Assembly (NCBI GenBank): GCA_963780095.1
Contig: CAWABH010000053.1
Span: 60,273-124,272 of the forward strand
DNA length: 64,000 nt
Direction of reading: 5' to 3'
DNA from: an uncultured Alphaproteobacteria bacterium
GTDB taxonomy: Bacteria > Pseudomonadota > Alphaproteobacteria > Acetobacterales > Acetobacteraceae
Part shown: positions 1 to 64,000 of the stretch, piece by piece
Position numbering within the stretch: the stretch's first letter is position 1
Layout of the letters: each line of letters begins with the position of its first letter
Program-made: the position numbers and the translations under genes
The notes under the pieces: model-generated
The model's database searches: none
What the model was told of the DNA's origin: nothing
What the model saw: only the letters and a program-made list of their open reading frames with translations

Positions 1-458
1 TCGCGGCCGTCGCCCTGGCGGGTACGATCTACTGGGAGGTGCGGAGTTATTCGGACCCCAATATTGCCACCGTCACGTCAGGTCGTTCGCCGCTGATGGG
101 GACGGTCCGCGCGGCACCTGGGCTTGCCTCGATGGATGTCGTGCGGGGCTGGGTTGCCACCGCGCTCGGCCGCCCGCTGTTCCGCGAGGACCGGCGTCCA
201 CCAAAGACGGCGGATGATGTTGTCCTGAAGGCGGATGCGCCGACGCGCCTGACGGCCGTAATCACGGGGCCGTTCGGCAATCGCGCGATCTTCACATCAG
301 GGGAGAACACGCGGCCGATCGTGGCAAAGGAGGGAGCGCATGTCAGCGACTTCGTGGTTCGCTCGATCCAGCCGGATCAGGTGGTCGTGGAGTCTGATGG
401 CAATGTCCGCACGTTGAAGCCGTCGTTCGCCGGGGATGCCAAATCGCCGCGTCGCTGA
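1..458 (+). CDS. hypothetical protein, 5' end outside the window (weak GspC/PilP-like secretion-accessory resemblance)
   Basis: Frame-3 reading frame is open from the window edge to TGA 456-458. The pattern RPLF..RRPP...P.RL.AVI.G....AIF......V..G..V..F.V..I....VV.E resembles C-terminal beta domains of secretion-system accessory proteins. The similarity is weak. Confidence 0.35.
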   Translation, partial: AAVALAGTIYWEVRSYSDPNIATVTSGRSPLMGTVRAAPGLASMDVVRGWVATALGRPLFREDRRPPKTADDVVLKADAPTRLTAVITGPFGNRAIFTSGENTRPIVAKEGAHVSDFVVRSIQPDQVVVESDGNVRTLKPSFAGDAKSPRR

Positions 459-757
459 CCAGCCGAGCGGGCGCCAAGGGGATCGTGTGCACCTAGGTTG
501 GACGCCCATGCCGTGATCACAATCAACAGCGTCGTCGGCTGCGCCCGCTTGCGACACAGCGCGCGCATCAGTTCCATCAACGGCACGCGGAGCGGCACTT
601 GAGGGCGACGCCAGTGCCGGGCAAACTCGCCGTCCAGTGTTGGCACCCGTCGCGGCCAACATGACCGGCTGGACCCTAAAGGAGAAGTCTCATCAGGCCG
701 TGGCTGTCCGGCGCGCCCATTCCCCTGCGGCGCGCTCTGATCGTCTTCGCCTTCATC

Positions 758-1288
758 GTGCCCGCGTGGTTCGTCGCGCACGCGGCAGAGCTCGACGGCG
801 TACAAATGCCGGACACGCTACAGGTGGACGGGAAGACGTTGCATCTCAATGGCTTCGGGCTACGCACCTACTCGATTCTGGGGATCCACATCTATGTCGC
901 GGGCCTCTACCTGGAACATTTGAACACCGATCCCGAGCAGATCCTTCAGTCACCGGAGACAAAGCTGCTGCGGGTCAGGTTCCTGCGCAGCGTCAGCGCG
1001 GAGGATGCTCGCAAGGCCTGGCGTGAGGGCCTCGCGAACAATTGCCAGGCTCCCTGTCATGTTGAACCGGACGATCTCGAGAGGTTTCTTGCCGAGGTTC
1101 CCGCGATGCAGAACGGTGACGACTTTTCCCTGCTCTTCACGCGGAACGGCGCCACCGTGACGGTCAATGGGCAACAGATCGGCACCATCTCCAATCGGCA
1201 ATTCGCCGAAGCGATGTTGGCCACCTTCCTCGGCCCCAGGCCGGCGTCGCCGAAACTGAAGCAGCAATTGCTCGCGGGTCACGCGTGA
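758..1288 (+). CDS. chalcone isomerase-like (Chalcone_3) family protein, probably periplasmic
   Basis: LHLNGFGLRTYSILGIHIYVAGLYLE and FAEAMLATFLG are typical of bacterial chalcone-isomerase-like proteins. In-frame codons 692-757 encode an RR/hydrophobic/AHA-AE signal peptide but hold no ATG/GTG/TTG, so the true start is unresolved. Confidence 0.7.
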   Translation: MPAWFVAHAAELDGVQMPDTLQVDGKTLHLNGFGLRTYSILGIHIYVAGLYLEHLNTDPEQILQSPETKLLRVRFLRSVSAEDARKAWREGLANNCQAPCHVEPDDLERFLAEVPAMQNGDDFSLLFTRNGATVTVNGQQIGTISNRQFAEAMLATFLGPRPASPKLKQQLLAGHA

Positions 1289-1409
1289 AAATCACGCTGA
1301 ATCGCTCGGGCAAGCGGCGCCCGTCCGAGATTACTGCCGTTAACGATTTGATTACCATTATCAGTTGAGGTTGGGCAGGAAAAATCACGCAAAGAGCGCA
1401 AAACGCGCA

Positions 1410-1423
1410 TTGAGCTTGATCAC
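1410..1423 (+). promoter_or_regulatory. candidate FNR/FixK-type box (TTGAGCTTGATCAC; consensus TTGA-N6-TCAA, 7/8)
   Basis: A near-palindromic TTGA-N6-TCA(c) lies about 77-90 nt upstream of the first hydrogenase-cluster start codon (1500). Single site, no matrix scoring possible. Confidence 0.3.
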
Positions 1424-1499
1424 GGGCTGTGCGAACATTCTGCTAACTCGTGCGGGCAATCTCCGGCGTCGCCGAGGAAGCCTTAGAAGGCTATGGCCC

Positions 1500-2630
1500 A
1501 TGCACGAACACAAGCTGGCTGTGATAACGCCCCAGGGCCTCACCGGTCTGATCGAAAGCCTTCGCTCCGAGGGCTTCCGGGTGATCGGCCCGACGCTACG
1601 CGACCAGTCGATCGTCTATGACGAGATTGAATCGGTTGCCGATCTGCCGGCCGGCTGGACGGACGAACAGGATGGCGGACACTACCGCGTCCGACGGCGC
1701 GACGATGCGGCGCTGTTCGGTTACAACGTGGGTCCGCATTCATGGAAGCGCTTCCTGCACCCGCCAATGTTGGGGCTATGGCGCGCGGAGCGGACGGACG
1801 ACGGCCTGACTGTCACCGGAAGTGCGGCGCCGGCGGAGAAATACGCCTTTCTCGCCGTGCGTTCCTGTGAGTTGCATGCGATCGCCATTCAGGACCGCGT
1901 GCTCCTGCAAGGCCCCTATGTCGATCCGCACTACCAGGCACGTCGGGAGGGGGCCTTCATCGTCGCTGTGAACTGCGGCCAGGCCGGCGGGACCTGCTTC
2001 TGCGTCTCGATGAACACCGGCCCCAAGGCGGCGGCAGGCTTCGATCTCGCGCTCACCGAGTTGCTCGCCGATGAGCACGAATTCCTGGTGGAAGTCGGCA
2101 GCGAACGCGGCGCCGCCCTGCTCGCCAACATTCCGCATCGCACGGCCGAGGCGAAGCACTCCGCCCTGGCCGCGGATGCCGTCGCCCATGCGGAAGGCAA
2201 CATGGGACGGCACATGCGCGCGGACGATGTGCGCGATCTGCTGATGGCCAATCTGGAGCATCCGCGCTGGGACGACGTGGCCGAGCGCTGCCTGACCTGC
2301 GGCAACTGCACGATGGTGTGCCCGACCTGCTTCTGCACTTCAGTGTGGGACGAGAACGACCTCACCGGCAACGTGGCCGAGCGCAAGCGGCGGTGGGATT
2401 CGTGTTTCACCATGGACTTCTCCTACATCCACGGTGGGTCCGTGCGCAGCACGGGGCGGTCGCGCTACCGGCAATGGATGACGCACAAGTTGGCGACCTG
2501 GGTCGATCAGTTTGGCACCTCGGGCTGCGTCGGCTGCGGGCGCTGCATCACATGGTGTCCGGTCGGCATCGACATCACCGAGGAGGTGCGCGCCATCCGA
2601 GGCGAAGGAGGCAGCGATGGAAGGGCTTGA
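1500..2630 (+). CDS. 4Fe-4S dicluster protein, beta-type electron-transfer subunit of a cytosolic NAD(P)-linked [NiFe]-hydrogenase (HyhB/HydB-like)
   Basis: Two ferredoxin-type motifs are present: [16 protein letters not shown] and [15 protein letters not shown]. It is the first gene of an overlapping or tightly spaced six-gene cluster. Start trimmed to ATG 1500 ([13 protein letters not shown]). Confidence 0.8.
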
Positions 2631-3078
2631 GCGCATCGTCTCCGAGCACAGGCTGTTCGAGGGACTTGGCGAGGGGTTTGTCAATCTCGCGGCGGGATGC
2701 GCGAAGAATGTGCGGTTCAATGCTGACCAGTACCTGTTCCATGCCGAGGACCCGGCGGACTGGATCTATCTGATCCGTCACGGCCGCGTCGCACTGGAAA
2801 TGGCAACGCCAGGCCGTGGCGCGGTACAGTTCGAGACGCTGGGCGAGGGCGACATTGTCGGGCTGACCTGGCTGCTGCCGCCGTATCGCTGGGGCTACGA
2901 CGCGCGCGCGACCGAACTTGTGCGTGCAATCGCGCTCGATGCGAAGTGTCTGCGTGACAAGTGCGAGGTGGACCACGATCTCGGCTACGAACTGTTGAAA
3001 CGCTTCCTGCCCGTGCTGGTGCAACGGCTGCAGGCCATGCGACTGCAGCTTCTGGACGTCTATGGACCGCCTCGCTGA
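2617..3078 (+). CDS. cyclic nucleotide-binding domain protein (Crp/Fnr-type cNMP domain only, no HTH)
   Basis: [46 protein letters not shown] is a cNMP-binding beta-barrel. At 153 aa it is too short for a DNA-binding domain. RBS AGGAGG is upstream, and it overlaps the preceding gene by 14 nt. Confidence 0.75.
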
Positions 3079-3922
3079 ACGCCCGCCGTTGGTGGCCGCC
3101 GATGCCATGGTGCCGCGAATTGCGCGTGTGGCTCGGCGCGTGCGCGAGCTGCCCGACACCTGGACACTTGATCTGGTCTCGCCGGATGGCAGTCCGTTGA
3201 TGCGCTACGCGCCCGGTCAGTTCACCATGATGTACGTCCTTGGCGTCGGCGAGATCCCGGTCAGCATCAGCGGTGACGCGTCGGATGCAACGCGGCTCGT
3301 GCAGACCGTTCGCGCGGTCGGCAAGGTGAGCGAGGCGGTCACCAAACTGTCCCGCGGTGACACGCTCGGTCTCCGCGGTCCGTATGGCACCGCCTGGCCG
3401 GTGGCGGATGGCTATGGCCGCGACGTGGTTGTGGTTGCCGGCGGGCTGGGCCTCGCGCCGCTGCGGCCGGCGCTGTACCAGCTCCAGGCGGAGCGCAGGC
3501 GCTTCGGCAAGCTCGTGCTGCTATACGGGACGCGCCGGCCGGAGGACATTCTCTTCCGCCGGCAACTCGCGGGCTGGCGGCGACAGCTCGACATGGCGAT
3601 CGAGGTCACGGTCGATCGCGCCGGCACCGACTGGCGTGGCCATGTTGGGGTGGTGACCAAGCTGATTCCGCGCCTAGGCATCGATGCCGAAAATGCAATG
3701 GCACTGGTGTGCGGCCCGGAGGTGATGATGCGCTTCGCCGCGAGCGCGCTGAGCGACATCGGTATGCCGGACGAGACGATCCATCTATCGCTGGAACGCA
3801 ACATGAAATGCGCTGTCGGCCTGTGCGGCCACTGCCAGTTTGCCGGCAGTTTCGTCTGCAAGGACGGCGCCGTGATGCGCTACGACAATGTGCGCCGGTT
3901 GCTGGCGCTAAGGGAGATATGA
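3062..3922 (+). CDS. FAD/NAD(P)-binding oxidoreductase with C-terminal 2Fe-2S motif, gamma-type hydrogenase subunit (HyhG/HydG-like)
   Basis: Ferredoxin-reductase-like fold signatures are PGQFTMMYV and [14 protein letters not shown], with a C-terminal [20 protein letters not shown]. The alternative start is ATG 3107. Confidence 0.8.
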
Positions 3923-4692
3923 TGGCCGACCACCGCAAGCCCAAGCTCGCCGTCTGGAAATTCGCCTCCTGCGATGGCTGCCAGCTTTCGCTGCTCGACT
4001 GCGAGGACGAAATTCTGGCGGTGGCCGGCGCAATCGACATCGCGTATTTCCCCGAGGCAACCCGCGGTGTCGTGCGCGGGCCGTACGACGTGTCGCTGGT
4101 CGAGGGCTCGGTCACCACCCCGCATGACGCCGAACGGCTTCACGCGGTACGGCGGCAGACGCGCACGCTGATCACCATCGGCGCGTGCGCCACGGCGGGC
4201 GGCATCCAGGCGCTGCGCAACTTCAAGGACGTGCGCGAGTTCACTCAGGCAGTTTATGCGCGACCCGAGTTCATCGACACTCTGGCAACCTCCACGCCGA
4301 TCAAGGCGCATGTCAACGTCGATTACGAATTGCACGGCTGCCCGATCAGCAAGCAGCAGCTGCTCGAGGTGCTCACGGCCTTTCTCAACGCACGCAAGCC
4401 GAACATCCCGCCGCACAGCGTCTGCGTCGAATGCAAACTCCGTGGCACCGCCTGCGTTCTTGTGCGCGGCATCCCGTGCCTCGGCCCGGTGACACACGCC
4501 GGCTGTGGTGCAATCTGCCCCGCCTACAACCGCGGCTGCTATGGCTGTTTCGGTCCCATGGAGACGCCGAACACCGTATCGCTGAGCCGCAAGCTGGCTG
4601 CGTGCGGCGATGAAGGAGCGCGACCTTCAGCGCGTCTACAGCACGTTCAATGTCGGCGAGCCGCCGTTCCGCCAGGAAAGCGCGCGGCATGA
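3919..4692 (+). CDS. [NiFe]-hydrogenase small (delta/NuoB-like) subunit; C-terminal about 28 codons probably out of frame
   Basis: [31 protein letters not shown] and ..[38 protein letters not shown] carry the expected motifs. The ATG overlaps the upstream stop (ATGA). After ..KLAACG the tail becomes Arg/Ala/Pro-rich, while the +1 frame from 4610 reads [29 protein letters not shown] (to 4699). Confidence 0.8.
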
Positions 4693-5975
4693 ACCGTAAG
4701 ACGATCAAGGTCGATTACCTCGCCCGCGTGGAGGGCGAGGGCGGCGTGCGCATCACATTCGAGGACCGCATCGTGCGCAACGTCGAATTGCGCATATTCG
4801 AGCCGCCGCGCTTCTTCGAGGCCTTCCTGCGCGGACGCGACTATACCGAAGCGCCCGACATCACCGCGCGCATCTGTGGTATCTGCCCGGTCGCCTACCA
4901 GATGAGCGCGGTGCACGCGATGGAGGACGCGCTCGGCGTCACGGTCAGCGAACCTGTGCGGGAGCTACGGCGGCTGCTGTATTGCGGCGAATGGATCGAG
5001 AGCCACGTGCTTCACATCTACATGCTGCACGCGCCCGACTTCCTGGGCTACCAGGGCGCGATCGAGATGGCGAAGGACCATGGCGACGTCGTGCGCAAGG
5101 GCCTCGAACTGAAGAAGGTCGGCAACGAGATTCTGGAACTTCTCGGTGGGCGCGCGATCCATCCGGTCAATGTGCGGGTGGGCGGCTTCTACCGCACGCC
5201 TTCGCGCCGCGAGTTACGGCCCCTGGCCGAGAATCTGCGGCGCGCGCGCGACATCGCCCAGGCAACGGTGCGCTTTGTGTCCGGCTTCGATTTCCCCGAT
5301 TGCGAGCGCGACTACGAGTTTGTCGCACTCGGCGCGGCGGGCGAATACCCGTTCAACGCCGGCCACGTCGTGTCGAACAAGGGCTTGGACATCACGCCGC
5401 AGGAGTATGACGCGCATTTCGAGGAGTTGCATGTAAAGCGTTCCAACGCGCTGCACTCGCATTTGCGCGGCCGGCCCTACCTTACCGGCCCGATTGCGCG
5501 CTACAGCCTGAATTCCAATCTGCTCTCGCCGCTGGCGCGCGAGGCGGCGAAGGAGGCCGGGTTGGGCCCGACCTGCAACAATCCGTTCCGCAGCATTGTG
5601 GTGCGCGCGGTGGAGGTGGTGTACGCGTGCGACGAGGCGCTTCGCATTATCGATGCATACCAGGAGCCGGAGCACCCGCATCTCGATCTGTCGCCGCGTG
5701 CCGGGACTGGCTATGCCTGCACCGAAGCGCCGCGCGGCATGCTGTATCACCGTTACCGGCTGGACGCAGACGGAACCATCCAGGATGCCAAGATCGTGCC
5801 GCCGACTTCGCAGAATCAGCCGAGCATCGAGGACGATCTGAAGAACTTTGCCGCCGACTGGCTGGACATGCCGGAAGAAGCGCTGCGGATCCGCTGCGAG
5901 CAGGCGGTACGAAATCATGATCCATGTATCTCCTGCGCGACGCACTTTCTGAAGCTGGAAGTTGTGCGTGGCTGA
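4689..5975 (+). CDS. [NiFe]-hydrogenase large (alpha) subunit, group 3-like
   Basis: N-terminal [10 protein letters not shown] and C-terminal DPCISCATH nickel-binding motifs, followed by a short extension (FLKLEVVRG) for proteolytic maturation. Starts [19 protein letters not shown]. Confidence 0.9.
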
Positions 5976-6459
5976 GCGGCTGGTGCTCGGCATCGGCAAT
6001 CCTGATCGAGGCGACGATGCAGTGGGCCGGCTGATTGCGCGAACCCTGCGAACGCGAGTGCCGGCGGATGTGCAGGTTTCCGAACAGGACGGCGAAGCGA
6101 CGGCGCTCGTTGCCGAGCTTCAGTCAGCGCGACGTGCGTGGCTGATCGATGCTGCCCGATCCGGCGCCCCACCCGGCACGATCCAGCGCATCGATTGTTC
6201 CACCGCCGATCTTGCCACCGCGCTCGGCACCGTCTCGTCGCACGGCTTCGGTGTAGCCGAGGCGATTGCGCTCGCGCGTGCGCTGGAGGTGCTGCCGCTT
6301 CAGTGCATTGTCTATGCTGTCGAGGCGGCGGACTTCACCGACGGGGCTGTGCTGACGCACGCGGTGGCGAAAGCGATGGATAATGTCGTGGAGCAAATTC
6401 TGGCGGACCTACGGAGCCCCTCCCCGACCCTCCCCCGCTCGCGGGAGAGGGAGCCCTAA
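5962..6459 (+). CDS. hydrogenase maturation endopeptidase (HoxW/HyaD family)
   Basis: [16 protein letters not shown] ... SSHGFG are motifs of the HycI/HyaD protease family. It overlaps the large-subunit stop. The last about 14 codons lie inside a REP element. Confidence 0.8.
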
Positions 6460-6496
6460 ACTCTCTCCCGCGAAGCGGGGGAGGGTCGGCGTGGGG
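6417..6496. repeat. REP-B palindromic element (CCCCTCCCCGACCCTCCCCCGCTCGCGGGAGAG / CTCTCCCGCGAAGCGGGGGAGGGTCGG)
   Basis: About 33-nt inverted arms sit between convergent genes. A second copy lies at 54750-54838. Confidence 0.85.
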
Positions 6497-6497
6497 G

Positions 6498-7817
6498 TTA
6501 CTCCGCCGCCGCCTTCACGCCACCGCCGGCGGCATCCAGCGCCTGCGACAGATCGGCGATGATATCGTCGATGTGCTCGATGCCCACCGACAGCCGGATA
6601 TAGCCCGGCGTCACACCCGTCGCGAGCTGTTCCGCCGCTGTAAGCTGCGAATGGGTCGTGCTGGCCGGATGGATCGCTAGGCTCCGCGAATCGCCGATGT
6701 TCGCCACGTGGTAGAACATCTTCAGCGCATCGATGAACGCGCGGCCCGCTTCGATGCCGCCGGCCAGCTCAAACCCGAGCAATCCGCCCTGACCATGCGG
6801 CAGATACTTCGCCGTGCGCTCCGCCGCGACGCCCTTGTGAAACGCCGGATGGATGACCCGTGTCACCTCACTGCGTCCCGATAAATACTGTGCCACCGCC
6901 AGCGTATTCTTGCAGTGCTCGCGCATGCGCAGCGGCATGCTCTCAAGACCCTGGATGAACAGGAACGCATTGAACGGGCTCATCGCCGCGCCGAGGTCGC
7001 GCAACAGCACGACGCGCATGCGCAGGATATAGGCGATCGGCCCCAGCGGCTTGGCTGCTTCAGCCCAGACCGCGCCATGATAACTGGGGTCCGGCGTGTT
7101 CAGCAGCGGCTGACGTGCCTTATGCTGATCCCAGGGGAAGTTGCCGCCATCGATCACCACGCCGCCGATCGAAGTGCCATGGCCGCCGATGTACTTTGTC
7201 GTAGAATACATCACCACCGCAGCGCCATGATCGAACGGCCGCACCAGGATCGGCGCGGCGGTGTTGTCCATGATCAGCGGAATGCCAAATCGCCGCCCGA
7301 TCGCGGCAACCTCGGCGATGGGAAACGCGATCAGTTTCGGGTTCGGCAGCGTCTCGGCGTAGTAGGCGCGCGTGCGGTCGTCGGTGGCGCGTGCGAACGC
7401 CTCCGGGTCGGTTGGATCGACGAAGCGCGTCTCGATCCCCTGGTCCTTCAGCGTGTTGGCGAAGAGATTCCAGGTGCCGCCATACAGGTCGGTGGAGCTG
7501 ACGATATTGTCGCCGACGCGTGCCAGGTTCTGCACCGAGAAGCCCGACGCCGCCTGGCCCGAGGCGAGCGCGAGCGCCGCGACACCGCCCTCTAGCGCGG
7601 CGACGCGCTTCTCAAACACATCCTGCGTCGGGTTCATGATGCGGGTGTATATGTTGCCCAGTTCCTTCAGGCCGAACAGGTTTGCCGCGTGTTCGGCGCT
7701 GTCGAACTGGTAGGACGTGGTCTGGTAGATCGGCACTGCGACGGCATTGGTTGCAGGATCGCGCCGCCAGCCGGCGTGCAGCGCCAGAGTCTCCGGATGC
7801 TTCATCTCATTGGACAT
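6498..7817 (-). CDS. metY: O-acetylhomoserine aminocarboxypropyltransferase (sulfhydrylase), PLP-dependent
   Basis: 439 aa. HPETLALHAG..PIYQTTSYQFDS..GNIYTRIMNPT..STTKYIGGHG match the Cys/Met-metabolism PLP enzyme family, MetY type. Confidence 0.9.
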   Translation of the reverse strand: MSNEMKHPETLALHAGWRRDPATNAVAVPIYQTTSYQFDSAEHAANLFGLKELGNIYTRIMNPTQDVFEKRVAALEGGVAALALASGQAASGFSVQNLARVGDNIVSSTDLYGGTWNLFANTLKDQGIETRFVDPTDPEAFARATDDRTRAYYAETLPNPKLIAFPIAEVAAIGRRFGIPLIMDNTAAPILVRPFDHGAAVVMYSTTKYIGGHGTSIGGVVIDGGNFPWDQHKARQPLLNTPDPSYHGAVWAEAAKPLGPIAYILRMRVVLLRDLGAAMSPFNAFLFIQGLESMPLRMREHCKNTLAVAQYLSGRSEVTRVIHPAFHKGVAAERTAKYLPHGQGGLLGFELAGGIEAGRAFIDALKMFYHVANIGDSRSLAIHPASTTHSQLTAAEQLATGVTPGYIRLSVGIEHIDDIIADLSQALDAAGGGVKAAAE

Positions 7818-7880
7818 GGTGTGTTCCCCGGTTGAATTTCGCCGACTATAGCCGACGGCGGCCGTGGGTGCGTGCGCCCG

Positions 7881-8582
7881 CTACGCCGCCCGCTGCCGCA
7901 GGATCTGTTGGCCTTTGCGCAATGCCTCCGCCATGGTCTCCGCCGGCATCGCGCCGGAGAACAGGCTGTAGCCGTCGAGGAAGAAGGCCGGCACGCCAGT
8001 CACGTCCGCCTCGCGGGCCGCCCGGTCGGCCGTCAGCATTTCATTCGCCGCAACATTGCCAGCCAGGAAGTCGGCCACCGATGCGCGGTCCATTCCGGCC
8101 TCAGCGGCACAGTCTGCCAGCACGGCGATGTCGCCGATGTCGCGGCCCAGGGTGAAGTAGGCCGCAAACACCGCCTCCATCACGGCGTCCTGCACGCCTT
8201 CCTTGCCGGCCAGCCAGATCAGCCGATGCGCATCGAGTGTGTTCGGTGTCCGCAGCATCAGGTCCTGGCGGAAGCTCAGGCCGACACCGGCCGCCGCGGT
8301 GGCAACGCGTTCATCCAGTTCGCGTGCCCGCTCCGCGCTACCGAACTTCACTGCGCGATAGGCCATGCGGTCGCGGCCTTCCTTCGGCATATCGGGGTTG
8401 AGCTGGAATGGATTCCAGTGGACCGCGAAGCGCAGCCCCTCGGGTGCCAGCAGCGCCAGCGCGCGTTCGAGCTGTCGCTTGCCGATATAGCACCACGGGC
8501 AGATCGCGTCGGAGACGATGTCGATCCGAGAACCAACCGATGTCGCGGTGTGCGCCGCGCCTTCCGATATGCTGCCGTCCAT
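7881..8582 (-). CDS. DsbA-family thiol oxidoreductase (FrnE/HCCA-isomerase-like)
   Basis: CPWC active site within IDIVSDAICPWCYIGKRQLE. Start trimmed to ATG 8582, which is preceded by GGAGGAG. Confidence 0.8.
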   Translation of the reverse strand: MDGSISEGAAHTATSVGSRIDIVSDAICPWCYIGKRQLERALALLAPEGLRFAVHWNPFQLNPDMPKEGRDRMAYRAVKFGSAERARELDERVATAAAGVGLSFRQDLMLRTPNTLDAHRLIWLAGKEGVQDAVMEAVFAAYFTLGRDIGDIAVLADCAAEAGMDRASVADFLAGNVAANEMLTADRAAREADVTGVPAFFLDGYSLFSGAMPAETMAEALRKGQQILRQRAA

Positions 8583-8764
8583 CGCTTTCACTCCTCCGTG
8601 TTTCCGCCAACATGGGCGCGAACGGCCCATGATTCCAGCGGGAGCCGGCCGAATGGCAGGATGGTATCCGGCATTGGGTTCACTTGCCACATGCTTGCTC
8701 TCATGCGGAAATTGGCCATTCGAAGGTACGGCGCCGTGAGATTCGCCGAACAGGAGGAGAGACC

Positions 8765-10069
8765 ATGACTGTTTCGGCGATATCACCACGCATGCGCCGC
8801 ATGCAGTGGATAGCGGTCGGGCTTGTCACCGCTGCGATCGCCTTGAACTACATAGACCGCTCGACGCTCGCCGTCGGCAACGTCAAGATCCGCGAGGAGT
8901 TCGGTATCAGCGCCACCGCGATCGGCGCGCTGCAATCCGCCTGGTCGATCACCTATGCGCTGTGCCAGGTGCCGATCGGCTATTTCCTCGATCGGTTGGG
9001 TCCCCGCTACCTGGTGGGCGTCGCGTTGATTCTGTGGTCGGTCGCGCAGGGATTGGGCGGGCTGGCGGTCACCTACATGCAGCTGCTGTGGGCGCGCGTG
9101 GCGCTCGGCGCCGCGGAATGTCCGGCGTTCCCCGCGGCGGTGCGGGTGACCAGCGACTGGTTCCACGTGAAGGACCGCGGTCGCCCGACCGGCCTCTACA
9201 ATTCCGGCGGAAGCATCGGGCCGTTCATCGCACCGCCGCTGCTGACCGGACTGATGCTCGCATTCGGCTGGCGCGTGATGTTCATCACCATGGGCGTTGT
9301 CGGCGTGCTTGGTTCGCTGGTGTGGTTCAAGCTCTATCGCGATCCGGCGAAGACCGAACTCGAGCCGCGGGACGAAGCGTATCTCGCGACCAACCGGGCG
9401 GCCGAGGGCAGGGTGGAGGCGCGCAACTGGGGCAGGCTGTTCCGATTTCAGTCGATGTGGGGCCTGATGCTCGGCGCATTCTGCACCGGTTATGCGGTGT
9501 GGATGTACCAGACCTGGCTGCCGGCGTATCTCGAGATGCAGCAGCACATCAGCATCGCAAAGACCGGCTTCCTGGCTTCGATTCCGCTGTTCTGCTCGAT
9601 CCTGGGAGCGTGGTCGGGCGGCTGGTTCACGGATCGGCTGAACGCGCGCGGCATGGAGTTGGTGGCGAGCCGCCGGCTGCCGAGCATCATCGGCCTGCTG
9701 GCATCCGGGGCTTTCACCGTCCTGGCGACGACAGCAGGCAACGGCACACAGGCGATCGTGTTCATCTCGCTCGCGATGTTTTTCCTGGCACTTGGCATTG
9801 CCGGGAAATGGACGCTGATCACCGCGGTTGCGCCGCAGTCGTATTGCACCTCGGTTGCCAGCATCCAGAATTTCGGCGGCTATATCGGCGGCACCGTCTC
9901 GCCGATCGCCACCGGTGTCGTGGTCGACGTCACCGGGTCGTTTGTCATTGCATTGGCGATCGGCGCGGCGATCACCATTCTGGGCGCAGGAATCCTGCAG
10001 CTTTTGGTACGCTCTCAGATCAGCGCCGGCGAGTTGGAGGGGACGGTTGCGGCGGTCCCAGCGGAATGA
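8765..10069 (+). CDS. MFS transporter (anion:cation symporter / hexuronate-type)
   Basis: About 12 predicted TM segments. NYIDRSTLAVGN and DRLGPR motifs. Start ATG 8765 follows CAGGAGGAGAG. Confidence 0.8.
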   Translation: MTVSAISPRMRRMQWIAVGLVTAAIALNYIDRSTLAVGNVKIREEFGISATAIGALQSAWSITYALCQVPIGYFLDRLGPRYLVGVALILWSVAQGLGGLAVTYMQLLWARVALGAAECPAFPAAVRVTSDWFHVKDRGRPTGLYNSGGSIGPFIAPPLLTGLMLAFGWRVMFITMGVVGVLGSLVWFKLYRDPAKTELEPRDEAYLATNRAAEGRVEARNWGRLFRFQSMWGLMLGAFCTGYAVWMYQTWLPAYLEMQQHISIAKTGFLASIPLFCSILGAWSGGWFTDRLNARGMELVASRRLPSIIGLLASGAFTVLATTAGNGTQAIVFISLAMFFLALGIAGKWTLITAVAPQSYCTSVASIQNFGGYIGGTVSPIATGVVVDVTGSFVIALAIGAAITILGAGILQLLVRSQISAGELEGTVAAVPAE

Positions 10070-10120
10070 GAATTCGCGGCGTACTACATGCTCCCAGGGG
10101 CGCAGCGATCGGACCTACAT

Positions 10121-10210
10121 CGTCATGGCCGGCAACGGCCGGCCATCCACGTCGTTCTCTTTGTGCTGGCAGCACGGACGTGGATGGCGGGGCCAAGCCC
10201 CGCCATGACG
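10121..10210. repeat. REP-A palindromic element (CGTCATGGCCGG..CCGGCCATCCACG / CGTGGATGGC..GCCCCGCCATGACG)
   Basis: Inverted arms seen directly. The same family occurs at 14469-14790, 23152-23230 and 33565-33674. Confidence 0.85.
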
Positions 10211-10314
10211 ATGAAGAATAGGGCGCGTCCGGAAATTGTTCGGTTGTTTTCCGGCCAACTCTAGGCGGCGAGCGGACGGTAGGTTCACAGCTCGGCGCAG
10301 CAGGTGATTACGAA

Positions 10315-10824
10315 CTAGGCTCCCTTAGGGTCGACGGAGAACGCCGCGGTGTCGTGGCCGATGCCGAGATTGACCCACCCGGTGTTGTCGGCGATGTCGT
10401 AGATGCCGTACGGCACCGCCTTGCCGAGTTCGGGAATAACGAAGTCGTGCACTCGAACTGGCTCGGGTTGTCCCTTGGGGCGCAGCTCACGGCCGGCATT
10501 CTTGAAGTCTCCGACGAGCTCTTTCTTCTTGGTGTCGACCGAGATCGCGGGTTCACCGGCAGCCTGGAACGCCTTCACTTCGGCGTTGATGTGCTCGAAT
10601 TGGGCGTTGCGGTCGGGGTGGCTTGCGCCTTCGCGCGTCTTGCTGTTGGCCTGGAGGCTGAAGCCCAGGCGGCGCAGCAAGCGGCCTACCAGCTTCTGGC
10701 CGGCGATGAAGCCCTGCTCCGCCAGCGCCGCAGACAGACGACGCTGGCTCTTGCTGACCCACAGCAGGGCAGCTTCGGGATCACCGCGAATGGACGACTG
10801 CACCAACTCGTTCAAGGCTTCCAA
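10315..10824 (-). mobile_element. ISAzo13-family transposase fragment (truncated at both ends; IS remnant)
   Basis: KTREGASHPDRNAQFEHIN...ISVDTKKKELVGDFKNAGRE...YGIYDIADNTGWVNLGIGHDTAAF matches the central DDE region of ISAzo13-type transposases as I recall them. Only about 170 aa are present and no terminal inverted repeats were identified. Confidence 0.6.
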
Positions 10825-10909
10825 AAGTCCAGGTTGGGTTCAATCGCCGGCTTACCGCCACCTCGCGCCGACGCACCCGGTTGCCAACGCGTGGGCGCGC
10901 AGCAGGCGA

Positions 10910-11896
10910 TTACGAGCCACGCCGATTGAGGGGCGAAGCAGTGTAGGCGGCTCCGACAAGGTCCATCGCGGCCGCCATGTCGGCGAGATCTGCGATTGGT
11001 TTTTCTCCGCAGGCGAAGCGACGGAGCGTGTCCTCGACGAACGTCGGGTAAAAGAACGAATTGGTGAGAGGCATCGAACGCGTCTCCCGCCTGCGTGAAT
11101 TGTCGAGTATCTCCAGCGTCTGGTTGTCGCGCGCGGCGAAATAGTGGCCTTCGGTGCGGATCGAGTAGTGCAGATCAAACACTGAATTCGGTGCGGGGTA
11201 GAGATAGCCGGTCTCCACCATGCAGGTTGCGCCGTCGCCGCGCATCAGCACAACCGCGTGGTCCTCGATGTCAAGTCCGGAAAAATTGTTCGACATCGCC
11301 GAGCCAACGACCTTCAGCTGTGTGTCCGGCAGCAGCACGCGGCAAAGATCGATGAAGTGCACGCCAAGATTGAGCAGCGGGCCGCCGCCGGCGGTCGCGC
11401 GGTGCAGCATCCATTCCACCCGCTGCTCGCGATAGCGGTCGATCATGCCGCCGACGAACTTGAACACGACGTACTGCACAGCCTCCCCAGCTGCAACCGC
11501 CCGGATCGTGTCGATCAGGGGGCTGTAGCGGATCACGAAAGGCACCGCCGCGAACACATTGGCCTGCGCGGCGCGAGCGGCGATGTCGTGCGCGTCCGCC
11601 GCGGTGACGGCGCAGGGCTTCTCCATTGCGAATGGAATGCGTTCGCCGATCAGGAAGCGCGCCTCGTCCGCCATGTCGCAATGCCGGCCGAGCGCGAACG
11701 CGAAGTCGGGCTTCAGCCGCGCGCACATTTCGCGGTAATCATCGAACGCCGGGCAACGCGCCTTCACGGCGACCTCCCGCGCGCGGGACAGGCCGGGGTC
11801 GCTGACCCCGACCACCGACACATCTGGAAGTGTCAGCACCGGGTCCAGGTAGAACGGCGTGTGCCAGTGCGACACACCGATCAGAACAACGCGCAT
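10910..11896 (-). CDS. Gfo/Idh/MocA-family oxidoreductase
   Basis: N-terminal Rossmann MRVVLIGVSHWH, EKPCAV motif, 328 aa. Confidence 0.75.
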   Translation of the reverse strand: MRVVLIGVSHWHTPFYLDPVLTLPDVSVVGVSDPGLSRAREVAVKARCPAFDDYREMCARLKPDFAFALGRHCDMADEARFLIGERIPFAMEKPCAVTAADAHDIAARAAQANVFAAVPFVIRYSPLIDTIRAVAAGEAVQYVVFKFVGGMIDRYREQRVEWMLHRATAGGGPLLNLGVHFIDLCRVLLPDTQLKVVGSAMSNNFSGLDIEDHAVVLMRGDGATCMVETGYLYPAPNSVFDLHYSIRTEGHYFAARDNQTLEILDNSRRRETRSMPLTNSFFYPTFVEDTLRRFACGEKPIADLADMAAAMDLVGAAYTASPLNRRGS

Positions 11897-11965
11897 GTGC
11901 GCCTCCTTTGTCGCCGCAGCCTCGAGGTCCTACCATCCGCGCGACCAATGTCCAGGAGGATATGG

Positions 11966-12886
11966 ATGGCGATCCGGCTCTCGGAGAACTTTCGTGCGCT
12001 TTTCTACGCGCCGTTCTATGCCGCGCACGCCATCGGCGCCTACCAGTCCGAGGGCGTCGACGTAACGCTGCTGCCCTCGTCCGATCCCGCGCGCACGGCC
12101 GCCGCACTCCGCGCCGGCGACATCGACGTCATGTGGGGTGGCCCGTTGCGCGTACTGCTGACACATGCGCGGGAGCCGGCATCCGATACTGTCTGCATCT
12201 GCGACGTCATCGCGCGCGACCCGTTCTTCGTCATCGGCCGCGAGCCGCGCCCGGATTTCCGCTTTGCAGATCTTGCCGGCATTCGGTTCGCCTCGGTCGC
12301 CGAAGTGCCCACCCCGTGGCTATGCCTGCAGGATGACATACGCCGCGCCGGTATCGACCCCGCGAGATTGGACAGGATAAGCGGCCCCAGCATGGCCGAG
12401 AATGCGGAGGCGCTGCGTGCAGGTTCGATTGCTGCCGCACAACTATTCCAACCCTATGCCGAGGAGTTGATCGCATCTGGCGCAGGCCATGTCTGGTACG
12501 CCGCCGCGGATCGCGGCCTCACCGCCTATACGGTGCTGGTCACGCGTCGCCCGCTGCTCGACACGCGACGTGCCGAACTTCTCGCGATGACGCGCGCGAT
12601 GACGCGCACACTCCATTGGATGGCCGACACGCCGGGAAATGACATCGCCCGCGCCCTGAGCGCTTTCTTCCCCATGGTTGCACCCGACATTTTCGGCGCG
12701 GCAATCGACCGTTACCGCAAACTCCAACTTTTCGCGCCTGATCCGGTGCTGAAACGCGAAGGCTTCGATCGGCTGCAGGCTGCGATGCGCTCCGGCGGAG
12801 CACTCGACCGCGCAATTCCATTCGAGGCCTGCGTGGACAATTCACTCGCGGATCTGGCGATTGCCGACACTCGTCTTGCCGGATAA
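11966..12886 (+). CDS. NMT1/THI5-like (NitT/TauT-type) substrate-binding protein, no obvious signal peptide
   Basis: FYAPFYAAHAIGAYQSEGVDVTLLPS...DIDVMWGGP is typical of this family. ATG 11966 lies 5 nt after AGGAGGA. The ORF-track start 11258 is an antisense overlap artefact. Confidence 0.65.
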   Translation: MAIRLSENFRALFYAPFYAAHAIGAYQSEGVDVTLLPSSDPARTAAALRAGDIDVMWGGPLRVLLTHAREPASDTVCICDVIARDPFFVIGREPRPDFRFADLAGIRFASVAEVPTPWLCLQDDIRRAGIDPARLDRISGPSMAENAEALRAGSIAAAQLFQPYAEELIASGAGHVWYAAADRGLTAYTVLVTRRPLLDTRRAELLAMTRAMTRTLHWMADTPGNDIARALSAFFPMVAPDIFGAAIDRYRKLQLFAPDPVLKREGFDRLQAAMRSGGALDRAIPFEACVDNSLADLAIADTRLAG

Positions 12887-12930
12887 CGCTTCGCAACCAC
12901 ATACCGCCCGGGATGCCAGGGAGGCGTTCG

Positions 12931-14145
12931 ATGAACCGTCGAGGACTGATCGCAGGGGCCGGCGCGGCGGCGCTGGCTGCCGGTTCGGCAAGAGCCATGG
13001 AAAGGCCACGCTGGATGAGCCCGCTGCTGCCCGATGGAACACGGGATGAGGCGGTGGTCGAGACGCTGCCCGGCAAGCAAAAGCTGATCCGCCTCACCGA
13101 CCGGCCGCCGAACTATGAAACGCCGATCGACGTCTTCCGGACCGCGGTCACACCGAACGAGGACTTCTTCGTCCGCTACCATCTCGCCGGTATTCCGCCG
13201 ATGGCGGACCTGGGCAACTGGTCGCTGAGCGTTGGCGGCGAGGCAGCCGAACGGCAGATCACTCTCAGCCTCGACGATCTGCGGACGAACTTCGAACAGG
13301 TGGAGGTGGTCGCGGTTTGTCAATGTTCGGGCAATCGCCGCGGCCTGTCGTCGCCGCATGTTGCCGGTGTGGAGTGGGGCTACGGTGCGATGGGCAGTGC
13401 CGCGTGGAGTGGGCCGCGGTTGAAGGATGTGCTGGCCAAGGTCGGCGTGAAGGCAGGCGCGGTGGAAGTGTGGCTGGATGGCGCGGATGGGCCGGTGCTG
13501 CCGACCACGCCGGATTTCCACAAGAGCCTGCCGATGGACAAGGCATTGGCCGATGAAGTGATCATCGCCACGACGATGAACGGCGAGAAGCTGCCTCATC
13601 TGAACGGCTATCCCGCACGCGTTGTCGTTCCCGGATGGACCGCAACCTATTGGACCAAGCACGTCACCAGCATCCAGCTCAGTACCAGGCCGCTCGACAA
13701 CTTCTGGATGCAGAAGGCGTACCGCGTGCCCGCAGGCATGTTCCCGGTGGATCATCCTTTCCCGACACAGGACAATCAAACCACCTGGCCGATCACCGAC
13801 ATCGTGGTCAATTCGGTGGTCGCCGGTCCCATTGAGGGTACGCGCCTGACCGCTGCCGGATTTACCGTGCAGGGCGTGGCATGGGACCGCGGTCACGGCA
13901 TCAAGCTGGTCGAGGTCTCGCTCGATGGTGGGAAGACGTGGAAGGAGGCAAGCCTTCGCAAGGACCTGGGCCGCTTTGCCTTCCGCGCCTTCACCTTCCC
14001 TACGGGAAGGCTTTCCCCCGGCAACTACGTCGTCTCGTCGCGCGCCACCAACAATGCCGGCGAGACGCAGGTGGACAAGCTGAAGTTCAATCCCGCCGGG
14101 TACCATAACAATGTGCCGCAACAGGTCGCCGTGACCGTGGCATAG
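12931..14145 (+). CDS. sorA: molybdopterin-dependent sulfite dehydrogenase catalytic subunit (SorA-like), Tat-exported
   Basis: Twin-arginine leader MNRRGLIAGAGAAALAAGSARA. Mo-cysteine motif VAVCQCSGNRRG. C-terminal Ig-like dimerisation domain. Followed by a mono-haem cytochrome c gene. Confidence 0.8.
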   Translation: MNRRGLIAGAGAAALAAGSARAMERPRWMSPLLPDGTRDEAVVETLPGKQKLIRLTDRPPNYETPIDVFRTAVTPNEDFFVRYHLAGIPPMADLGNWSLSVGGEAAERQITLSLDDLRTNFEQVEVVAVCQCSGNRRGLSSPHVAGVEWGYGAMGSAAWSGPRLKDVLAKVGVKAGAVEVWLDGADGPVLPTTPDFHKSLPMDKALADEVIIATTMNGEKLPHLNGYPARVVVPGWTATYWTKHVTSIQLSTRPLDNFWMQKAYRVPAGMFPVDHPFPTQDNQTTWPITDIVVNSVVAGPIEGTRLTAAGFTVQGVAWDRGHGIKLVEVSLDGGKTWKEASLRKDLGRFAFRAFTFPTGRLSPGNYVVSSRATNNAGETQVDKLKFNPAGYHNNVPQQVAVTVA

Positions 14146-14155
14146 GGAGGCGCGC

Positions 14156-14443
14156 ATGTTTCGCTTTCTTCTGGTTGCCCCGCTGCTTTGCGCCACGCCC
14201 ACCCTGGCGCAGGAGGAGGTGGCGCTGAAGCCCGGTCCGGGACTGGATGAGGTCACGACAAGCTGCGCCGTCTGCCACACGCTGAACTACATCAAGATGA
14301 ACTCGGTGTTTCTCACGCCCGACGCCTGGAAGGCGGAGGTCACCAAGATGCGCGAGGCCCTCGGGGCGCCGATCGACGACGATACAGCGAACACCATCGT
14401 CAAGTACTTGTCCGCCACCTACGCGGCGCAGCCGAAGTCCTGA
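14156..14443 (+). CDS. sorB: mono-haem cytochrome c, SorB-like electron acceptor
   Basis: Signal peptide plus a single CAVCH haem-binding motif. Starts 11 nt after sorA. Confidence 0.7.
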   Translation: MFRFLLVAPLLCATPTLAQEEVALKPGPGLDEVTTSCAVCHTLNYIKMNSVFLTPDAWKAEVTKMREALGAPIDDDTANTIVKYLSATYAAQPKS

Positions 14444-14468
14444 AACTGGCGGGACCTACGCTATTCCC

Positions 14469-14790
14469 GTCATGGCCGTCCCCGGACTGGATCCCATAGG
14501 CGCTGACTTAGGGCCCTGGAACCGAGGTTTATCGTCATGGCCGTCCCCGGCCTTGATCCGGGGATCAGGCCCGGCCATCCACGCCTTGCTTTGCTGCGGT
14601 TCCCGAAGACGTGGATGGCCGGCACGAGGCATGTCCTCGGGCGGGCCTTCGGCCCGACCCGGGGGCCGGCCATGACGATGAGACAGCGATCCGTACGCTT
14701 AGGTTAGCGCCTATGGGACTGGATCCGGGGATCAGTCCCGGCCATCCACGACGTGTTGTCACGGACTGCTGAAAAGACCCGGCCATGACG
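14469..14790. repeat. cluster of nested REP-A elements
   Basis: At least three GTCATGGCCG../..CGGCCATGAC(G) arms, plus an outer inverted pair GGATCCCATAGGCGCT / AGCGCCTATGGGACTGGATCC, fill a 360-bp intergenic gap. Confidence 0.8.
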
Positions 14791-14804
14791 GTGAAGGGGC
14801 GGTA

Positions 14805-15551
14805 TTACAACAGCTGCCCGCCGTCCACGACGATGGTCTGGCCGGTGATCCAGGACGCGAGGGGCGAGGCGAGGAACAGCACCACATTCGCGACTTCCTC
14901 CGGGTGCCCGAGGCGCCCGAACGGAATGGAACGCAGGATCGCGTTATAGAGATTCGGATTGTCATCCTTCCGCCTGGCCCACACGCCGCCGGGAAATTCG
15001 ATCGAGCCAGGGGCCACGCCGTTCACGCGAATGCCGTCCTTCGCGTACATCGCGGCCTGTGTCGCCGTGTAATGCATCACCGCAGCCTTGATCGCGCCAT
15101 AGGGCGGCTGCCGCGCCGATGTCCGCATCGCTGAAATCGACGAGGTATTCACCACATTGCCCTTGGCGTCCCTGAGGAATGGCAGCGCGGTCTGGGTAGC
15201 GTGAACGATCGCCATCATGTCGACGGCCATGCTGACCGACCAGCCGGCCTCGTCGTCCGTCGAACCGAAACCGGATGCGTTGTTGACCAGAATATCGATC
15301 CCGCCGAGCGCCCGGGCCGCCGCGCCGATGTAGCCGCGGATTGCCGCGCCATCAGCGAGGTCGCAAACGCCGGAATGCGCCGTGTGGCCGAACTTCGCGA
15401 TCTCGGCGCGCGTCTGCTCGAGCGTCTCCGCACCACGGGCGCAGATCGAGACGGCGGCGCCGGCCTCGGCCAGGCCGAGTGCGATCGAACGTCCGATGCC
15501 GCGGCTGCCGCCGCACACCACGGCGCGCCTGCCGCTGAAATCGAAGGCCAT
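14805..15551 (-). CDS. SDR-family oxidoreductase (FabG-like)
   Basis: GGSRGIGRS cofactor motif, NNAS, and YGAIKAA catalytic Y-x3-K. 248 aa. Confidence 0.85.
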   Translation of the reverse strand: MAFDFSGRRAVVCGGSRGIGRSIALGLAEAGAAVSICARGAETLEQTRAEIAKFGHTAHSGVCDLADGAAIRGYIGAAARALGGIDILVNNASGFGSTDDEAGWSVSMAVDMMAIVHATQTALPFLRDAKGNVVNTSSISAMRTSARQPPYGAIKAAVMHYTATQAAMYAKDGIRVNGVAPGSIEFPGGVWARRKDDNPNLYNAILRSIPFGRLGHPEEVANVVLFLASPLASWITGQTIVVDGGQLL

Positions 15552-15563
15552 GGCATCATCCCC

Positions 15564-16325
15564 TCATTGGCTCATATGCGCGAGCGCATCCCGCATGGCA
15601 TGACTGGAAATCACGATCAAGCCGTCGAAGGGCGTGTCCATCTCCGTGATGATGAACAGGCAGGCGGCGAGTGCGACCGCGCATATGAAGAAGGCGCTGA
15701 TCACCGTCGCGTTGAGCGGCGCATTGTAGCCGAAACTGACAAAGATCAGGACGATCCAGGCGATCAGGATTACCAGGAAGACGGGCTGGATCGAGCTTTC
15801 GGCACGCTCGATCAGCAGCCAGCGCGTTTGCAGGATACCGTCCATCAGAGCAAGCGCACTGCCACGCAAGGCCTGGCGGGACGGATCGTTCGCCGGCAGC
15901 TCGACGATGGCAAGGTGTGCATCATGCAGCAGTTGCCCGGAGTTGGTGTCCTCCATCAGAACGCGCTGGCCGACCTCCTGCGGCCACTGGTCCTCGATCG
16001 CCCGCGCGGTGTAGTCGTGGAGCAGCTTCCGCGCCTTGCCCGCGTCCGGACCGTAGTCGCGCAGCGTCTGGTCGAGCAGGATCAGGTTGGCGGCGAACGT
16101 GCGGATCTGCCCGTCGGTCGCGTCGAACGAGTTCTTGATGCTGGCGGTCAGCAGCCCAAGCACCAGCGAGGCCAGTACGGAGATCATGCCCGTGCCGAGC
16201 TTGATGGCATCATGCGAGGACGCCGAACGGTGATTCTCCGGCAGCCACGCATTCAGCCATAATCCGACCATCGAGCCGGCGAACACGCAGGCAAAGACGA
16301 TCGATGCGAGCAGGTAGGAATCCAT
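15564..16325 (-). CDS. membrane protein, DUF4239-like (tentative)
   Basis: 253 aa with N- and C-terminal TM helices flanking a soluble helical region. Family assignment is from memory only. Confidence 0.55.
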   Translation of the reverse strand: MDSYLLASIVFACVFAGSMVGLWLNAWLPENHRSASSHDAIKLGTGMISVLASLVLGLLTASIKNSFDATDGQIRTFAANLILLDQTLRDYGPDAGKARKLLHDYTARAIEDQWPQEVGQRVLMEDTNSGQLLHDAHLAIVELPANDPSRQALRGSALALMDGILQTRWLLIERAESSIQPVFLVILIAWIVLIFVSFGYNAPLNATVISAFFICAVALAACLFIITEMDTPFDGLIVISSHAMRDALAHMSQ

Positions 16326-16473
16326 GGAGGGGCGGCCACCCGAGACGTCTTGCTGTCACTCTGCGGTTACGGCTGGAGTCTGTCCAAGGGAGCACCTAGA
16401 TGTGACGGCCCAGGCAGCCACCTGTCGCAGTTGTTCAAGGAACTGAAATGATTTCTCAGGTATCCTCCGGCTC

Positions 16474-17055
16474 GTGACCTTCATCACCGATCTCGCGGAT
16501 CAGGCTGTCGTTCTGCCGCTCGTCCTCGCCATTGGCATTGCGTTGCTGGCGCAGGGCTGGCGGCGCGGTGCCGCGGCCTGGGCGGTGACGGTGGTCGCGA
16601 CTTTCGCCGCGATGCTGGCGTTGAAACTCATCTTTCTTGCCTGCTCGCACAGCTTCGGCCATATCGATATTCGTACCCCGAGCGGCCACGTCGCCGCCGC
16701 CACGGTCGTCACTGGCGGCCTCGCCGCTCTGCTGCTCCGCCGGCGCGCCAGTGTCCTGCCCCTGGCCGCCCTCGCCGCGATCGTGGTCGGTATTTCGCGC
16801 CTGGCGCTCGGCGCCCATTCGCTACCCGAGGTTGTGCTCGGCGCGATTGTGGGGTTGGCCGGTGCGTATGCTTTGCCGCTGCTGGCAGGTCCGCTGCCTT
16901 CGGGGCTCGATGTGCGACGCATTGCCATCGTTGCGGCGGCAATCGTCCTGGTGTTCCACGGACTGCATTTTCCCGCCGAGGCGCATATCCGTGCCACGGC
17001 ATTCCGGTTCGCACATATTCTTGCGGTTTGTCAGTCCGACGACGTTCGGTTGTAG
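16474..17055 (+). CDS. PAP2-family phosphatase (membrane)
   Basis: PSGH and SRLALGAHSLPEV motifs (acid phosphatase motifs C2/C3), multiple TM helices. Confidence 0.75.
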   Translation: MTFITDLADQAVVLPLVLAIGIALLAQGWRRGAAAWAVTVVATFAAMLALKLIFLACSHSFGHIDIRTPSGHVAAATVVTGGLAALLLRRRASVLPLAALAAIVVGISRLALGAHSLPEVVLGAIVGLAGAYALPLLAGPLPSGLDVRRIAIVAAAIVLVFHGLHFPAEAHIRATAFRFAHILAVCQSDDVRL

Positions 17056-18464
17056 ACGTCGTCGAGGCGCACGATATCGTCCTCACCGAGATAGGCGCCG
17101 GACTGCACCTCGATCAGCGTAAGCGGGATTTTCCCGGGATTTTCCAGGCGGTGAACGCAGCCCAGCGGCAGGTAGACACTCTCGTTCTCGCGCACCAGCA
17201 GGGTCTCGTTGTCGCGCGTAACCAGGGCGCTGCCGCGCACCACCACCCAGTGTTCGGCGCGATGAAAGTGCTTCTGCAGCGAGAGTTTGCGCCCGGGTGA
17301 CACGACGAGGCGCTTCACCTGGAAGCGCTCGCCCCGAATCAGGCTCTCGAAAAAGCCCCAGGGACGGTACAGCCGATTGTGTGCAACTGCCTCATGCCGC
17401 CCGGCGGCCTTCAGCCGGTCGACGACCTTCTTCACGTCCTGCGCCCGGTCACGATGCATGGCAAGCACCGCGTCTTCGGTCACCACGACGACGGCGTCGT
17501 CCAGGCCGACCACGGCGGCCAGCATCCCATCGCTGCGGACGTAGCAATTGCGGGCACCCTCCAGCAGCACGTCGCCGACCGCGACATTGCCGTCTGCGTC
17601 CTTGTGTCCCAGTTCCCACAGCGCACCCCAGCTGCCGACATCCGACCAGCCGATATCGGCCGGCACGACGGCAGCGTGGGTCGTGCGTTCGGCGACGGCA
17701 TAATCCAGGCTGATCGAGGGGCTGGCGGAGAACGCCTCGACGCCGAGGCGGATGAAATCAAGGTCCTCGTGCCGCTCCGCGACGGCCAGGCGGACGGCGC
17801 GAAGCACGTCCGGCGCGTGCGTCGCCATCTCGTCGAGCAGTGTCCGTGCGGTGAAGACGAACATCCCCGAATTCCAGAGATGCTGCCGGTCGGTGGCGAG
17901 GCGCGCCGCCGTTGCCGCATCAGGCTTCTCGATGAAGCGGGCGACCGCGAACACCCCCGGCGCATCGTCCAGAGCGGCGCCGATCTCGATATAGCCGTAA
18001 CCGGTTTCGGGCGCGGCCGGACGCATGCCGAATGTCACCACGCGCCCGGCGTGCGCCGCCACCGCAGCCGCGGCGAAGCTGCGGCGCAGCGAGGCGGTAT
18101 CGGCGATCACATGGTCGGCGGCCAGCATCCACAGAATCGCGTCCGGGTCGTCTTCCGCGACGAGGACCGCTGCCGCGGCGATCGCGGGCGCGCTGTTGCG
18201 CCCGACCGGCTCCAGCACGATGCGGGCATCGTTTATGTTCACGGCGCGGAGCTGCTCGGCGATCAGGAACCTGTGCTCCTGGTTGCACACGACCACCGGC
18301 GGGGCGAAGCCATCGCCGTGCGCCCGCAGCGCCGTCTCCTGAAGCAGCGTGCGGTCCGAGACGAGCGGCCAGAGCTGCTTGGGAAAGCTCTCGCGCGAAA
18401 CCGGCCATAGTCGCGTGCCGGAGCCGCCGGACAGGATGACCGGGATGATGCGGTGCTCGCTCAT
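17031..18464 (-). CDS. manC: mannose-1-phosphate guanylyltransferase / mannose-6-phosphate isomerase (bifunctional)
   Basis: PVILSGGSGTRLWPVSR N-terminal nucleotidyltransferase motif and a C-terminal cupin (LSLQKHFHRAEHWVVV). 477 aa. Confidence 0.9.
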   Translation of the reverse strand: MSEHRIIPVILSGGSGTRLWPVSRESFPKQLWPLVSDRTLLQETALRAHGDGFAPPVVVCNQEHRFLIAEQLRAVNINDARIVLEPVGRNSAPAIAAAAVLVAEDDPDAILWMLAADHVIADTASLRRSFAAAAVAAHAGRVVTFGMRPAAPETGYGYIEIGAALDDAPGVFAVARFIEKPDAATAARLATDRQHLWNSGMFVFTARTLLDEMATHAPDVLRAVRLAVAERHEDLDFIRLGVEAFSASPSISLDYAVAERTTHAAVVPADIGWSDVGSWGALWELGHKDADGNVAVGDVLLEGARNCYVRSDGMLAAVVGLDDAVVVVTEDAVLAMHRDRAQDVKKVVDRLKAAGRHEAVAHNRLYRPWGFFESLIRGERFQVKRLVVSPGRKLSLQKHFHRAEHWVVVRGSALVTRDNETLLVRENESVYLPLGCVHRLENPGKIPLTLIEVQSGAYLGEDDIVRLDDVYNRTSSD

Positions 18465-18629
18465 GGGGCAACAGTGTGCCTCAACAGGGATGGATTCACC
18501 ACAAAGGCATTACCGGCGCGAGGGAGACACGGTCCCTACGGTTCTTCGGTTTCGATCGCGAATGCCTGCTTGCCGCCTGCGACGGCAGGTGCCACGGTGC
18601 CGCGGCTTCCCAAGAAAGGAGATCACAGG

Positions 18630-18848
18630 ATGCAGGTCGAAATCGAATACTGCGGGGCGTGAGGCTATGAGCCGCGCGCCCGTGCGGTGCGGGACATGAT
18701 GATCGGCAGGATGCCAACAGCCCAGGTTGCCCTGCGCAAGTCTGGTGGCGGCGTCTTCGAGATCACGGTGGACGGGAGGCTTGCCTATTCCAAGAAGGCG
18801 AGCGGCCGGTTCCCGACAGACGAGGAAGTGCTTGGTACTCTCGGCTGA
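18630..18848 (+). CDS. selW: SelW/Rdx-family selenoprotein; TGA 18660-18662 read as selenocysteine
   Basis: Read-through translation gives MQVEIEYCGA-U-GYEPRARAVRDMMIGRMPTAQVALRKSGGGVFEITVDGRLAYSKKASGRFPTDEEVLGTLG*. The CGAUGY redox motif and G.G.FE(I/V).V.G.L..SK...G.FP match SelW. RBS GGAG lies 8-9 nt upstream. The ORF track shows only a fragment ending at the TGA. Confidence 0.75.
18671..18688 (+). promoter_or_regulatory. candidate bacterial SECIS hairpin
   Basis: GCCGCGC-GCCC-GUGCGGU forms a 7-bp stem (two G-U pairs) with a 4-nt loop, starting 8 nt 3' of the UGA. The position is right for a bSECIS; loop identity was not evaluated. Confidence 0.4.
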
Positions 18849-18938
18849 TCAAGTGTCCCCCAAACGGCGCCGGTGCCTGCCGCGTGACGGCGGCAATTCA
18901 GCGAAGGTGGTCTCGCTGGCGACAGTCAGAGACAACGC

Positions 18939-20408
18939 GTGACATTCGATCCAAATTGGGTGCAGAGGCTCGCGGGCCGGCCGGAGTTGCTGCCTCCGGA
19001 CGACATGGCGCGTGCAGACGCTGCGTCGCCCTCGCTCGGCGTGCCTGGGCCGACGCTGATGGAGAATGCCGGCAGGGCGGTGGCGCGCGCCATTCGAGCA
19101 CGGTTTCCCTCGTGCCGGACCATTGTGCTGGCGGGCCCTGGCAACAACGGCGGCGACGGCTACGTCGCCGCGCGGCTACTTCAGCAGGAAGGATGGCCGG
19201 TCACCCTTGCGGCATTGGCACCCCCGCGTGCGGGCTCCGACGCGGCCGATGCCGCTTCTCGCTGGCACGGACCATCTGCGTCCTTCGCGCCGGCCGAGTC
19301 AGCGCGTGCGGAACTGGTGGTCGATGCCGTGTTCGGCGCCGGCCTCGCGCGCGATGTGGACGGCATCGCCGCCGACACGTTGCGTGCGGCCCGGCGTGTC
19401 GTGGCGGTCGATGTGCCGAGCGGGCTCGACGGCGCGACAGGCGCGGTGCGCGGATATGCGCCGGAGGCAGCGATGACGGTCTCATTCTTCCGGCTCAAGC
19501 CAGGACATCTTCTGCTGCCAGGCCGCGTGCTCTGCGGCGAGATCGCGCTCGCCGATATCGGGTTGCCTCGGGCCGTTCTGCAGCAGGTACGGGCAAGCAT
19601 TTTCGCCAATCTGCCGGAACTGTGGCGCGTGCCGACGCCCGAACCGGACTCGCACAAGTATTCGCGCGGTCATGTCACCGTGGCGGGCGGCGCGACCATG
19701 ACCGGGGCGGCAAGGCTGGCTGCGGATGCGGCACGGCGCGGCGGTGCCGGCCTGGTGACGATCGCCGCATTCGGCCGCGGCGATATCTATCGGTCGGGCT
19801 CGCCGGGCGTCCTGGTCAGCGATTCGTCATTGGCCGAACTGCTCGAGGACAAGCGGCGGCATGTGTGGGTGTGCGGACCTGGACTGGGGCCGGATGCGGC
19901 TCGCGCCACGTTGCCGTTGCTGCTGGCTGCCGGTCGCTGCGTCGTCGCAGATGCCGACGTGTTTTCTGCCTTCGCCGGCGATCCCGACGCATTGCGGGGC
20001 GCCGCCGTTCTCACGCCGCATGCCGGCGAATTCGCCCGCACCTTCGGGAGTATCGGCGAGGACCGGATCGCTGCCGCTCGCGCTGCGGCCGCACGCACCG
20101 GTGCGGTCGTGCTGCTGAAGGGGGCCGACACGATCATCGCCGCGCCCGACGGCAAGGTTGCGATCAACGCCTCTGCGCCACCGTGGCTCGCGACCGCTGG
20201 GTCAGGCGATGTGCTGTCCGGCCTGATCGGGGGCTTGCTTGCCCAGGGCATGGCTCTCTGGGACGCCGCGGCCGCGGGGGCCTTCCTGCATGGCCGCGCT
20301 GCCGTGCTCGCCGGGCCGGGACTTGTGGCGGAAGACCTGCTTCCCGCGCTCACACCTGCGCTGGCGGCGACAACATCTCAATCGCATCTGTCGCGCAGGT
20401 CGCTATGA
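18939..20408 (+). CDS. nnr: bifunctional NAD(P)H-hydrate epimerase / ADP-dependent dehydratase
   Basis: YjeF-N (LMENAGRAVA..GPGNNGGDGYVAA) and YjeF-C carbohydrate-kinase domains (HKYSRGHV..GSGDVLSG). GTG start. Confidence 0.85.
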   Translation: MTFDPNWVQRLAGRPELLPPDDMARADAASPSLGVPGPTLMENAGRAVARAIRARFPSCRTIVLAGPGNNGGDGYVAARLLQQEGWPVTLAALAPPRAGSDAADAASRWHGPSASFAPAESARAELVVDAVFGAGLARDVDGIAADTLRAARRVVAVDVPSGLDGATGAVRGYAPEAAMTVSFFRLKPGHLLLPGRVLCGEIALADIGLPRAVLQQVRASIFANLPELWRVPTPEPDSHKYSRGHVTVAGGATMTGAARLAADAARRGGAGLVTIAAFGRGDIYRSGSPGVLVSDSSLAELLEDKRRHVWVCGPGLGPDAARATLPLLLAAGRCVVADADVFSAFAGDPDALRGAAVLTPHAGEFARTFGSIGEDRIAAARAAAARTGAVVLLKGADTIIAAPDGKVAINASAPPWLATAGSGDVLSGLIGGLLAQGMALWDAAAAGAFLHGRAAVLAGPGLVAEDLLPALTPALAATTSQSHLSRRSL

Positions 20409-20436
20409 TCGTCGCCCAAAGCGAGGAAATGCCTGC

Positions 20437-21816
20437 ATGAGCGATATCGCCGTCCCCGGTCTGCTCGACCGGGCCATTCGCCGCATCACCACGGTCTGGC
20501 GTGACATGGCGGCTGGCGTGCAGGACGAGTCGATCACAGCCCAGATGCGCGCCTGTCTGGGCGGACGCGGCGGCGAAGTGAGCGCCCGCAATCGCGCCGC
20601 CAAGCTGGCTGAAACATATCAGGGTCTGGACGAAGCAGGACGCCGGGAATTCCTGCGCACCCTGGCCAGCTTCGATTCCGATCCTGATGCCGTGGCAACA
20701 GCCTACGGCGCGGTGCAGGCCGCGACCGACCCTGCCGAGCGCGCCACCGCAAAGGCCGCCCTGCGGCGCGCGCTGGAGCCGCCGCGTCTGCGGCTGCTGA
20801 CCCAGTTCACCACCATACCGGATGGGCGGAAATTTCTGGTCGACCTGCGCGGCTTCCTGCTGAAGATACGCCGGGACGACAAGCTGCTGGCGGCGTTGGA
20901 GGCTGACCTGCGCAGCCTGCTCGGCGCCTGGTTCGATATCGGTTTCCTCGAGTTGCAGCGGATCGACTGGAACAGCCCCGCCGCGCTGCTGGAGAAGCTG
21001 GTGGGCTACGAGGCGGTGCACGAAATCCGCTCCTGGCGCGATCTGAAGAACCGGCTGGATTCCGATCGACGGTGCTACGCCTTCTTCCACCCCCGCATGC
21101 CCGGCGAGCCGCTGATCTTCGTCGAGGTGGCGCTGGTGAAGGGGCTGGCCGGCAGCGTGCAGCGTCTGCTCGACGAGAAGGCGCCACTGCTCGATCCGCG
21201 CGAGGCGGATACCGCGATCTTCTATTCGATCAGCAACTGCCAGCAGGGACTGGCGGGGATCAGTTTCGGCAATCTCCTGATCAAGCGCGTGGTCGAGGAA
21301 CTGTCGCCCGAGTTCCGCAACCTGAAGACGTTCGCAACGCTGTCGCCGATCCCCGGCTTCCGTGCCTGGCTGGACGAGAAGCTCGCCTCGGACCAGCCAG
21401 GCCTGCTGTCGGACGAGGAGGCTGCCAGCCTCGCCTCGGCGATGCCGGCGCCGTCGGGCGATCAGGCGCTGGCGAAGATCCTGGCGAAGCGCGGCTGGTG
21501 GCGCGAGGTGGGGCTGCGCAAGACGGTGGAACCCGTGCTGGTGCGGCTCTGTGCGCGGTATCTGCTCGTCGAGTCCAATGGCGGCAAGCGGGCGCGCGAT
21601 CCGGTGGCGCATTTCCACCTGTCGAACGGTGCGCGGGTGGAACGGATCAACATACTGGGCGATACGTCGGAGAAGGGCGCCAAGGAAAGCGCCACGCTGA
21701 TGGTCAATTACCTGTATGATCCGGCGAAGATCGAGGACTGGCACGAGGACTACGCCGGCGAGGGCAAGCGCAACGCGTCCACCACCGTGCGCAAGCTGGC
21801 GCGGGGATGGAGTTGA
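20437..21816 (+). CDS. malonyl-CoA decarboxylase
   Basis: 459 aa. CYAFFHPRMPGEPLIFVEVAL, FYSISNCQQGL, ATLSPIPGF and DPVAHFHLSNGA are MCD-family hallmarks. ATG 20437. Confidence 0.85.
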   Translation: MSDIAVPGLLDRAIRRITTVWRDMAAGVQDESITAQMRACLGGRGGEVSARNRAAKLAETYQGLDEAGRREFLRTLASFDSDPDAVATAYGAVQAATDPAERATAKAALRRALEPPRLRLLTQFTTIPDGRKFLVDLRGFLLKIRRDDKLLAALEADLRSLLGAWFDIGFLELQRIDWNSPAALLEKLVGYEAVHEIRSWRDLKNRLDSDRRCYAFFHPRMPGEPLIFVEVALVKGLAGSVQRLLDEKAPLLDPREADTAIFYSISNCQQGLAGISFGNLLIKRVVEELSPEFRNLKTFATLSPIPGFRAWLDEKLASDQPGLLSDEEAASLASAMPAPSGDQALAKILAKRGWWREVGLRKTVEPVLVRLCARYLLVESNGGKRARDPVAHFHLSNGARVERINILGDTSEKGAKESATLMVNYLYDPAKIEDWHEDYAGEGKRNASTTVRKLARGWS

Positions 21817-21827
21817 AGGAGACGACC

Positions 21828-22430
21828 ATGTCCGAGGCAATCCTTACCCAGTTGCCGGTGACGATAGGCGAGTTCGACGCGTTCCTCGACGGGCAGCAGG
21901 ACGACAGGTCGTGGGAGTTGGTGGCCGGCCAGATTGTCGCGATGACGAACCCGACGGAGGTCCACGAGCAGATCGCCAGCAACATCGGCGCACCATTGAA
22001 ACTGGCAATGGACCCGAAAGGTTGCCGTGTCTACCAAGGCGGCATCGGGGTACAGCGGTCCGACAACGAGCGAGGCATCGATCGGCCGCGACCGGATGTC
22101 CTGGTGCGGTGCGGGCGTTTGGGTACGCGCAATTTCGTCACTGATCCGCTCGTCGTCGTGGAGGTGCTGTCACCTTCCACCATGGATGTGGACCGGGGGG
22201 ACAAACTGCGCTTCTACAAGGCGCTACCGACATTGCGGCACATCGTGTTGGTCTATCAGGATCAGATGCGGGTCGAGCATTACCGCAAGACTGATATCGG
22301 CTGGGAGTTGGAAAGCCTCACGCAACCTGAAGAATTCCTTCGGTTCGAAGCAGTGACATTCGAGATCGCGCTGGAGCACGTCTATTTCGGCGTTGAGCTG
22401 AACAATATTCGTCGTTTGTCGGCGCGATGA
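21828..22430 (+). CDS. Uma2-family (DUF820) endonuclease, copy 1
   Basis: ELVAGQIVAM..P...H..I...I and DVLV...DPLVVVEVLSPST...D...K...Y..LP.LRHIVLVYQD form a PD-(D/E)xK core of Uma2 type. Starts 12 nt after the malonyl-CoA decarboxylase stop. Confidence 0.75.
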   Translation: MSEAILTQLPVTIGEFDAFLDGQQDDRSWELVAGQIVAMTNPTEVHEQIASNIGAPLKLAMDPKGCRVYQGGIGVQRSDNERGIDRPRPDVLVRCGRLGTRNFVTDPLVVVEVLSPSTMDVDRGDKLRFYKALPTLRHIVLVYQDQMRVEHYRKTDIGWELESLTQPEEFLRFEAVTFEIALEHVYFGVELNNIRRLSAR

Positions 22431-22622
22431 GGACAAGCGCGGCGCGGCAATCACGGCGCGGCAGCTGGGCTGATTCCACGCGCTCGGGACCCGGCGCCAG
22501 CGTATTTCCGCGACGTCTGAAATCGTACCGAAATGATGGGTTCACCGAGCACTTTCGCCGAAATCGTCGCCCGTTGCTGCTTTCACGCCGGATCGCGATA
22601 AATCCGGTGCACAGCATCTCGA

Positions 22623-23036
22623 TCACACGGGAAGGAGCGCGAGTCGCTCCCATTTATTGCGGAACTGGTCTTGAATGTAAGCGCGTCGATCTAGCCAATA
22701 GGAAAGCTTGCCGTCTTTCTCATGACGAATGGCTTTCTCTCTGACCTCGTCTGCGAGCATGATAAATGCGACAGGCTCCTCCGAGCGAGCGCCGTTAATT
22801 ATAATCCAATACTGACCGATGATGTTGTCGAGCGTCCTTCCAAGCGGGACCCCCGGGTCCTTTGATAATGACTTGACCTGTATGCTCAAAAAACGCGAGG
22901 CATCCGGCGAATAAGCAATGATGTCGATGCCTCGCGCATTTCTGGTTGTCGGCATCACGTTCCAACCAAGGTGCGATAGACGATAACACGCATAAATCAG
23001 CCCAATGTTCCCGACTACCTGGTTGCCGTCGCTCAT
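22623..23036 (-). CDS. hypothetical PD-(D/E)xK-like nuclease-fold protein (DUF4365/Hjc-like pattern) in an AT-richer islet
   Basis: GNIGLIYACYRLSHLGWNV....ARGIDIIAY.......SIQVKS fits the helix-strand-D...(E/Q)xK arrangement. GC is visibly lower than in the flanks. ATG 23036. Confidence 0.5.
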   Translation of the reverse strand: MSDGNQVVGNIGLIYACYRLSHLGWNVMPTTRNARGIDIIAYSPDASRFLSIQVKSLSKDPGVPLGRTLDNIIGQYWIIINGARSEEPVAFIMLADEVREKAIRHEKDGKLSYWLDRRAYIQDQFRNKWERLALLPV

Positions 23037-23151
23037 GCCGCCCTGCTTCGCCCGAGGCAATGCGTGCAACACCATGACCATGACCTGCGATGGCTGATAC
23101 CAAGCGCCCTAAAGGTTGACTCTCCGGGCAGGTGCGGCGTCACCGCAAAAC

Positions 23152-23230
23152 CGTCATGGCCGGGCTTGACCCGGCCATCTTTGCGGCAGGAGTGCCGGTA
23201 CAGATGGCCGGGTCAAACCCGGCCATGACG
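23152..23230. repeat. REP-A palindromic element
   Basis: CGTCATGGCCGGGCTTGACCCGGCCATC ... GATGGCCGGGTCAAACCCGGCCATGACG. Confidence 0.85.
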
Positions 23231-23329
23231 TCTGTGTGGGCAGTGCCGTGCGTCAACATTTAGGACGCTTGGTATGACATGCCATGCCATGCCGTCTCTG
23301 TACCATTATCATCGACCAGCGGCATTGAG

Positions 23330-23495
23330 ATGGGCCAATGCCGAACGATGGGTTGGCCGATGCTGGCGCTGTACGGTGACCAAGTGCTGGCGGCGAGTTC
23401 TGGCGAAGCGCGGCTGGTGGCGCGATGAATATCCAGCTCAAACTCAACGTTCCGACAGAGAGCAGTACCCCACAACGCACGATCCTGTAGCTTGA
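23330..23495 (+). pseudogene. degenerate remnant related to the C-terminal part of malonyl-CoA decarboxylase
   Basis: 26-nt exact identity (23400-23425 = 21481-21506, CTGGCGAAGCGCGGCTGGTGGCGCGA, encoding LAKRGWWR), with weaker flanking similarity (YGDQVLA vs SGDQALA; HDPVA* vs RDPVAH). Confidence 0.35.
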
Positions 23496-23740
23496 TATGT
23501 CCGCGGCGCAAAAGATGGTGGACTCCTGGACCGCGCAAAGCCTGCGCGATTACGACGGAATATCTACGATGCCGTACCAATCCCGGCCTCTGACCGCGCC
23601 CATCGGGATTTCCTCGCCCGCACTTGTCACCTTCCGGGCTCCGGGCGATGCGGCGGTGCTTCAGAACCCAAGGGGGCTGCGCTAACCATCAGGGTTGCGC
23701 TAAGCTGCGACTGGGTTCGCCCCGGGAGATCAGAACGTCC

Positions 23741-26126
23741 ATGGATACGCCGCTCGCCACCCTCCCTTCGCTCGCGCCGGCCGACTCCCGCCAGGTGCAC
23801 ATCCTCAAGCAGGTGGAAAAAAAGCTGCTGTGGCTGTCGTCGTGGATGATCCACAACGCCAACCACATTCGGCCCAATCGCGACGGGCTGAAGGTGGGCG
23901 GGCATCAGGCGTCCTGCGCGTCGGTCATCTCCATCATGGCGGCGCTGTATTTCGAGATCGCCCGTCCGCAGGACCGCATCGCGGTGAAACCGCACGCCGG
24001 GCCGGTGTTCCATGCGATCAACTACCTGTTCGGCCGGCAGACGCTGGAGAAGATGCAGGGGCTGCGCCAGCTTGGCGGCGTGCAGTCCTATCCGTCGCGG
24101 GTCAAGGACGGACCGGAGGTGGATTTCTCCACCGGCTCGGTCGGGCTCGGCGTGGCGATGACCACGTTCGCCGCGCTGATGGCCGACTACGTGCGCCTGC
24201 ACGGGCTCGGCCGCACCGATCTGCCGCCCGGGCGCCACATCGCCATCGCCGGCGATGCGGAACTCGACGAGGGCAACATCTACGAGGCGCTGCTCGAGGG
24301 CTGGAAGCACGACGTCCGCAATCTTGTGGTGGATCATCGACTACAACCGCCAGAGCCTTGATTCTGTGGTTCCCGATCGGCTGTTCGGCCGCATCGAGGG
24401 CCTGTTCCGCGACATGGGCTGGAACGTCGTCACCATCAAATACGGCCGCAGGCTGGAGGCCGCCTTCGCGCGCGAGGGCGGCGAGGCGTTGCGCGCCTGG
24501 ATCGACGACTGCCCGAACTCGCTCTATTCCGCGCTGACCTTCCAGGGCGGCGCGTCCTGGCGTCAGGCGTTGCTGGCCGACCTGGGGCGGTCGAAGGCAC
24601 GCGCGATCATCGACACGCTGTCCGACGACGACCTCGGCGCGCTGATGACCAATCTCGGCGGCCACGACATCGAAACGGTGATCCAGACTCTGCGAGAAGC
24701 CGCGGCCGATGGCGATCAGCCGACATGTTTCATCGCCTACACGATCAAGGGCATGGGGCTGCCGTTCGCCGGCCACAAGGACAACCACGCCGGCCTGATG
24801 ACCAAGGAGCAGATGGAGCTGTTCCGAACCTCCATGGGCATCCGGCCCGGCCACGAATGGGACCTGTTCGAGGGGCTCGGCGTGGATGAGCAGGACCTGC
24901 GCGAGTTCCTGGATGCGTGCCCGTTCGCGACCCCGTTGACGCCGCAGGGCCGGGCGCTGTCCGCGCCGCTGGTCGCCGTTCCGGCCGCGCTGCCGACGCC
25001 GCAGCTTGCTGGTCGCAGGCTCTCCACCCAATCGGGGTTCGGCGACATCCTGGCCGAGATCGGCCGCGGACAGGGCGAGCTGAAGGCGCTGGCCGATCAT
25101 ATCGTCACCACCAGCCCGGACGTGACGGTGTCGACCAATCTCGGACCGTGGGTCAACCGGCGCGGCATCTTCGACCGGCACACGCGCAACGACGTGTTCC
25201 GCGATGCGAAGCTGGCGAGCGCGCAGCGCTGGGGCATGTCGCCCAAGGGCCAGCACATCGAGCTCGGCATCGCGGAGCAGAACCTGTTTCTGCTGCTCGG
25301 TGCCGCGGGGCTGACGCCGGCGATGACCGGCGCGCGGCTGCTGCCGGTCGGCACGGTGTATGATCCGTTCGTCAACCGCGGCCTCGATGCGCTGCTGTAC
25401 GGCTGCTATCAGGACGCGCGCTTCCTGCTGGTGTCCACGCCGTCCGGGCTGACGCTGGCACCGGAGGGCGGACAGCACCAGTCGGTCAACACGCCGCTGA
25501 TCGGCATGGCCGCCGACCGTTTGGCAAGCTTCGAGCCGGCGCATGTGGACGAGCTGGCAATCATGCTGCGTCACGCCTTCGACCACATGCAGCGCGCGGA
25601 TGGGTCATCGGTGTGGCTGCGCCTGTCGACCCGACAGCTCGAGCAGCCCACGCGTGCGCTGGACAAAGACGCGGTGATCGCTGGAGCCCATTGGGTGGTG
25701 CCGCCTGCGCCGGGGACGCGCATCGCGATCGGCTATCAGGGTCCTGTCGCGCCGGAGGCGGCCGCTGCCTTCGCCGAACTGCAGACCGAAGAGCCGGGGG
25801 CGGGGCTGCTCGCCATTACCAGTCCCGACCGGTTGCACGCCGGCTGGATTGGTGCGCTGCGCGGGCGCCGTGCTGGTACCAAGGGGGCCCTGTCGCATAT
25901 CGAGCAGGTTCTTGCCCCGCTCGCGCCTGATGCGGCGTTGGTCACCGTGCTGGACGGGCATCCGGCGACGCACGCCTGGCTGGGAAGCGTGCGCGGCCAG
26001 CGCGTGATCCCCCTCGGGCCGGACCATTTCGGCCAGAGCGGCGACATTCCCGACCTGTATCGCGAATATGGCATCGACGCGGATGCGATCCTGGATGCGT
26101 GCGCGCAGGCACTGCTGGCGGGTTAG
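23741..26126 (+). pseudogene. AceE-like thiamine-diphosphate E1 enzyme (homodimeric pyruvate dehydrogenase E1 / transketolase-like); +1 frameshift at 24326 as assembled
   Basis: Two ORFs (23741-24361 and from 24327) join to give ..GDAELDEGNIYEALLEGWKHDVRNL|WWIIDYNRQSLD.. (TPP-binding motif). An extra base lies in AATCTT-G-TGGTGG. The combined product is about 795 aa. Confidence 0.75.
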
Positions 26127-26194
26127 GGCGGCAAGCCGCTTGACGCTGCACCTGGGATCTATGCGATGGCGGGCCGTTTCCTGCCTCTCCGCCC

Positions 26195-27409
26195 TCAACC
26201 CGCACGCGGCTCGCGTTGCAGCAGCGCAATCACCGCCGCCCCCGCCAGAATGCCGCCCGACAACAGCAGCCCACCAGCCACGCCGTAGCTGCGATCCGAC
26301 ACCTCGCCTGTCAGCCAAGGGCCGATGCACTGGCCGATCGCGAACCCCGTGGTCAGCATGGCGATCGCCGCGGTCCAGGCATGCGGTGGTGCCGCCTTGC
26401 GGGCGAATGCCGTCACCGAGGTCGGCACGATCAGGAACGACCCGCCGAACAGCACAGCCGCGAAGAACACCGCCGCGTGCGTCGGCAGCAGCACCGGCAG
26501 GATCGCGCCAAGCGCCACCACGGCGTTGGCCGCCGCCACGCCGCGTCCGCCTGACAGCCGCGCCAGCAGCGGCCCCCACGCCAGACCGGCGAACGTCGCC
26601 GCCGCACCGGCACAGCCCCAGAACAGCGTGACCTCGGCAGCGCCGAAGCCCAGCCGCGAACGCAGATATGCCACGATGAAGGTGGTGAAGGCGATGTAGC
26701 CGGCGCCGAACAGCACGTAGCTTGCAAGCACCGCGCGCAGCCCGCGTGTCGCGAGCGAAGTGAAGGCAGGCGGGCGCCAGGTTCCCCGTGCCGCCATTGA
26801 GGGCGCGCGGGCCAGCGCCGGCAGCGCCGCCGCGGCACCCAACAGCCCGAGCGCACCCAGCGCGAACCAGCCGCTCCGCCAGCCGACCGAGGCCACCAGC
26901 GCCGGCACGGCGAACGCCGAGACCACCATGCCGAACCCCGCCCCACCGAAATAGACGCCGAGCGCCAGCGTCGGCCGTCCTCGGCCGCCGCCACCGCCGG
27001 CGGACGCAGCCAGAGCGCCGCCAGTGACCAATGCCAGCGCGCCCGCGGCCCCCGCCACCACGCGCAGCAGCGCAAGTGCCACGGTGTCGGTTGCGAGCCC
27101 AGTCGCCAGCAACGACGCCGCGGTCAGCAGCACGCCCGCCAGGAAGCAGCACTTGTCGCCGACGCGCGCGGCGATCGGGGCCGCCGCCAGCGCGCCGACC
27201 AGATACCCCACCGCGTTGGCGGTGTTCATCGCGCCCGCCACCGCGTAGCTCCATCCCAGATCGGCGCGCATCGCCGGCAGCAGCAGCGCGTAGGCAAAGC
27301 GCCCGAGACCCAGCCCAACGGCCGGCCCCATCGCAAGGCCGGCAACGATGCCCAGATGGGTCGTACCCTCGCCCGCCAGCGGGACAACAGCGGCGGCAGG
27401 TTCAGCCAT
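26195..27409 (-). CDS. YbfB/YjiJ-family MFS transporter
   Basis: GRFAYALLLPAMRADLGWSY..AGAMNTANAVGYLVGA is the family signature. About 12 TM helices. Confidence 0.8.
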   Translation of the reverse strand: MAEPAAAVVPLAGEGTTHLGIVAGLAMGPAVGLGLGRFAYALLLPAMRADLGWSYAVAGAMNTANAVGYLVGALAAAPIAARVGDKCCFLAGVLLTAASLLATGLATDTVALALLRVVAGAAGALALVTGGALAASAGGGGGRGRPTLALGVYFGGAGFGMVVSAFAVPALVASVGWRSGWFALGALGLLGAAAALPALARAPSMAARGTWRPPAFTSLATRGLRAVLASYVLFGAGYIAFTTFIVAYLRSRLGFGAAEVTLFWGCAGAAATFAGLAWGPLLARLSGGRGVAAANAVVALGAILPVLLPTHAAVFFAAVLFGGSFLIVPTSVTAFARKAAPPHAWTAAIAMLTTGFAIGQCIGPWLTGEVSDRSYGVAGGLLLSGGILAGAAVIALLQREPRAG

Positions 27410-27941
27410 GCGCCGCATCCCAAGGCACCAGATGAGGAATGTGGCTGTTGCAGTTGGTGTCCCAGGCCTCGACCCGCATGCGGATCACCCGTTCGACCCG
27501 CGCCTTGTAGTCCGGATCGCGCACGCGCTCCAGCAATTCGGGATCATCCTCGATTGCCTTGCCGCGTCCCCAGATCTTCAGCCGAGTGCGCTCGGCGTAG
27601 TCGAGCAGCAGCAGGAACATGCGGTCGTTGTCGGCCAGGTTGCCGACAGTGATGTATTGCCGGTTGCCGCTGTAGTCGGCGAACGCCAGTTCAGACGGCC
27701 CCAGCACCTTGACAAATCCCGGTGGCCCGCCGCGATGCTGCACGTGCGGCCAGCCATCAAGGCTGGCAGTGCCGATGATCACGCTGTTGGCGCGAGCGAT
27801 CCTGCGCTGCATCTCCTCCGACAGGCTGGCCCGGTCCGGTTCTCTGGCGGCGGCTCTCTCGTTGTGCTCGCGCGAGCCAAGGCGAAGCTGCGCGGCGCGC
27901 ACGGACGGCGAAAACGCCAGGGTGGTGAAGGCGCGGGCCAT
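27402..27941 (-). CDS. pyridoxamine 5'-phosphate oxidase-family FMN-binding protein
   Basis: IGTASLDGWPHVQHRGGPPGFVKVL...FADYSGNRQYITVGNL matches the split-barrel PNPOx-like family. Divergent from a LysR regulator gene. Confidence 0.75.
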   Translation of the reverse strand: MARAFTTLAFSPSVRAAQLRLGSREHNERAAAREPDRASLSEEMQRRIARANSVIIGTASLDGWPHVQHRGGPPGFVKVLGPSELAFADYSGNRQYITVGNLADNDRMFLLLLDYAERTRLKIWGRGKAIEDDPELLERVRDPDYKARVERVIRMRVEAWDTNCNSHIPHLVPWDAAHG

Positions 27942-28058
27942 GTTGCGGCGCTCCTGGCGCTGTGAGTGTCATGGACGGGTAGACCCTGAGATAGGCTGGA
28001 CATCGCCCACAGTGTAACGATAATTCCTCACACGACCGGTCAATCGGGCTCACATCAC

Positions 28059-29018
28059 ATGACGCCACGCCTGCCGCCCTTGCATACGCTGCGCGCCTTC
28101 GAGGTCGCCGCCCGGCAGCTCAATTTCAGCCGTGCCGCAGCCGAACTGAACCTCACGCACGGCGCGATCAGCCATCAGATGAAGGCGCTCGAACGCGAGT
28201 TGGGTGTAAAGCTGTTCGAACGCCGCAGCCGAGGCGTCGCGCTGACCGAACCGGGCAGGCAGCTTGCGGCCTCGGTGCGGGAAGGACTGGATCGCATCGC
28301 CCGCGGCGTCGCCGCGTTGCGCGTCCACCCTGCGCACAGCCTGACGGTCAGCGTGCTGCCGGCCTTCGCCACGCATTGGCTGATACCGCGCCTGGCGGAA
28401 TTCAGTCGGCGCCATCCGGACATCGACATTAATGTGCGCGCCGGCCAGGCGCTGGCGGATTTCGCGACGGACGGCGTGGATCTCGCCGTCCGATATGGTG
28501 AAGGGCGTTGGCCGCACCTGGTTGCGGTGCAACTGGCGCACGAGGATGTATTCCCGGTGTGCAGTCCGCGCTTCGATGGCGGCCGCTTGCCGAGGACACT
28601 GGGCGACCTGGCGAAGGCGACGCTGCTGCATACGCCGCTGCAGCCTTGGGACGAGTGGTTCCGCGCCCTGGGGGCGGATGTGGTGCTGTCCCGTCGAGGG
28701 ATGACGTTCAGCGAGACGGATCTTCTGCTGCGCGCCGCTATCGACGGACTGGGCATCGCCCTGTCGCGCCGCATGCTGGCCCAACCGGACCTGGATGCGG
28801 GACAACTCGTGAGGCCGGTGAAGTTCAGCGTGCGAGCACAGCGATCGTACTTCATCGTTTATCCCGACCATATCGAACCGCCGCCACGCCTCTTGATCTT
28901 CCGCGACTGGCTGCTGGAGCAGGCTCAGGCGACGATCGGGCTGCCGCCCCGGAAGCGTGCGCGTGTACCGACGCGATCTGCCATTCCCGCGCAAGCGGGA
29001 ACCCGGAGCCGCAGCTGA
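28059..29018 (+). CDS. LysR-family transcriptional regulator (GcvA-like)
   Basis: N-terminal HTH LRAFEVAARQLNFSRAAAELNLTHGAISHQMKALE plus a LysR substrate-binding domain. Confidence 0.85.
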   Translation: MTPRLPPLHTLRAFEVAARQLNFSRAAAELNLTHGAISHQMKALERELGVKLFERRSRGVALTEPGRQLAASVREGLDRIARGVAALRVHPAHSLTVSVLPAFATHWLIPRLAEFSRRHPDIDINVRAGQALADFATDGVDLAVRYGEGRWPHLVAVQLAHEDVFPVCSPRFDGGRLPRTLGDLAKATLLHTPLQPWDEWFRALGADVVLSRRGMTFSETDLLLRAAIDGLGIALSRRMLAQPDLDAGQLVRPVKFSVRAQRSYFIVYPDHIEPPPRLLIFRDWLLEQAQATIGLPPRKRARVPTRSAIPAQAGTRSRS

Positions 29019-29153
29019 TTTACGACCCGCCTGGGTGCCTGATTTCGCGGGCATGACGACGGCGCGTGCGGCAAGGCGCGTCCATCTGTCACGCACCTTT
29101 GCCCGTTCGCCCGGTGCGCGCTATGGGTGCGCCGGAACAAGCGAGGTTCCCGG

Positions 29154-29654
29154 ATGGAAGACGACACGGAGCCACGGCCGGAAAGCCTGCTCCCCTACGA
29201 GGACTGGATCGAGTCGGCGATGCGCCAGGTGGTGGCGCAGGCGGTTGCTCATGTCGCCGAGAACGGCCTGCCCGGCGAGCACCACTTCTATTTGACATTC
29301 CGCACCGATCATCCCGGCGTGGTGGTCCCGCCGCGGCTGCGCGCGCAATATCCGCAGGAGATGACCATCGTCCTGCAGCACCAGTTCTGGGATCTGAAGA
29401 TGGACACCGAGGCCGGGCTGATCAGCGTCGGCCTGTCGTTCGGCGGCGTGCCCGCGTCCCTGGCGATTCCGCTCGGCGCGGTGACCGGCTTCGCCGATCC
29501 GCACGTGCGCTACGGGCTGCGCTTCCGCGCCGGCACCGAGCCGGACGCGGCGGAGACGCCGGAACCCGACGCAGCGGAAACCGAAAAGCCGGACGCGACG
29601 CCACAGGTGGTCAGCCTCGATTCGTTCCGCCGCCGCCCGCCGACAAAAGAATAA
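29154..29654 (+). CDS. sspB: ClpXP adaptor SspB (alphaproteobacterial type)
   Basis: HHFYLTFRTDHPGVVVPPRLRAQYPQEMTIVLQHQFWDL..GLSFGG and an acidic/Pro-rich tail ending in a basic ClpX-binding-like segment (SFRRRPPTKE). Confidence 0.7.
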   Translation: MEDDTEPRPESLLPYEDWIESAMRQVVAQAVAHVAENGLPGEHHFYLTFRTDHPGVVVPPRLRAQYPQEMTIVLQHQFWDLKMDTEAGLISVGLSFGGVPASLAIPLGAVTGFADPHVRYGLRFRAGTEPDAAETPEPDAAETEKPDATPQVVSLDSFRRRPPTKE

Positions 29655-29673
29655 CGGAGACAGATAGCGCCCG

Positions 29674-31320
<1,647 letters not shown>

Positions 31321-31340
31321 TCCGGTTCAGCGTGTGTCAC

Positions 31341-31516
31341 GAAGCAAGCAAGTATTTTAACACGGAGAAGCAGGGAGGACCACGGAGTGCACGGAGAAGG
31401 AATTTATGCGCTTCGCGCGGCTGTGGACCGTCTTGCTTGCCCGCAGGGCAAAAGAAATCTGCTCCGTGCACTCCGTGGTTCTCCCTGCTACTCCGTGTTA
31501 AATACCTTGCTTTCCT
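31341..31516. repeat. MITE-like palindromic element, copy 1 (arms ..TTAACACGGAG-AAGCAGGGAGGACCACGGAGTGCACGGAG..)
   Basis: About 55-nt near-perfect inverted arms flank a roughly 64-nt core containing GCGCTTCGCGCG. A second copy lies at 46685-46818. Confidence 0.85.
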
Positions 31517-31561
31517 GCGAACAGCGACAGTGGATCAAATTGAAGAATAGGAAATAGCCTG

Positions 31562-31963
31562 ATGCGCTTCACCGTCGACCGCATCGACCACCTCGTCCTC
31601 AATGTGAGGGACGTGGAGATCACCGCCGCCTGGTATCAACGTGTCCTCGGCATGGAACGCGAGGAGTTCGGCGCGGCCAACCGCACCGCGCTGAAATTCG
31701 GCGGACAGAAGATCAACGTGCGGCCGAGCGGCACCGATCCACGGTCCTGGCAGACCGGCGCGAATGATGCACCGGGTGCCGGCGATCTCTGCTTCATCAC
31801 CGCCGTGGGACCCGAGGACGTGATTGCGCATCTGCACGACTGCGGTGTGGCCGTATTGTCCGGACCGGTGGAACGGGCGGGTGCGCTGGGGCCGATGCAA
31901 TCGGTGTATTGCCGCGATCCGGACGACAATCTGGTCGAGATCTCAACCTATCTCCCGCGCTGA
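31562..31963 (+). CDS. VOC (glyoxalase/bleomycin-resistance/dioxygenase) family protein
   Basis: IDHLVLNVRDVE...DLCFIT...DPDDNLVEI are typical VOC beta-alpha-beta-beta-beta motifs. 133 aa. Confidence 0.8.
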   Translation: MRFTVDRIDHLVLNVRDVEITAAWYQRVLGMEREEFGAANRTALKFGGQKINVRPSGTDPRSWQTGANDAPGAGDLCFITAVGPEDVIAHLHDCGVAVLSGPVERAGALGPMQSVYCRDPDDNLVEISTYLPR

Positions 31964-32511
31964 TGGATACATCGCCTCGCACCCGTATCGGTCTGGGGGC
32001 GTTCGTCTGCTTCCTGGCCTCGGTCCCGCTTGCCAACTGGATGATCCTGCATGTCGGCACGGTCTGCGTGCCGCAAGGACCCTGTCTTGTCCCGGTGGCT
32101 CCAGGCCTGCTTGCGCCGTCAGGCGTCCTGACGGTCGGCGCGGCGCTGGTGTTGCGCGATGTGGTGCAGCGCTGCCTTGGGCTCACCTGGGGGTTGGCAG
32201 CGATCGCGGTCGGCACGCTGCTATCCTCGCTGGTGGCGCCGGCGTCGCTGGTGCTCGCCTCGGGCACTGCCTTCGCACTGAGCGAGCTTGCCGATTTTGC
32301 CGTTTACACACCGTTGCAGCGCAGGCGGCTCACGCTGGCCGTGGTCGCCTCGTCCGTCGTCGGGCTGGTGGTGGATTCGCTGGTGTTCCTGACACTGGCC
32401 TTCGGCAGCCTGGAGTTTCTCGCGGGCCAGGTCGTGGGGAAACTGTGGGCGGTGCTGATCGCAATTCCATTGGTGCGCATGCTGCGTCGGGTCGCGCCGA
32501 CGCCCGCCTGA
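31963..32511 (+). CDS. yhhQ: queuosine-precursor transporter (YhhQ/VUT, DUF165)
   Basis: TM protein with SELADFAVY and VVDSLVFLTLAFG motifs. TGATG overlap with the VOC gene, and its stop overlaps the queA ATG. Confidence 0.7.
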   Translation: MDTSPRTRIGLGAFVCFLASVPLANWMILHVGTVCVPQGPCLVPVAPGLLAPSGVLTVGAALVLRDVVQRCLGLTWGLAAIAVGTLLSSLVAPASLVLASGTAFALSELADFAVYTPLQRRRLTLAVVASSVVGLVVDSLVFLTLAFGSLEFLAGQVVGKLWAVLIAIPLVRMLRRVAPTPA

Positions 32512-33551
32512 TGCGGCTTGCCGATTTCGACTTCGACCTGCCGCACGAGCGTATCGCGCAGCATCCTGCCCGTCCGCGCGATGCCGCGCGTCTGCTGCAT
32601 GTTTCGCATGACGGGATGGCGGATCGCGTGGTGCGCGATCTGCCGAGGCTGCTGCGCGCCGGCGATGTTCTGGTGGTCAACGACACGCGCGTGATACCGG
32701 CGCAACTGACCGCGCAACGCGGCGCGGCACGGATCGGTATCACATTGGATCAGCCGCGCGCCGATGGTGCATGGCATGCGCTGGCGCGCAATGCGCGTCG
32801 CTTGCACGCCGGCGACGAACTGACGTTCGAAGGCAATGCGAATCTGCGCGCCACCGTGTTGGAGCGCGACGCGGATGGCGGTGTCACGCTGGCATTCAAC
32901 CGGCATGACGCCGCGTTCGCCGAGGCGCTGCGGGGGGCCGGGGTTCTCGCGTTGCCGCCCTATATCGCTCGTCCCGGGGGCCCGCTGCCCGCGGACCAGG
33001 ACGACTACCAGACGATCTTTGCCGAGCGCGAAGGCGCGGTTGCCGCACCGACCGCCGGGTTGCATTTCACACCGGCGCTGCTTGCGGAACTGGAGCGAAG
33101 CGGCATCCAGCGCGTCACCCTCACGCTGCATGTCGGCGCCGGCACCTTCCTGCCCGTGCGCACGGACGACATCACGCGGCATCACATGCATGCCGAGCGC
33201 GGGGAGATCACGTCACGCGTCGCGGCCGCGATCAATGCCGCGCGCAGCGCGGGCGGACGGGTGGTGGCGGTCGGAACCACCAGCCTCCGCCTGCTGGAAA
33301 CCGCTGCATCCGAGGAGGGCTGCGTCCGTCCCTTCGCAGGCGATACCAGACTGTTCATCCTGCCAGGCTACCGGTTCCGCGCCGTCGATCTGCTGCTGAC
33401 CAATTTTCACCTTCCCCGCTCTACATTGTTCATGCTGGTCTGTGCCTTTGCCGGAACCACGCGGATGCGCGAGTCCTATGTGCACGCGATCGAAGCGGGC
33501 TATCGCTTCTATTCGTATGGCGATGCGTGCTTGTTGGAACGTGATGGCTGA
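32511..33551 (+). CDS. queA: S-adenosylmethionine:tRNA ribosyltransferase-isomerase
   Basis: MRLADFDFDLPHERIAQHPARPRD...VGTTSLRLLE...FRFYSYGDA. 346 aa. Confidence 0.9.
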   Translation: MRLADFDFDLPHERIAQHPARPRDAARLLHVSHDGMADRVVRDLPRLLRAGDVLVVNDTRVIPAQLTAQRGAARIGITLDQPRADGAWHALARNARRLHAGDELTFEGNANLRATVLERDADGGVTLAFNRHDAAFAEALRGAGVLALPPYIARPGGPLPADQDDYQTIFAEREGAVAAPTAGLHFTPALLAELERSGIQRVTLTLHVGAGTFLPVRTDDITRHHMHAERGEITSRVAAAINAARSAGGRVVAVGTTSLRLLETAASEEGCVRPFAGDTRLFILPGYRFRAVDLLLTNFHLPRSTLFMLVCAFAGTTRMRESYVHAIEAGYRFYSYGDACLLERDG

Positions 33552-33564
33552 CTTGCCCCCAAAC

Positions 33565-33674
33565 CGTCATGGCCGGGCTTGGCCCGGCCATCCACGACTT
33601 TCCTTGCGCACACGAGCAGCGCCGCCCGTGTCGGTGCAAAGACATGGGTGGCCGGGCCAAGCCCGGCCATGACG
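33565..33674. repeat. REP-A palindromic element (its right arm supplies the candidate tgt ATG)
   Basis: CGTCATGGCCGGGCTTGGCCCGGCCATCCACG ... GGTGGCCGGGCCAAGCCCGGCCATGACGG. Confidence 0.85.
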
Positions 33675-34812
33675 GTGTGGGAGCGGGCGTTGCCGACATT
33701 CTCCCATCGCATCGTCGCCAGCGATGGGGCCGCGCGCGCGGGCGTGCTGCACACCGCGCATGGCGACGTGGACACCCCCGCCTTCATGCCGGTCGGCACC
33801 GCCGGCACAGTGAAGGCGATGACCGCCGACGCGGTGCGCGCCACCGGTTCCGGCATCGTGCTGGGCAACACCTATCACCTGATGCTGCGGCCTGGCGCCG
33901 AACGCATCGCGCGGCTCGGTGGACTGCATCGCTTCATGGACTGGCCCGGCCCGATCCTGACGGATTCCGGCGGCTTCCAGGTCATGTCGCTGGCCAAACT
34001 TAGGAAGCTCGACGCCGACGGGGTGACGTTCCGATCGCATCTGGACGGCTCGACGCATCGCCTGACGCCGGCGCGCTCGGTCGAGATCCAGCATCTGCTC
34101 GACGCGACGATCACCATGGCGCTCGACGAGTGCACGCCCTTCCCTGCCACGCCAGAGCAGGCACAGACGTCCATGCAATTGTCGATGCGATGGGCGCGAA
34201 CGATCGCGCGAGGCCTTCATTCCACGGCCAGGCTACGCACTGTTCGGCATCGTGCAGGGCAGCATCTATCCGGAACTCCGCGAAGCATCCGCCCGCGCGC
34301 TGACCTCGATCGGCTTCGACGGCTACGCGATCGGTGGCCTGGCGATCGGCGAAGGCCAGGCCACCACCTTGGCCGTCCTCGATGCCACCATGCCGCACCT
34401 GCCGTCGGTTGCGCCGCGTTACCTGATGGGGGTCGGAACGCCAGACGACATCATCGGAGCGGTGCAACGCGGCATCGACATGTTCGACTGCGTTATCCCC
34501 ACGCGTGCCGGCCGCACGGCGCGCGCCTACACCTCCCGCGGCGTTTTCAACCTGCGCAATGCCCGCTTCGCCGACGACACGCTGCCGCTCGATCCCGACT
34601 GCGACTGTCCAGCGTGCACGCGCCACAGCCGTGCCTACCTGCACCATCTGTTCAAGGCCGAGGAGATGCTTGGGCCGATGCTGCTCACGTGGCACAACCT
34701 GAGCTACTATCAGGCCCTGATGCGCGGCCTGCGCGCCGCCATCGCCGAGCGCCGGCTGGACACGTTCGCCAGCGTCGTGCGTGCCGGCTGGGCGCAAGAG
34801 GAACCGACATGA
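33669..34812 (+). pseudogene. tgt: tRNA-guanine transglycosylase; +1 frameshift at 34197 as assembled
   Basis: The N-part (frame 3) reads ..[38 protein letters not shown] and the C-part (frame 1) reads [59 protein letters not shown]. An extra C lies in TGGGCG-C-GAACGA. The start is ATG 33669 or TTG 33690. Confidence 0.85.
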
Positions 34813-35274
34813 CGGAAGAGAACTACACCGGCCTGACCCAGCTCGGTCACCATGTCGAGCAACCCGCCAGCCCCGGCGCGGCGACGCTGGAGCGCGTACC
34901 AAATCCGTCGCGCGGCAAGCACTATGTCGTGCGCTTCACCTGCCCCGAGTTCACCTCGCTCTGCCCGATCACCGGCCAGCCTGACTTCGCCCACATCGTC
35001 ATCGACTACATCCCGCGCGACTGGATCGTGGAGAGCAAGTCGCTGAAGCTGTACCTCACCGCGTTTCGCAACCATGGCGCATTCCACGAGGCCTGCACGA
35101 TGGCGATCGCCGAGACGGCTGACGGCATTGCTCGATCCGGTGTGGCTGCGCATCGGCGGCTACTGGTATCCGCGCGGCGGCATTCCGATCGACGTGTTCT
35201 GGCAGACCGGCGCACCGCCCGACGGCGCCTGGATCCCGCCACAGGACGTGGCGCCGTATCGGGGACGCGGGTGA
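34809..35274 (+). pseudogene. queF: NADPH-dependent 7-cyano-7-deazaguanine reductase; +1 frameshift at 35115 as assembled
   Basis: ..[50 protein letters not shown]|[29 protein letters not shown].. ATGA overlap with the tgt stop. Confidence 0.85.
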
Positions 35275-35339
35275 TGCCCTAGGATTGAGCGCGGAGGTCG
35301 GGAGGGATCCACGATGAATGTCGCCTGCGCCAGCCGGTC

Positions 35340-35876
35340 ATGTCGCTCGAGGAATTCCTGGCCTGGGACGATCGCCAGGAGGGCCGTTGGGAGTTTGACG
35401 GCTACCAGCCACAGGCAATGGTCGGCGGTACCGTGGCTCACAATCAGATCGCTGGCGCGGTTGAGTTTGCGCTGCGTCAGCGGTTGAAGAGCCCATGCCG
35501 CGTCTATCACGAGGGGATGCGTCTGCGGTTGGCGCACACGATCCGCTACCCTGATCTCATGGTCGCATGTACGCCGGTGGCGAACGCCGCCACCGAGATC
35601 ACCGACCCTGTCGTCGTGATCGAGGTCCTAAGCGCCAGCACATCTCGGACCGATCGGATCGCCAAGAACCGCGAGTACGAGGCAACCCCCAGCATCCGGC
35701 GCTACATCCTGTTGGAGCAGGATGCCATCGCCGCCGAGGTGTACGCCCGCGAAGGCGACCGATGGGTGCGCTCCACCGTGATCGGCGACGGTGTTCTTGC
35801 GATGCCGGAGATCGACGTGGAAATCCCGCTGGCCGACGCTTATGCGAACCTGGAGCTTGGCACCGAAGCTGGCTGA
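35340..35876 (+). CDS. Uma2-family (DUF820) endonuclease, copy 2
   Basis: [29 protein letters not shown]...RYPDLMV....[40 protein letters not shown]. Inserted between queF and queG. Confidence 0.75.
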
Positions 35877-36918
35877 TTCGCGCAATGCAGCCGAACTGAT
35901 CCGCGACCGCGCGCTGGCGCTTGGCTTCGATGCCATCGGCTTCTGCCGCGCTGAACTTGGTGCCGAAGCACGCACGCGGCTGGCGGAATTCCTCGCCGCC
36001 GGGCAGCACGGCGACATGGGCTGGCTCGCGCGCCGCACCGAACAGCGATCGCATCCGCGGTCGCTGTGGCCGGCGGCACGCAGCGTCATCGCGCTCGGCC
36101 TGTCCTATGCGCCGCAGGACGATCCCCTCGCCACACTGTCCCTGGCCGATCGCGGCAGCATCTCGGTCTATGCCCGCAATCGCGACTATCACGATGTGCT
36201 CAAGGGCATGCTGAAGCATCTCGCGCAGTTCATCGTGTCGCGCTTCGGGCCCGACGTGAAGGTGTTCGTCGACACCGCGCCGGTGATGGAAAAGCCGCTT
36301 GCGGAACGCGCGGGGATCGGCTGGCAGGGCAAGCACACGAATCTTGTGTCGCGCACGCACGGTTCGTGGCTGTTCCTGGGCGAGATCTACACCACGCTCG
36401 ACCTGCCACCCGACGATCCGCATGCGGACCGCTGCGGAAGCTGCACGCGCTGTCTCGACATCTGCCCGACCGATGCGTTCCCCGCGCCCTACCGGCTGGA
36501 TGCGACACGCTGCATCTCATACCTCACCATCGAGCACCAGGGGCCGATCCCGCACGAGCTGCGCCCGCTGATGGGCAATCGGATCTACGGCTGTGATGAC
36601 TGCCTCGCCGTCTGTCCATGGAACCGGTTCGCGCATGCAACGCCGAACGATAAACTGGTTGCACGCGATGAACTGACGGCACCGCGGCTCGCTGAGTTGG
36701 CCGCCCTGGACGACGCCGGCTTCCGCGCAATGTTCACCGGGTCGCCGATCAAGCGCATTGGCCGCGACCGCTTCGTGCGCAACGTGCTGATCGCCATCGG
36801 CAACAGCGGCGATCCAGGGCTGACCGCAGTCGCGGCGCGGCTGACCGCCGACCGCAATTCGATCGTCGCCGAGGCAGCCGCCTGGGCGCACGATCGCCTC
36901 GCTGGAGCGGGCAGATGA
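35842..36918 (+). CDS. queG: tRNA epoxyqueuosine(34) reductase
   Basis: [27 protein letters not shown] and [16 protein letters not shown] are the QueG Fe-S/cobalamin family motifs. The start is uncertain (ATG 35842 overlaps the Uma2 3' end). Confidence 0.85.
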
Positions 36919-37062
36919 GCACGACACGCACCGAAACTGGCAGCTTGGTAAGGACAAAATCCAAACGGGGCCCGCGACGCGGGCTGAGTGGCGGAACATC
37001 AGAAATGGCGGCGTGATCGAAACCGGAACCGGGCCTATCGTGGCCGCCACACTGTCCAACGG

Positions 37063-37311
37063 ATGAGGACCACCTCAGCCGGGAGGCCGCAACTGAGTGG
37101 ACTGATCAAGCGAAGCTTCTCGCTCGCCGGTCACCGCACCAGCGTCGCTCTGGAGGAGGAGTTCTGGGCGGCGCTGATGCAGATCGCTCGCGGGCGCAAC
37201 CAGACGCTGACGGGTTTGATCGCAGCCACTGACGCCGATCGCGACCCGGGCCGGCCACTCGCCTCCGCTTTGCGGGTGCTGGCACTGCGCGAATTTTCCC
37301 AGCGCGCTTAA
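37063..37311 (+). CDS. ribbon-helix-helix domain protein (RHH_4-like)
   Basis: KRSFSLAGHRTSVALEEEFWAALMQIA..RNQTLTGLIAATD matches the family pattern as I recall it. 82 aa. Confidence 0.6.
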   Translation: MRTTSAGRPQLSGLIKRSFSLAGHRTSVALEEEFWAALMQIARGRNQTLTGLIAATDADRDPGRPLASALRVLALREFSQRA

Positions 37312-37380
37312 CCTATCACTAAACCGTGAGTTGCAATATCGGAAAAGTTACACAGGCAATTATAGCGAAGGTTCGATTCC

Positions 37381-37560
37381 ATGAGGCACGCATCGACCAT
37401 GAGCGCAGCAGCGAAGCCCGCATACAGCGAGCTTGTCCTCTCCGATCGGTTGATAACGCTGGCCAAGGATGCGGACCGCGCCGGCTACACCGATACGGCG
37501 GAACACCTGTTGACGCTCGCATGCAGCGTATTCGACGAGGCGCAGAAGAAGGCGCACTGA
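37381..37560 (+). CDS. small hypothetical protein (59 aa)
   Basis: ATG..TGA frame just below the ORF-track cutoff: MRHASTMSAAAKPAYSELVLSDRLITLAKDADRAGYTDTAEHLLTLACSVFDEAQKKAH. It has a helical, protein-like composition, but there is no homology evidence. Confidence 0.35.
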   Translation: MRHASTMSAAAKPAYSELVLSDRLITLAKDADRAGYTDTAEHLLTLACSVFDEAQKKAH

Positions 37561-37603
37561 AGCGGCCTGCCGAAGGGTTGTCGCAGCCGCGGAGGTTGGC
37601 GGA

Positions 37604-37678
37604 TGGTGGGCGCGACAGGGATTGAACCTGTGGCCCCCGCCATGTCAAGGCGGTGCTCTCCCGCTGAGCTACGCGCCC
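37604..37678 (-). tRNA. tRNA-Val(GAC): tRNA-Val (anticodon GAC)
   Basis: The reverse complement folds as a cloverleaf: GGGCGCG/TA/GCTC-AGCGGGA-GAGC/A/CCGCC-TTGACAT-GGCGG/GGGCC/ACAGG-TTCAATC-CCTGT/CGCGCCC-A-CCA. Confidence 0.95.
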
Positions 37679-37772
37679 ATCCGTCGTCGCGAACCGGGCT
37701 TCTAACGCGTCATCGGCGCGGCAGGCAAGCTTGGCTCGTGACAGCGGTCGCCATGCCGGCTTCAATAAGGGA

Positions 37773-38654
37773 ATGGATGTCCCGGTTGTCTCGGAAATAG
37801 CTTCCCAGCCCCCCATCGTAGTGCTGCAACCGGCACGCCAGACCATACCGGTGATCTTTGCGTCGCCGCACTCGGGACGGACATATCCCGCCGACTTCGT
37901 TGCCGCCGCCCGCCTCGATCCGCTCGGTCTGCGCCGCAGCGAGGACAGCTTTGTCGATGAGTTGTTCGCCGCGGCGCCCGAACACGGCGCGCCCCTGCTC
38001 ACGGCCACATTTCCGCGCGCCTATTGCGACGCGAACCGCGAGCCATGGGAGCTGGATCCTGCGATGTTCGCCGACGCGCTGCCGCCCTGGGTGAACACCA
38101 CCAGCGCCCGCGTCGGCGCCGGACTCGGAACGATTGCCCGAATCGTTGCCTCGGGCGAGTCGATCTACCGCGGCAAGCTGTCGTTCGCCGAGGCGGAACG
38201 GCGCGTCCGCACATGCTGGCAGCCGTTCCACGACACGCTTGCCGGACTGATCGCGGCGACGCGGGCCGAGTTCGGCTTTTGCCTGCTCATCGACTGCCAT
38301 TCCATGCCCTCGCACGGCCATACCGTCCGATCTGGCGGAAAGCCGGGCACATTCGTGCTCGGCGACGCGCATGGAACGGCCTGCGCACCGCGTACGGCCC
38401 GCCTGGTCGAGGATCTGCTGTCCGAACTCGGGCATCCTGTGCGTCGCAACGATCCTTATGCCGGCGGATATATCACGCGCCATTACGGCAGGCCGCGCGA
38501 AGGCGTCCATGCGCTGCAGATCGAGATCGCGCGCGAACTCTACATGGACGAGAGCCGCATCGAGCGCCTGGCGGGCTTCGCAGCGGTCCGGGCCGCCGTG
38601 ACCAGGTTCATCGCCGGACTTGCCCGCAATGCTGCGACACTGGCCGAAGGCTGA
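37773..38654 (+). CDS. N-formylglutamate amidohydrolase family protein
   Basis: VIFASPHSGR.YP, RSEDSFVDELF, FPRAYCDANRE and LLIDCHSMPS are FGase family motifs. Confidence 0.8.
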   Translation: MDVPVVSEIASQPPIVVLQPARQTIPVIFASPHSGRTYPADFVAAARLDPLGLRRSEDSFVDELFAAAPEHGAPLLTATFPRAYCDANREPWELDPAMFADALPPWVNTTSARVGAGLGTIARIVASGESIYRGKLSFAEAERRVRTCWQPFHDTLAGLIAATRAEFGFCLLIDCHSMPSHGHTVRSGGKPGTFVLGDAHGTACAPRTARLVEDLLSELGHPVRRNDPYAGGYITRHYGRPREGVHALQIEIARELYMDESRIERLAGFAAVRAAVTRFIAGLARNAATLAEG

Positions 38655-38890
38655 ACCGGCGGCGCAAAAAAATGGCGACGCTTGTGGCGCCGCCAAGTTT
38701 AGGGAGGAAACGTCCAAGAAAGCAGACAGCGCGACCAGGGGCCGCATTGCTGCGATGCACAATCTAGGCGACCGGTCGTTCGTCTGCAAGTGATATTTTG
38801 CAATGCAGCATTGTTCGCGGGCGGGGACCCTTGGTGCGTAAAGCGAACGATGGCAACGGCCTGCTAACCGTTGGCGGTTATCGTCTGGCC

Positions 38891-39685
38891 ATGCGCCGAC
38901 TCTGCCTCACCTCGCTGGTTCTCCTCGGGCTCGCGGCGTCTCCCCTCCGCGCTGAGCCGATCCTGCCCTCAAGCAGCGCAAAGGGGCTGCTTTGCCGCTC
39001 CGCGGTCGAGGCGACCGAGCGCGGCAGCGGAATACCGCCCCATTTGCTGGCTGCGATAAGCCGTGTCGAGAGCGGTCGACGAGATCCGCTCACCGGAGAC
39101 TGGCATCCCTGGCCATGGACCGTGAATGCCGAAGGTCAGGGCTCTTTCTATGACAGCAAGTCGGAGGCGATCGCCGCGGTTCGCGGCATGCAGGCGCAGG
39201 GGATTCGGTCGATCGACGTTGGATGCATGCAGATCAACCTGATGCACCATCCGGACGCCTTCCCCACCCTGGAGGCGGCGTTCGATCCGCAAGCCAACGC
39301 TGCCTACGCCGCGCGGTTCCTCAAGGAGTTGTTTGCGCAGTCCGGCGACTGGACCAAGGCCACTGCGACGTACCACTCGGCGACGCCCGAACTGGGCGCC
39401 GATTACCAGCGAAAGGTGCTGGCGGTCTGGCCTGAGGAATCGCGTATGGCGAGCAGCGTTCTGGGATCGCCCTTGGCCCAGGCCTGGGGAGCCACCCTGT
39501 CCACGGCCCCGCCAGCATTCACGCGCGTGCTGCGACTCCAGCCGACCGGTATGGCCGAAGGGCCACACATGATCATGCTGCCAACCATCGGCGGTGCGAC
39601 GCCGCCCGGGCGCAGCCTGGAAACCTATCGGGCTGCTCCAATCGCGCTCGCCTACCAGCCGCCGCCGCGCCGTAGCGGCGGGTAA
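38891..39685 (+). CDS. lytic transglycosylase domain protein (SLT), secreted
   Basis: Signal peptide MRRLCLTSLVLLGLAASPLRA. Catalytic region IPPHLLAAISRVESG and GCMQINL..H. Confidence 0.8.
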   Translation: MRRLCLTSLVLLGLAASPLRAEPILPSSSAKGLLCRSAVEATERGSGIPPHLLAAISRVESGRRDPLTGDWHPWPWTVNAEGQGSFYDSKSEAIAAVRGMQAQGIRSIDVGCMQINLMHHPDAFPTLEAAFDPQANAAYAARFLKELFAQSGDWTKATATYHSATPELGADYQRKVLAVWPEESRMASSVLGSPLAQAWGATLSTAPPAFTRVLRLQPTGMAEGPHMIMLPTIGGATPPGRSLETYRAAPIALAYQPPPRRSGG

Positions 39686-39687
39686 TA

Positions 39688-40818
39688 TCAGGCTGCGAAC
39701 TCGACGCGAATGGCAGCCGAGTGCTCTCCAATGGCTGGCACCGGCCCCAACGGCCGCACCCCATCGCTGAACAACACCGGCGGCGCGGCGATGGCCACAT
39801 CGCCGTTTGGTGTCTGAACGGTGGCGCGGCGAAGTGCGGGGTGGTGCGCGAGCGCCGCCACGTCGTTGACGAAGCCAAAGGCCGTATTGGCGGCTTGGAG
39901 CTTCGCGGCGGCCTCGTCCCGGGTCAGGCGGACAAAGGCCGCGGCAATGTGCGCATCGACCATCGGACGGTTGGCGACGCGCTCAACGTTGGTCTCGAAC
40001 CCGGCGCGTCGCGGCAGATCCGCCTCATCCAGGAAGCGGGCACAGAACTCGGCCCATTCACGCTCGTTCTGGATGGCAATCAGCACCAGGGCCCCGTCGG
40101 ACGTCGAAAACGCGCCATATGGGCAGATGGAGGGATGCGCGAGACCCAGCCGTTCCGGGGCCTTGCCGGTGCCTTCGTAGAACAGCAGCGGCACGTTCAT
40201 CCAATCCGCCATTCCGTCGAACAGGCTGACCTTCAGGCCCTTGCCGCGGCCGGTGACGCCGCGCTCGATCAGCGCCTCCAGCACACCGGCATGCGCGGCC
40301 ATGCCGCAGGCGATATCGCAGGCCGAGACGCCGACCCGGCCCGGCCCGGCGGGATGGCCGGTGATCATCGCCAGCCCGGATTCCGCCTGCACCAGCAGGT
40401 CGTACGCCTTCATCGTCGCGTAGTCGCCGCTGTCGCCGTAGCCGGAAATATCGACGGTGATCAGCCTTGGATGCCGCTCACGCAACGTGTCCGAGCCGAG
40501 GCCCGCGCGCGCGGCGGCGCCGGGCGCCAGGTTCTGGATGAACACGTCGGCGCGCGCCAGGATGCGATGCAGCAGGGCTGCGTCCTCTACGCGCTTGATG
40601 TCGGCCACAAGGCTCTGCTTGCCGCGGTTCAGCCAGACGAAATAGCTGGAGAGCCCATTCGCCGCCTTGTCGTAGCCGCGCGCGAAGTCGCCCTCCGCCC
40701 GCTCGATCTTGATCACCCGCGCGCCCGCATCGGCCAGGCGCGAACTGCAATAGGGCGCGGCGACCGCCTGTTCGAGCGAGACGACGAGCAGGCCGGACAG
40801 CGGACGAGAGCTTGTCAT
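39688..40818 (-). CDS. family III CoA-transferase (CaiB/BaiF)
   Basis: LSGLLVVSLEQAVAAPYCSSRLADAGARVIKIE and the catalytic-Asp region. 376 aa. Confidence 0.85.
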   Translation of the reverse strand: MTSSRPLSGLLVVSLEQAVAAPYCSSRLADAGARVIKIERAEGDFARGYDKAANGLSSYFVWLNRGKQSLVADIKRVEDAALLHRILARADVFIQNLAPGAAARAGLGSDTLRERHPRLITVDISGYGDSGDYATMKAYDLLVQAESGLAMITGHPAGPGRVGVSACDIACGMAAHAGVLEALIERGVTGRGKGLKVSLFDGMADWMNVPLLFYEGTGKAPERLGLAHPSICPYGAFSTSDGALVLIAIQNEREWAEFCARFLDEADLPRRAGFETNVERVANRPMVDAHIAAAFVRLTRDEAAAKLQAANTAFGFVNDVAALAHHPALRRATVQTPNGDVAIAAPPVLFSDGVRPLGPVPAIGEHSAAIRVEFAA

Positions 40819-40976
40819 AGTCGGTGAGTGACATGAACGCCGGCAGGACTCAAGCGAGGGACCGGACCGCCCGGCGGCCTCAATTCACGATGTGAAGGCC
40901 GTTTTACGCCGGCCCTGACGCCATGCTAATCAACCAGTCGGTTCGGCCTTCGGGAATTCATCTCCGGGGGAAACAA

Positions 40977-43315
40977 GTGCCTGATTCGGCGGAACCACTG
41001 GTGTTTCGGTTTGACGATTTCCTGCTGGACAGGCCGGCGGGGGCGTTGCTGCGCGTGCACCCGGACGGCCAAACGAGCCGTGTCTCCCTCGGCACCCGCG
41101 CGTTTCGGATCCTCAGCCTCCTGGTCGAGCGTCGTGGAGCGATCATAACGCGCCAGGAAATCATGGACGCGGTCTGGCCGGATGTGATCGTGGAGGAGAA
41201 CAATCTTTCGGTTCAGCTTTCCAACCTGCGACGGGTCTTGGATGCCGGGCGAGAACTGGGTAGCTGCATCCAGACGCTGCCCGGGCGCGGCTATCGCTTT
41301 CTACCGGCGGTCACGCTATCCGGTCACCGGCTCGCCGATCGAGCCGAGACGGCCGATCCCGCACCGTCAAGCATCGCCATCGCTGAACCGGCACCTGATC
41401 CATCGAACGCCGAATCGGCGCTGCCGCCTTGTCTGCGTCGTCCGACGGACATAGCATCGCCTCGATCCCGCCACCCAGGCGGCGTCGGCGGGCTGGGACA
41501 TAGCGGCCTGCGTTTGTCTGGCCGTACTGGGCGCGTCGATCGTTTGGTCTGCCGCCCTCGCACCTTTCATCGGTGTCGCATCCAGGACCGCTACCACCGC
41601 CACACTGGATGCGCCGCGTGGCCGTACGAAAATACCACCCCGATCCCTATAGAGCGGCCGCGGCTATCCTGGTCGTGCTGCCATTCGACAAGCTGGGCGA
41701 CGATGCGGACGAGCACGCCGTCGACGCCATCGTCGAGGACCTGACAACCGAGTTGTCGCGCTATGCGGCCTTCGGATAACGGCACACAATTCGGCGACGG
41801 GGAAGCGGGTCGATATCGAACGCACCGGCCAGGAACTCGGCGTGCGCTATGCGGTTGCAGGAAGCGTGCGCAAGCTGGACGGCGCGCTGGCGTCAATGCG
41901 CAGCTGGTATCGGCGGAAACGGGGGAGCAGTTCTGGGCAGAGCGCTTCATAGTCGAGCCAGATGCGACTGGTGATGGCGTGGACCTCGTCGTTTGGCGGA
42001 TCGCGTTCCTGGCGCAGCGCCGGGTGTTCGAAACCGAAAGCGCCAGGAGCGTGCGCGAGCGGCCCGACCATCCGGACGCCACCGACGCCCTGGTGCGTGC
42101 CCACGCTCTGTCCGATCTGCCGCCGAGCCCGCAAAAGCAGACCCAGCTTGTGGGGCTCTACCAGCGTGCCGTCGAACTCGCTCCGTCCTCCGCCCCGGCT
42201 TTGGCTGGCCTCGCCGAGGCGTTGCTGGACAGCCTGCCTGCCGTCTCGAGCGACGATCGACGGCGCCGACCAAGCTCCGTCGCGCCGAGGAACTTGTCAG
42301 CCGGGCGGAATTGGTCGATCCGAACGAGATGCACGTCATGTTCGCCAGGACGTTCCTGCTTGGGAAGCAGGACCGGTGCTCGGAATTGATCCCGGCTGCG
42401 CGGCGCGCCATCGAGGCGCATCCAAACAGCGGCGGAACCCGACAGTGGTTCGGCGTTTGCCTGTTGCGCGACGGCAGAGCGGCTGAAGCGGTCCGCCACT
42501 TCGAGCAGGCGATTCGGGTCAATCCGCGTTCCCCGCAGATCGACAATCGCTATCGTCTCTTGGGACAAGCGTTGCTGGCAACCGAGCGATACGACGAAGC
42601 CATTTCCTGGTTCCGCAAGGCGCTCGCGGCCAATCCCAGTCTCCACGCCCAGACGCGCGGCTTTCTCCATGCCGCGATCGCCTCCGCTCAGGCACTTTCA
42701 GGCGACCTGGAGGCGGCGCGGACTAGCGCCATCGAAGCCAACCGTCTCTGGCCAACCCTCACCGCGCAGGGCTTCCTGCGGTGGAAGACCACGAACCAGG
42801 TCGCAATTGGGGAATGCGACCGCTCCCGTGAGGGGTTACGGGCGGCCGGGATGCGCGACCGCGCGGATGAGGACGCCGACCCCGGCCTGACGCCGGATGA
42901 CATCCTGCATTCGACCTATGAAGCTCCGACACCGATCACGGTCCCCGGCGCGCGAACGATCCGAACGTCTGAGTTGGCCGTGATGCTGGAAGTGCACCGG
43001 CCGCTGGTGCTCGACACGACCTACTGGGGCGGCTCGATCCCTGGCGCGGTTGCGCTTTGGGGCGCCGGTGTAGGAGGCAGCTTTTCCGATGAATATCAGG
43101 ATCGGTTGCGCCAGAAGATGGACCAACTGACGCACGGGAACCGGAGCGCGCCAGTGGTGACAGTGGGCTGGAACTCGGAGCGCTATCAGGGTCGCAACCT
43201 GGCCCTGCGGCTCGTCGCTCTCGGTTACACCGAAGTCTACTGGTACCGTGGGGGCCGGGAGGCATGGATGGCGGCTGGACTGCCAAGCGCCGAGGTAACT
43301 CTTCAGGACTGGTAG
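40977..43315 (+). pseudogene. winged-helix (OmpR/CadC-type) - TM - TolB-N-like - TPR - rhodanese-like regulator, broken by at least 6 frame changes
   Basis: Recognisable segments alternate frames. Frame 3: FRFDDFLLD..VWPDV.V.ENNLSVQLSNLRR..GRGYRF. Frame 1: TM IAACVCLAVLGASIVWSAAL. Frame 3: IERPRLS. Frame 2: ILVVLPFDKLGDDADEHAVDAIVEDLTTELSRYAAF. Frame 1: ITAHNSATGKRVDIERTGQELGVRYAVAGSVRKLDGAL. Frame 3: RVNAQLVSAETGEQFWAERF... Frame 2: TPR plus ..VVTVGWNSERYQGRNLALRLVALGYTEVYWYRGGREAW. Confidence 0.7.
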
Positions 43316-43611
43316 TATGTTTCCCTGCTCACCGCCATGAAACGTTCCTGAACCTCCCGGGCAAATTCACAAGCCTAAGCCAAAATTAGCCCGCGCGTCG
43401 GCGCCGGTCTTATTGCGCTAAACGCCAAGCGCCGTGCATTCCGTCGGCCAATTCGGCAGGGAGCGTTCTGACGTGCGGGTTCATCACGGACGGCCCGCGA
43501 GGCCACAACAGGAATAGGAAGAGCGCGGAGGAAACGATGCTGAACCGCTGAACCTGCGCAGAGCGGCAATCAGCCCTGCGCAGTCCAATCGCTAGAATGG
43601 GAGCACACAAC

Positions 43612-44538
43612 ATGGCCAAGCACGGGAAAACGTCAAACACGTTCTCTGGCAGCCCGGAGACCTTCCAGCACGATTCGGTCGGGACGTTCACGTACAGCAG
43701 CTTTCCGACAGGCTGGTTTGATACGGCGCAGGTTACCTCGGACTCAACTGCACCTCAGCCTTCCGCAGTGGTGATCGAGACGACCGACGCGTTCGGTCAC
43801 CCAACCAAAGCGCTGGCGACCCTTCCCAACGTAGGCCTCAGCCAAGGCATCTATCGTCCGATTGAACCATCGGACTTCTACATGACGCGAGCGGACGTTC
43901 GGGTTGACCAATTCAGCGATATCGATCCAGCGGTCGCTGTGGAGGACCCCAATAACCCCGGTTTCCTCCTTTGCGGCTGTCCGGTTGGAACAGAGAATAT
44001 CCTGGATTGGCCGATGCAGGTTACCTTTGCTTATATCGACGGTAGCATTGACCCTGCCGATGCGCCTGCTGCGGGCATTATCGCGTCGGCAGAGACCCGG
44101 TCCTGGCACCTATTTTCGGCGACCGCCAACGTTGTCGTCAACATCGACCTCGGTGTCCAAGTCGAGGAAGGCAAATGGTACAGCGTGGAGACCGATTTCA
44201 ACGCCTCAAATGGCGCTTTGCACGGTGAGGTAATCGACGCAACAACCGGCCTTACCCTGGCTGATAAAATGGTGTTCGTGACTGATCCCAAGTATGCCTT
44301 TGCAGGTGGCACATACGATCCGAACGTCGATGGCGTCTTCAACACCGAGGCGTATATCGATGGCGAAGTGTCGCTTAGCCACACTAGTGACCCGACATTG
44401 ACGCTGCCCGGACTTGCCGTAATCGACAATATCGACGCGTTCAACCAGGATCCAGGCAATACCTATGGTCATGGCTATAGTCATGATCATGGCGGCAATA
44501 CCAAGTGGCTGGATAGCATCTTGTCCGACCACGGATGA
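43612..44538 (+). CDS. orphan hypothetical protein (308 aa), beta-rich, His/Gly-rich C-terminus
   Basis: Long ORF in an AT-richer patch. GGGAG lies 8 nt upstream of ATG 43612. A strong terminator hairpin follows. No motif I can assign and no signal peptide. Confidence 0.6.
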   Translation: MAKHGKTSNTFSGSPETFQHDSVGTFTYSSFPTGWFDTAQVTSDSTAPQPSAVVIETTDAFGHPTKALATLPNVGLSQGIYRPIEPSDFYMTRADVRVDQFSDIDPAVAVEDPNNPGFLLCGCPVGTENILDWPMQVTFAYIDGSIDPADAPAAGIIASAETRSWHLFSATANVVVNIDLGVQVEEGKWYSVETDFNASNGALHGEVIDATTGLTLADKMVFVTDPKYAFAGGTYDPNVDGVFNTEAYIDGEVSLSHTSDPTLTLPGLAVIDNIDAFNQDPGNTYGHGYSHDHGGNTKWLDSILSDHG

Positions 44539-44559
44539 TCTTTGTTGCTACTCTATGGG

Positions 44560-44587
44560 CACAAGGGCGAAGCGATTCGCCCTTGTG
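44560..44587 (+). terminator. rho-independent terminator-like hairpin
   Basis: CACAAGGGCGAA-GCGA-TTCGCCCTTGTG is a perfect 12-bp stem with a GNRA loop, followed by TTCT. It lies between convergent genes. Confidence 0.7.
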
Positions 44588-44694
44588 TTCTGGCGAGGCA
44601 AGTCGACAGGTCACAGGCCCCAGTGATCAGCAAACCGACCGACTGCACCTGCGAGCTCCCGGCCATGAGCTCACTGCGGCCAGTAGCAGCACCG

Positions 44695-45273
44695 TCATCC
44701 GGACCTGGCCGCGTCTGTTTCCGGCGGGAACGCGACACCCTCGTACAATTCATTGACCGGGATGCTGATGCCAATTTCCGGCATCCCCAGGTCCGCGTCG
44801 GCAATCAGGAAATCGGCCACCCAATCGTCGCCCGCGCGTGAATATACGGTGGTCGCGGGACGCGATTGCTACAGGATGACGTAACGCTGGATCGACGGCG
44901 TGGCACGGTGTTCCCGGTTCTTCTCGATGCGATCTTTGTAGGACGTCCCTGGGCTGAGGATTTCGAACACCACAACCGGATCGTGGACCACTGTCGCACC
45001 CGACGAAACAGTTGAGCAGACGATGAAGGCATCCGGATAGCGAATGCGCCCGGCAACCTGGATCTTCAGGTCACTGCCATGCGCCTGACAACGGTCGCCA
45101 CGCAACCGGTTGAACAGCAACCCCAGCAGGTTACGCTGGATTGTGGAGTGCGCGACGGTCACTCCGGTCATGGCGACCGGCTGAAATCCGTCGAACTCGT
45201 ACTTCAACTCCTGCCGGCTTTCCCAGTCGAGGAATGCCTCGAGGCTCATGGGTTCCTTCAGCGCCATACTCAT
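44695..45273 (-). pseudogene. Uma2-family (DUF820) endonuclease, copy 3, with in-frame TAG at 44869-44871
   Basis: MSLEAFLDWESRQELKYEFDGFQPVAM...DPVVVFEILSPGTSYKDRIEKNREHRATPSIQRYVIL*QSRPATTVYSRAGDDWV...MPEIGISIPVNELYEGV. Copy 2 has E (LLEQD) at the stop position. Similarity continues 58 codons past the TAG. Confidence 0.7.
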
Positions 45274-45274
45274 C

Positions 45275-46442
45275 TCAGTAGCTGCGCGGCAGTCCGAGCA
45301 CATGTTCCGCAATATACGAAAGAATGAGATTGGTGCTGATCGGCGCCACCTGATACAGCCGGGTTTCCCGGTATTTGCGCTCGACGTCGTATTCCTCGGC
45401 GAAGCCGAACCCGCCATGCGTCTGCAGGCAGGCCTCGGCCGCAGCCCACGACGCGTCCGCGCCGAGCAGCTTGGCCATGTTGGCTTCCTCGCCGGGGGAG
45501 AGCCCCGCCTCGAACTTCGCGCACCCTTCGCGGATCATCAGTTCGGCCGCGCGCATCTGCGCGTAGGCACGGGCGAGCGGGAACTGGATGCCCTGGTTCT
45601 GGCCGATCGGCCGCCCGAACACCTGCCGATCGCGCGCATAGTCGGTGGCCTTCTTCAGGAACCACCTGGCGTCGCCAATGCATTCCGCCGAGATCAGCAG
45701 GCGTTCGGCGTTCATGCCGTCGATGATGTAGCGGAAGCCCCTGCCCTCCTCGCCGATCAGGTTCTCGGCTGGGACGATCATGTTGTCGAAGAATATCTCC
45801 GTCGAGTTGTGGTTCATCATCGTGCGGATCGGCCGGATGGTCATGCCCTTGCCCAGTGTTGCGCGCATGTCGACGATGAAGGTGGACAATCCGTCGGTGC
45901 GCCTCTTGGCCTGGTCGCGCGGCGTGGTGCGGGCGAGCAGCAACATCAGATCGGAGTGCTCGGCGCGGCTGGTCCACACCTTCTGGCCGTTCACCACGTA
46001 GTGGTCGCCGTCGCGCTTGGCGAAAGTGCGGAGCGAGGTGGTGTCGGTGCCGCTGGTCGGTTCGGTGACGCCGAACGCCTGCAGGCGCAGATTCGCCGGT
46101 AGCGATCTTCGGCAGGTACTCCTGCTTCTGTCTGGGCGAGCCGTGCCGCAGGATGGTGCCCATGATGTACATCTGCGCGTGGCAGGCGGCCCCATTGCAG
46201 CCCTCGGCATGGATCGTCTCGAGAATTGCCGCGGCGGCGGAGAGTGGCAGGCCGGCGCCGCCATACTCCTCGGGGATCAGCGCCGCCAGGTAGCCGGCCT
46301 CGGTGAGGGCGCGGACGAACTCGGTCGGATACTCCCGCTGTCGGTCCAGCTTACGCCAGTAGTCGCCGGGGAAGCGGGCGCAGAGTTTCGCGACTTCCTC
46401 GCGGATTTCGGCGTGCGGGTCGGTGGGCAGGGGCTGGTCCAT
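45275..46442 (-). pseudogene. acyl-CoA dehydrogenase; frameshift at 46091 as assembled
   Basis: The N-part ..YLPKIATGE joins LRLQAFGVTEPTSGTDTTSL... in the other listed ORF. An extra base lies in GGCGAA-T-CTGCGC. The C-terminus GGFGFAEEYDVERKYRETRLYQVAPISTNLILSYIAEHVLGLPRSY is typical ACAD. Confidence 0.85.
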
Positions 46443-46684
46443 TTCGGTCTCCCGAGACGCTCTGCAGTTGCTTAGGCGTCGGCTTTCGGGCGTGCAAGCC
46501 TAGGGAGATAAGGCCGTGGAGCAGTGCTGCACGAAACGCAGATCATGACCAATCTGCTCCTGAGCGCTCTGCCAGCCTGGCCCGCTGCTGAATTTCAACG
46601 GCGTTGAGGGATCGTCTGCGGTGGTTTGTGTTGTCGGCGTTGGCGTATCGTTCAACGCACCGTCTATGCGGTTCGCTCTGTCGT

Positions 46685-46818
46685 AATTTCAACACGGAGG
46701 AAGCAGGGAGGACCACGGAGAGCCGCGGAGAAGGCAAGTATTGCGCTTCGCGCGAAGCGCTGAAAGCTTCTTCTCCGTGGCTCTCCGTGGTCCTCCCTTC
46801 TGTCCTCCGTGTTAAACA
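46685..46818. repeat. MITE-like palindromic element, copy 2
   Basis: TTCAACACGGAGGAAGCAGGGAGGACCACGGAGAGCCGCGGAGAAG ... CTTCTCCGTGGCTCTCCGTGGTCCTCCCTTCTGTCCTCCGTGTTAA, with a core containing GCGCTTCGCGCGAAGCGC. Confidence 0.85.
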
Positions 46819-46867
46819 CTGAACAGCCATCACCAGCCGCACGATCGCCGCGACGTACGCACCAACA

Positions 46868-47989
46868 TCAGTGCGGCACCAGCGACAGCACGATCTCGAC
46901 CGCGATCAGCACCAGGATCGCGATCTCCAGCAGCTCGGCCCGCGCCCCGGCCGCCTCGCTGTGCAGTGCCATGTAGGTCTCGCGGATGATCGCCAGCTTG
47001 CGGTCCACCGCGGCACTGACGCTGCGCACTCGAAACAGCTCGATCGCCGCGGCATAGACCCGCGCGAGGTAGACGTCCTCGGTCACCTGCAGCGCATTGT
47101 CCACCCGTTCGGCAAGCTCGGTGACCTCGGCCACCAATGTGTGCAACCGCCGGGCAAGCCGCGCATAGCGGCGCGAGGCCAGCAGGTTGGTCCGCCGTCG
47201 CGCCGCCTCGACCAGATCCCGCACGCGCGGCAACTCGTCATCCAGCGTCTCGTCGTAGGTGCGCATTTCCAGGAGCTGGGCGTTGGCCATCTCCAGCACG
47301 TCCGCCACGTCGGTCTCCCGCTGCGGGTCGTAGATGAAGGCGCGGTCCCAGGTGATCACCGCCAGGTCGTCCGGGTGGTAGGAGAAACGCTGCCGCAGCA
47401 AGTCACGCCGGGCGCTGTCGGACAACGGCTGCTCCTCGCCCGACAGCAGCGGCACAAGGTCCACGCGCTCCAGCAGCGCATCGGCCGTGAGGTGCTCGTC
47501 GAAGCTGTCCACCACGGCAACCAGATAGTCCTCCTGCAACGGCGCCGCGGTCGGGCGGTCCAGCGCCTCTCCGAGCAGACGCCGGAGTTCCGCCAGGAGG
47601 GTGTTCCAGACCTCGGGTTCGGCAGCCGGCCCGATTGCCAGGTCGGTCTGGTTCACCAGCCGGGTGAAGCCGGTCCAAGTTAAATCCCGCACCGGCAGAC
47701 GCAGCGCCAGGGCAGCAATTCCAAAATCGTACAGACGAACAGTGGCGACGGCTTGGACCGGTAGGCCATCGACCTCCAACATCACAGGCTCAAGCTCGAG
47801 CGCGAGCGGCGGCACGCCGAAGGACACGGCTTTTGGGGGAGTGCCGACCAGCCGACTGCGGGCGCTCGCCCCCTGGGCCCGCCGCGCCCAGAGTCCTTCG
47901 GCACGCCGCAGGTCAATCTCATAGGCCAGGTCGAACAGGCGGAGCGCGATCACGTGCCCCGACCGCACTCCCAGTTCACCCTGGGCCAT
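46868..47989 (-). CDS. hypothetical protein with C-terminal TM helix (DUF155/RMD1-like, tentative)
   Basis: About 373 aa with good coding character, C-terminal coiled region and a hydrophobic tail LLEIAILVLIAVEIVLSLV. Family call is from memory. The alternative start is 48016. Confidence 0.55.
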   Translation of the reverse strand: MAQGELGVRSGHVIALRLFDLAYEIDLRRAEGLWARRAQGASARSRLVGTPPKAVSFGVPPLALELEPVMLEVDGLPVQAVATVRLYDFGIAALALRLPVRDLTWTGFTRLVNQTDLAIGPAAEPEVWNTLLAELRRLLGEALDRPTAAPLQEDYLVAVVDSFDEHLTADALLERVDLVPLLSGEEQPLSDSARRDLLRQRFSYHPDDLAVITWDRAFIYDPQRETDVADVLEMANAQLLEMRTYDETLDDELPRVRDLVEAARRRTNLLASRRYARLARRLHTLVAEVTELAERVDNALQVTEDVYLARVYAAAIELFRVRSVSAAVDRKLAIIRETYMALHSEAAGARAELLEIAILVLIAVEIVLSLVPH

Positions 47990-48154
47990 TCGATGCTCCT
48001 CGGCGCTGGCGGCCACGTCGGATATTGCGTGATCGAGCGCCGGGACCCGATGCCGATTTGCTCCCTCGCGCGACTAACACCAGCGCCCGACCCGGGTGAA
48101 AGCGAGACCCCAGCTTGTCGAGTTCTCACCTAATCATCGCCGGACCGCTGTTCG

Positions 48155-48721
48155 CTAGGGTGCCGGGTCGACGCGGACAGCGATCTCGGCGCCATAGGCG
48201 ACGTCCACCTGATCGCCCGCCTTCAGGTGCCGGACGAAGGCCTGCATTCCAGGGTCTAGCACGTCGATAGTGTGGGTCACGCCGTTCGCACCGGTGAAGG
48301 TGACGGTGGTTCCGTCGGCTGCCGCGGAGACGATGGTTACGCGCGCAGCGGCGTTGATGCTGGGTCCATTCACCGCGGCCGCCGACGCACCGGTGCCGAC
48401 CGGTGGAGAGCCCGGCGTTGCCATCTGTACGGCAATCGCATCGTTAATGGTAAAGGTAAGTCTGTCGCCGGGTTTAAGTCGTCCGAGGTTGGTCACTTCC
48501 GGCCCGGCGACGACCGTGGCGTGCCGTCCGTCCGGAGTGCTCAGCACCACTTCGCGGGTGGTCATGTCCACCGAAACGACGGTAGCCACGAACTGCTCAG
48601 TGTGGTGGGACACGGTAGGGGGTGCAGGGGGCGGTGGAGTCTGGCAAGCACTGAGGGCGCCCACCAACCCCATGCCGAGCGCGAGCAGCAACCTGGAACA
48701 GAAGGTCGCAGAACGTAGCAT
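48155..48721 (-). CDS. lipoprotein, unknown function
   Basis: Signal peptide with lipobox LVGALSAC, then a Pro-rich linker and a beta-rich domain. ATG 48721 is preceded by AAGGGGAA. Confidence 0.65.
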   Translation of the reverse strand: MLRSATFCSRLLLALGMGLVGALSACQTPPPPAPPTVSHHTEQFVATVVSVDMTTREVVLSTPDGRHATVVAGPEVTNLGRLKPGDRLTFTINDAIAVQMATPGSPPVGTGASAAAVNGPSINAAARVTIVSAAADGTTVTFTGANGVTHTIDVLDPGMQAFVRHLKAGDQVDVAYGAEIAVRVDPAP

Positions 48722-49127
48722 CTTAGGTTCCCCTTGGTTTTGTTTTGTCAGGCAGCGTAACGGAAGCAGCTGAGACACACGTGACAAGGCGATCGTTGCG
48801 AGCCAGCGGAGCAGACGGTGCAGGCGTGCACAGGAATGATCCGCCCTCGAGCATCTTGCGAGGGGCTGGACTGAGTTGCGTTCAGCCTTATCGGACAAGA
48901 TCTCGCGTCGGGGCAAGCCTTACGATGACGCGCGCCAAACGATCAGTTTTGCGGTTGTGCTGGTGCACCGCCGCCGCCACGGCTTCACGACTGCCGTGGC
49001 GGAGATCCTCGAGCAATGCGATGTAGGCTTGTGTGAAAATATCCGACAACCTATGCCTGGACAGGTTGCAGACTTCATCGGCACCATTGAACCTGGTCCG
49101 GCAGCAGGGGCAGAGAAGAATCCTCCG

Positions 49128-49352
49128 ATGGCATATGAGTACCCGACTACGGCGGGCATCCTCCGCCTGATCGAGGTTCAGGGACGCTGGCTGCTTCATT
49201 TCGCCGATCGACGGTCCGGTCGCTGGTCTTCGCCGGACATGGCAGCCAAGGCCGTCGCCCGGCATCAATCGGGCCTTGCCGAATGGGATCGCCACTGGGA
49301 CGAAGCGCCCGAGGACCTGCTGGATTGGCGACCCCTTGGGGACTCGCTCTAG
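49128..49352 (+). CDS. small hypothetical protein (74 aa)
   Basis: MAYEYPTTAGILRLIEVQGRWLLHFADRRSGRWSSPDMAAKAVARHQSGLAEWD.. is protein-like in composition, with no homology evidence. A competing minus-strand ORF overlaps the region. Confidence 0.3.
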   Translation: MAYEYPTTAGILRLIEVQGRWLLHFADRRSGRWSSPDMAAKAVARHQSGLAEWDRHWDEAPEDLLDWRPLGDSL

Positions 49353-49441
49353 CGGACGCCGGCCGGTGTCGCTCCTATCCCGAAAAGGGGGGAGCGGTGA
49401 CGCAGGCGCATTGCTCGCGCCGTTGGATCTAAGCGGCTCTG

Positions 49442-50497
49442 TCAGCCCGTGACTGCGCGCAGGCGCGGCGCGGTTGCCGTGCAAAGCTCCTCGTAGAGGT
49501 CGAGATAGTCCTCGGCCATGCGCCGTGCGGTGAATCGAAGCTCGAACTGCCGGCGCACCAGATCGCGGTCCAATTCGCCCAACCGGTCGACAGCGGCGAT
49601 GGCGGTCATCTCGTCGTGCACGATGAATCCGGTCAGCTGGTCGTCGATCACTTCGGGCACCGAGCCGCGGTTGAACGCGATCACCGGCGTGCCGCAGGCC
49701 ATCGCCTCGATCATCACGAGCCCGAACGGTTCCGGCCAGTCGATCGGGAACAGCAGCGCATGGGCACCCGACAGAAATGCGGGCTTTTGGCTGTCGTTGA
49801 TCTCACCGATGAATTCGACCCACGGGCTGGCGTCGATCAGTGGCTTTATCTCGTTGTCGTAGTACTTTCTATCGGCGTTATCGACCTTCGCGGCGATCAT
49901 CAGCTTCATGCCGGCGGCGCCTGCGATGCGGATCGCCTTGTCCACACCCTTTTCCGGCGAGATGCGGCCGAGAAAAGCCAGGTATTGCTGCTTCACAGGC
50001 TGCGGTGTGAGCAGACCCGCCGGCATGCCGTGATACACCGTGCGGATCCAACTGAGGCGCGGTATCGGCCGGCGCTGGCTATCCGAGATCGATACCAAAG
50101 GCGTGTCGAACAGTTCGTAGATACCCTTGAATTCCGGGATGTCGAGCCGGCCGTGCAGCGTTGTGAGGAACGGCGTTCGCTGGCGGCTGAACAGCGACAG
50201 CGGGAAGTAGTCAGTATGGAAATGCAGCACGTCGAACTCATTTGCGCGGCGATAGATCAGCTCCATCATCCGCATGTAGATGGCGATCCAGTCGATGACC
50301 GTCGGATCGAGCCGCAGCGCCCGGTCGCGCATCGGCGCCAGCGTCGCTGACGTGATTGAATCACCACTGGCGAACAGGGTCACGTCATGACCCATCGCGA
50401 CCAGTTCCTCGGTGAGGGAATAGACAACGCGTTCGGTACCACCGTACAACTTTGGCGGCACCGCTTCGAAAAGCGGAGAAATTTGAGCAATGCGCAT
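49442..50497 (-). CDS. glycosyltransferase family 4 (GT-B)
   Basis: MRIAQISPLFEAVPPKLYGGTERVV N-terminus and EPFGLVMIEAMACGTPVIA (E-x7-E region). Confidence 0.85.
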   Translation of the reverse strand: MRIAQISPLFEAVPPKLYGGTERVVYSLTEELVAMGHDVTLFASGDSITSATLAPMRDRALRLDPTVIDWIAIYMRMMELIYRRANEFDVLHFHTDYFPLSLFSRQRTPFLTTLHGRLDIPEFKGIYELFDTPLVSISDSQRRPIPRLSWIRTVYHGMPAGLLTPQPVKQQYLAFLGRISPEKGVDKAIRIAGAAGMKLMIAAKVDNADRKYYDNEIKPLIDASPWVEFIGEINDSQKPAFLSGAHALLFPIDWPEPFGLVMIEAMACGTPVIAFNRGSVPEVIDDQLTGFIVHDEMTAIAAVDRLGELDRDLVRRQFELRFTARRMAEDYLDLYEELCTATAPRLRAVTG

Positions 50498-50640
50498 GAC
50501 AACAGGCCCCGACTTATATTTACGTCCAACAGTATTCAGCGCTGCTTTTCTGACGCTTGACTTTGCACAGGGCCCGCGCTTATCAATTACTCGTTATAGA
50601 TAGGGAATGTGGCAAAAAATCGGCGGGTCCTCTGCCGAAA

Positions 50641-52464
50641 ATGGCCACCGGGCCGGGTGAAATGGTGGAGAATGCGGCGGAATTTGGGCAAGGCGCGGCC
50701 GAGCTGTCGCACCTGCGCGCGCGCCCGGCAGGGTTCCTTTGGCGGTACGTGCGGCTGCATCCCTGGGGTCACGCGATCGTTTTCGTTTCAGTGCTGGTGG
50801 CCGTCACCTGTGCCGTCTCCGCACAGTACGGGCTCAAGCATCTGATCGACATCGTCGCCGCCGGCCCGACCATGGACGGCCGCGTCTGGTGGGCCTTCGC
50901 CTTGCTGTGCTCGCTCGTCGCCGCCGACAATCTGCTGTGGCGCGTCGCCGGCTGGGCAGCCGCCTATACATTTGTGGCGGTCACCGGCGATATCAGGCGT
51001 GACCTGTTCGCTCATCTCTCCGGTCACTCGCCGAGCTATTTCGCCGAGCGTCTGCCGGGTGCTCTGGCGAGCCGCATCACCGCCACGTCCAATGCCGCGT
51101 TCACCACCGAGAACACCGGGTCCTGGAACGTTCTGCCGCCCTGCGTCGGGGTGGCCTGCGCCATCATCTTCATCAGCTTCGTGAACCTGATGATGGCGGC
51201 CGCGCTGGTCGCCTTCGCGGCCGGTCTCGGCGCGCTGATATTCCACCTCGCGCGTCGCGGGACGCCGTTGCACCGCAGCTTCGCATCCAAGGCAGCGGCG
51301 GTTGATGGCGAACTGGTCGACGTGATCGGCAACATGGGCGTGGTGCGCGCGTTCGGCGCCACGTTCCGCGAGCAGAAGCGTATCGGCGCCACGCTCGGCG
51401 TCGAGATGGGCGCGCGCCGCACCAGTCTGCTTTACCTGGAGAGGCTGCGCCTGATCCACGCCGTGATCACCGCGGGTTTGATCGCCGGTGTGGTCGCCTG
51501 GGGCATCCTGTTGTGGCAGCAGGGCCAGGCCACGGTGGGCGATCTGGTGCTGATCACCGCGCTCTCGCTCGGCATCCTGCATTCCACGCGCGATCTCGCC
51601 GTGGCCCTGGTCGATCTGACCCAGCACATCGCCCGGCTGGAGGAAGCGATCGGTTCGCTGCTGACCGAGCATGAGCTCCCCGACCGGCCCGATGCCAGGC
51701 TGCTGCTGCCGGGCCCCGGCGAGGTGACATTCGAGCAGGTCCGCTTCGCCTACCCCGGACGCGCATCGGTGCTGCGCGAATTCGACCTGACGATCGAGCC
51801 GGGACAGCGTGTCGGCCTGGTGGGCTATTCGGGCGCCGGCAAGTCCACCGTGCTGGCGCTGCTGCAGCGCTTCTACGACATCGAGGGCGGGCGCATCCTG
51901 ATCGACGGACAGGACATTCGCGACGTGACGCAGGAGAGTTTGCGCGCCACCATGGCGATCGTGCCGCAGGACATCAGCCTGTTCCATCGCACGGTGCTCG
52001 AGAACATTCGATACGCGCGCCCCGATGCGCCGGAGGAGGAAGTGCTGGCCGCCGCCGAGATGGCGCATTGCCGCGAGTTCATCGAGGCGCTGCCCGATGG
52101 CTTTGCCACCATGGTCGGCGATCGCGGCGTGAAGCTGTCGGGCGGACAGCGTCAGCGCCTGGCAATTGCCCGCGCCCTGCTGAAGGACGCGCCGATCCTG
52201 CTGTTGGATGAAGCCACCAGCGCGCTGGACAGCGAAAGCGAACAGGCGATCCAGGATGCGCTCGACCGGCTGATGCAGGGACGCACAGTGATTGCCATTG
52301 CGCATCGCCTGTCGACGCTGACGCGGTTCGACCGAATCATCGTGATGGATCACGGCCGCATTATCGATGATGGTCCCCCCGATGTGCTTGCATCGCGGCC
52401 AGGTCCGTATCGCAACCTGCTGCGCCGGCAGCAACTGCTGGAACCGATCCCGGAAGCGGCGTAG
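50641..52464 (+). CDS. ABC exporter, fused permease/ATPase (MsbA-like)
   Basis: Six TM helices followed by Walker A GYSGAGKST, signature LSGGQRQR and Walker B ILLLDEATSALD. The start is 50641 or 50662. Confidence 0.85.
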   Translation: MATGPGEMVENAAEFGQGAAELSHLRARPAGFLWRYVRLHPWGHAIVFVSVLVAVTCAVSAQYGLKHLIDIVAAGPTMDGRVWWAFALLCSLVAADNLLWRVAGWAAAYTFVAVTGDIRRDLFAHLSGHSPSYFAERLPGALASRITATSNAAFTTENTGSWNVLPPCVGVACAIIFISFVNLMMAAALVAFAAGLGALIFHLARRGTPLHRSFASKAAAVDGELVDVIGNMGVVRAFGATFREQKRIGATLGVEMGARRTSLLYLERLRLIHAVITAGLIAGVVAWGILLWQQGQATVGDLVLITALSLGILHSTRDLAVALVDLTQHIARLEEAIGSLLTEHELPDRPDARLLLPGPGEVTFEQVRFAYPGRASVLREFDLTIEPGQRVGLVGYSGAGKSTVLALLQRFYDIEGGRILIDGQDIRDVTQESLRATMAIVPQDISLFHRTVLENIRYARPDAPEEEVLAAAEMAHCREFIEALPDGFATMVGDRGVKLSGGQRQRLAIARALLKDAPILLLDEATSALDSESEQAIQDALDRLMQGRTVIAIAHRLSTLTRFDRIIVMDHGRIIDDGPPDVLASRPGPYRNLLRRQQLLEPIPEAA

Positions 52465-52564
52465 GCGAGCTTATTCCGGTTCGCCCCCTGCTTGCCGATC
52501 GCTGTTCCTGAGCGCGTTGTGAAACCTTGATGTTATGGTGGTCTGGCATCGAGAAAATGACCCT

Positions 52565-53362
52565 ATGTCCGCAACCGACCGTCTGGGGCTACTCGGCCCG
52601 ACACATAACATTCAGGGCGAGCTCGAGTTTGAGGGACCTGTCGCCACCAGCGGCCTGACCCTCTACGGCAAGTGCCGCATCGGCCGCTTCACATACTTCA
52701 ATTACGATTGCGAAATTTCGGACACGGATTTCGGCCGCTACTGCTCGGTCGGCCAGCGGTCCATTATCAACCCCGGCGAGCATCCGACAAACTGGCTTTC
52801 AACGCATCCATTCGTCGGCGACCCGTCGGGGGTATCATGTGGCATGGCCGGCGAGCCAGCCTATGCCGCAATAGCCGGTGCGGCACTCAGTGCCCCTCGG
52901 CCGACCGAGCGAGTGACGATCGGCCATGATGTGTGGCTGGGGGCCAACACGGTTTTGCTCTCAGGTGTGAGTATCGGCGACGGGGCGGTCATCGCAGCCG
53001 GGGCAGTGGTCAGCCGGGATGTCGCACCGTTCGCTATCGTCGGAGGCGTTCCAGCCCAGGTCCTCCGCTATCGCTTCCCGGCAGACATGATCAGACGCCT
53101 CGGGGAACTTCGCTGGTGGGACTACGATCTCGGTGCTGTTCGGGATGCAATCGACTATTCGGACATCGAACGGGCCGCTGCCATGCTTGAGGCAATGAAG
53201 GCGCGCGGCGAACTGCAGCGCGTCGAGGACCGCTTCGTACGCTTCCAACAACAGGTCGCGCGACAGACGCCCGCAGCCTCGGTCAACTTCGGCAGTGTGA
53301 GGTCCAATATGAAGCGGGCTGCCCGAAAATTGCGTGCCGCTCTGCAAGGATTGCGAACTTAA
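52565..53362 (+). CDS. hexapeptide-repeat (left-handed beta-helix) acyltransferase, CatB/VAT-like
   Basis: IGHDVWLGANTVLLSGVSIGDGAVIAAGAVVSRDVAPFAIVGGVPA hexapeptide repeats, plus an unusual roughly 90-aa helical C-terminal extension. Confidence 0.7.
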   Translation: MSATDRLGLLGPTHNIQGELEFEGPVATSGLTLYGKCRIGRFTYFNYDCEISDTDFGRYCSVGQRSIINPGEHPTNWLSTHPFVGDPSGVSCGMAGEPAYAAIAGAALSAPRPTERVTIGHDVWLGANTVLLSGVSIGDGAVIAAGAVVSRDVAPFAIVGGVPAQVLRYRFPADMIRRLGELRWWDYDLGAVRDAIDYSDIERAAAMLEAMKARGELQRVEDRFVRFQQQVARQTPAASVNFGSVRSNMKRAARKLRAALQGLRT

Positions 53363-53377
53363 GATCGAGGTCCAAAA

Positions 53378-54748
53378 ATGTCCCGTCTGGTTGTCGTCTC
53401 CAACCGGGTGGCGCCGATCACGGAGGGTGAACCGACGTCCGGCGGACTGGCGGCCGGGGTGCTCGACGCCCTGAAGCAGAACGGCGGCCTATGGTTCGGC
53501 TGGAGCGGCGAGATCACCGACGCCCCCGCATCCACGGCGACGGCCGAACGGACGGTGGGGCCGATCACGCTATTCACCGTGGATCTCTCGCGTCACGACT
53601 ACGACGAGTTCTATCGTGGCTTCGCCAACGGAACGCTGTGGCCGACGCTGCATTATCAGGTCGGCCACGCGCATTTCGACTGGGCCGAGTTCGCCGGCTA
53701 TCGCCGCGTGAACGAATTGTTCGCCCAGACACTCGCAAAGCTGGTGCGACCGGATGATCTGATCTGGGCGCACGACTATCATCTGCTCTGCCTGGCCGAG
53801 GCGCTGCGGGATGCGGGACTGCGCAACCGCGTCGGGCTGTTTCTGCACACGCCGTTCCCCGCTCCCGCGGTCTTCATGACCAATCCGGCGCACGCGGACC
53901 TGATCCGCGCGATGTGCCGGTTCGACCTGCTGGGCTTCCAGACCGAAATCGACCGCACCGCATTTGTCGACTACGTGCTGCGCGAGGCCGGTGGCACTGC
54001 ACTGGATGCGGAATGTTTGGGTGCCTTCGGCTGCACGGTGCAGACCGGGGTGTATCCGATCGGCGTTCATGTCGACGAGGTGCGCGAAGCGGCTGCGGCA
54101 CTGACCCACCGCCGTTATGCGTCGCGGCTGCGCGCCAGCCTGTTCGGACGGCCACTGATCCTCGGCGTTGATCGGCTGGACTATTCCAAGGGCCTGCGCC
54201 AGCGCTTCACCGCGTTCGAGCGGTTTCTGGAGCACCACCCACAGCATCATGGCGAGGTGGTGTTCATGCAGATCGCGCCGCCGTCGCGTGGCGATATCGA
54301 GACCTATCGCGAGATCCGTCGCGAGTTGGAAGCCGAGGCCGGACGGATCAACGGACGCTTCGCCGAGGTGGACTGGATGCCACTGCGCTACCTGAACCGC
54401 GGCTTCGCGCGCAACGCGCTGATGCCGCTCTACGCCGAGGCGCGGATTGGACTGGTGACACCGTTGCGCGACGGGATGAACCTGGTGGCGAAGGAATACG
54501 CTGCAGCACAGGATCCAGATGATCCGGGCGTTCTCGTGCTCTCGCAATTCGCCGGCGCGGCGCGCGAGCTGGACGCGGCGCTGATCGTCAACCCTTATGA
54601 CGAGACGGGGGTTGCCGCTGCCTTGGACCGTGGTCTGACGATGAATCGCGACGAACGGCGCGAGCGCCACGCTGCGATGCTCGCGGTGATGCGGCGCAAC
54701 AGTCTGGACGTTTGGCGCGACCGGTTCGTGGCAGATTTGCGCGGCTGA
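53378..54748 (+). CDS. otsA: alpha,alpha-trehalose-phosphate synthase (UDP-forming)
   Basis: [13 protein letters not shown]...GGLA..V...WFGWSG...HDYHL...[11 protein letters not shown]...[10 protein letters not shown]. Confidence 0.9.
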
Positions 54749-54749
54749 C

Positions 54750-54838
54750 GCCCTCCCCGACCCTCCCCCGCTTCGCGGGAGAGTGGGATAAAATGCGCCC
54801 CCTCTCCCGCGAAGCGGGGGAGGGTTGGGGAGGGGGCG
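54750..54838. repeat. REP-B palindromic element, copy 2
   Basis: GCCCTCCCCGACCCTCCCCCGCTTCGCGGGAGAG ... CCTCTCCCGCGAAGCGGGGGAGGGTTGGGGAGGGGGC. Confidence 0.85.
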
Positions 54839-54908
54839 CCGGACGATTAGCAACACTCGACGACCGGCCGCTATACTGCCTGGCAGCTTCAGACAGGAGC
54901 GTCGAACG

Positions 54909-55815
54909 ATGAGCATCAGCATCCGTCAGGTCCATCCGGTCTTTGTCGGCGAGGTGTCCGGCATCGACATCTCGCAGCCGCTCACGAAGGATCAGGTCGC
55001 TGCCATCGAGGCGGGCATGGACCGCCATGCCGTCCTGGTGTTCCGCGACCAGCCATTGACCGACGAACAGCAGCTCGTGTTCAGCCGCAATTTCGGCGAG
55101 CTGGAGGTCACGCTGGCCGGCCAGATGGCCAAGCCCGAGGACCGCCGGCTCGGCGACAGGCTGGAACTCGGCGACATCTCCAACCTCACGGCGCAGAACG
55201 AACTGCGCGCGCGTGACGACAGCCGCCGGATGTACGCGCTGGCCAATCGGCTATGGCACTCCGACGCATCGTTCCGCACAGTCGGCGCCGGCTATACGCT
55301 GCTGCACGGGCGCGTCATTCCGGGCAAGGGCGGCAATACCGAATTCGCCGACATGCGCGCCGCCTACGACGCGCTCGACGATACGACCAAGGTGGAGATC
55401 GAGGACCTGGTCACCGAACACTCGATCGTCTTCTCCCGCGAGCAGATAGGCTTTTCCGACTATGGCGAAGGGAACGCCGACAAGCTCCGTCCGGTGCGGC
55501 ACCGCCTGGTGATCACCCATCCGGTGAGCGGGCGCAAGTCGCTGTATCTGTCATCGCATATCGGCGGCATCGTCGGCTGGCCAATGCCGGAAGCGCGCGC
55601 CTTCATCCGCGACCTGATGGAGCATGCCACCCAGCCGGAATTCGTCTATGCGCATGAGTGGCGGGTGAACGATCTGGTGATGTGGGACAACCGCACTGTC
55701 ATGCACCGTGCGCGCCGCTTCGATGACATGCGGGAGGTGCGCGACCTGCGGCGCACGTCGATCAAGGGGACCGGACTCGACAGTGGAACTGGCACCGGTG
55801 CAGGCTGCGGAGTAA
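54909..55815 (+). CDS. TfdA/TauD-family Fe(II)/2-oxoglutarate dioxygenase, paralogue 1 (3' end reconstructed across a G-run at 55767-55770)
   Basis: MSISIRQVHPVFVGEVSGIDISQPL..WHSDASF..TEFADMRAAYDAL..MWDNRTVMHRA. As assembled it runs into paralogue 2 (630-aa ORF). Removing one G gives ..IKGPDSTVELAPVQAAE* with TAA 55813-55815, just before an RBS plus ATG 55821. Confidence 0.65.
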
Positions 55816-55820
55816 TCGCC

Positions 55821-56717
55821 ATGACGATCGGTATTCACCAGATCCATTCGGTGTTCGCGGGCGAGGTGTCCGGCGTGGACATCACACGTCCGATCGCGCG
55901 GGACGAGGTCGCGGCGATCGAGGCGGGCATGGACCGATACGCGGTCCTGGTGTTCCGCGACCAGCGCCTGACCGACGAGACGCAACTGGCGTTTACGCTG
56001 AACTTCGGCGACCTGGAGCATACGCGTGGCAACGCCATCACCAAGCCGGAGGAGATGCGTCTCGATCCGGCGTTCGCCGACGTGTCCAACCTCGACAAGA
56101 ACCATCGGCCGCTGGCGCGCGACAGCCGGCGCCGGCTGTATGCGTTGGGCAACCGGCTTTGGCACTCCGACAGTTCATTCCGGGCCGTCCCGGCGACGTA
56201 TTCGCTGCTGTCCGGCCGTATCGTCGTGGACAAGGGCGGTGAGACCGAGTTCGCCGATCTGCGCGCCGCCTATGACGCGCTGGATGCGGCGACCAAGGCC
56301 GAGGTCGAGGATCTCGTGTGCGAACACTCGCTGATGTTCTCGCGCGGGCAGTTGGGGTTCAGCGAATTTTCTGCTGATGAACGCGAGGCGATGCGGCCGG
56401 TGCGTCAGCGCCTGGTGCGTACGCATCCGGTGACCGGGCGGAAATCGCTGTTCCTGGCAGCGCATATCGGCACAATTGTCGGCTGGCCGACGCCGGAGGC
56501 GCGCGCCTTCATCCGCGACCTGATGGAGCACGCGACGCAGCCGCAGTTCGTCTATTCGCACAAGTGGCGGCAATGGGATCTGGTGATGTGGGACAACCGC
56601 CAGGTCATGCACCGCGTGCGCCGGTTCGACGATTCCAAGGTTCGCGATATGCGGCGCACCACGCGTCGGCGGCACGGTGATGACGGCGGAACAGGAAGAG
56701 CCCGCGCCGCCGAATGA
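55821..56717 (+). CDS. TfdA/TauD-family dioxygenase, paralogue 2
   Basis: MTIGIHQIHSVFAGEVSGVDITRPI... shows the same motif set. The last about 18 codons (RRRHGDDGGTGRARAAE) look out of frame relative to paralogue 3 (TTVGGTVMTAEQ.. in the +1 frame). Confidence 0.75.
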   Translation: MTIGIHQIHSVFAGEVSGVDITRPIARDEVAAIEAGMDRYAVLVFRDQRLTDETQLAFTLNFGDLEHTRGNAITKPEEMRLDPAFADVSNLDKNHRPLARDSRRRLYALGNRLWHSDSSFRAVPATYSLLSGRIVVDKGGETEFADLRAAYDALDAATKAEVEDLVCEHSLMFSRGQLGFSEFSADEREAMRPVRQRLVRTHPVTGRKSLFLAAHIGTIVGWPTPEARAFIRDLMEHATQPQFVYSHKWRQWDLVMWDNRQVMHRVRRFDDSKVRDMRRTTRRRHGDDGGTGRARAAE

Positions 56718-56736
56718 CATCGCGGGAGATGAAGCC

Positions 56737-57618
56737 GTGACCATCAGCATTGGACAGATCACACCGGTGTTCGCCGGTGAAGTCTCCGGCGTCGATATCA
56801 CGCAGCCGTTGTCGCGCGACGAGGCGGCGGCGATCGAGGCGGGCATGGACCGCTACGCCGTCCTGGTGTTCCACGACCAGCGCCTGACCGACGATGCGCA
56901 GCGGGCGTTCACGCGCAACTTCGGCACGCTGGAGGCATCGCCCGGCGGCAACATCACCAAACTGCACGAACGCCGCCTGCCGCTCGACATGCAGGACGCG
57001 TCCAATCTGGGCACGGATGAGCAACCGCTGGCACGCGACGACCGGCGGCGGATGTTCAACCTCGGCAACCGGTTGTGGCATTCGGATAGCTCGTATCGTG
57101 CTGTGCCGGCGAAGTATTCGCTGCTGTCCGGGCGGATCGTGGTGGACCACGGCGGCCATACCGAATTCGCCGACATGCGTGCCGCCTACGATGCGCTGGA
57201 CGATGACACGAAGGTCGAGATCGAAGACCTGGTCTGCGAACATTCGCTGATGTTCTCGCGCGGTTTGCTCGGCTTCACCGAACTGTCGGCGGAGGAGCGG
57301 GCGATGTTCAAGCCGGTGCGCCAGCGCCTGGTGCGCACGCATCCGGTGACCGGGCGCAAGTCGCTGTTCCTGTCGGCACATGGCGGCACCATCGTCGGCT
57401 GGCCGGTGCCGGAGGCGCGCGCCTTCCTGCGCGATCTGGTGGAGCATGCGACGCAGAAGCGTTTCGTCTATTCGCACAAGTGGCGGCAGTGGGATCTGGT
57501 GATCTGGGACAACCGCCAGACCATGCACCGGGTCACGCGGTTCGATGAGACGCAGGTGCGCGACATGCGCCGCACCACGGTCGCCGGCGATGCGATGACG
57601 GTGGCGCAGGCGGCTTAG
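56737..57618 (+). CDS. TfdA/TauD-family dioxygenase, paralogue 3
   Basis: GTG 56737 follows GGGAGA. (M)TISIGQITPVFAGEVSGVDITQPL...WHSDSSY...IWDNRQTMHRV...RRTTVAGDAMTVAQAA*. Confidence 0.8.
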   Translation: MTISIGQITPVFAGEVSGVDITQPLSRDEAAAIEAGMDRYAVLVFHDQRLTDDAQRAFTRNFGTLEASPGGNITKLHERRLPLDMQDASNLGTDEQPLARDDRRRMFNLGNRLWHSDSSYRAVPAKYSLLSGRIVVDHGGHTEFADMRAAYDALDDDTKVEIEDLVCEHSLMFSRGLLGFTELSAEERAMFKPVRQRLVRTHPVTGRKSLFLSAHGGTIVGWPVPEARAFLRDLVEHATQKRFVYSHKWRQWDLVIWDNRQTMHRVTRFDETQVRDMRRTTVAGDAMTVAQAA

Positions 57619-57622
57619 TCGC

Positions 57623-57943
57623 CTATGCCTCCTTGCCCCACGTCAGGGTCACCTTGAATTCGGCTTCTCCATCGCCGGACACGATCCACAGGTCGCACTC
57701 GCCGCTGATGGAGGCACGGAATTCCATCTCGACCTTTTCCGGCCGATGCGGCATTCGGCCGATCTTTTCCTCCATCATCGAAACAAGGTCACCGAGCGTT
57801 CCAAGTGCGGATTTGAAGCCATCGGCGGTGGCCTTGGCAACATCGCCAACCAGGGAGACCTCGGAGAGGCCGGTGACGGCTGCTCCGCGGCCGAGGATGA
57901 GTTTGTTGCCGTTGGCGAATTCCACTACCATCGGTGCGGCCAT
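57623..57943 (-). CDS. Trypco1-like (CU044_2847-family-like) trypsin-co-occurring small protein
   Basis: 106 aa. MAAPMVVEFANGNKLILG...FKSALGTLGDLVSMMEEKI...PEKVEMEFRASISGECDLWIVSGDGEAEFKVTLTWGKEA. AGGAGA RBS. The layout matches my recollection of the family and was not profile-searched. Confidence 0.6.
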   Translation of the reverse strand: MAAPMVVEFANGNKLILGRGAAVTGLSEVSLVGDVAKATADGFKSALGTLGDLVSMMEEKIGRMPHRPEKVEMEFRASISGECDLWIVSGDGEAEFKVTLTWGKEA

Positions 57944-57961
57944 CCTGTTCTCCTGTGTGTC

Positions 57962-60046
57962 ATGGTTGAGACGTCGCTGGTATATATACACCGGATACGA
58001 CCGACGAAGACATTCGTCGGCTGCGGTGTGCTTGTGACGGGCGATTGCATAGCCACCTGCCGCCACGTCTGGCGGGCCGCTACGGCGGAGTTCCACAGCG
58101 ACGCGGATGGTCAGCCGAGGGCGCAGGTGGAATTCCCGCAATTCTGGCGCGACGGCACGCGGATGACGTGTGGCGTGTCGCTGGCCGATCCGTGCCGTGC
58201 AGGCCCGGACGGGCCCGAGCCGGATCTCGTGCTGCTGCAACCCGACGCGGTTCCCGAGAGCGCAGTTCGGCTGGCCCCGGCCAGCGCGGAACGATACGAG
58301 ACCGGCAACGGCTATGCCTTTGCCGGCCTGCCGGGGCGCGATCCATCGAATCCCTCGCTGGTGCAGGAAGTGAATGTTCCCGGGGTCATTGTCAGCACGT
58401 TGCGCAGCGATCGGCGCCGCCAGTTCTCCGGGGCGAACCCGCAAGGCTACTGGACAGACCGCGGATCGAGCGGTTCTCCGGTGTTCCTGGAAAAAGGCGA
58501 GCAACTGGCGGGGATCATCAGCCTGTCGGAGACCGGCAGGAAGTCCGGAGAAAGTCCGATCCACGAGGCATTCGTGGTACCCGGCACACTGATCCGGCGA
58601 TATCTGGAGGCACTCGCCGCTGTCAGGCGGGTTGCAGAAAGCGAACGGGTTCCTGCTGCCCGGTTGCAGCCCATTTTAGATGCGATCGGTGCCGCCGATA
58701 CGCCGCCGGACCAGATGCCCGAGCGGCTGCATCAGTTCGTCGAGGCTGCGAGGGCGCGCGGCGCGGAACAGGTGCGGCTGTCGAATGAGGGTGCCGACAT
58801 CGACGCAGTGATCGGTGCGGCGCGTGACAAGCTTGGCGCGCTGGACGTCGCGGGTGCGCGCGGCGTGTTGCAGGCGAAGATCGCCGAGGAGGATGACGCC
58901 AGGCGTGTCCGCATGCTGCCGCTGCTGAAGGAGCGTGCGGCGATCGAGCGGTTGGCGTTCGACCATGCCGCGGCGCAGGCGACATTCGGCGAGATCACGC
59001 GGCTTTCGCCGGATGATGTGTGGGCCTGGATCGACCTGGGCCGCGAGTGGCTTGCGACCGGTCCGCTGGACAGTGCCCTCGGAAGTTTCCGCTCGGCGCA
59101 GGCGGCGGCCGAGAGCAGCAACAACCAACGGGACCTGGCTGTCAGCCGCAATTGGATTGGCGATGTGCTGGTGGCGCAGGGCGACCTGCCGGGCGCCCTG
59201 GAGGCCTATCGCAAGAGCCTCGCAATCGCGGAGACGCTGGCCGCGCGCGATCCGGGTAACATCCAGTGGCAGCACGACCTGTCGATCAGCCACGAGAGGC
59301 TCGGCGATGTGCTGGAGGCACAGGGCGACCTGCCGGGCGCGCTGGATGTGTATCGCAAGGGCCTCGCGATCAGGGAGACGCTGGCGGTACGCGATGCCCG
59401 CAACACGCAGTGGCAGCGCGGCCTGTCGGCAAGCCACTTCAGGATCGGCGATGTGCTGAAAGCGCAGGGCAATCTACCTTGCGCAATGGCCGCCTATCGC
59501 AAGTGTCTGGAGATCGCAGATAAGCTGGTGGCGCGCGATCCCAGCAACACACTTTGGCGGCATCATCTGTTGATTAGCCATGAGAGGGTCGGCAATATGC
59601 TGATGCAGCAAGATGATCTGCCGGGCGCGATGGCCGAGTATCGCACGCGCCTGGAGATCGTAACGGCGCTGACGGTGCTCGATACCCACAACACATTTTG
59701 GCAACGCGAGCTGGCAGTCAGCCACAACAAGATTGGCGACGTGCTGAAAAGGGAGGGTGACCTGCCGGGCGCACTAGAGGCCCATCGCAAGAGCCTCGCG
59801 ATCAGGGATACGCTGGCGGGACGCGATGCCGGCAACACGCAGTGGCAGCGCGACCTGTCGGTCAGTCTCGGACGAGTCGCAGATACTCTGATCGAGCAAC
59901 GAAATATCACCGAAGCACGACCTCTGGCGGAGCGCGCCCTGACACAAGTCCGCGCCGCGATCGCCAGGTTTCCCGACGATCCACGCATCGCACGGGATTT
60001 GCCCTATTACGAAAGTCTGCTCCTCCGCGCTGGTGGCACACCATGA
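57962..60046 (+). CDS. trypsin-like serine protease fused to TPR-like (48-aa) repeats
   Basis: S1 triad: His35 (ATCRHVW, CAC 58064-58066), Asp88 (EPDLVLLQ, GAT 58223-58225), Ser170 (DRGSSGSPVF, AGC 58469-58471). A helical linker follows, then at least 5 units of ..WQRDLSVSHxxIGDVLxAQGDLPGALEAYRKSLAIRETLAxRDPxNTQ.. The ATG has no obvious SD. Confidence 0.8.
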   Translation: MVETSLVYIHRIRPTKTFVGCGVLVTGDCIATCRHVWRAATAEFHSDADGQPRAQVEFPQFWRDGTRMTCGVSLADPCRAGPDGPEPDLVLLQPDAVPESAVRLAPASAERYETGNGYAFAGLPGRDPSNPSLVQEVNVPGVIVSTLRSDRRRQFSGANPQGYWTDRGSSGSPVFLEKGEQLAGIISLSETGRKSGESPIHEAFVVPGTLIRRYLEALAAVRRVAESERVPAARLQPILDAIGAADTPPDQMPERLHQFVEAARARGAEQVRLSNEGADIDAVIGAARDKLGALDVAGARGVLQAKIAEEDDARRVRMLPLLKERAAIERLAFDHAAAQATFGEITRLSPDDVWAWIDLGREWLATGPLDSALGSFRSAQAAAESSNNQRDLAVSRNWIGDVLVAQGDLPGALEAYRKSLAIAETLAARDPGNIQWQHDLSISHERLGDVLEAQGDLPGALDVYRKGLAIRETLAVRDARNTQWQRGLSASHFRIGDVLKAQGNLPCAMAAYRKCLEIADKLVARDPSNTLWRHHLLISHERVGNMLMQQDDLPGAMAEYRTRLEIVTALTVLDTHNTFWQRELAVSHNKIGDVLKREGDLPGALEAHRKSLAIRDTLAGRDAGNTQWQRDLSVSLGRVADTLIEQRNITEARPLAERALTQVRAAIARFPDDPRIARDLPYYESLLLRAGGTP
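59123..59902 (+). repeat. in-frame 144-bp (48-aa) tandem repeat array inside the protease-TPR gene
   Basis: The GA(C/T)CTGCCGGGCGC register recurs at 59183, 59327, 59615 and 59759, with a diverged AATCTACCTTGCGC at 59471. The period is exactly 144 bp. Confidence 0.85.
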
Positions 60047-60419
60047 ATCCCAGATGGCGCGGGCTTTCCCGCCTTGCGTTCGCATATTTCATGGCTCATG
60101 TCGCGAGGATACCAAATGCCTGCCGAGCGCCGTGAGGTGGCTCCATAACGGGCACAATCGAGTAGCCCACACCCGCATGAATTCGAGTTTCAAGGCCAGC
60201 ATGCCGCAATGCAGGACGAAGTGCCATCCCGTATCATCGAGCCGGCGTCGCTGCGTTGCCATCTCGCTTTGCTGGCGGCGCTGCTGCCAATCGAGGAGGA
60301 TTTTCCGCCAATCCACGAGCTACCACCTGAGCCGGTCGATTTCTGACGCGCGCTACCTGTCAGATACCAACATCGTGTTTGGTCTGGCACCGCCGCGCAG
60401 GCGGCGTAACTCCCGCCAG

Positions 60420-60727
60420 TCAGAACAAGCGGCGAAGATCGCGCCGTCCATCGATAATGCGGACGATCTCCACCACATCGACTGCTATGTCGCTGCTATC
60501 CGGATGCATTGCAAATAGCAGAGATTTGGCCGATGCACCAAGGCGCGAAGGCCCGGCCTGACATCCGAGCGCTGCGGCCCCATACGCGGAAACATCGCAA
60601 GCGTCTCGATCCTTGCCGCGATGGCACGCACGACCCTCGTCGCCGCCCGAGTGCTATCGGCTGCGATTGCCAGCCAGATGTCCTCAAGATCGCGTTCAGC
60701 CCGAGCCGTGACGACAATGCGCGTCAC
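60420..60727 (-). pseudogene. parE: ParE/RelE-family toxin; -1 frameshift near 60528 as assembled
   Basis: (GTG)TRIVVTARAERDLEDIWLAIAADSTRAATRVVRAI..FPRMGPQRSDVRPGLRALVHR then, in the other frame, KSLLFAMHPDSSDIAVDVVEIVRIIDGRRDLRRLF*. The GTG start overlaps the parD stop (GTGA). Confidence 0.7.
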
Positions 60728-60998
60728 TCGGCTACGGAGCGGGTCTTTCTGGCGTGTGCGGATGCCAGAATCCGCTCAACGTCAAATGGCTGCGTCGCAC
60801 CATCGGCGCGGCCTTCATCCCACAACGCACGAAGGCGTTGCACGTCCTCCTCATTCAGCGCGTGCCTGACCTGCCAGTCGCTGATTGCTTCCTGAACGAT
60901 TGCGTCAGTCGTTGCGTACCCACCAGCATCGACGGCTGCTGAAGATCGGCAAACTGCGTCTCGGTGAGTTCAATAGTCACGGTTCGGACGTTCGACAT
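60724..60998 (-). pseudogene. parD: ParD-family antitoxin; -1 frameshift near 60936 as assembled
   Basis: MSNVRTVTIELTETQFADLQQ then, in the other frame, AVDAGGYATTDAIVQEAISDWQVRHALNEEDVQRLRALWDEGRADGATQPFDVERILASAHARKTRSVAE*. Confidence 0.7.
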
Positions 60999-61134
60999 GT
61001 CAATGCGGATCCCGGTATCGCGCAACTATAATGGTTGGTGACCACCGACGTCCACAAACGCTGTGGTGCGATCACTCGACAGTTGCCTAACATCGCACCA
61101 GCATCTACGCGAACCAATCCGAAGGGAAACGCCA

Positions 61135-62187
61135 ATGGCAGACAACCCGCGCTGGACCAACCGACCCGCCGGCTCCACCTGGGGCGATTTCGGCGCCGAT
61201 GACGAACGCGGCCGCCTGAACCTGCTGACGCCGGAGAAGGTCCTGCAAGGCATCGCCGAGGTGAAGGTCGGAAAAACGTTCTGCCTCTCTTTGCCGCTCG
61301 ACTATCCGGGCGGCGCCATTCTGTCCCCACGCCGCTTTCCGCCCGTGCTGAAGCCGACCATGCGCGGCGACAAACCCAACATGAACTACCCGCTGCGCTG
61401 CGACGACCCCACCGCCACCGACATCGTCTGCGACGATCAGGTGATCCTGACGCTGCAGTACTCGACGCAATGGGACTCACTTGCCCATGTCGGCCAGATG
61501 TTCGACGCCGACGGCGACGGCCGCACGGAAGACGTGTTCTACAACGGGTATCGTGCCGGTCGCGACATCATCGGACCTGCGTACTACGACGCGCAGGGCA
61601 ACATGACGCCGTGCGACGAACCGCAGGGCGCGCGTCATCTCGGAGTGCAGAACATGGCGGAAGCCTGCATGCAGGGCCGCGGCGTGATGATCGACCTGGA
61701 AGCGCATTTCGGCCGCAGCGGCCATATCGTCTCCCACGCCGAACTGATGGAGGTGATGCGGAAGGACCATGTCACCGTCGAACCCGGCGACTTCGTATTG
61801 TTCCGCACCGGCTTCGCGGAAATGCTGCTCGAGATGAACAAGCAGCCGGACCGCGAGAAGCTGATGGCCGGCACCGTCGGCCTCGACGGTCGCGATCCCA
61901 GCCTGCAGCAGTGGGTCACCGACAGCGGCGCCGTCGCGCTGATCTCCGACAATTTCGCAGTCGAGGCGATGCCGGCGCGCCCCTGCATGGACGATGTCTG
62001 CGCCACGCTGCCGCTGCACGCGCACTGCCTGTTCAAGCTCGGCTGCTATCTGGGCGAAATGTTCTACCTGACGGAACTCGCGGACTGGCTGCGCGCCAAC
62101 AACCGCAATAGGTTCCTGTTCACCGGCCCGCCGCTTCGCCTGCCCGGCGCGGTCGGTTCGCCGGCAACACCGGTTGCCACGGTGTGA
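61135..62187 (+). CDS. cyclase-family protein (kynurenine formamidase-like fold)
   Basis: DERGRLNLLTPEKVL...GKTFCLSLPLD...TQWDSLAHVG...GVMIDL are cyclase-family patterns. ATG 61135. Confidence 0.7.
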   Translation: MADNPRWTNRPAGSTWGDFGADDERGRLNLLTPEKVLQGIAEVKVGKTFCLSLPLDYPGGAILSPRRFPPVLKPTMRGDKPNMNYPLRCDDPTATDIVCDDQVILTLQYSTQWDSLAHVGQMFDADGDGRTEDVFYNGYRAGRDIIGPAYYDAQGNMTPCDEPQGARHLGVQNMAEACMQGRGVMIDLEAHFGRSGHIVSHAELMEVMRKDHVTVEPGDFVLFRTGFAEMLLEMNKQPDREKLMAGTVGLDGRDPSLQQWVTDSGAVALISDNFAVEAMPARPCMDDVCATLPLHAHCLFKLGCYLGEMFYLTELADWLRANNRNRFLFTGPPLRLPGAVGSPATPVATV

Positions 62188-62189
62188 CG

Positions 62190-62828
62190 CTACGGCAGGG
62201 CGGCGCCGCCGGACAGGTCGGCGGTCTTCTGGTTGAGGCTGTCGATCAGGGCCTGGGCGCCGCCACGCGCCACCAGCCGGCGGAAGTCGGAGCGCTGTAC
62301 GGCGACGCGGCTGATGGACCCGTCAGCCAGCACGTCCACGGCCTTCCAGCTGCCGTCCTGGCGCATGACATAGTCGAGTTCGTGCGACTCGCCCGAGGCT
62401 GACGTGATGCGCGTCTGCACCAACTGCTCGCCGTTGGGCAGGCTCTTGACCTCGGGTAAGGTGTCGAAGTGCTGACCGTTGTAGTTGTTGAAGCTGTTGA
62501 CATAGTTGGCGATCGTGTACCTGCGGAACGCTGTCAACAGCACGGCGTGCTGATCCGGCGGCAGGCTGCTCCAGACCGGCCCCACAGAGACCTGCAGGAT
62601 CGCCGACAGATTGAACACGCGATCGATCACCGGCGCCAGCATCGCAAAGCGTTGCTCGAACGGTGTGGAGTTGCCAGCCTTCATGATGCGCAGCAGGGCG
62701 TCGCAGAGCTCCTTGATCGGGGCGACGGGCGCCTGTTGGGCCCTGGCCTGACGCGTGCCGACCGCCATGCCGATCCATGCCAAGGCAACCTGCAACCCGC
62801 GCCGGCGGCCAATGGAGGCTAGCGGCAT
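62190..62828 (-). CDS. MlaC/Ttg2D-family (toluene-tolerance / HpnM-like) periplasmic lipid-binding protein
   Basis: Signal peptide. F..R...L.P.I...F....I...SVG..W..L...Q......F....I..Y and SRVAVQRSDF are typical of the family. Confidence 0.7.
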   Translation of the reverse strand: MPLASIGRRRGLQVALAWIGMAVGTRQARAQQAPVAPIKELCDALLRIMKAGNSTPFEQRFAMLAPVIDRVFNLSAILQVSVGPVWSSLPPDQHAVLLTAFRRYTIANYVNSFNNYNGQHFDTLPEVKSLPNGEQLVQTRITSASGESHELDYVMRQDGSWKAVDVLADGSISRVAVQRSDFRRLVARGGAQALIDSLNQKTADLSGGAALP

Positions 62829-63089
62829 GATCTCTTTCCCCGTCTCAACGATGCGCCAGAGGTGCCCCGGATAGGAGGCCGGGCCGAACCGCTAGGCTTA
62901 TCCTCCGGCCAAGACCGCGGTCAACTCAGCCGCCCCAATGGCAGAAATGTCCTGTTGGGCATGGCGGATGCGTGCCTGAACGCGCTCAATCTGTTCACGA
63001 TCCTGTGCGTCGCCACAGGCGACGCGCCCCGGCGTCATAATGTTGGTGAAAGCAATAAGCCAAATCAACGGCTCAAGGAGAAATTCGGT

Positions 63090-64000
63090 TTGCCGGTCCA
63101 CAGCTCTGTTCTGAACATCGCGGATGGCGTTGCGGATGCGCTGGGGATCCTTCGCCAGCCCCTGGACGCCGATGCCCTACTTGCGGTTGCACAGCGGGGC
63201 AGTGGGCTCCGGGACTTCGGCGATACCTCGTTCGTCGATCCGTTGCGACGGCTCCTGGCCTCCTGCGCCGAGGAGGCATCGCTCAGCCTGGTCGGTCGCA
63301 TGGCAACGCGGTGGGACGTGTTGCGGTTTCTCACCAACCTGTTGCGGTTCCATGACGCGGAGCGGCGCGACCCCGGCATACTCCATCAGCCGATCCACCA
63401 ACCGATCTTCATAACCGGCCTGCCACGCACGTGGCACCACGTTCCTGCATCGGCTGCTGATGGAGGATCCCGACAATCGAGCCCCGCTGGTCTGGCAGAC
63501 GATCTATCCATATCCGCTGTCGAAGGGGGGCCATGGTGAGCGTGATGTGCGTCCGTCACGCGTGGCGCGACAACTGCGGGCCTTCGAGAGGCTGGCCCCC
63601 GATTTTCGCGGACTTCATCCGCTCGATGCGGATTCACCGCAAGAGTGCAGCGAGATCACTGCACATGTGTTCCGCAGTCTGCGCTTCGACACGACGTATC
63701 GCATTCCGACGTACCGTCGCTGGCTGGATGACGACAGCCATCTGCCGGCCTACGAATTCCACAAGCGCTTTCTCCAGCACCTGCAGAATCAGGTTGGCGG
63801 TGGTCGATGGGTGGTGAAATGCCCTGATCATCTTTTCGCTCTGGACGCCATCCGCGCGGTCTATCCCGACGCGCGGCTCGTGTTCGTGCATCGCGACCCG
63901 GTGAAGGTGCTGCTCTCGGTCGCAAAGCTGACCGAGGTGCTGCGTCGTCCCTTCACGCGGCGGATCGACCCTGGGGAGATCGGCGTGCAGGAGAGCGGCC
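63090..64000 (+). pseudogene. sulfotransferase-family protein, 3' end outside the window; +1 frameshift at 63429 as assembled
   Basis: ..PIFITGLPR|(R)GTTFLHRLLMEDPDNRAPLVWQTIYPYP..RWVVKCPDHLFALDAIRAVYPDARLVFVHRDP gives a 5'-PSB-like GLPRxGTT. TTG 63090 lies 9 nt after AAGGAG. The second part has no stop before the window end. Confidence 0.7.

Follow-up and report, generated by a model that had tools for sequence, protein, structure and literature searches.

A SelW-like gene with an in-frame UGA that probably encodes a selenoprotein in an alphaproteobacterial genome

The 64 kb stretch of DNA analysed here (the window) carries at positions 18630-18848 of the forward strand a SelW-like gene, which is with high probability (about 0.88) a gene decoding an in-frame UGA as selenocysteine (Sec). 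The region is proposed to be one functional gene for a 72-residue redox protein of thioredoxin fold, belonging to the bacterial SelW-like type (Rdx, CxxU), in which the UGA at 18660-18662 would be no stop. A hairpin in the mRNA (18672-18693, loop CGUGC) is expected to recruit SelB with Sec-tRNA(Sec), and the Sec inserted would be the second residue of the redox centre Cys8-x-x-Sec11. The protein is predicted to act as a thiol/selenol oxidoreductase. The main residual doubt is whether the Sec machinery is still present in this particular genome.

The frame opened by ATG 18630 contains TGA at codon 11, followed by 61 open codons up to the terminal TGA at 18846-18848. Translation of 18630-18848 yields the product MQVEIEYCGA-U-GYEPRARAVRDMMIGRMPTAQVALRKSGGGVFEITVDGRLAYSKKASGRFPTDEEVLGTLG, which begins MQVEIEYCGA-U-GYEPRAR and comprises 72 residues with U counted. 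The mechanical ORF list gives this gene as two halves only (18453..18662 and 18687..18848), while an earlier note on this DNA had joined them; the coordinates that it gave for the ATG, the internal TGA and the stop agree with those re-read here, and the two motifs that it assigned to the 72-residue product, CGA-U-GY and GGGVFEITVDGRLAYSKKASGRFP, are both seen in the translation. The ribosome-binding site that it placed before the ATG corresponds to AGGAG at 18617-18621. The GC-rich hairpin that it described is present after the UGA, starting 9 nt and not 8 nt behind it, which is a trivial correction. A consensus scan of 18400-19000 returned no sigma-70 promoter or intrinsic terminator. The features of the gene are as follows.

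18617..18621, forward strand: Shine-Dalgarno-like AGGAG, 8 nt 5' of ATG 18630
18630..18848, forward strand: coding sequence of the probable SelW-like (Rdx family) selenoprotein, 72 codons including Sec, plus TGA stop
18651..18662, forward strand: predicted CxxU redox motif Cys8-Gly-Ala-Sec11, from translation and conservation
18660..18662, forward strand: in-frame UGA at codon 11, putatively read as Sec; a conserved TGA in orthologues
18687..18848, forward strand: truncated ORF of 53 aa with GTG start, from the mechanical ORF list

Orthologues were taken from a scan of one genome per GTDB species, in which the best 80 of at least 462 loci were retained; they derive from 78 alphaproteobacterial genomes (MAGs) of Acetobacteraceae, Rhodopila, Hyphomicrobiaceae, Xanthobacteraceae and unclassified Alphaproteobacteria. 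The best match among the 80 loci is 89% identical, and protein identity extends down to about 62%. Codon 1 is ATG and codon 11 TGA in 80/80 of these loci (the best 80 of at least 462), a coincidence far beyond chance, and both Cys8 and the TGA at codon 11 are present in 81/81 aligned sequences. Residues I5, E6, Y7, C8 and G9 are 98-100% conserved over the 81 sequences. Codons 5-9 and 12-17 display 96-100% amino-acid conservation together with synonymous variation at Y7, G9, Y13 and E14, and all four Gly9 codons (GGC 42, GGA 18, GGT 13, GGG 8) and both Tyr7 codons are in use. By this pattern of substitution, selection acts on the protein sequence of the ten codons 5' of the TGA, in the frame that continues beyond it. 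The peptide encoded downstream, on whose conservation in frame the earlier note had let its interpretation depend, is conserved as well, and the constraint lies on both sides of the TGA.

The length of 72 aa is kept in 73/79 orthologues, and GGAG, GAGG or AGGA lies 5-18 nt 5' of the ATG in 64/79. At the internal codon neither TAA nor TAG ever occurs, although both serve as terminal stop among the 79 orthologues (TGA 63, TAA 9, TAG 7). In the window, TGA is the commonest ordinary stop and terminates 22 of the 34 ORFs of at least 200 aa, which argues that TGA is not reassigned genome-wide. Alignment with Cys-containing homologues, as proposed earlier, places the TGA column opposite Cys in P0004, P0006, P0008 and P0012. 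Two genomes each carry two copies of the TGA gene on different contigs; those of JBJXDZ01 (L064, L073) differ in sequence and look like paralogues, while those of DASXNR01 (L018, L069) are near-identical, perhaps through duplication in the assembly.

With U replaced by C for profile searches, the window protein matches Pfam PF10262 Rdx over residues 2-68 (E=5.4e-19, 68.6 bits against a cut-off of 22.6) and NCBIfam TIGR02174 CXXU_selWTH (63 bits against a cut-off of 34.2), both above cut-off, as the SelW/Rdx assignment in the earlier note had led one to expect. The closest named model is NF041051 SelTWH_Campy, whose score of 80 bits is under the equivalog cut-off of 88, and the gene thus falls outside that exact Campylobacter orthologue group. 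Sequence matches in the PDB include MIEN1, Atu0228, SAV_2001 and mouse SelW, the last with E=3e-5. On these profile matches, the window protein is assigned to the Rdx / SelT-SelW-SelH superfamily.

The fold was modelled on a proxy, P0006, the closest true Cys homologue (70% identity over 71 residues), whose AlphaFold model has a pLDDT of 95.4 and the order b1(2-8)-a1(14-27)-b2-b3-b4-a2, where the CxxC/U motif joins strand 1 (residues 2-8) to helix 1 (14-27). This model superimposes on the SelW-related crystal structures 2fa8, 2obk, 2oka, 2ojl and 2p0g with TM 0.89-0.93 (0.92 for 2fa8), on mouse SelW (2npb) with TM 0.69 and on thioredoxins with TM of 0.61 or less. The closest solved structures are those of Cys-form Rdx proteins, namely Atu0228 (2fa8) and the proteins from P. 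fluorescens (2obk) and V. cholerae (2p0g), which share 27-35% identity at an rmsd of about 1.0-1.3 A to the P0006 model; they differ from the window protein in containing CxxC (e.g. YCTQC), in being about 100 aa long with extra termini, and in needing no recoding. By way of this close homologue, the window protein is predicted to have the thioredoxin-like fold b1-a1-b2-b3-b4-a2.

The region following the UGA can form a SECIS-like hairpin, which occupies nt 13-34 when the U of the UGA is numbered 1.

18672..18693, forward strand: SECIS-like hairpin CCGCGCGCC-CGUGC-GGUGCGGG, 8 pairs, one bulged G
18681-18685, forward strand: apical loop of the hairpin, 5 nt, containing G23 and U24 (numbered from the U of UGA)

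The 8-pair helix was proposed from the commonest single-sequence fold, and its pairing was then counted on the ungapped alignment. Over 81 sequences the hairpin begins 9 nt after the UGA, with a bulge at position 15 and a loop that is usually CGUGC. The window sequence forms 8/8 pairs (-12.5 kcal/mol), and its own MFE structure (-15.1) is a slight variant in which G23 and U24 still lie in the loop. In 80 distinct sequences, 86.6% of the cells are paired; sliding the 3' partners by 1-3 columns lowers this to 24-56%. In 11 sequences the pair G19-C29 is G19-U29 instead, and 3 have U18-A30 in place of C18-G30. Double changes occur at pair 18-30 only; the observed covariation score is 0.060, shuffling gives a mean of 0.051 with 19/500 shuffles attaining the observed value, and RNAalifold on the 81 sequences retains 3 consensus pairs only. 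A seven-sequence DNA alignment displays about 40 nt after the TGA that are almost invariant, while third positions vary in the remainder of the gene. The entropy of four-fold sites is 0.69 bits in the hairpin vs 1.36 elsewhere in the gene (Mann-Whitney p=3.6e-5), and at Y13 and E14, two-fold sites immediately 5' of the hairpin, it reaches the maximum of 1.0 bit. Arg18, whose codon supplies loop C22, G23 and U24, uses the otherwise rare CGT in 60/65 CGN codons; G23 is found in 68/80 sequences and U24 in 62/80. The hairpin overlaps the highly conserved peptide EPRARA. In this alignment, suppressed synonymous change is the stronger hairpin signal and covariation a weak one. The SECIS element foreseen in the earlier note accordingly has its counterpart in a stem-loop at the right distance, with a small loop containing G, even if covariation is weak.

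A single-sequence fold of 18660-18720 is no stabler than shuffles (z=0.25), a null result that is expected and uninformative for a sequence of 65% GC, and comparative analysis was used in its place. At the hairpin, Rfam had no real match, SECIS or other, either at the gathering threshold or with E up to 10. Four metagenomic Cys forms with TGT/TGC at the Sec codon (L094:751, L095:3112, L098:155 and L096:3031) were noticed; the contig of L094 has a coverage of 1.7x, and a sequencing error is possible there. The nearest Cys-form homologues were fetched as a control for Sec specificity, and 3/4 of them keep the identical hairpin; this control is without discrimination, and conservation of the hairpin is not demonstrably Sec-specific. 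The hairpins of these Cys forms look like fossil SECIS elements left by a recent Sec-to-Cys conversion.

The E. coli fdhF element, extracted from the genome for comparison, is likewise a coding-region hairpin after the UGA, with the loop G22-G23-U24-C25 and a G23-U24 spacing equal to that of the window hairpin. The two differ in stem sequence, in the loop (4-nt GGUC in fdhF vs 5-nt CGUGC here) and in the bulge (U17 in fdhF vs G at position 15 here, where SelB binding is putative). G23 and U24 of fdhF are contacts of SelB, and the bulged U17 has a role too.

Protein databases mostly hold incomplete versions of this gene. Most of the 120 best matches are fragments of 45-57 aa (commonly 49-53 aa) starting just after the position of the TGA, which is what the earlier note had predicted of standard gene callers. 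The exact 53-aa truncated window product has been called as P0007 on L001, a 910-bp JGI metagenome contig that is the only identical nucleotide sequence found. The JGI calls P0001, P0002, P0003 and P0005 contain CGMWGY, and two of them, P0003 and P0005, terminate in …LGW; both features correspond to TGA read as Trp, so that TGA stands at the Sec column and as the stop of these genes. In all four of these calls, which have run-on tails, a TGA=Trp code has been misapplied to alphaproteobacterial contigs. True Cys forms number 4 among the 120 best matches and contain CGHCGY, CGMCGY, CGQCGY and CVPCGY. The general statement in the earlier note that most bacterial Rdx/SelW-like proteins use Cys therefore does not hold for this clade, in which TGA is found in 80/80 loci (best 80 of at least 462) and Cys in just 4 of the 120 best database matches.

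No selA, selB or selD was found within the 64 kb window by tblastn with E. coli SelA, SelB and SelD, and no tRNA-Sec by ARAGORN, which located one tRNA, for Val. The machinery search also covered about 1.5 Mb of orthologous loci, of which two were informative. In L029 (MFD10113.bin.3.538, an uncultured member of the Alphaproteobacteria), a selD homologue (about 10377-11425, minus strand, with frameshifts) lies directly downstream of the SelW-like gene, and about 4.5 kb further an FdnG-type formate dehydrogenase contains NQARV-TGA-HGPTVASLAPTFGRGAMTN, whose TGA (15062-15064) is the canonical Sec site ARV-U-HGP. The SelW-like TGA gene, selD and the FdnG-type gene of this locus are clustered within about 5 kb (L029:10001-17545). 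In L088, a selA-like gene (12638-13745) is situated 2.4 kb downstream of the orthologue; it is 44-73% identical to E. coli SelA in pieces and split over frames, probably by long-read frameshifts, as the source is a long-read MAG. A 'SelB' match in L046 was rejected as IF-2, adjoining NusA. Judging by the neighbours in L029 and L088, some genomes at least combine the orthologue with the Sec trait, and by extension from these two loci selA, selB, selC and selD are presumed to be present in the source genome.

Four other readings of the locus have been weighed against Sec decoding. That the TGA is a true stop, leaving either a nonsense pseudogene or, as the real gene, the 53-aa ORF from GTG 18687, agrees with the output of a Prodigal-type caller but is extremely unlikely, for the TGA occupies the same codon in all 80 loci from 78 genomes (best 80 of at least 462), the upstream 10 codons vary synonymously under selection on their amino acids, TAA and TAG occur at the terminal stop but never at the internal codon, ATG and ribosome-binding site are conserved, and the 53-aa product would lack the CxxU centre entirely, along with strand 1 and half of helix 1. 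There is a negligible chance that the TGA stands for a TGC/TGT misread in sequencing or assembly: a few low-coverage metagenome contigs do have TGT/TGC at codon 11 (L094, L095, L096, L098), but 80 independent assemblies, produced by different technologies, all have this TGA, as does the identical contig L001. The fixed TGA, the coding constraint on both sides of it and the varying terminal stop together effectively rule out a pseudogene, two separate ORFs, a sequencing error and a global change of code.

Another reading has the UGA recoded to a residue other than Sec, for instance to Cys by a Sec-like tRNA or to Trp/Gly in near-cognate readthrough; sequence analysis does not tell which residue is inserted, and that some JGI pipelines read TGA as W is a choice of software and no evidence. 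This reading is nevertheless highly improbable, given that the codon stands where CxxC homologues have their redox Cys (the classic Sec/Cys pair), that the spacing of the hairpin and its loop G-U are as in the experimentally defined fdhF SECIS, that selD and a canonical Sec-FdnG lie beside the orthologue in L029, and that TGA serves as the commonest ordinary stop in the window. It is also improbable, if somewhat less so, that the gene is a relic, that is, an ancestral selenoprotein gene in a genome which has lost the machinery, so that the UGA terminates translation after 10 residues. Bacteria commonly lose the Sec trait (PMC1794560), and the window is devoid of Sec machinery genes and tRNA-Sec; 64 kb, however, is about 1-2% of a genome, and absence from it says little. 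The window copy is intact in its ATG, ribosome-binding site, CxxU, 8/8 hairpin pairs and full downstream frame, with no frameshift, its identical sequence was independently recovered in a JGI metagenome (L001), and in lineages that lose the trait the usual outcome is TGC/TGT in place of the TGA, or absence of the gene. A Sec-decoding SelW-like gene remains the preferred reading.

The SelW-like gene is divergent from a ManC-type mannose-1-phosphate guanylyltransferase gene (17031-18464, minus strand) and is followed by genes for Nnr (18939-20408), an enzyme of NAD(P)HX repair, and malonyl-CoA decarboxylase. The gene adjoins ManC again in L002-L011 and, as a Cys form, in L096, with different genes downstream; the context thus provides no functional clue. 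The ORF of Nnr (489 aa, YjeF_N + Carb_kinase) overlaps an ORF on the same strand in a different frame (18884-20440, 518 aa), which is probably a high-GC shadow frame. The ORF of malonyl-CoA decarboxylase, with TTG 20239 as its start, overlaps the 3' end of Nnr, and its true start is therefore probably further downstream. To the left of the SelW-like gene (12913-17055) are located a SorA-like molybdopterin oxidoreductase (12913-14145), a 95-aa ORF (14156-14443), an SDR (14805-15551, minus strand), a bestrophin-like protein (15564-16325, minus strand) and a PAP2 protein (16474-17055); the same gene order, the bestrophin-like gene excepted, is found in L008, L009 and L010.

Elsewhere, the window contains a [NiFe]-hydrogenase cluster (3062-6459), in which the large subunit (4650-5975, Pfam NiFeSe_Hases) ends in HDPCISC and is thus of the Cys type and no selenoenzyme, while the ORF at 5962-6459 is, from gene order, a probable hydrogenase maturation protease. 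A crude scan for other window frames joined across TGA returned only high-GC shadow frames, which were rejected. About 1 kb from the tRNA gene, Rfam further identifies an alphaproteobacterial mmgR/suhB sRNA, which scores 47.7 bits (gathering score 41).

38658-38730, reverse strand: mmgR/suhB sRNA
37604-37678, reverse strand: tRNA-Val(GAC)

The CxxU motif, the family and the coding-region SECIS are textbook knowledge, and NCBI maintains HMMs for the family. Ever since the earliest surveys of prokaryotic selenoproteomes, SelW-like CxxU selenoproteins have been on record in bacteria. Bacterial SelW-like CxxU proteins with a hairpin SECIS containing a loop G have been described (PMC1088965, PMC1794560, PMC4607533), the minimal bacterial SECIS being a hairpin of 5-6 bp with an invariant loop G (PMC4607533, PMC1088965). 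Among the selenoprotein families of the Sargasso Sea data, SelW-like proteins ranked first in abundance, with 48 Sec vs 7 Cys forms, compared with 4 Sec vs 20 Cys in the then-complete genomes (PMC1088965), and Sec has been inferred as the original state of the family (PMC1794560). Another count has SelW-like selenoproteins in 35 of >5,200 genomes (PMC5029168), and in Epsilonproteobacteria they were 'completely missed' by annotation (PMC4607533). Campylobacter SelW and the Sargasso Sea SelW-like proteins resemble the window gene in being single domains of about 70-75 aa with an N-terminal CxxU, and share with it the UGA followed by a short hairpin with a loop G, as well as being missed or truncated by annotation (PMC1088965, PMC4607533). 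The window gene differs from Campylobacter SelW in its NF041051 score below cut-off and in its hosts, which are soil alphaproteobacterial MAGs.

Mammalian SELENOW shares the Rdx thioredoxin-like fold with the family of the window protein, but the relation is distant and orthology is not established. The motif YCGAUGY of human and mouse SelW is the same local motif as in the window protein. The SECIS of mammalian SELENOW is a kink-turn element in the 3' UTR, in contrast to the coding-region hairpin here (PMC1088965).

The gene is a member of a known family operating via a known mechanism, and no new mechanism is involved. What is mildly new is the alphaproteobacterial host range, since FdhA was the sole selenoprotein family recorded for Alphaproteobacteria in a survey of 2006 (PMC1794560), and, again mildly, the near-fixation of Sec in this clade (best 80 of at least 462 loci). 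It may tentatively be suggested, as a possibility with the odds against it, that the gene marks a large and almost wholly unannotated clade of Sec-form SelW-like proteins, in which Sec is essentially fixed, spread over at least 78 genomes at species level, of Alphaproteobacteria living mainly in soil and peat (Acetobacteraceae, Rhodopila, Hyphomicrobiaceae, Xanthobacteraceae). If so, Sec use in aerobic soil Alphaproteobacteria would be much broader than in the FdhA-only picture of early surveys, and public catalogues would systematically hide a Sec clade behind 50-aa calls or wrong-code translations. The catalogues searched here do contain >100 truncated (about 50 aa) or wrong-code versions of the SelW-like gene, so that the half bearing the active site is absent from databases and the Sec trait of these MAGs is under-counted. 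For a group of soil Alphaproteobacteria, the SelW-like gene would add a second selenoprotein family besides formate dehydrogenase, and it would imply a selenium requirement for a small redox protein.

Follow-up and report, generated by a model that had tools for sequence, protein, structure and literature searches.

A head-to-head pair of Trypco1 and trypsin-like protease-TPR genes in an uncultured alphaproteobacterium, a candidate protease-gated conflict module without an NTPase

Within a 64,000-nucleotide stretch of DNA from an uncultured Alphaproteobacteria bacterium (GCA_963780095.1 CAWABH010000053.1:60273-124272; hereafter the window), we found what appears to be a two-gene bacterial conflict/defence cassette, in which a small Trypco1 gene lies back-to-back with a gene for a protease-repeat protein. 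The pairing of the Trypco1 family with a trypsin-like peptidase is of a known kind; here it occurs head-to-head and without an ATPase. No STAND, MoxR or vWA partner accompanies the genes, and the TPR array is therefore fused directly to the protease, so that the pair represents a stand-alone two-gene system and not a ternary one. On balance, though not firmly, we read it as a self-contained, NTPase-free, protease-gated cell-suicide module of the abortive-infection type. What the analysis establishes is the anatomy of the locus, from which we infer this mechanism. The features of the locus are as follows.

57623-57943, minus strand: Trypco1 (CU044_2847 family) gene, 106 aa, ATG at 57943-57941
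57944-57961, no strand: gap of 18 bp separating the divergent start codons
57950-57953, minus strand: Shine-Dalgarno GGAG of the Trypco1 gene (CTCC on the plus strand)
57962-60046, plus strand: protease-TPR gene, 694 aa, ATG at 57962
57962-58582, plus strand: S1 (chymotrypsin-fold, Trypsin_2) serine protease domain, aa 1-207
58064-58066, 58223-58225 and 58469-58471, plus strand: catalytic codons of His35, Asp88 and Ser170
58583-58846, plus strand: conserved helical linker, aa about 208-295 (AF2 helices)
58847-60028, plus strand: TPR superhelix, aa about 296-689 (Pfam, TRF, AF2 and Foldseek)
59114-59977, plus strand: six 48-aa TPR units, aa 385-672 (unit alignment)

The features that the initial annotation had read directly from the sequence (the two ORFs, the 18-bp gap, the ribosome-binding site, the triad, the linker, the 48-aa repeats and a protease ATG without Shine-Dalgarno) all hold, and the families that it had named, Trypco1 for the small ORF and a trypsin-like protease-TPR fusion for the large one, were recovered by profile searches. 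The small ORF matched Trypco1 in Pfam (PF19493; 57.7 bits against a gathering threshold of 24.6, model positions 17-97 of 98) and CU044_2847_fam in NCBIfam (NF041216; 43.1 bits against a cut-off of 23), and by these sequence profiles it is a bona fide Trypco1/CU044_2847 protein. Its AF2 monomer, of low confidence (pLDDT 51), is predicted to consist of a beta-hairpin (aa 5-17), a variable Gly-rich loop (18-32), a helix (33-62), an RP linker (67-68) and a long amphipathic beta-hairpin (70-101). Amphipathicity is strong in the strands 70-81 and 90-101 (beta hydrophobic moments of 0.80 and 0.65) and moderate in the helix (0.34-0.41). Searches gave 250 close homologues and 896 representative clusters. 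By per-column conservation, the C-terminal hairpin is near-invariant, with a strict alternation of polar and hydrophobic residues; these features suggest a toxin-like protein. The protein ends in ...KVTLTW-GKEA, four residues past the invariant W102 and the last strand, and the tail after the invariant Trp measures 0-18 aa across the whole Trypco1 family. A Foldseek search of the model against the PDB returned nothing below E 0.5, and the Trypco1 profile gave only coiled-coil noise on the helix against PDB sequences. Trypco1 is the presumed latent effector of the pair and the presumed substrate of the neighbouring protease.

The large ORF is predicted, from its sequence and model, to encode an active S1 serine protease with an intact triad. 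The Pfam match to Trypsin_2 over aa 20-180 is marginal (PF13365; 28.5 bits against a threshold of 27.6). The catalytic residues H35 (TCRHVW), D88 (PDLVLL) and S170 (GSSGSP) are invariant across an alignment of 52 homologues, and the domain weakly matches V8 glutamyl endopeptidase, with the motifs aligned. The AlphaFold2 model of the whole protein (mean pLDDT 89.8) shows an all-beta N-terminal domain of high pLDDT at aa 6-207, followed by helices at aa 208-689; Foldseek with this full-length model returned TPR proteins only and no protease-domain neighbours. The public gene call (P0121) begins at V56, has 639 aa and omits the catalytic His35, so that automated annotation would miss the gene as a protease. 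If this start reflected a truly truncated gene, the pair would be a decaying, non-functional relic, with which the decayed ParDE genes next door, the frameshifts in several homologous loci and the lack of a Shine-Dalgarno before the ATG at 57962 would agree. We consider this highly improbable: the 694-codon frame is fully open, at least 20 loci preserve the N-terminal protein sequence MVETSLVYIH from the same ATG, the triad is invariant, and an intact Trypco1 shares 93-95% identity with its closest relatives. Nor was a purine-rich Shine-Dalgarno found before the protease ATG in any homologous locus, and its absence is thus a family-wide trait and not a lesion. Frameshifts are common in long-read MAGs. 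Since the disrupted homologues (L006, L007, L010, L015 and L017) come from such MAGs, we did not rely on them, and the idea that they signal selection against the system was set aside.

The protease domain is joined to the repeats by about 90 aa of helices, in which we found no Walker A motif and no NTPase or P-loop family of Pfam or NCBIfam. TPR_2, TPR_10, TPR_12 and TPR_14 of Pfam scored above threshold over aa ~320-690, and Tandem Repeats Finder reported a 144-bp unit in 5.1 copies at 59132-59865, corresponding to the six 48-aa units. These units share a conserved framework with a few hypervariable positions. AF2 placed 26 helices across aa 208-689, and the best Foldseek matches were the peptide-binding TPR domains of LGN/Pins (E ~1e-11), along with consensus-TPR structures. 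The superhelix is the presumed sensor. The number of TPR units differs among homologues, two loci (L014 and L024) combine the same Trypco1-protease core with non-TPR C-terminal domains, and elsewhere in the database TPRs of this type are found fused to TIR, NB-ARC, nSTAND1, kinase and cyclase domains. The swapped C-termini and the fusions elsewhere point to a modular architecture.

Genomic linkage of the two genes, which the initial annotation had put forward for testing, was strongly confirmed. The pair is linked head-to-head in about 20 alphaproteobacterial loci, that is, in every close relative examined, with gaps of 10-29 bp. Exact-sequence look-ups gave no record of either window protein. 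The close relatives are Acetobacteraceae MAGs; Methylorubrum populi, Roseomonas fluvialis and other MAGs also carry the pair head-to-head. The Trypco1 profile recovered 27 loci, and in about 19 of them the protease gene is divergent and within about 30 bp. The start codons are 10-26 bp apart in 17 loci, up to 29 bp apart when a conserved M-I-E start is taken, and 21, 17 and 20 bp apart in L031-L033. That about 20 other genomes repeat the pair in this orientation is far beyond chance, and the divergent layout, earlier regarded as unusual, is a conserved trait of the alphaproteobacterial clade and not a local oddity. Distant Trypco1 genes in archaea and Chloroflexi are co-directional and lie directly upstream of a protease of 800-1000 aa. 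In three Methylocapsa genomes, Trypco1 is intact and has no adjacent protease. Comparison of the window with the related locus L001 revealed 93% identity for Trypco1, 79% for the linker (50-60% between the window and more distant loci), 76% for the protease domain and 59% for the TPR region. Trypco1 is thus the most conserved part and the TPR region the fastest diverging, a gradient in which the presumed effector is conserved and the sensor changes.

The initial annotation had also taken the pair for an accessory insertion. In close relatives, whose flanking genes are 74-95% identical, the pair occupies the same place between TauD-like genes and a cyclase gene, and it was therefore inherited at this locus and not newly inserted; this synteny and an unremarkable GC content rule out a recent horizontal insertion in this genome. 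What stands of the claim is that in more distant genomes the pair sits in unrelated housekeeping contexts, as would a movable two-gene cassette, and that the decayed ParDE adjoining it is private to this genome. No recognisable defence island surrounds the pair; its flanks in the contexts seen (OtsA/TauD/cyclase, purA/purB, Rrf2/IscS and acyl-CoA dehydrogenase) are housekeeping or metabolic genes. MoxR, vWA, VMAP-C, iSTAND or another NTPase was found neither in the window flanks examined nor among the neighbouring genes with a Pfam annotation, within ~8-10 kb, in L001-L003 and L031-L033. Against PADLOC-DB v2, Trypco1 had no match and no system-specific model fitted either protein; the protease matched a generic TPR model (E 1e-4) and, weakly, LmuA (E 0.013). 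No phage-borne copies were found in an IMG/VR scan or in INPHARED, and a plasmid search gave five weak or partial matches, on megaplasmids or chromids.

Such surroundings would also suit a proteolytic module outside defence, for example in stress or quality-control signalling, with an endogenous client for the TPR array and with Trypco1 as a regulatory or structural protein that undergoes processing. The vertical retention of the pair at one locus in the lineage of the window, its housekeeping flanks, the missing PADLOC match, the absence of phage-borne copies with few on plasmids, and the protease-effector modules fused to DnaK-like chaperones that Evans et al. noted (bioRxiv 10.1101/2025.11.14.688446) agree with such a role. 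However, the pair is distributed patchily and its genomic context varies between genera, the repeat sensor diverges fast and differs in unit number, one and the same core carries different C-terminal sensors, TPRs of this type also occur joined to the TIR and STAND domains that typify immunity, and disrupted copies are frequent, although some of them may be assembly errors. We therefore regard a role outside defence as distinctly unlikely.

The 18-bp gap is too short for two promoters. It contains the GGAG of the Trypco1 gene, 6 nt 5' of its ATG, and a CTCC/TCCC element recurs between the start codons at nearly every homologous locus. Two promoter candidates for the protease gene lie inside the Trypco1 coding region.

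57926-57931, plus strand: candidate -10 box TACCAT, complement of Trypco1 codons 5-6 (ATG GTA)
57903-57908, plus strand: candidate -35 box TTGTTG, 17 nt upstream of the candidate -10 box, complement of Trypco1 codons 12-14

In 15 of 16 loci (17 of 19 after adding L031-L033), codon 6 of Trypco1 is of the rare NTA type, compared with 6.9% of the Ile/Val/Leu codons elsewhere in the same genes, in a count in which related loci enter as independent. Translation initiation, too, favours AT-rich codons at the 5' end. The NTA codon creates a conserved TAnCAT on the protease strand (plus-strand consensus ACTAtCAT), which from its sequence may serve as a -10 box embedded in the Trypco1 coding region. 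At the candidate -35 position, tTT.Tt is conserved in the plus-strand consensus; this candidate is a weak one, since an amino-acid constraint (N13, K14) could explain the conservation. A strict sigma-70 scan of 57400-58400 gave no promoters, and one terminator-like hairpin was found there, at chance level. We also considered TATATATA at 57983-57990 (protease codons 7-10) as a -10 box of the Trypco1 gene. We dropped this idea, as other loci do not conserve the element at the nucleotide level: only the amino acids V-Y-I are conserved at this site (minus-strand consensus GATGTAGAC), and a rare CTA Leu codon occurs in this region in 6 of 16 loci. Given the evidence for a promoter element within the Trypco1 coding region, the leaderless protease mRNA proposed in the initial annotation is not required.

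The reading of the pair as a conflict or defence module agrees with the published view of these families. Kaur et al. 2020 (eLife, PMC7159879) named Trypco1 and Trypco2, defined them by their co-occurrence with trypsin-like peptidases in conflict systems, in which the two are mutually exclusive, and predicted a role in biological conflict. In their analysis, TPR and other repeat arrays are common in vWA-MoxR (VMAP) systems, and peptidases are domains in the effector position, with Trypco as a co-occurring partner of unassigned role (PMC7159879). Evans et al. (Nov 2025, bioRxiv 10.1101/2025.11.14.688446) described 'Pepco', a name covering Trypco1 and Trypco2, as a protease-activated pore toxin. 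The pair tested was SsPepco (Trypco2, PF19631) of Streptomyces subrutilus with the trypsin-like domain of SsAvs4. SsPepco is a beta-barrel toxin whose toxicity requires the catalytic Ser and a precise cleavage; deletion of the small protein abolished toxicity, and the truncated small protein alone killed cells. Its hallmarks are a C-terminal tail cleaved off after a conserved Ile and SDS-resistant 9-10-mers. These experiments concern the Trypco2 protein SsPepco, and neither Trypco1 nor the protease-TPR architecture. The earlier statement that experimental characterisation is lacking thus no longer applies to the wider Pepco group and remains true of Trypco1 and of this architecture.

Like the Pepco-protease modules, the window combines a non-enzymatic small protein of ~100-120 aa with an S1-type protease fused to a repeat sensor, in a modular logic of sensor, protease and latent effector, and its small protein is predicted to have one helix and amphipathic beta-strands. 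The protease domain aligned weakly with that of SsAvs4 (hhalign E 0.0017), with all three catalytic motifs in register. In contrast, the Trypco1 profiles (A1 and A5) showed no significant similarity to SsPepco or the Trypco2 profile (A4; hhalign probability 0.3-1%, E 0.056-0.18), and Pfam keeps Trypco1 (PF19493) and Trypco2 as separate families. Trypco1 has neither the disordered, charged, Pro-rich tail of 20-70 aa nor the '...KI|RR' cleavage site of SsPepco, and in the low-confidence AF2 model its topology differs, with a central and not N-terminal helix preceded by an extra hairpin and loop. The window genes are divergent and the SsPepco module is co-directional; the window clade is alphaproteobacterial, whereas Pepco modules are found in actinomycetes or cyanobacteria. 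Unlike SsAvs4, the window sensor is a bare TPR array with no STAND ATPase. It shares with Avs/STAND sensors an N-terminal effector domain and a C-terminal TPR sensor, but the helical linker stands where they have an NTPase switch, so activation of the window protease cannot be nucleotide-dependent. The vWA-MoxR/VMAP ternary systems employ the same Trypco1 family and a trypsin-like peptidase, together with the MoxR ATPase, vWA, VMAP-C or iSTAND components that are absent near the window pair. The bacterial gasdermin-protease and EACC1-caspase modules follow the same general principle, in which a repeat-sensor protease frees a pore-forming effector by one cut. However, their effector families are unrelated (no gasdermin or EACC1 match was found), their proteases are mostly caspase-like, and Trypco1 has no obvious separate autoinhibitory domain.

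As a cell-suicide module, the pair would work as follows. The 694-aa protein would be a single-chain sensor-executor, in which the TPR superhelix at the C-terminus recognises a protein or peptide from an invader, probably a phage. This binding, or the resulting oligomerisation, would turn on the N-terminal S1 protease, which would cleave its dedicated substrate, the neighbouring Trypco1, at a specific site. Once cut, the harmless pro-form would become a toxin active on membranes, most likely a beta-barrel oligomer formed from the amphipathic C-terminal hairpin, and the membrane damage would kill or arrest the infected cell. The promoter of the protease gene, at least, appears to lie within the first Trypco1 codons, which would couple the expression of the two genes and probably keep it low. 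The observed basis is the identity of both families, the invariant triad, the linkage and orientation, the lack of an NTPase partner, the effector/sensor gradient and the constraint on codon 6. Four steps we infer by analogy with Trypco2/Pepco (bioRxiv 10.1101/2025.11.14.688446): the cleavage of Trypco1, the toxicity of the cleaved form, its action on the membrane and the triggering by a phage protein. Counting against the cell-suicide reading are the lack of Trypco2 homology and of a cleaved tail, the central helix, the low-confidence monomer, the lack of a PADLOC model, the housekeeping neighbours, the absence of phage copies and the orphan Trypco1 of Methylocapsa.

Several of these points would fit a different division of labour, in which the effector is the protease, which upon triggering of the TPR array would degrade proteins of the host or the phage, and Trypco1 is a regulator or adaptor and not a toxin. 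It might then act in an antitoxin-like manner, as a stoichiometric inhibitor, a pseudo-substrate or a silencing chaperone. Kaur et al. (PMC7159879) indeed put peptidases in the effector position and Dore et al. list Trypco1 among 'adapter domains'; the tight divergent co-regulation resembles toxin-antitoxin logic, Methylocapsa tolerates an orphan Trypco1, and the missing Trypco2-like tail and homology agree as well. We think this unlikely, though conceivable. In Trypco2, the only tested relative by context, the small protein is needed for toxicity and its truncated form is lethal alone; the near-invariant, strongly amphipathic hairpin of Trypco1 fits a structural or membrane role; and co-evolution with a rapidly changing partner would be expected of an inhibitor, whereas Trypco1 is more conserved than the protease domain (93% vs 76%).

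There is also a small chance that Trypco1 is an effector family distinct in evolution and mechanism from Trypco2/Pepco, with a different activating cut, and that in this alphaproteobacterial clade the module works free of any NTPase and as an obligate head-to-head pair, each promoter lying inside the first codons of the partner. The cut might then trim two to four C-terminal residues after the invariant Trp, release the N-terminal hairpin by cleavage at the conserved G25-L26 island, or fall within the G62-x-M64...R67-P68 linker. Overlapping antisense 5' ends or transcriptional interference would set the ratio of protease to toxin.

Protease-gated death effectors have lately been recognised among the most widespread logics of prokaryotic immunity, in parallel with caspase-gasdermin signalling. 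As a cell-suicide module, the locus would be a minimal case of this logic, with one sensor-protease polypeptide, one 106-aa effector and no ATPase. Trypco1 is the half of the 'Pepco' group that lacks the very tail whose removal activates SsPepco, and its cut site and action would tell whether Trypco1 and Trypco2 share a mechanism or came to partner trypsin-like proteases by convergence. With its conserved head-to-head layout and codon-embedded promoter signal, the pair offers a clean, testable case of regulation within coding sequence. If true, promoters in the partner's first codons would add a level of regulation so far undescribed among protease-effector defence modules.

The pair consists of a small gene and a large gene placed head to head, with start codons 18 bp apart, and the ORF coordinates agree with this description in the initial annotation:

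57623-57943, minus strand: Trypco1 ORF, 106 aa, ATG at 57943-57941
6 nt upstream of the Trypco1 ATG, minus strand: Shine-Dalgarno sequence GGAG, read from the sequence
57944-57961: 18-bp gap between the two start codons
57962 (ATG) to 60046, plus strand: protease-TPR ORF, 694 aa

The proposed assignment of the small protein to Trypco1/CU044_2847 was confirmed by a profile search, in which it scored above both curated cut-offs (57.7 bits against Pfam Trypco1, PF19493, threshold 24.6; 43.1 bits against NCBIfam CU044_2847, cut-off 23). Pfam also matched Trypsin_2 at aa 20-180 of the large protein (28.5 bits, threshold 27.6) and, across aa ~320-690, a large number of TPR families. The S1 triad is complete as proposed: H35 (in TCRHVW), D88 (in PDLVLL) and G168/S170/G171/S172 (in GSSGSP) are invariant across 52 aligned homologues. 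An AlphaFold2 model built from this alignment (pLDDT 89.8) is all-beta up to aa 207 and contains 26 helices after that. The protease aligned weakly with the V8 glutamyl endopeptidase (S1B), and also weakly with the protease domain of SsAvs4 from Streptomyces subrutilus (E 0.0017), where the three catalytic motifs all line up.

In NCBI/ENA, the identical protein has a public gene call of 639 aa (P0121) that begins at V56 and excludes the catalytic His35. At least 20 loci share the protein N-terminus M-(I/V)-E-T-x-L-V-Y-I, encoded from the same ATG, which shows that the public start is wrong and that the true start is the ATG at 57962. In a tblastn search with the protease domain, most loci aligned from query residue 1-3 onward. 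A longer in-frame ORF from 57746 was rejected as a start, being merely the antisense of the Trypco1 gene. Since the public call drops the stretch 57962-58126 (codons 1-55), automated annotation would miss an intact protease.

A close relative (67% protease identity), present on three metagenomic contigs, has the same gene order as the window: OtsA, TauD genes, Trypco1 (minus), an 18-bp gap, Trypsin-TPR (plus), cyclase and MlaC. A wider scan of one genome per species, searched with the Trypco1 alignment, yielded 27 Trypco1 loci, mostly from Alphaproteobacteria (Bradyrhizobium, Methylobacterium, Methylocystis, Methylocapsa, Roseiarcus, Stellaceae, Acetobacteraceae and MAGs), with two from Methanosarcinales/Methanothrix and one from Chloroflexota. 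A divergent protease of the window type was linked to Trypco1 in about 19 of the 27, with start-to-start gaps of 10-29 bp, and the layout was also found in three further genomes, Methylorubrum populi (21 bp), Roseomonas fluvialis (17 bp) and a MAG (20 bp). Because divergent pairs recur across alphaproteobacterial loci, the head-to-head layout is a conserved trait of one clade and not an accident of the window genome; the arrangement that had been called unusual is real, but it is not a local oddity. The archaeal and Chloroflexi Trypco1 genes lie co-directionally, directly upstream of a protease of 794-1003 aa, like the published Streptomyces example and unlike the divergent window pair.

Three Methylocapsa genomes (M. 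aurea, M. polymorpha and M. palsarum; L020, L021 and L023) carry a Trypco1 gene that is intact and has 47-50% identity to that of the window, at a common locus, at about 7001-7312 in each, between a hisZ/hisG-like pair and a gene for a ~700-aa membrane protein, with no protease gene nearby. These may be orphan effectors with a distant partner, or Trypco1 may have a protease-independent role. In five loci from MFD MAGs (L006, L007, L010, L015 and L017), the protease and/or Trypco1 frames are interrupted; since these are long-read MAGs, the interruptions may be assembly frameshifts rather than true pseudogenes, and the loci were left out as evidence.

The pair occupies the same chromosomal site in the near relatives of the window (L001-L004 and L006).

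Identity between the window and its relatives
OtsA: 83%
TauD: 89%
Trypco1: 93%
Protease domain: 76%
Linker: 79%
TPR region: 59%
Cyclase: 95%
MlaC: 74%

Trypco1 is strongly conserved, and the repeat region diverges faster than the flanking genes. The module is thus inherited at its present position in the window lineage. In distant genomes, the pair is flanked by unrelated housekeeping genes (purA/purB, Rrf2/IscS, acyl-CoA dehydrogenase), consistent with a relocating two-gene cassette. The proposed accessory insertion therefore fits as cassette-like relocation among distant genomes, but not as a new insertion in the window lineage, whose near relatives are syntenic. The ParDE module and antitoxin remnant noted beside the pair are present in decayed form (60485-61025, minus):

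60485-60727, minus strand: truncated ParE, 80 aa, covering positions 1-63 of the 89-position Pfam model
60724-60843 and 60855-61025, minus strand: split ParD-like antitoxin, two ORFs

They are private to the window; in the syntenic L001-L006 they are absent, and the cyclase gene comes directly after the protease gene. Neither MoxR, vWA, STAND or other NTPase genes near the pair nor an obvious defence island around it were found, and GC content at the locus is unremarkable. Searches of IMG/VR and GenBank phages gave no relatives, and just five weak matches came from large plasmids.

On the other side of the pair is a tandem array of three TauD/TfdA-like dioxygenase paralogues (54825-57618, plus), the first two joined as one 630-aa ORF (54825-56717); in L001-L003 this array differs, with a DUF2147 gene on the opposite strand and fragmented TauD calls. 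A terminator-like hairpin (57740-57771, plus; CGGCCGATGCGGCATTCGGCCG and then a T-rich run) is located antisense within the Trypco1 gene, ~120 nt downstream of the TauD stop codon. Such a hairpin could block TauD read-through into the protease gene, but the number of hits is at chance (1 found, 0.7 expected).

Tandem Repeats Finder detected 5.1 copies of a 144-bp unit at 59132-59865, and the protein contains six 48-aa units (aa 385-672), in keeping with the earlier count of at least five. The structures closest to the helical part were the peptide-binding TPR domains of LGN/Pins and designed consensus TPR superhelices (Foldseek, E ~1e-11). No NTPase-like segment was found between the protease domain and the repeats by Pfam, NCBIfam or the AF2 model. 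Other database proteins fuse the same TPR type to TIR, NB-ARC, nSTAND1, kinase and cyclase domains. Protease-TPR homologues vary in repeat number and are about 640 to 970 aa long. One of 967 aa (L008, about 4080-6980, minus) has 12 nearly identical 48-aa units that differ from one another at only a few positions, which suggests concerted evolution or within-array recombination, as in NLR-type sensors. Two other loci, L014 (about 5525-6981, minus) and L024 (about 5720-6985, minus), retain the head-to-head core, and their proteases (481 and 421 aa) end in differing non-TPR C-terminal domains without a Pfam match, which are candidate alternative sensors. Variable repeats, a shared TPR type and swapped C-terminal domains are the pattern that would be expected for a modular immune sensor. 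In L033, a 659-aa guanylate/adenylate cyclase-TPR fusion (4781-6760, minus) is encoded ~2 kb from another Trypco1-protease-TPR pair, as the second effector-TPR protein of that neighbourhood.

Trypco1 and Trypco2 were named by Kaur et al. (PMC7159879), who described vWA-MoxR "ternary" conflict systems in which the two neighbour trypsin-like peptidases in a mutually exclusive way, and both are called "Pepco" by Evans et al. (bioRxiv 10.1101/2025.11.14.688446). In that study, SsPepco of S. subrutilus assembles into beta-barrels that are 9-10-mers and resist SDS; it is cleaved after Ile97 by the SsAvs4 trypsin domain with loss of a 20-aa tail, and only the exact processed form is toxic, the N-terminal amphipathic helix being needed. 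The SsPepco sequence in their supplement is a Trypco2 (PF19631, 65.6 bits), so these experiments concern the sister family. The initial annotation was aware of no experimental characterisation, which is out of date for the wider Pepco group.

The Trypco1 family comprises 896 clusters at E <= 1e-3 (profile search of 1.84 billion representatives), with members almost all of 100-120 aa. In a diverse alignment (A5), its family-wide core is P68, E74, F75 and W102, and the proteins end 0-18 aa past the Trp, whereas Trypco2 proteins carry tails of 20-70 aa after a conserved ...KI|RR. A profile-profile comparison of the two families was not significant (probability about 1%), and no similar PDB structure was found for Trypco1. 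Its AF2 monomer (low confidence, pLDDT 51) shows a hairpin (5-17), a loop, a helix (33-62) and a second hairpin (70-101), the latter nearly invariant and strongly amphipathic (moments 0.80 and 0.65). Within the clade, G25-L26 stands out as conserved inside a loop that is hypervariable elsewhere, and G62, M64, R67, P68, W102 and K104 are nearly invariant; these positions mark three candidate cleavage regions, with L26|S27, M64|P65 and either W102|G103 or K104|E105 as the candidate scissile bonds. The window Trypco1 does not share the defining traits of the tested Pepco, namely homology, tail and Ile site. From its context, it is nevertheless reasonable that it may work like Pepco.

Among the homologous loci, the Trypco1 Shine-Dalgarno sequence always lies within the gap, where none was ever found for the protease. 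On the protease strand, early Trypco1 codons give the consensus ...tTT.Tt... 17 nt ...ACTAtCAT, in which the TA derives from codon 6. Of 16 loci, 15 have ATA, GTA or TTA at this codon (17 of 19 with three further genomes), against an NTA share of only 6.9% among the other Ile/Val/Leu codons of those genes, and of the three Methylocapsa genes without a protease, two do not have NTA there; a binomial P overstates this evidence, the loci being related. AT-rich early codons are, however, common for other reasons, and a strict promoter scan found no promoter. In the window, a candidate -10 box (TACCAT, 57926-57931) and a weak candidate -35 box (TTGTTG, 57903-57908) would drive the protease gene from a predicted transcription start at about 57938-57940, giving a 5' leader of ~22-24 nt without a Shine-Dalgarno sequence in place of the suggested leaderless mRNA. 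Of the two promoters expected inside the partner's coding region, the protease one has this candidate element; for Trypco1, the protease codons showed no element of similar conservation.

The window pair belongs to a known kind of system, a protease with a Trypco/Pepco effector. As judged from the sequences, it differs in a putative TPR sensor that has no NTPase and is joined directly to the protease, and in a clade-wide head-to-head layout with a codon-embedded candidate promoter signal; its presumed effector does not have the activation tail seen in the tested namesake. On balance, we infer as probable a mechanism in which the sensor would act first, the protease would then cleave Trypco1, and the cleaved Trypco1 would damage the membrane.
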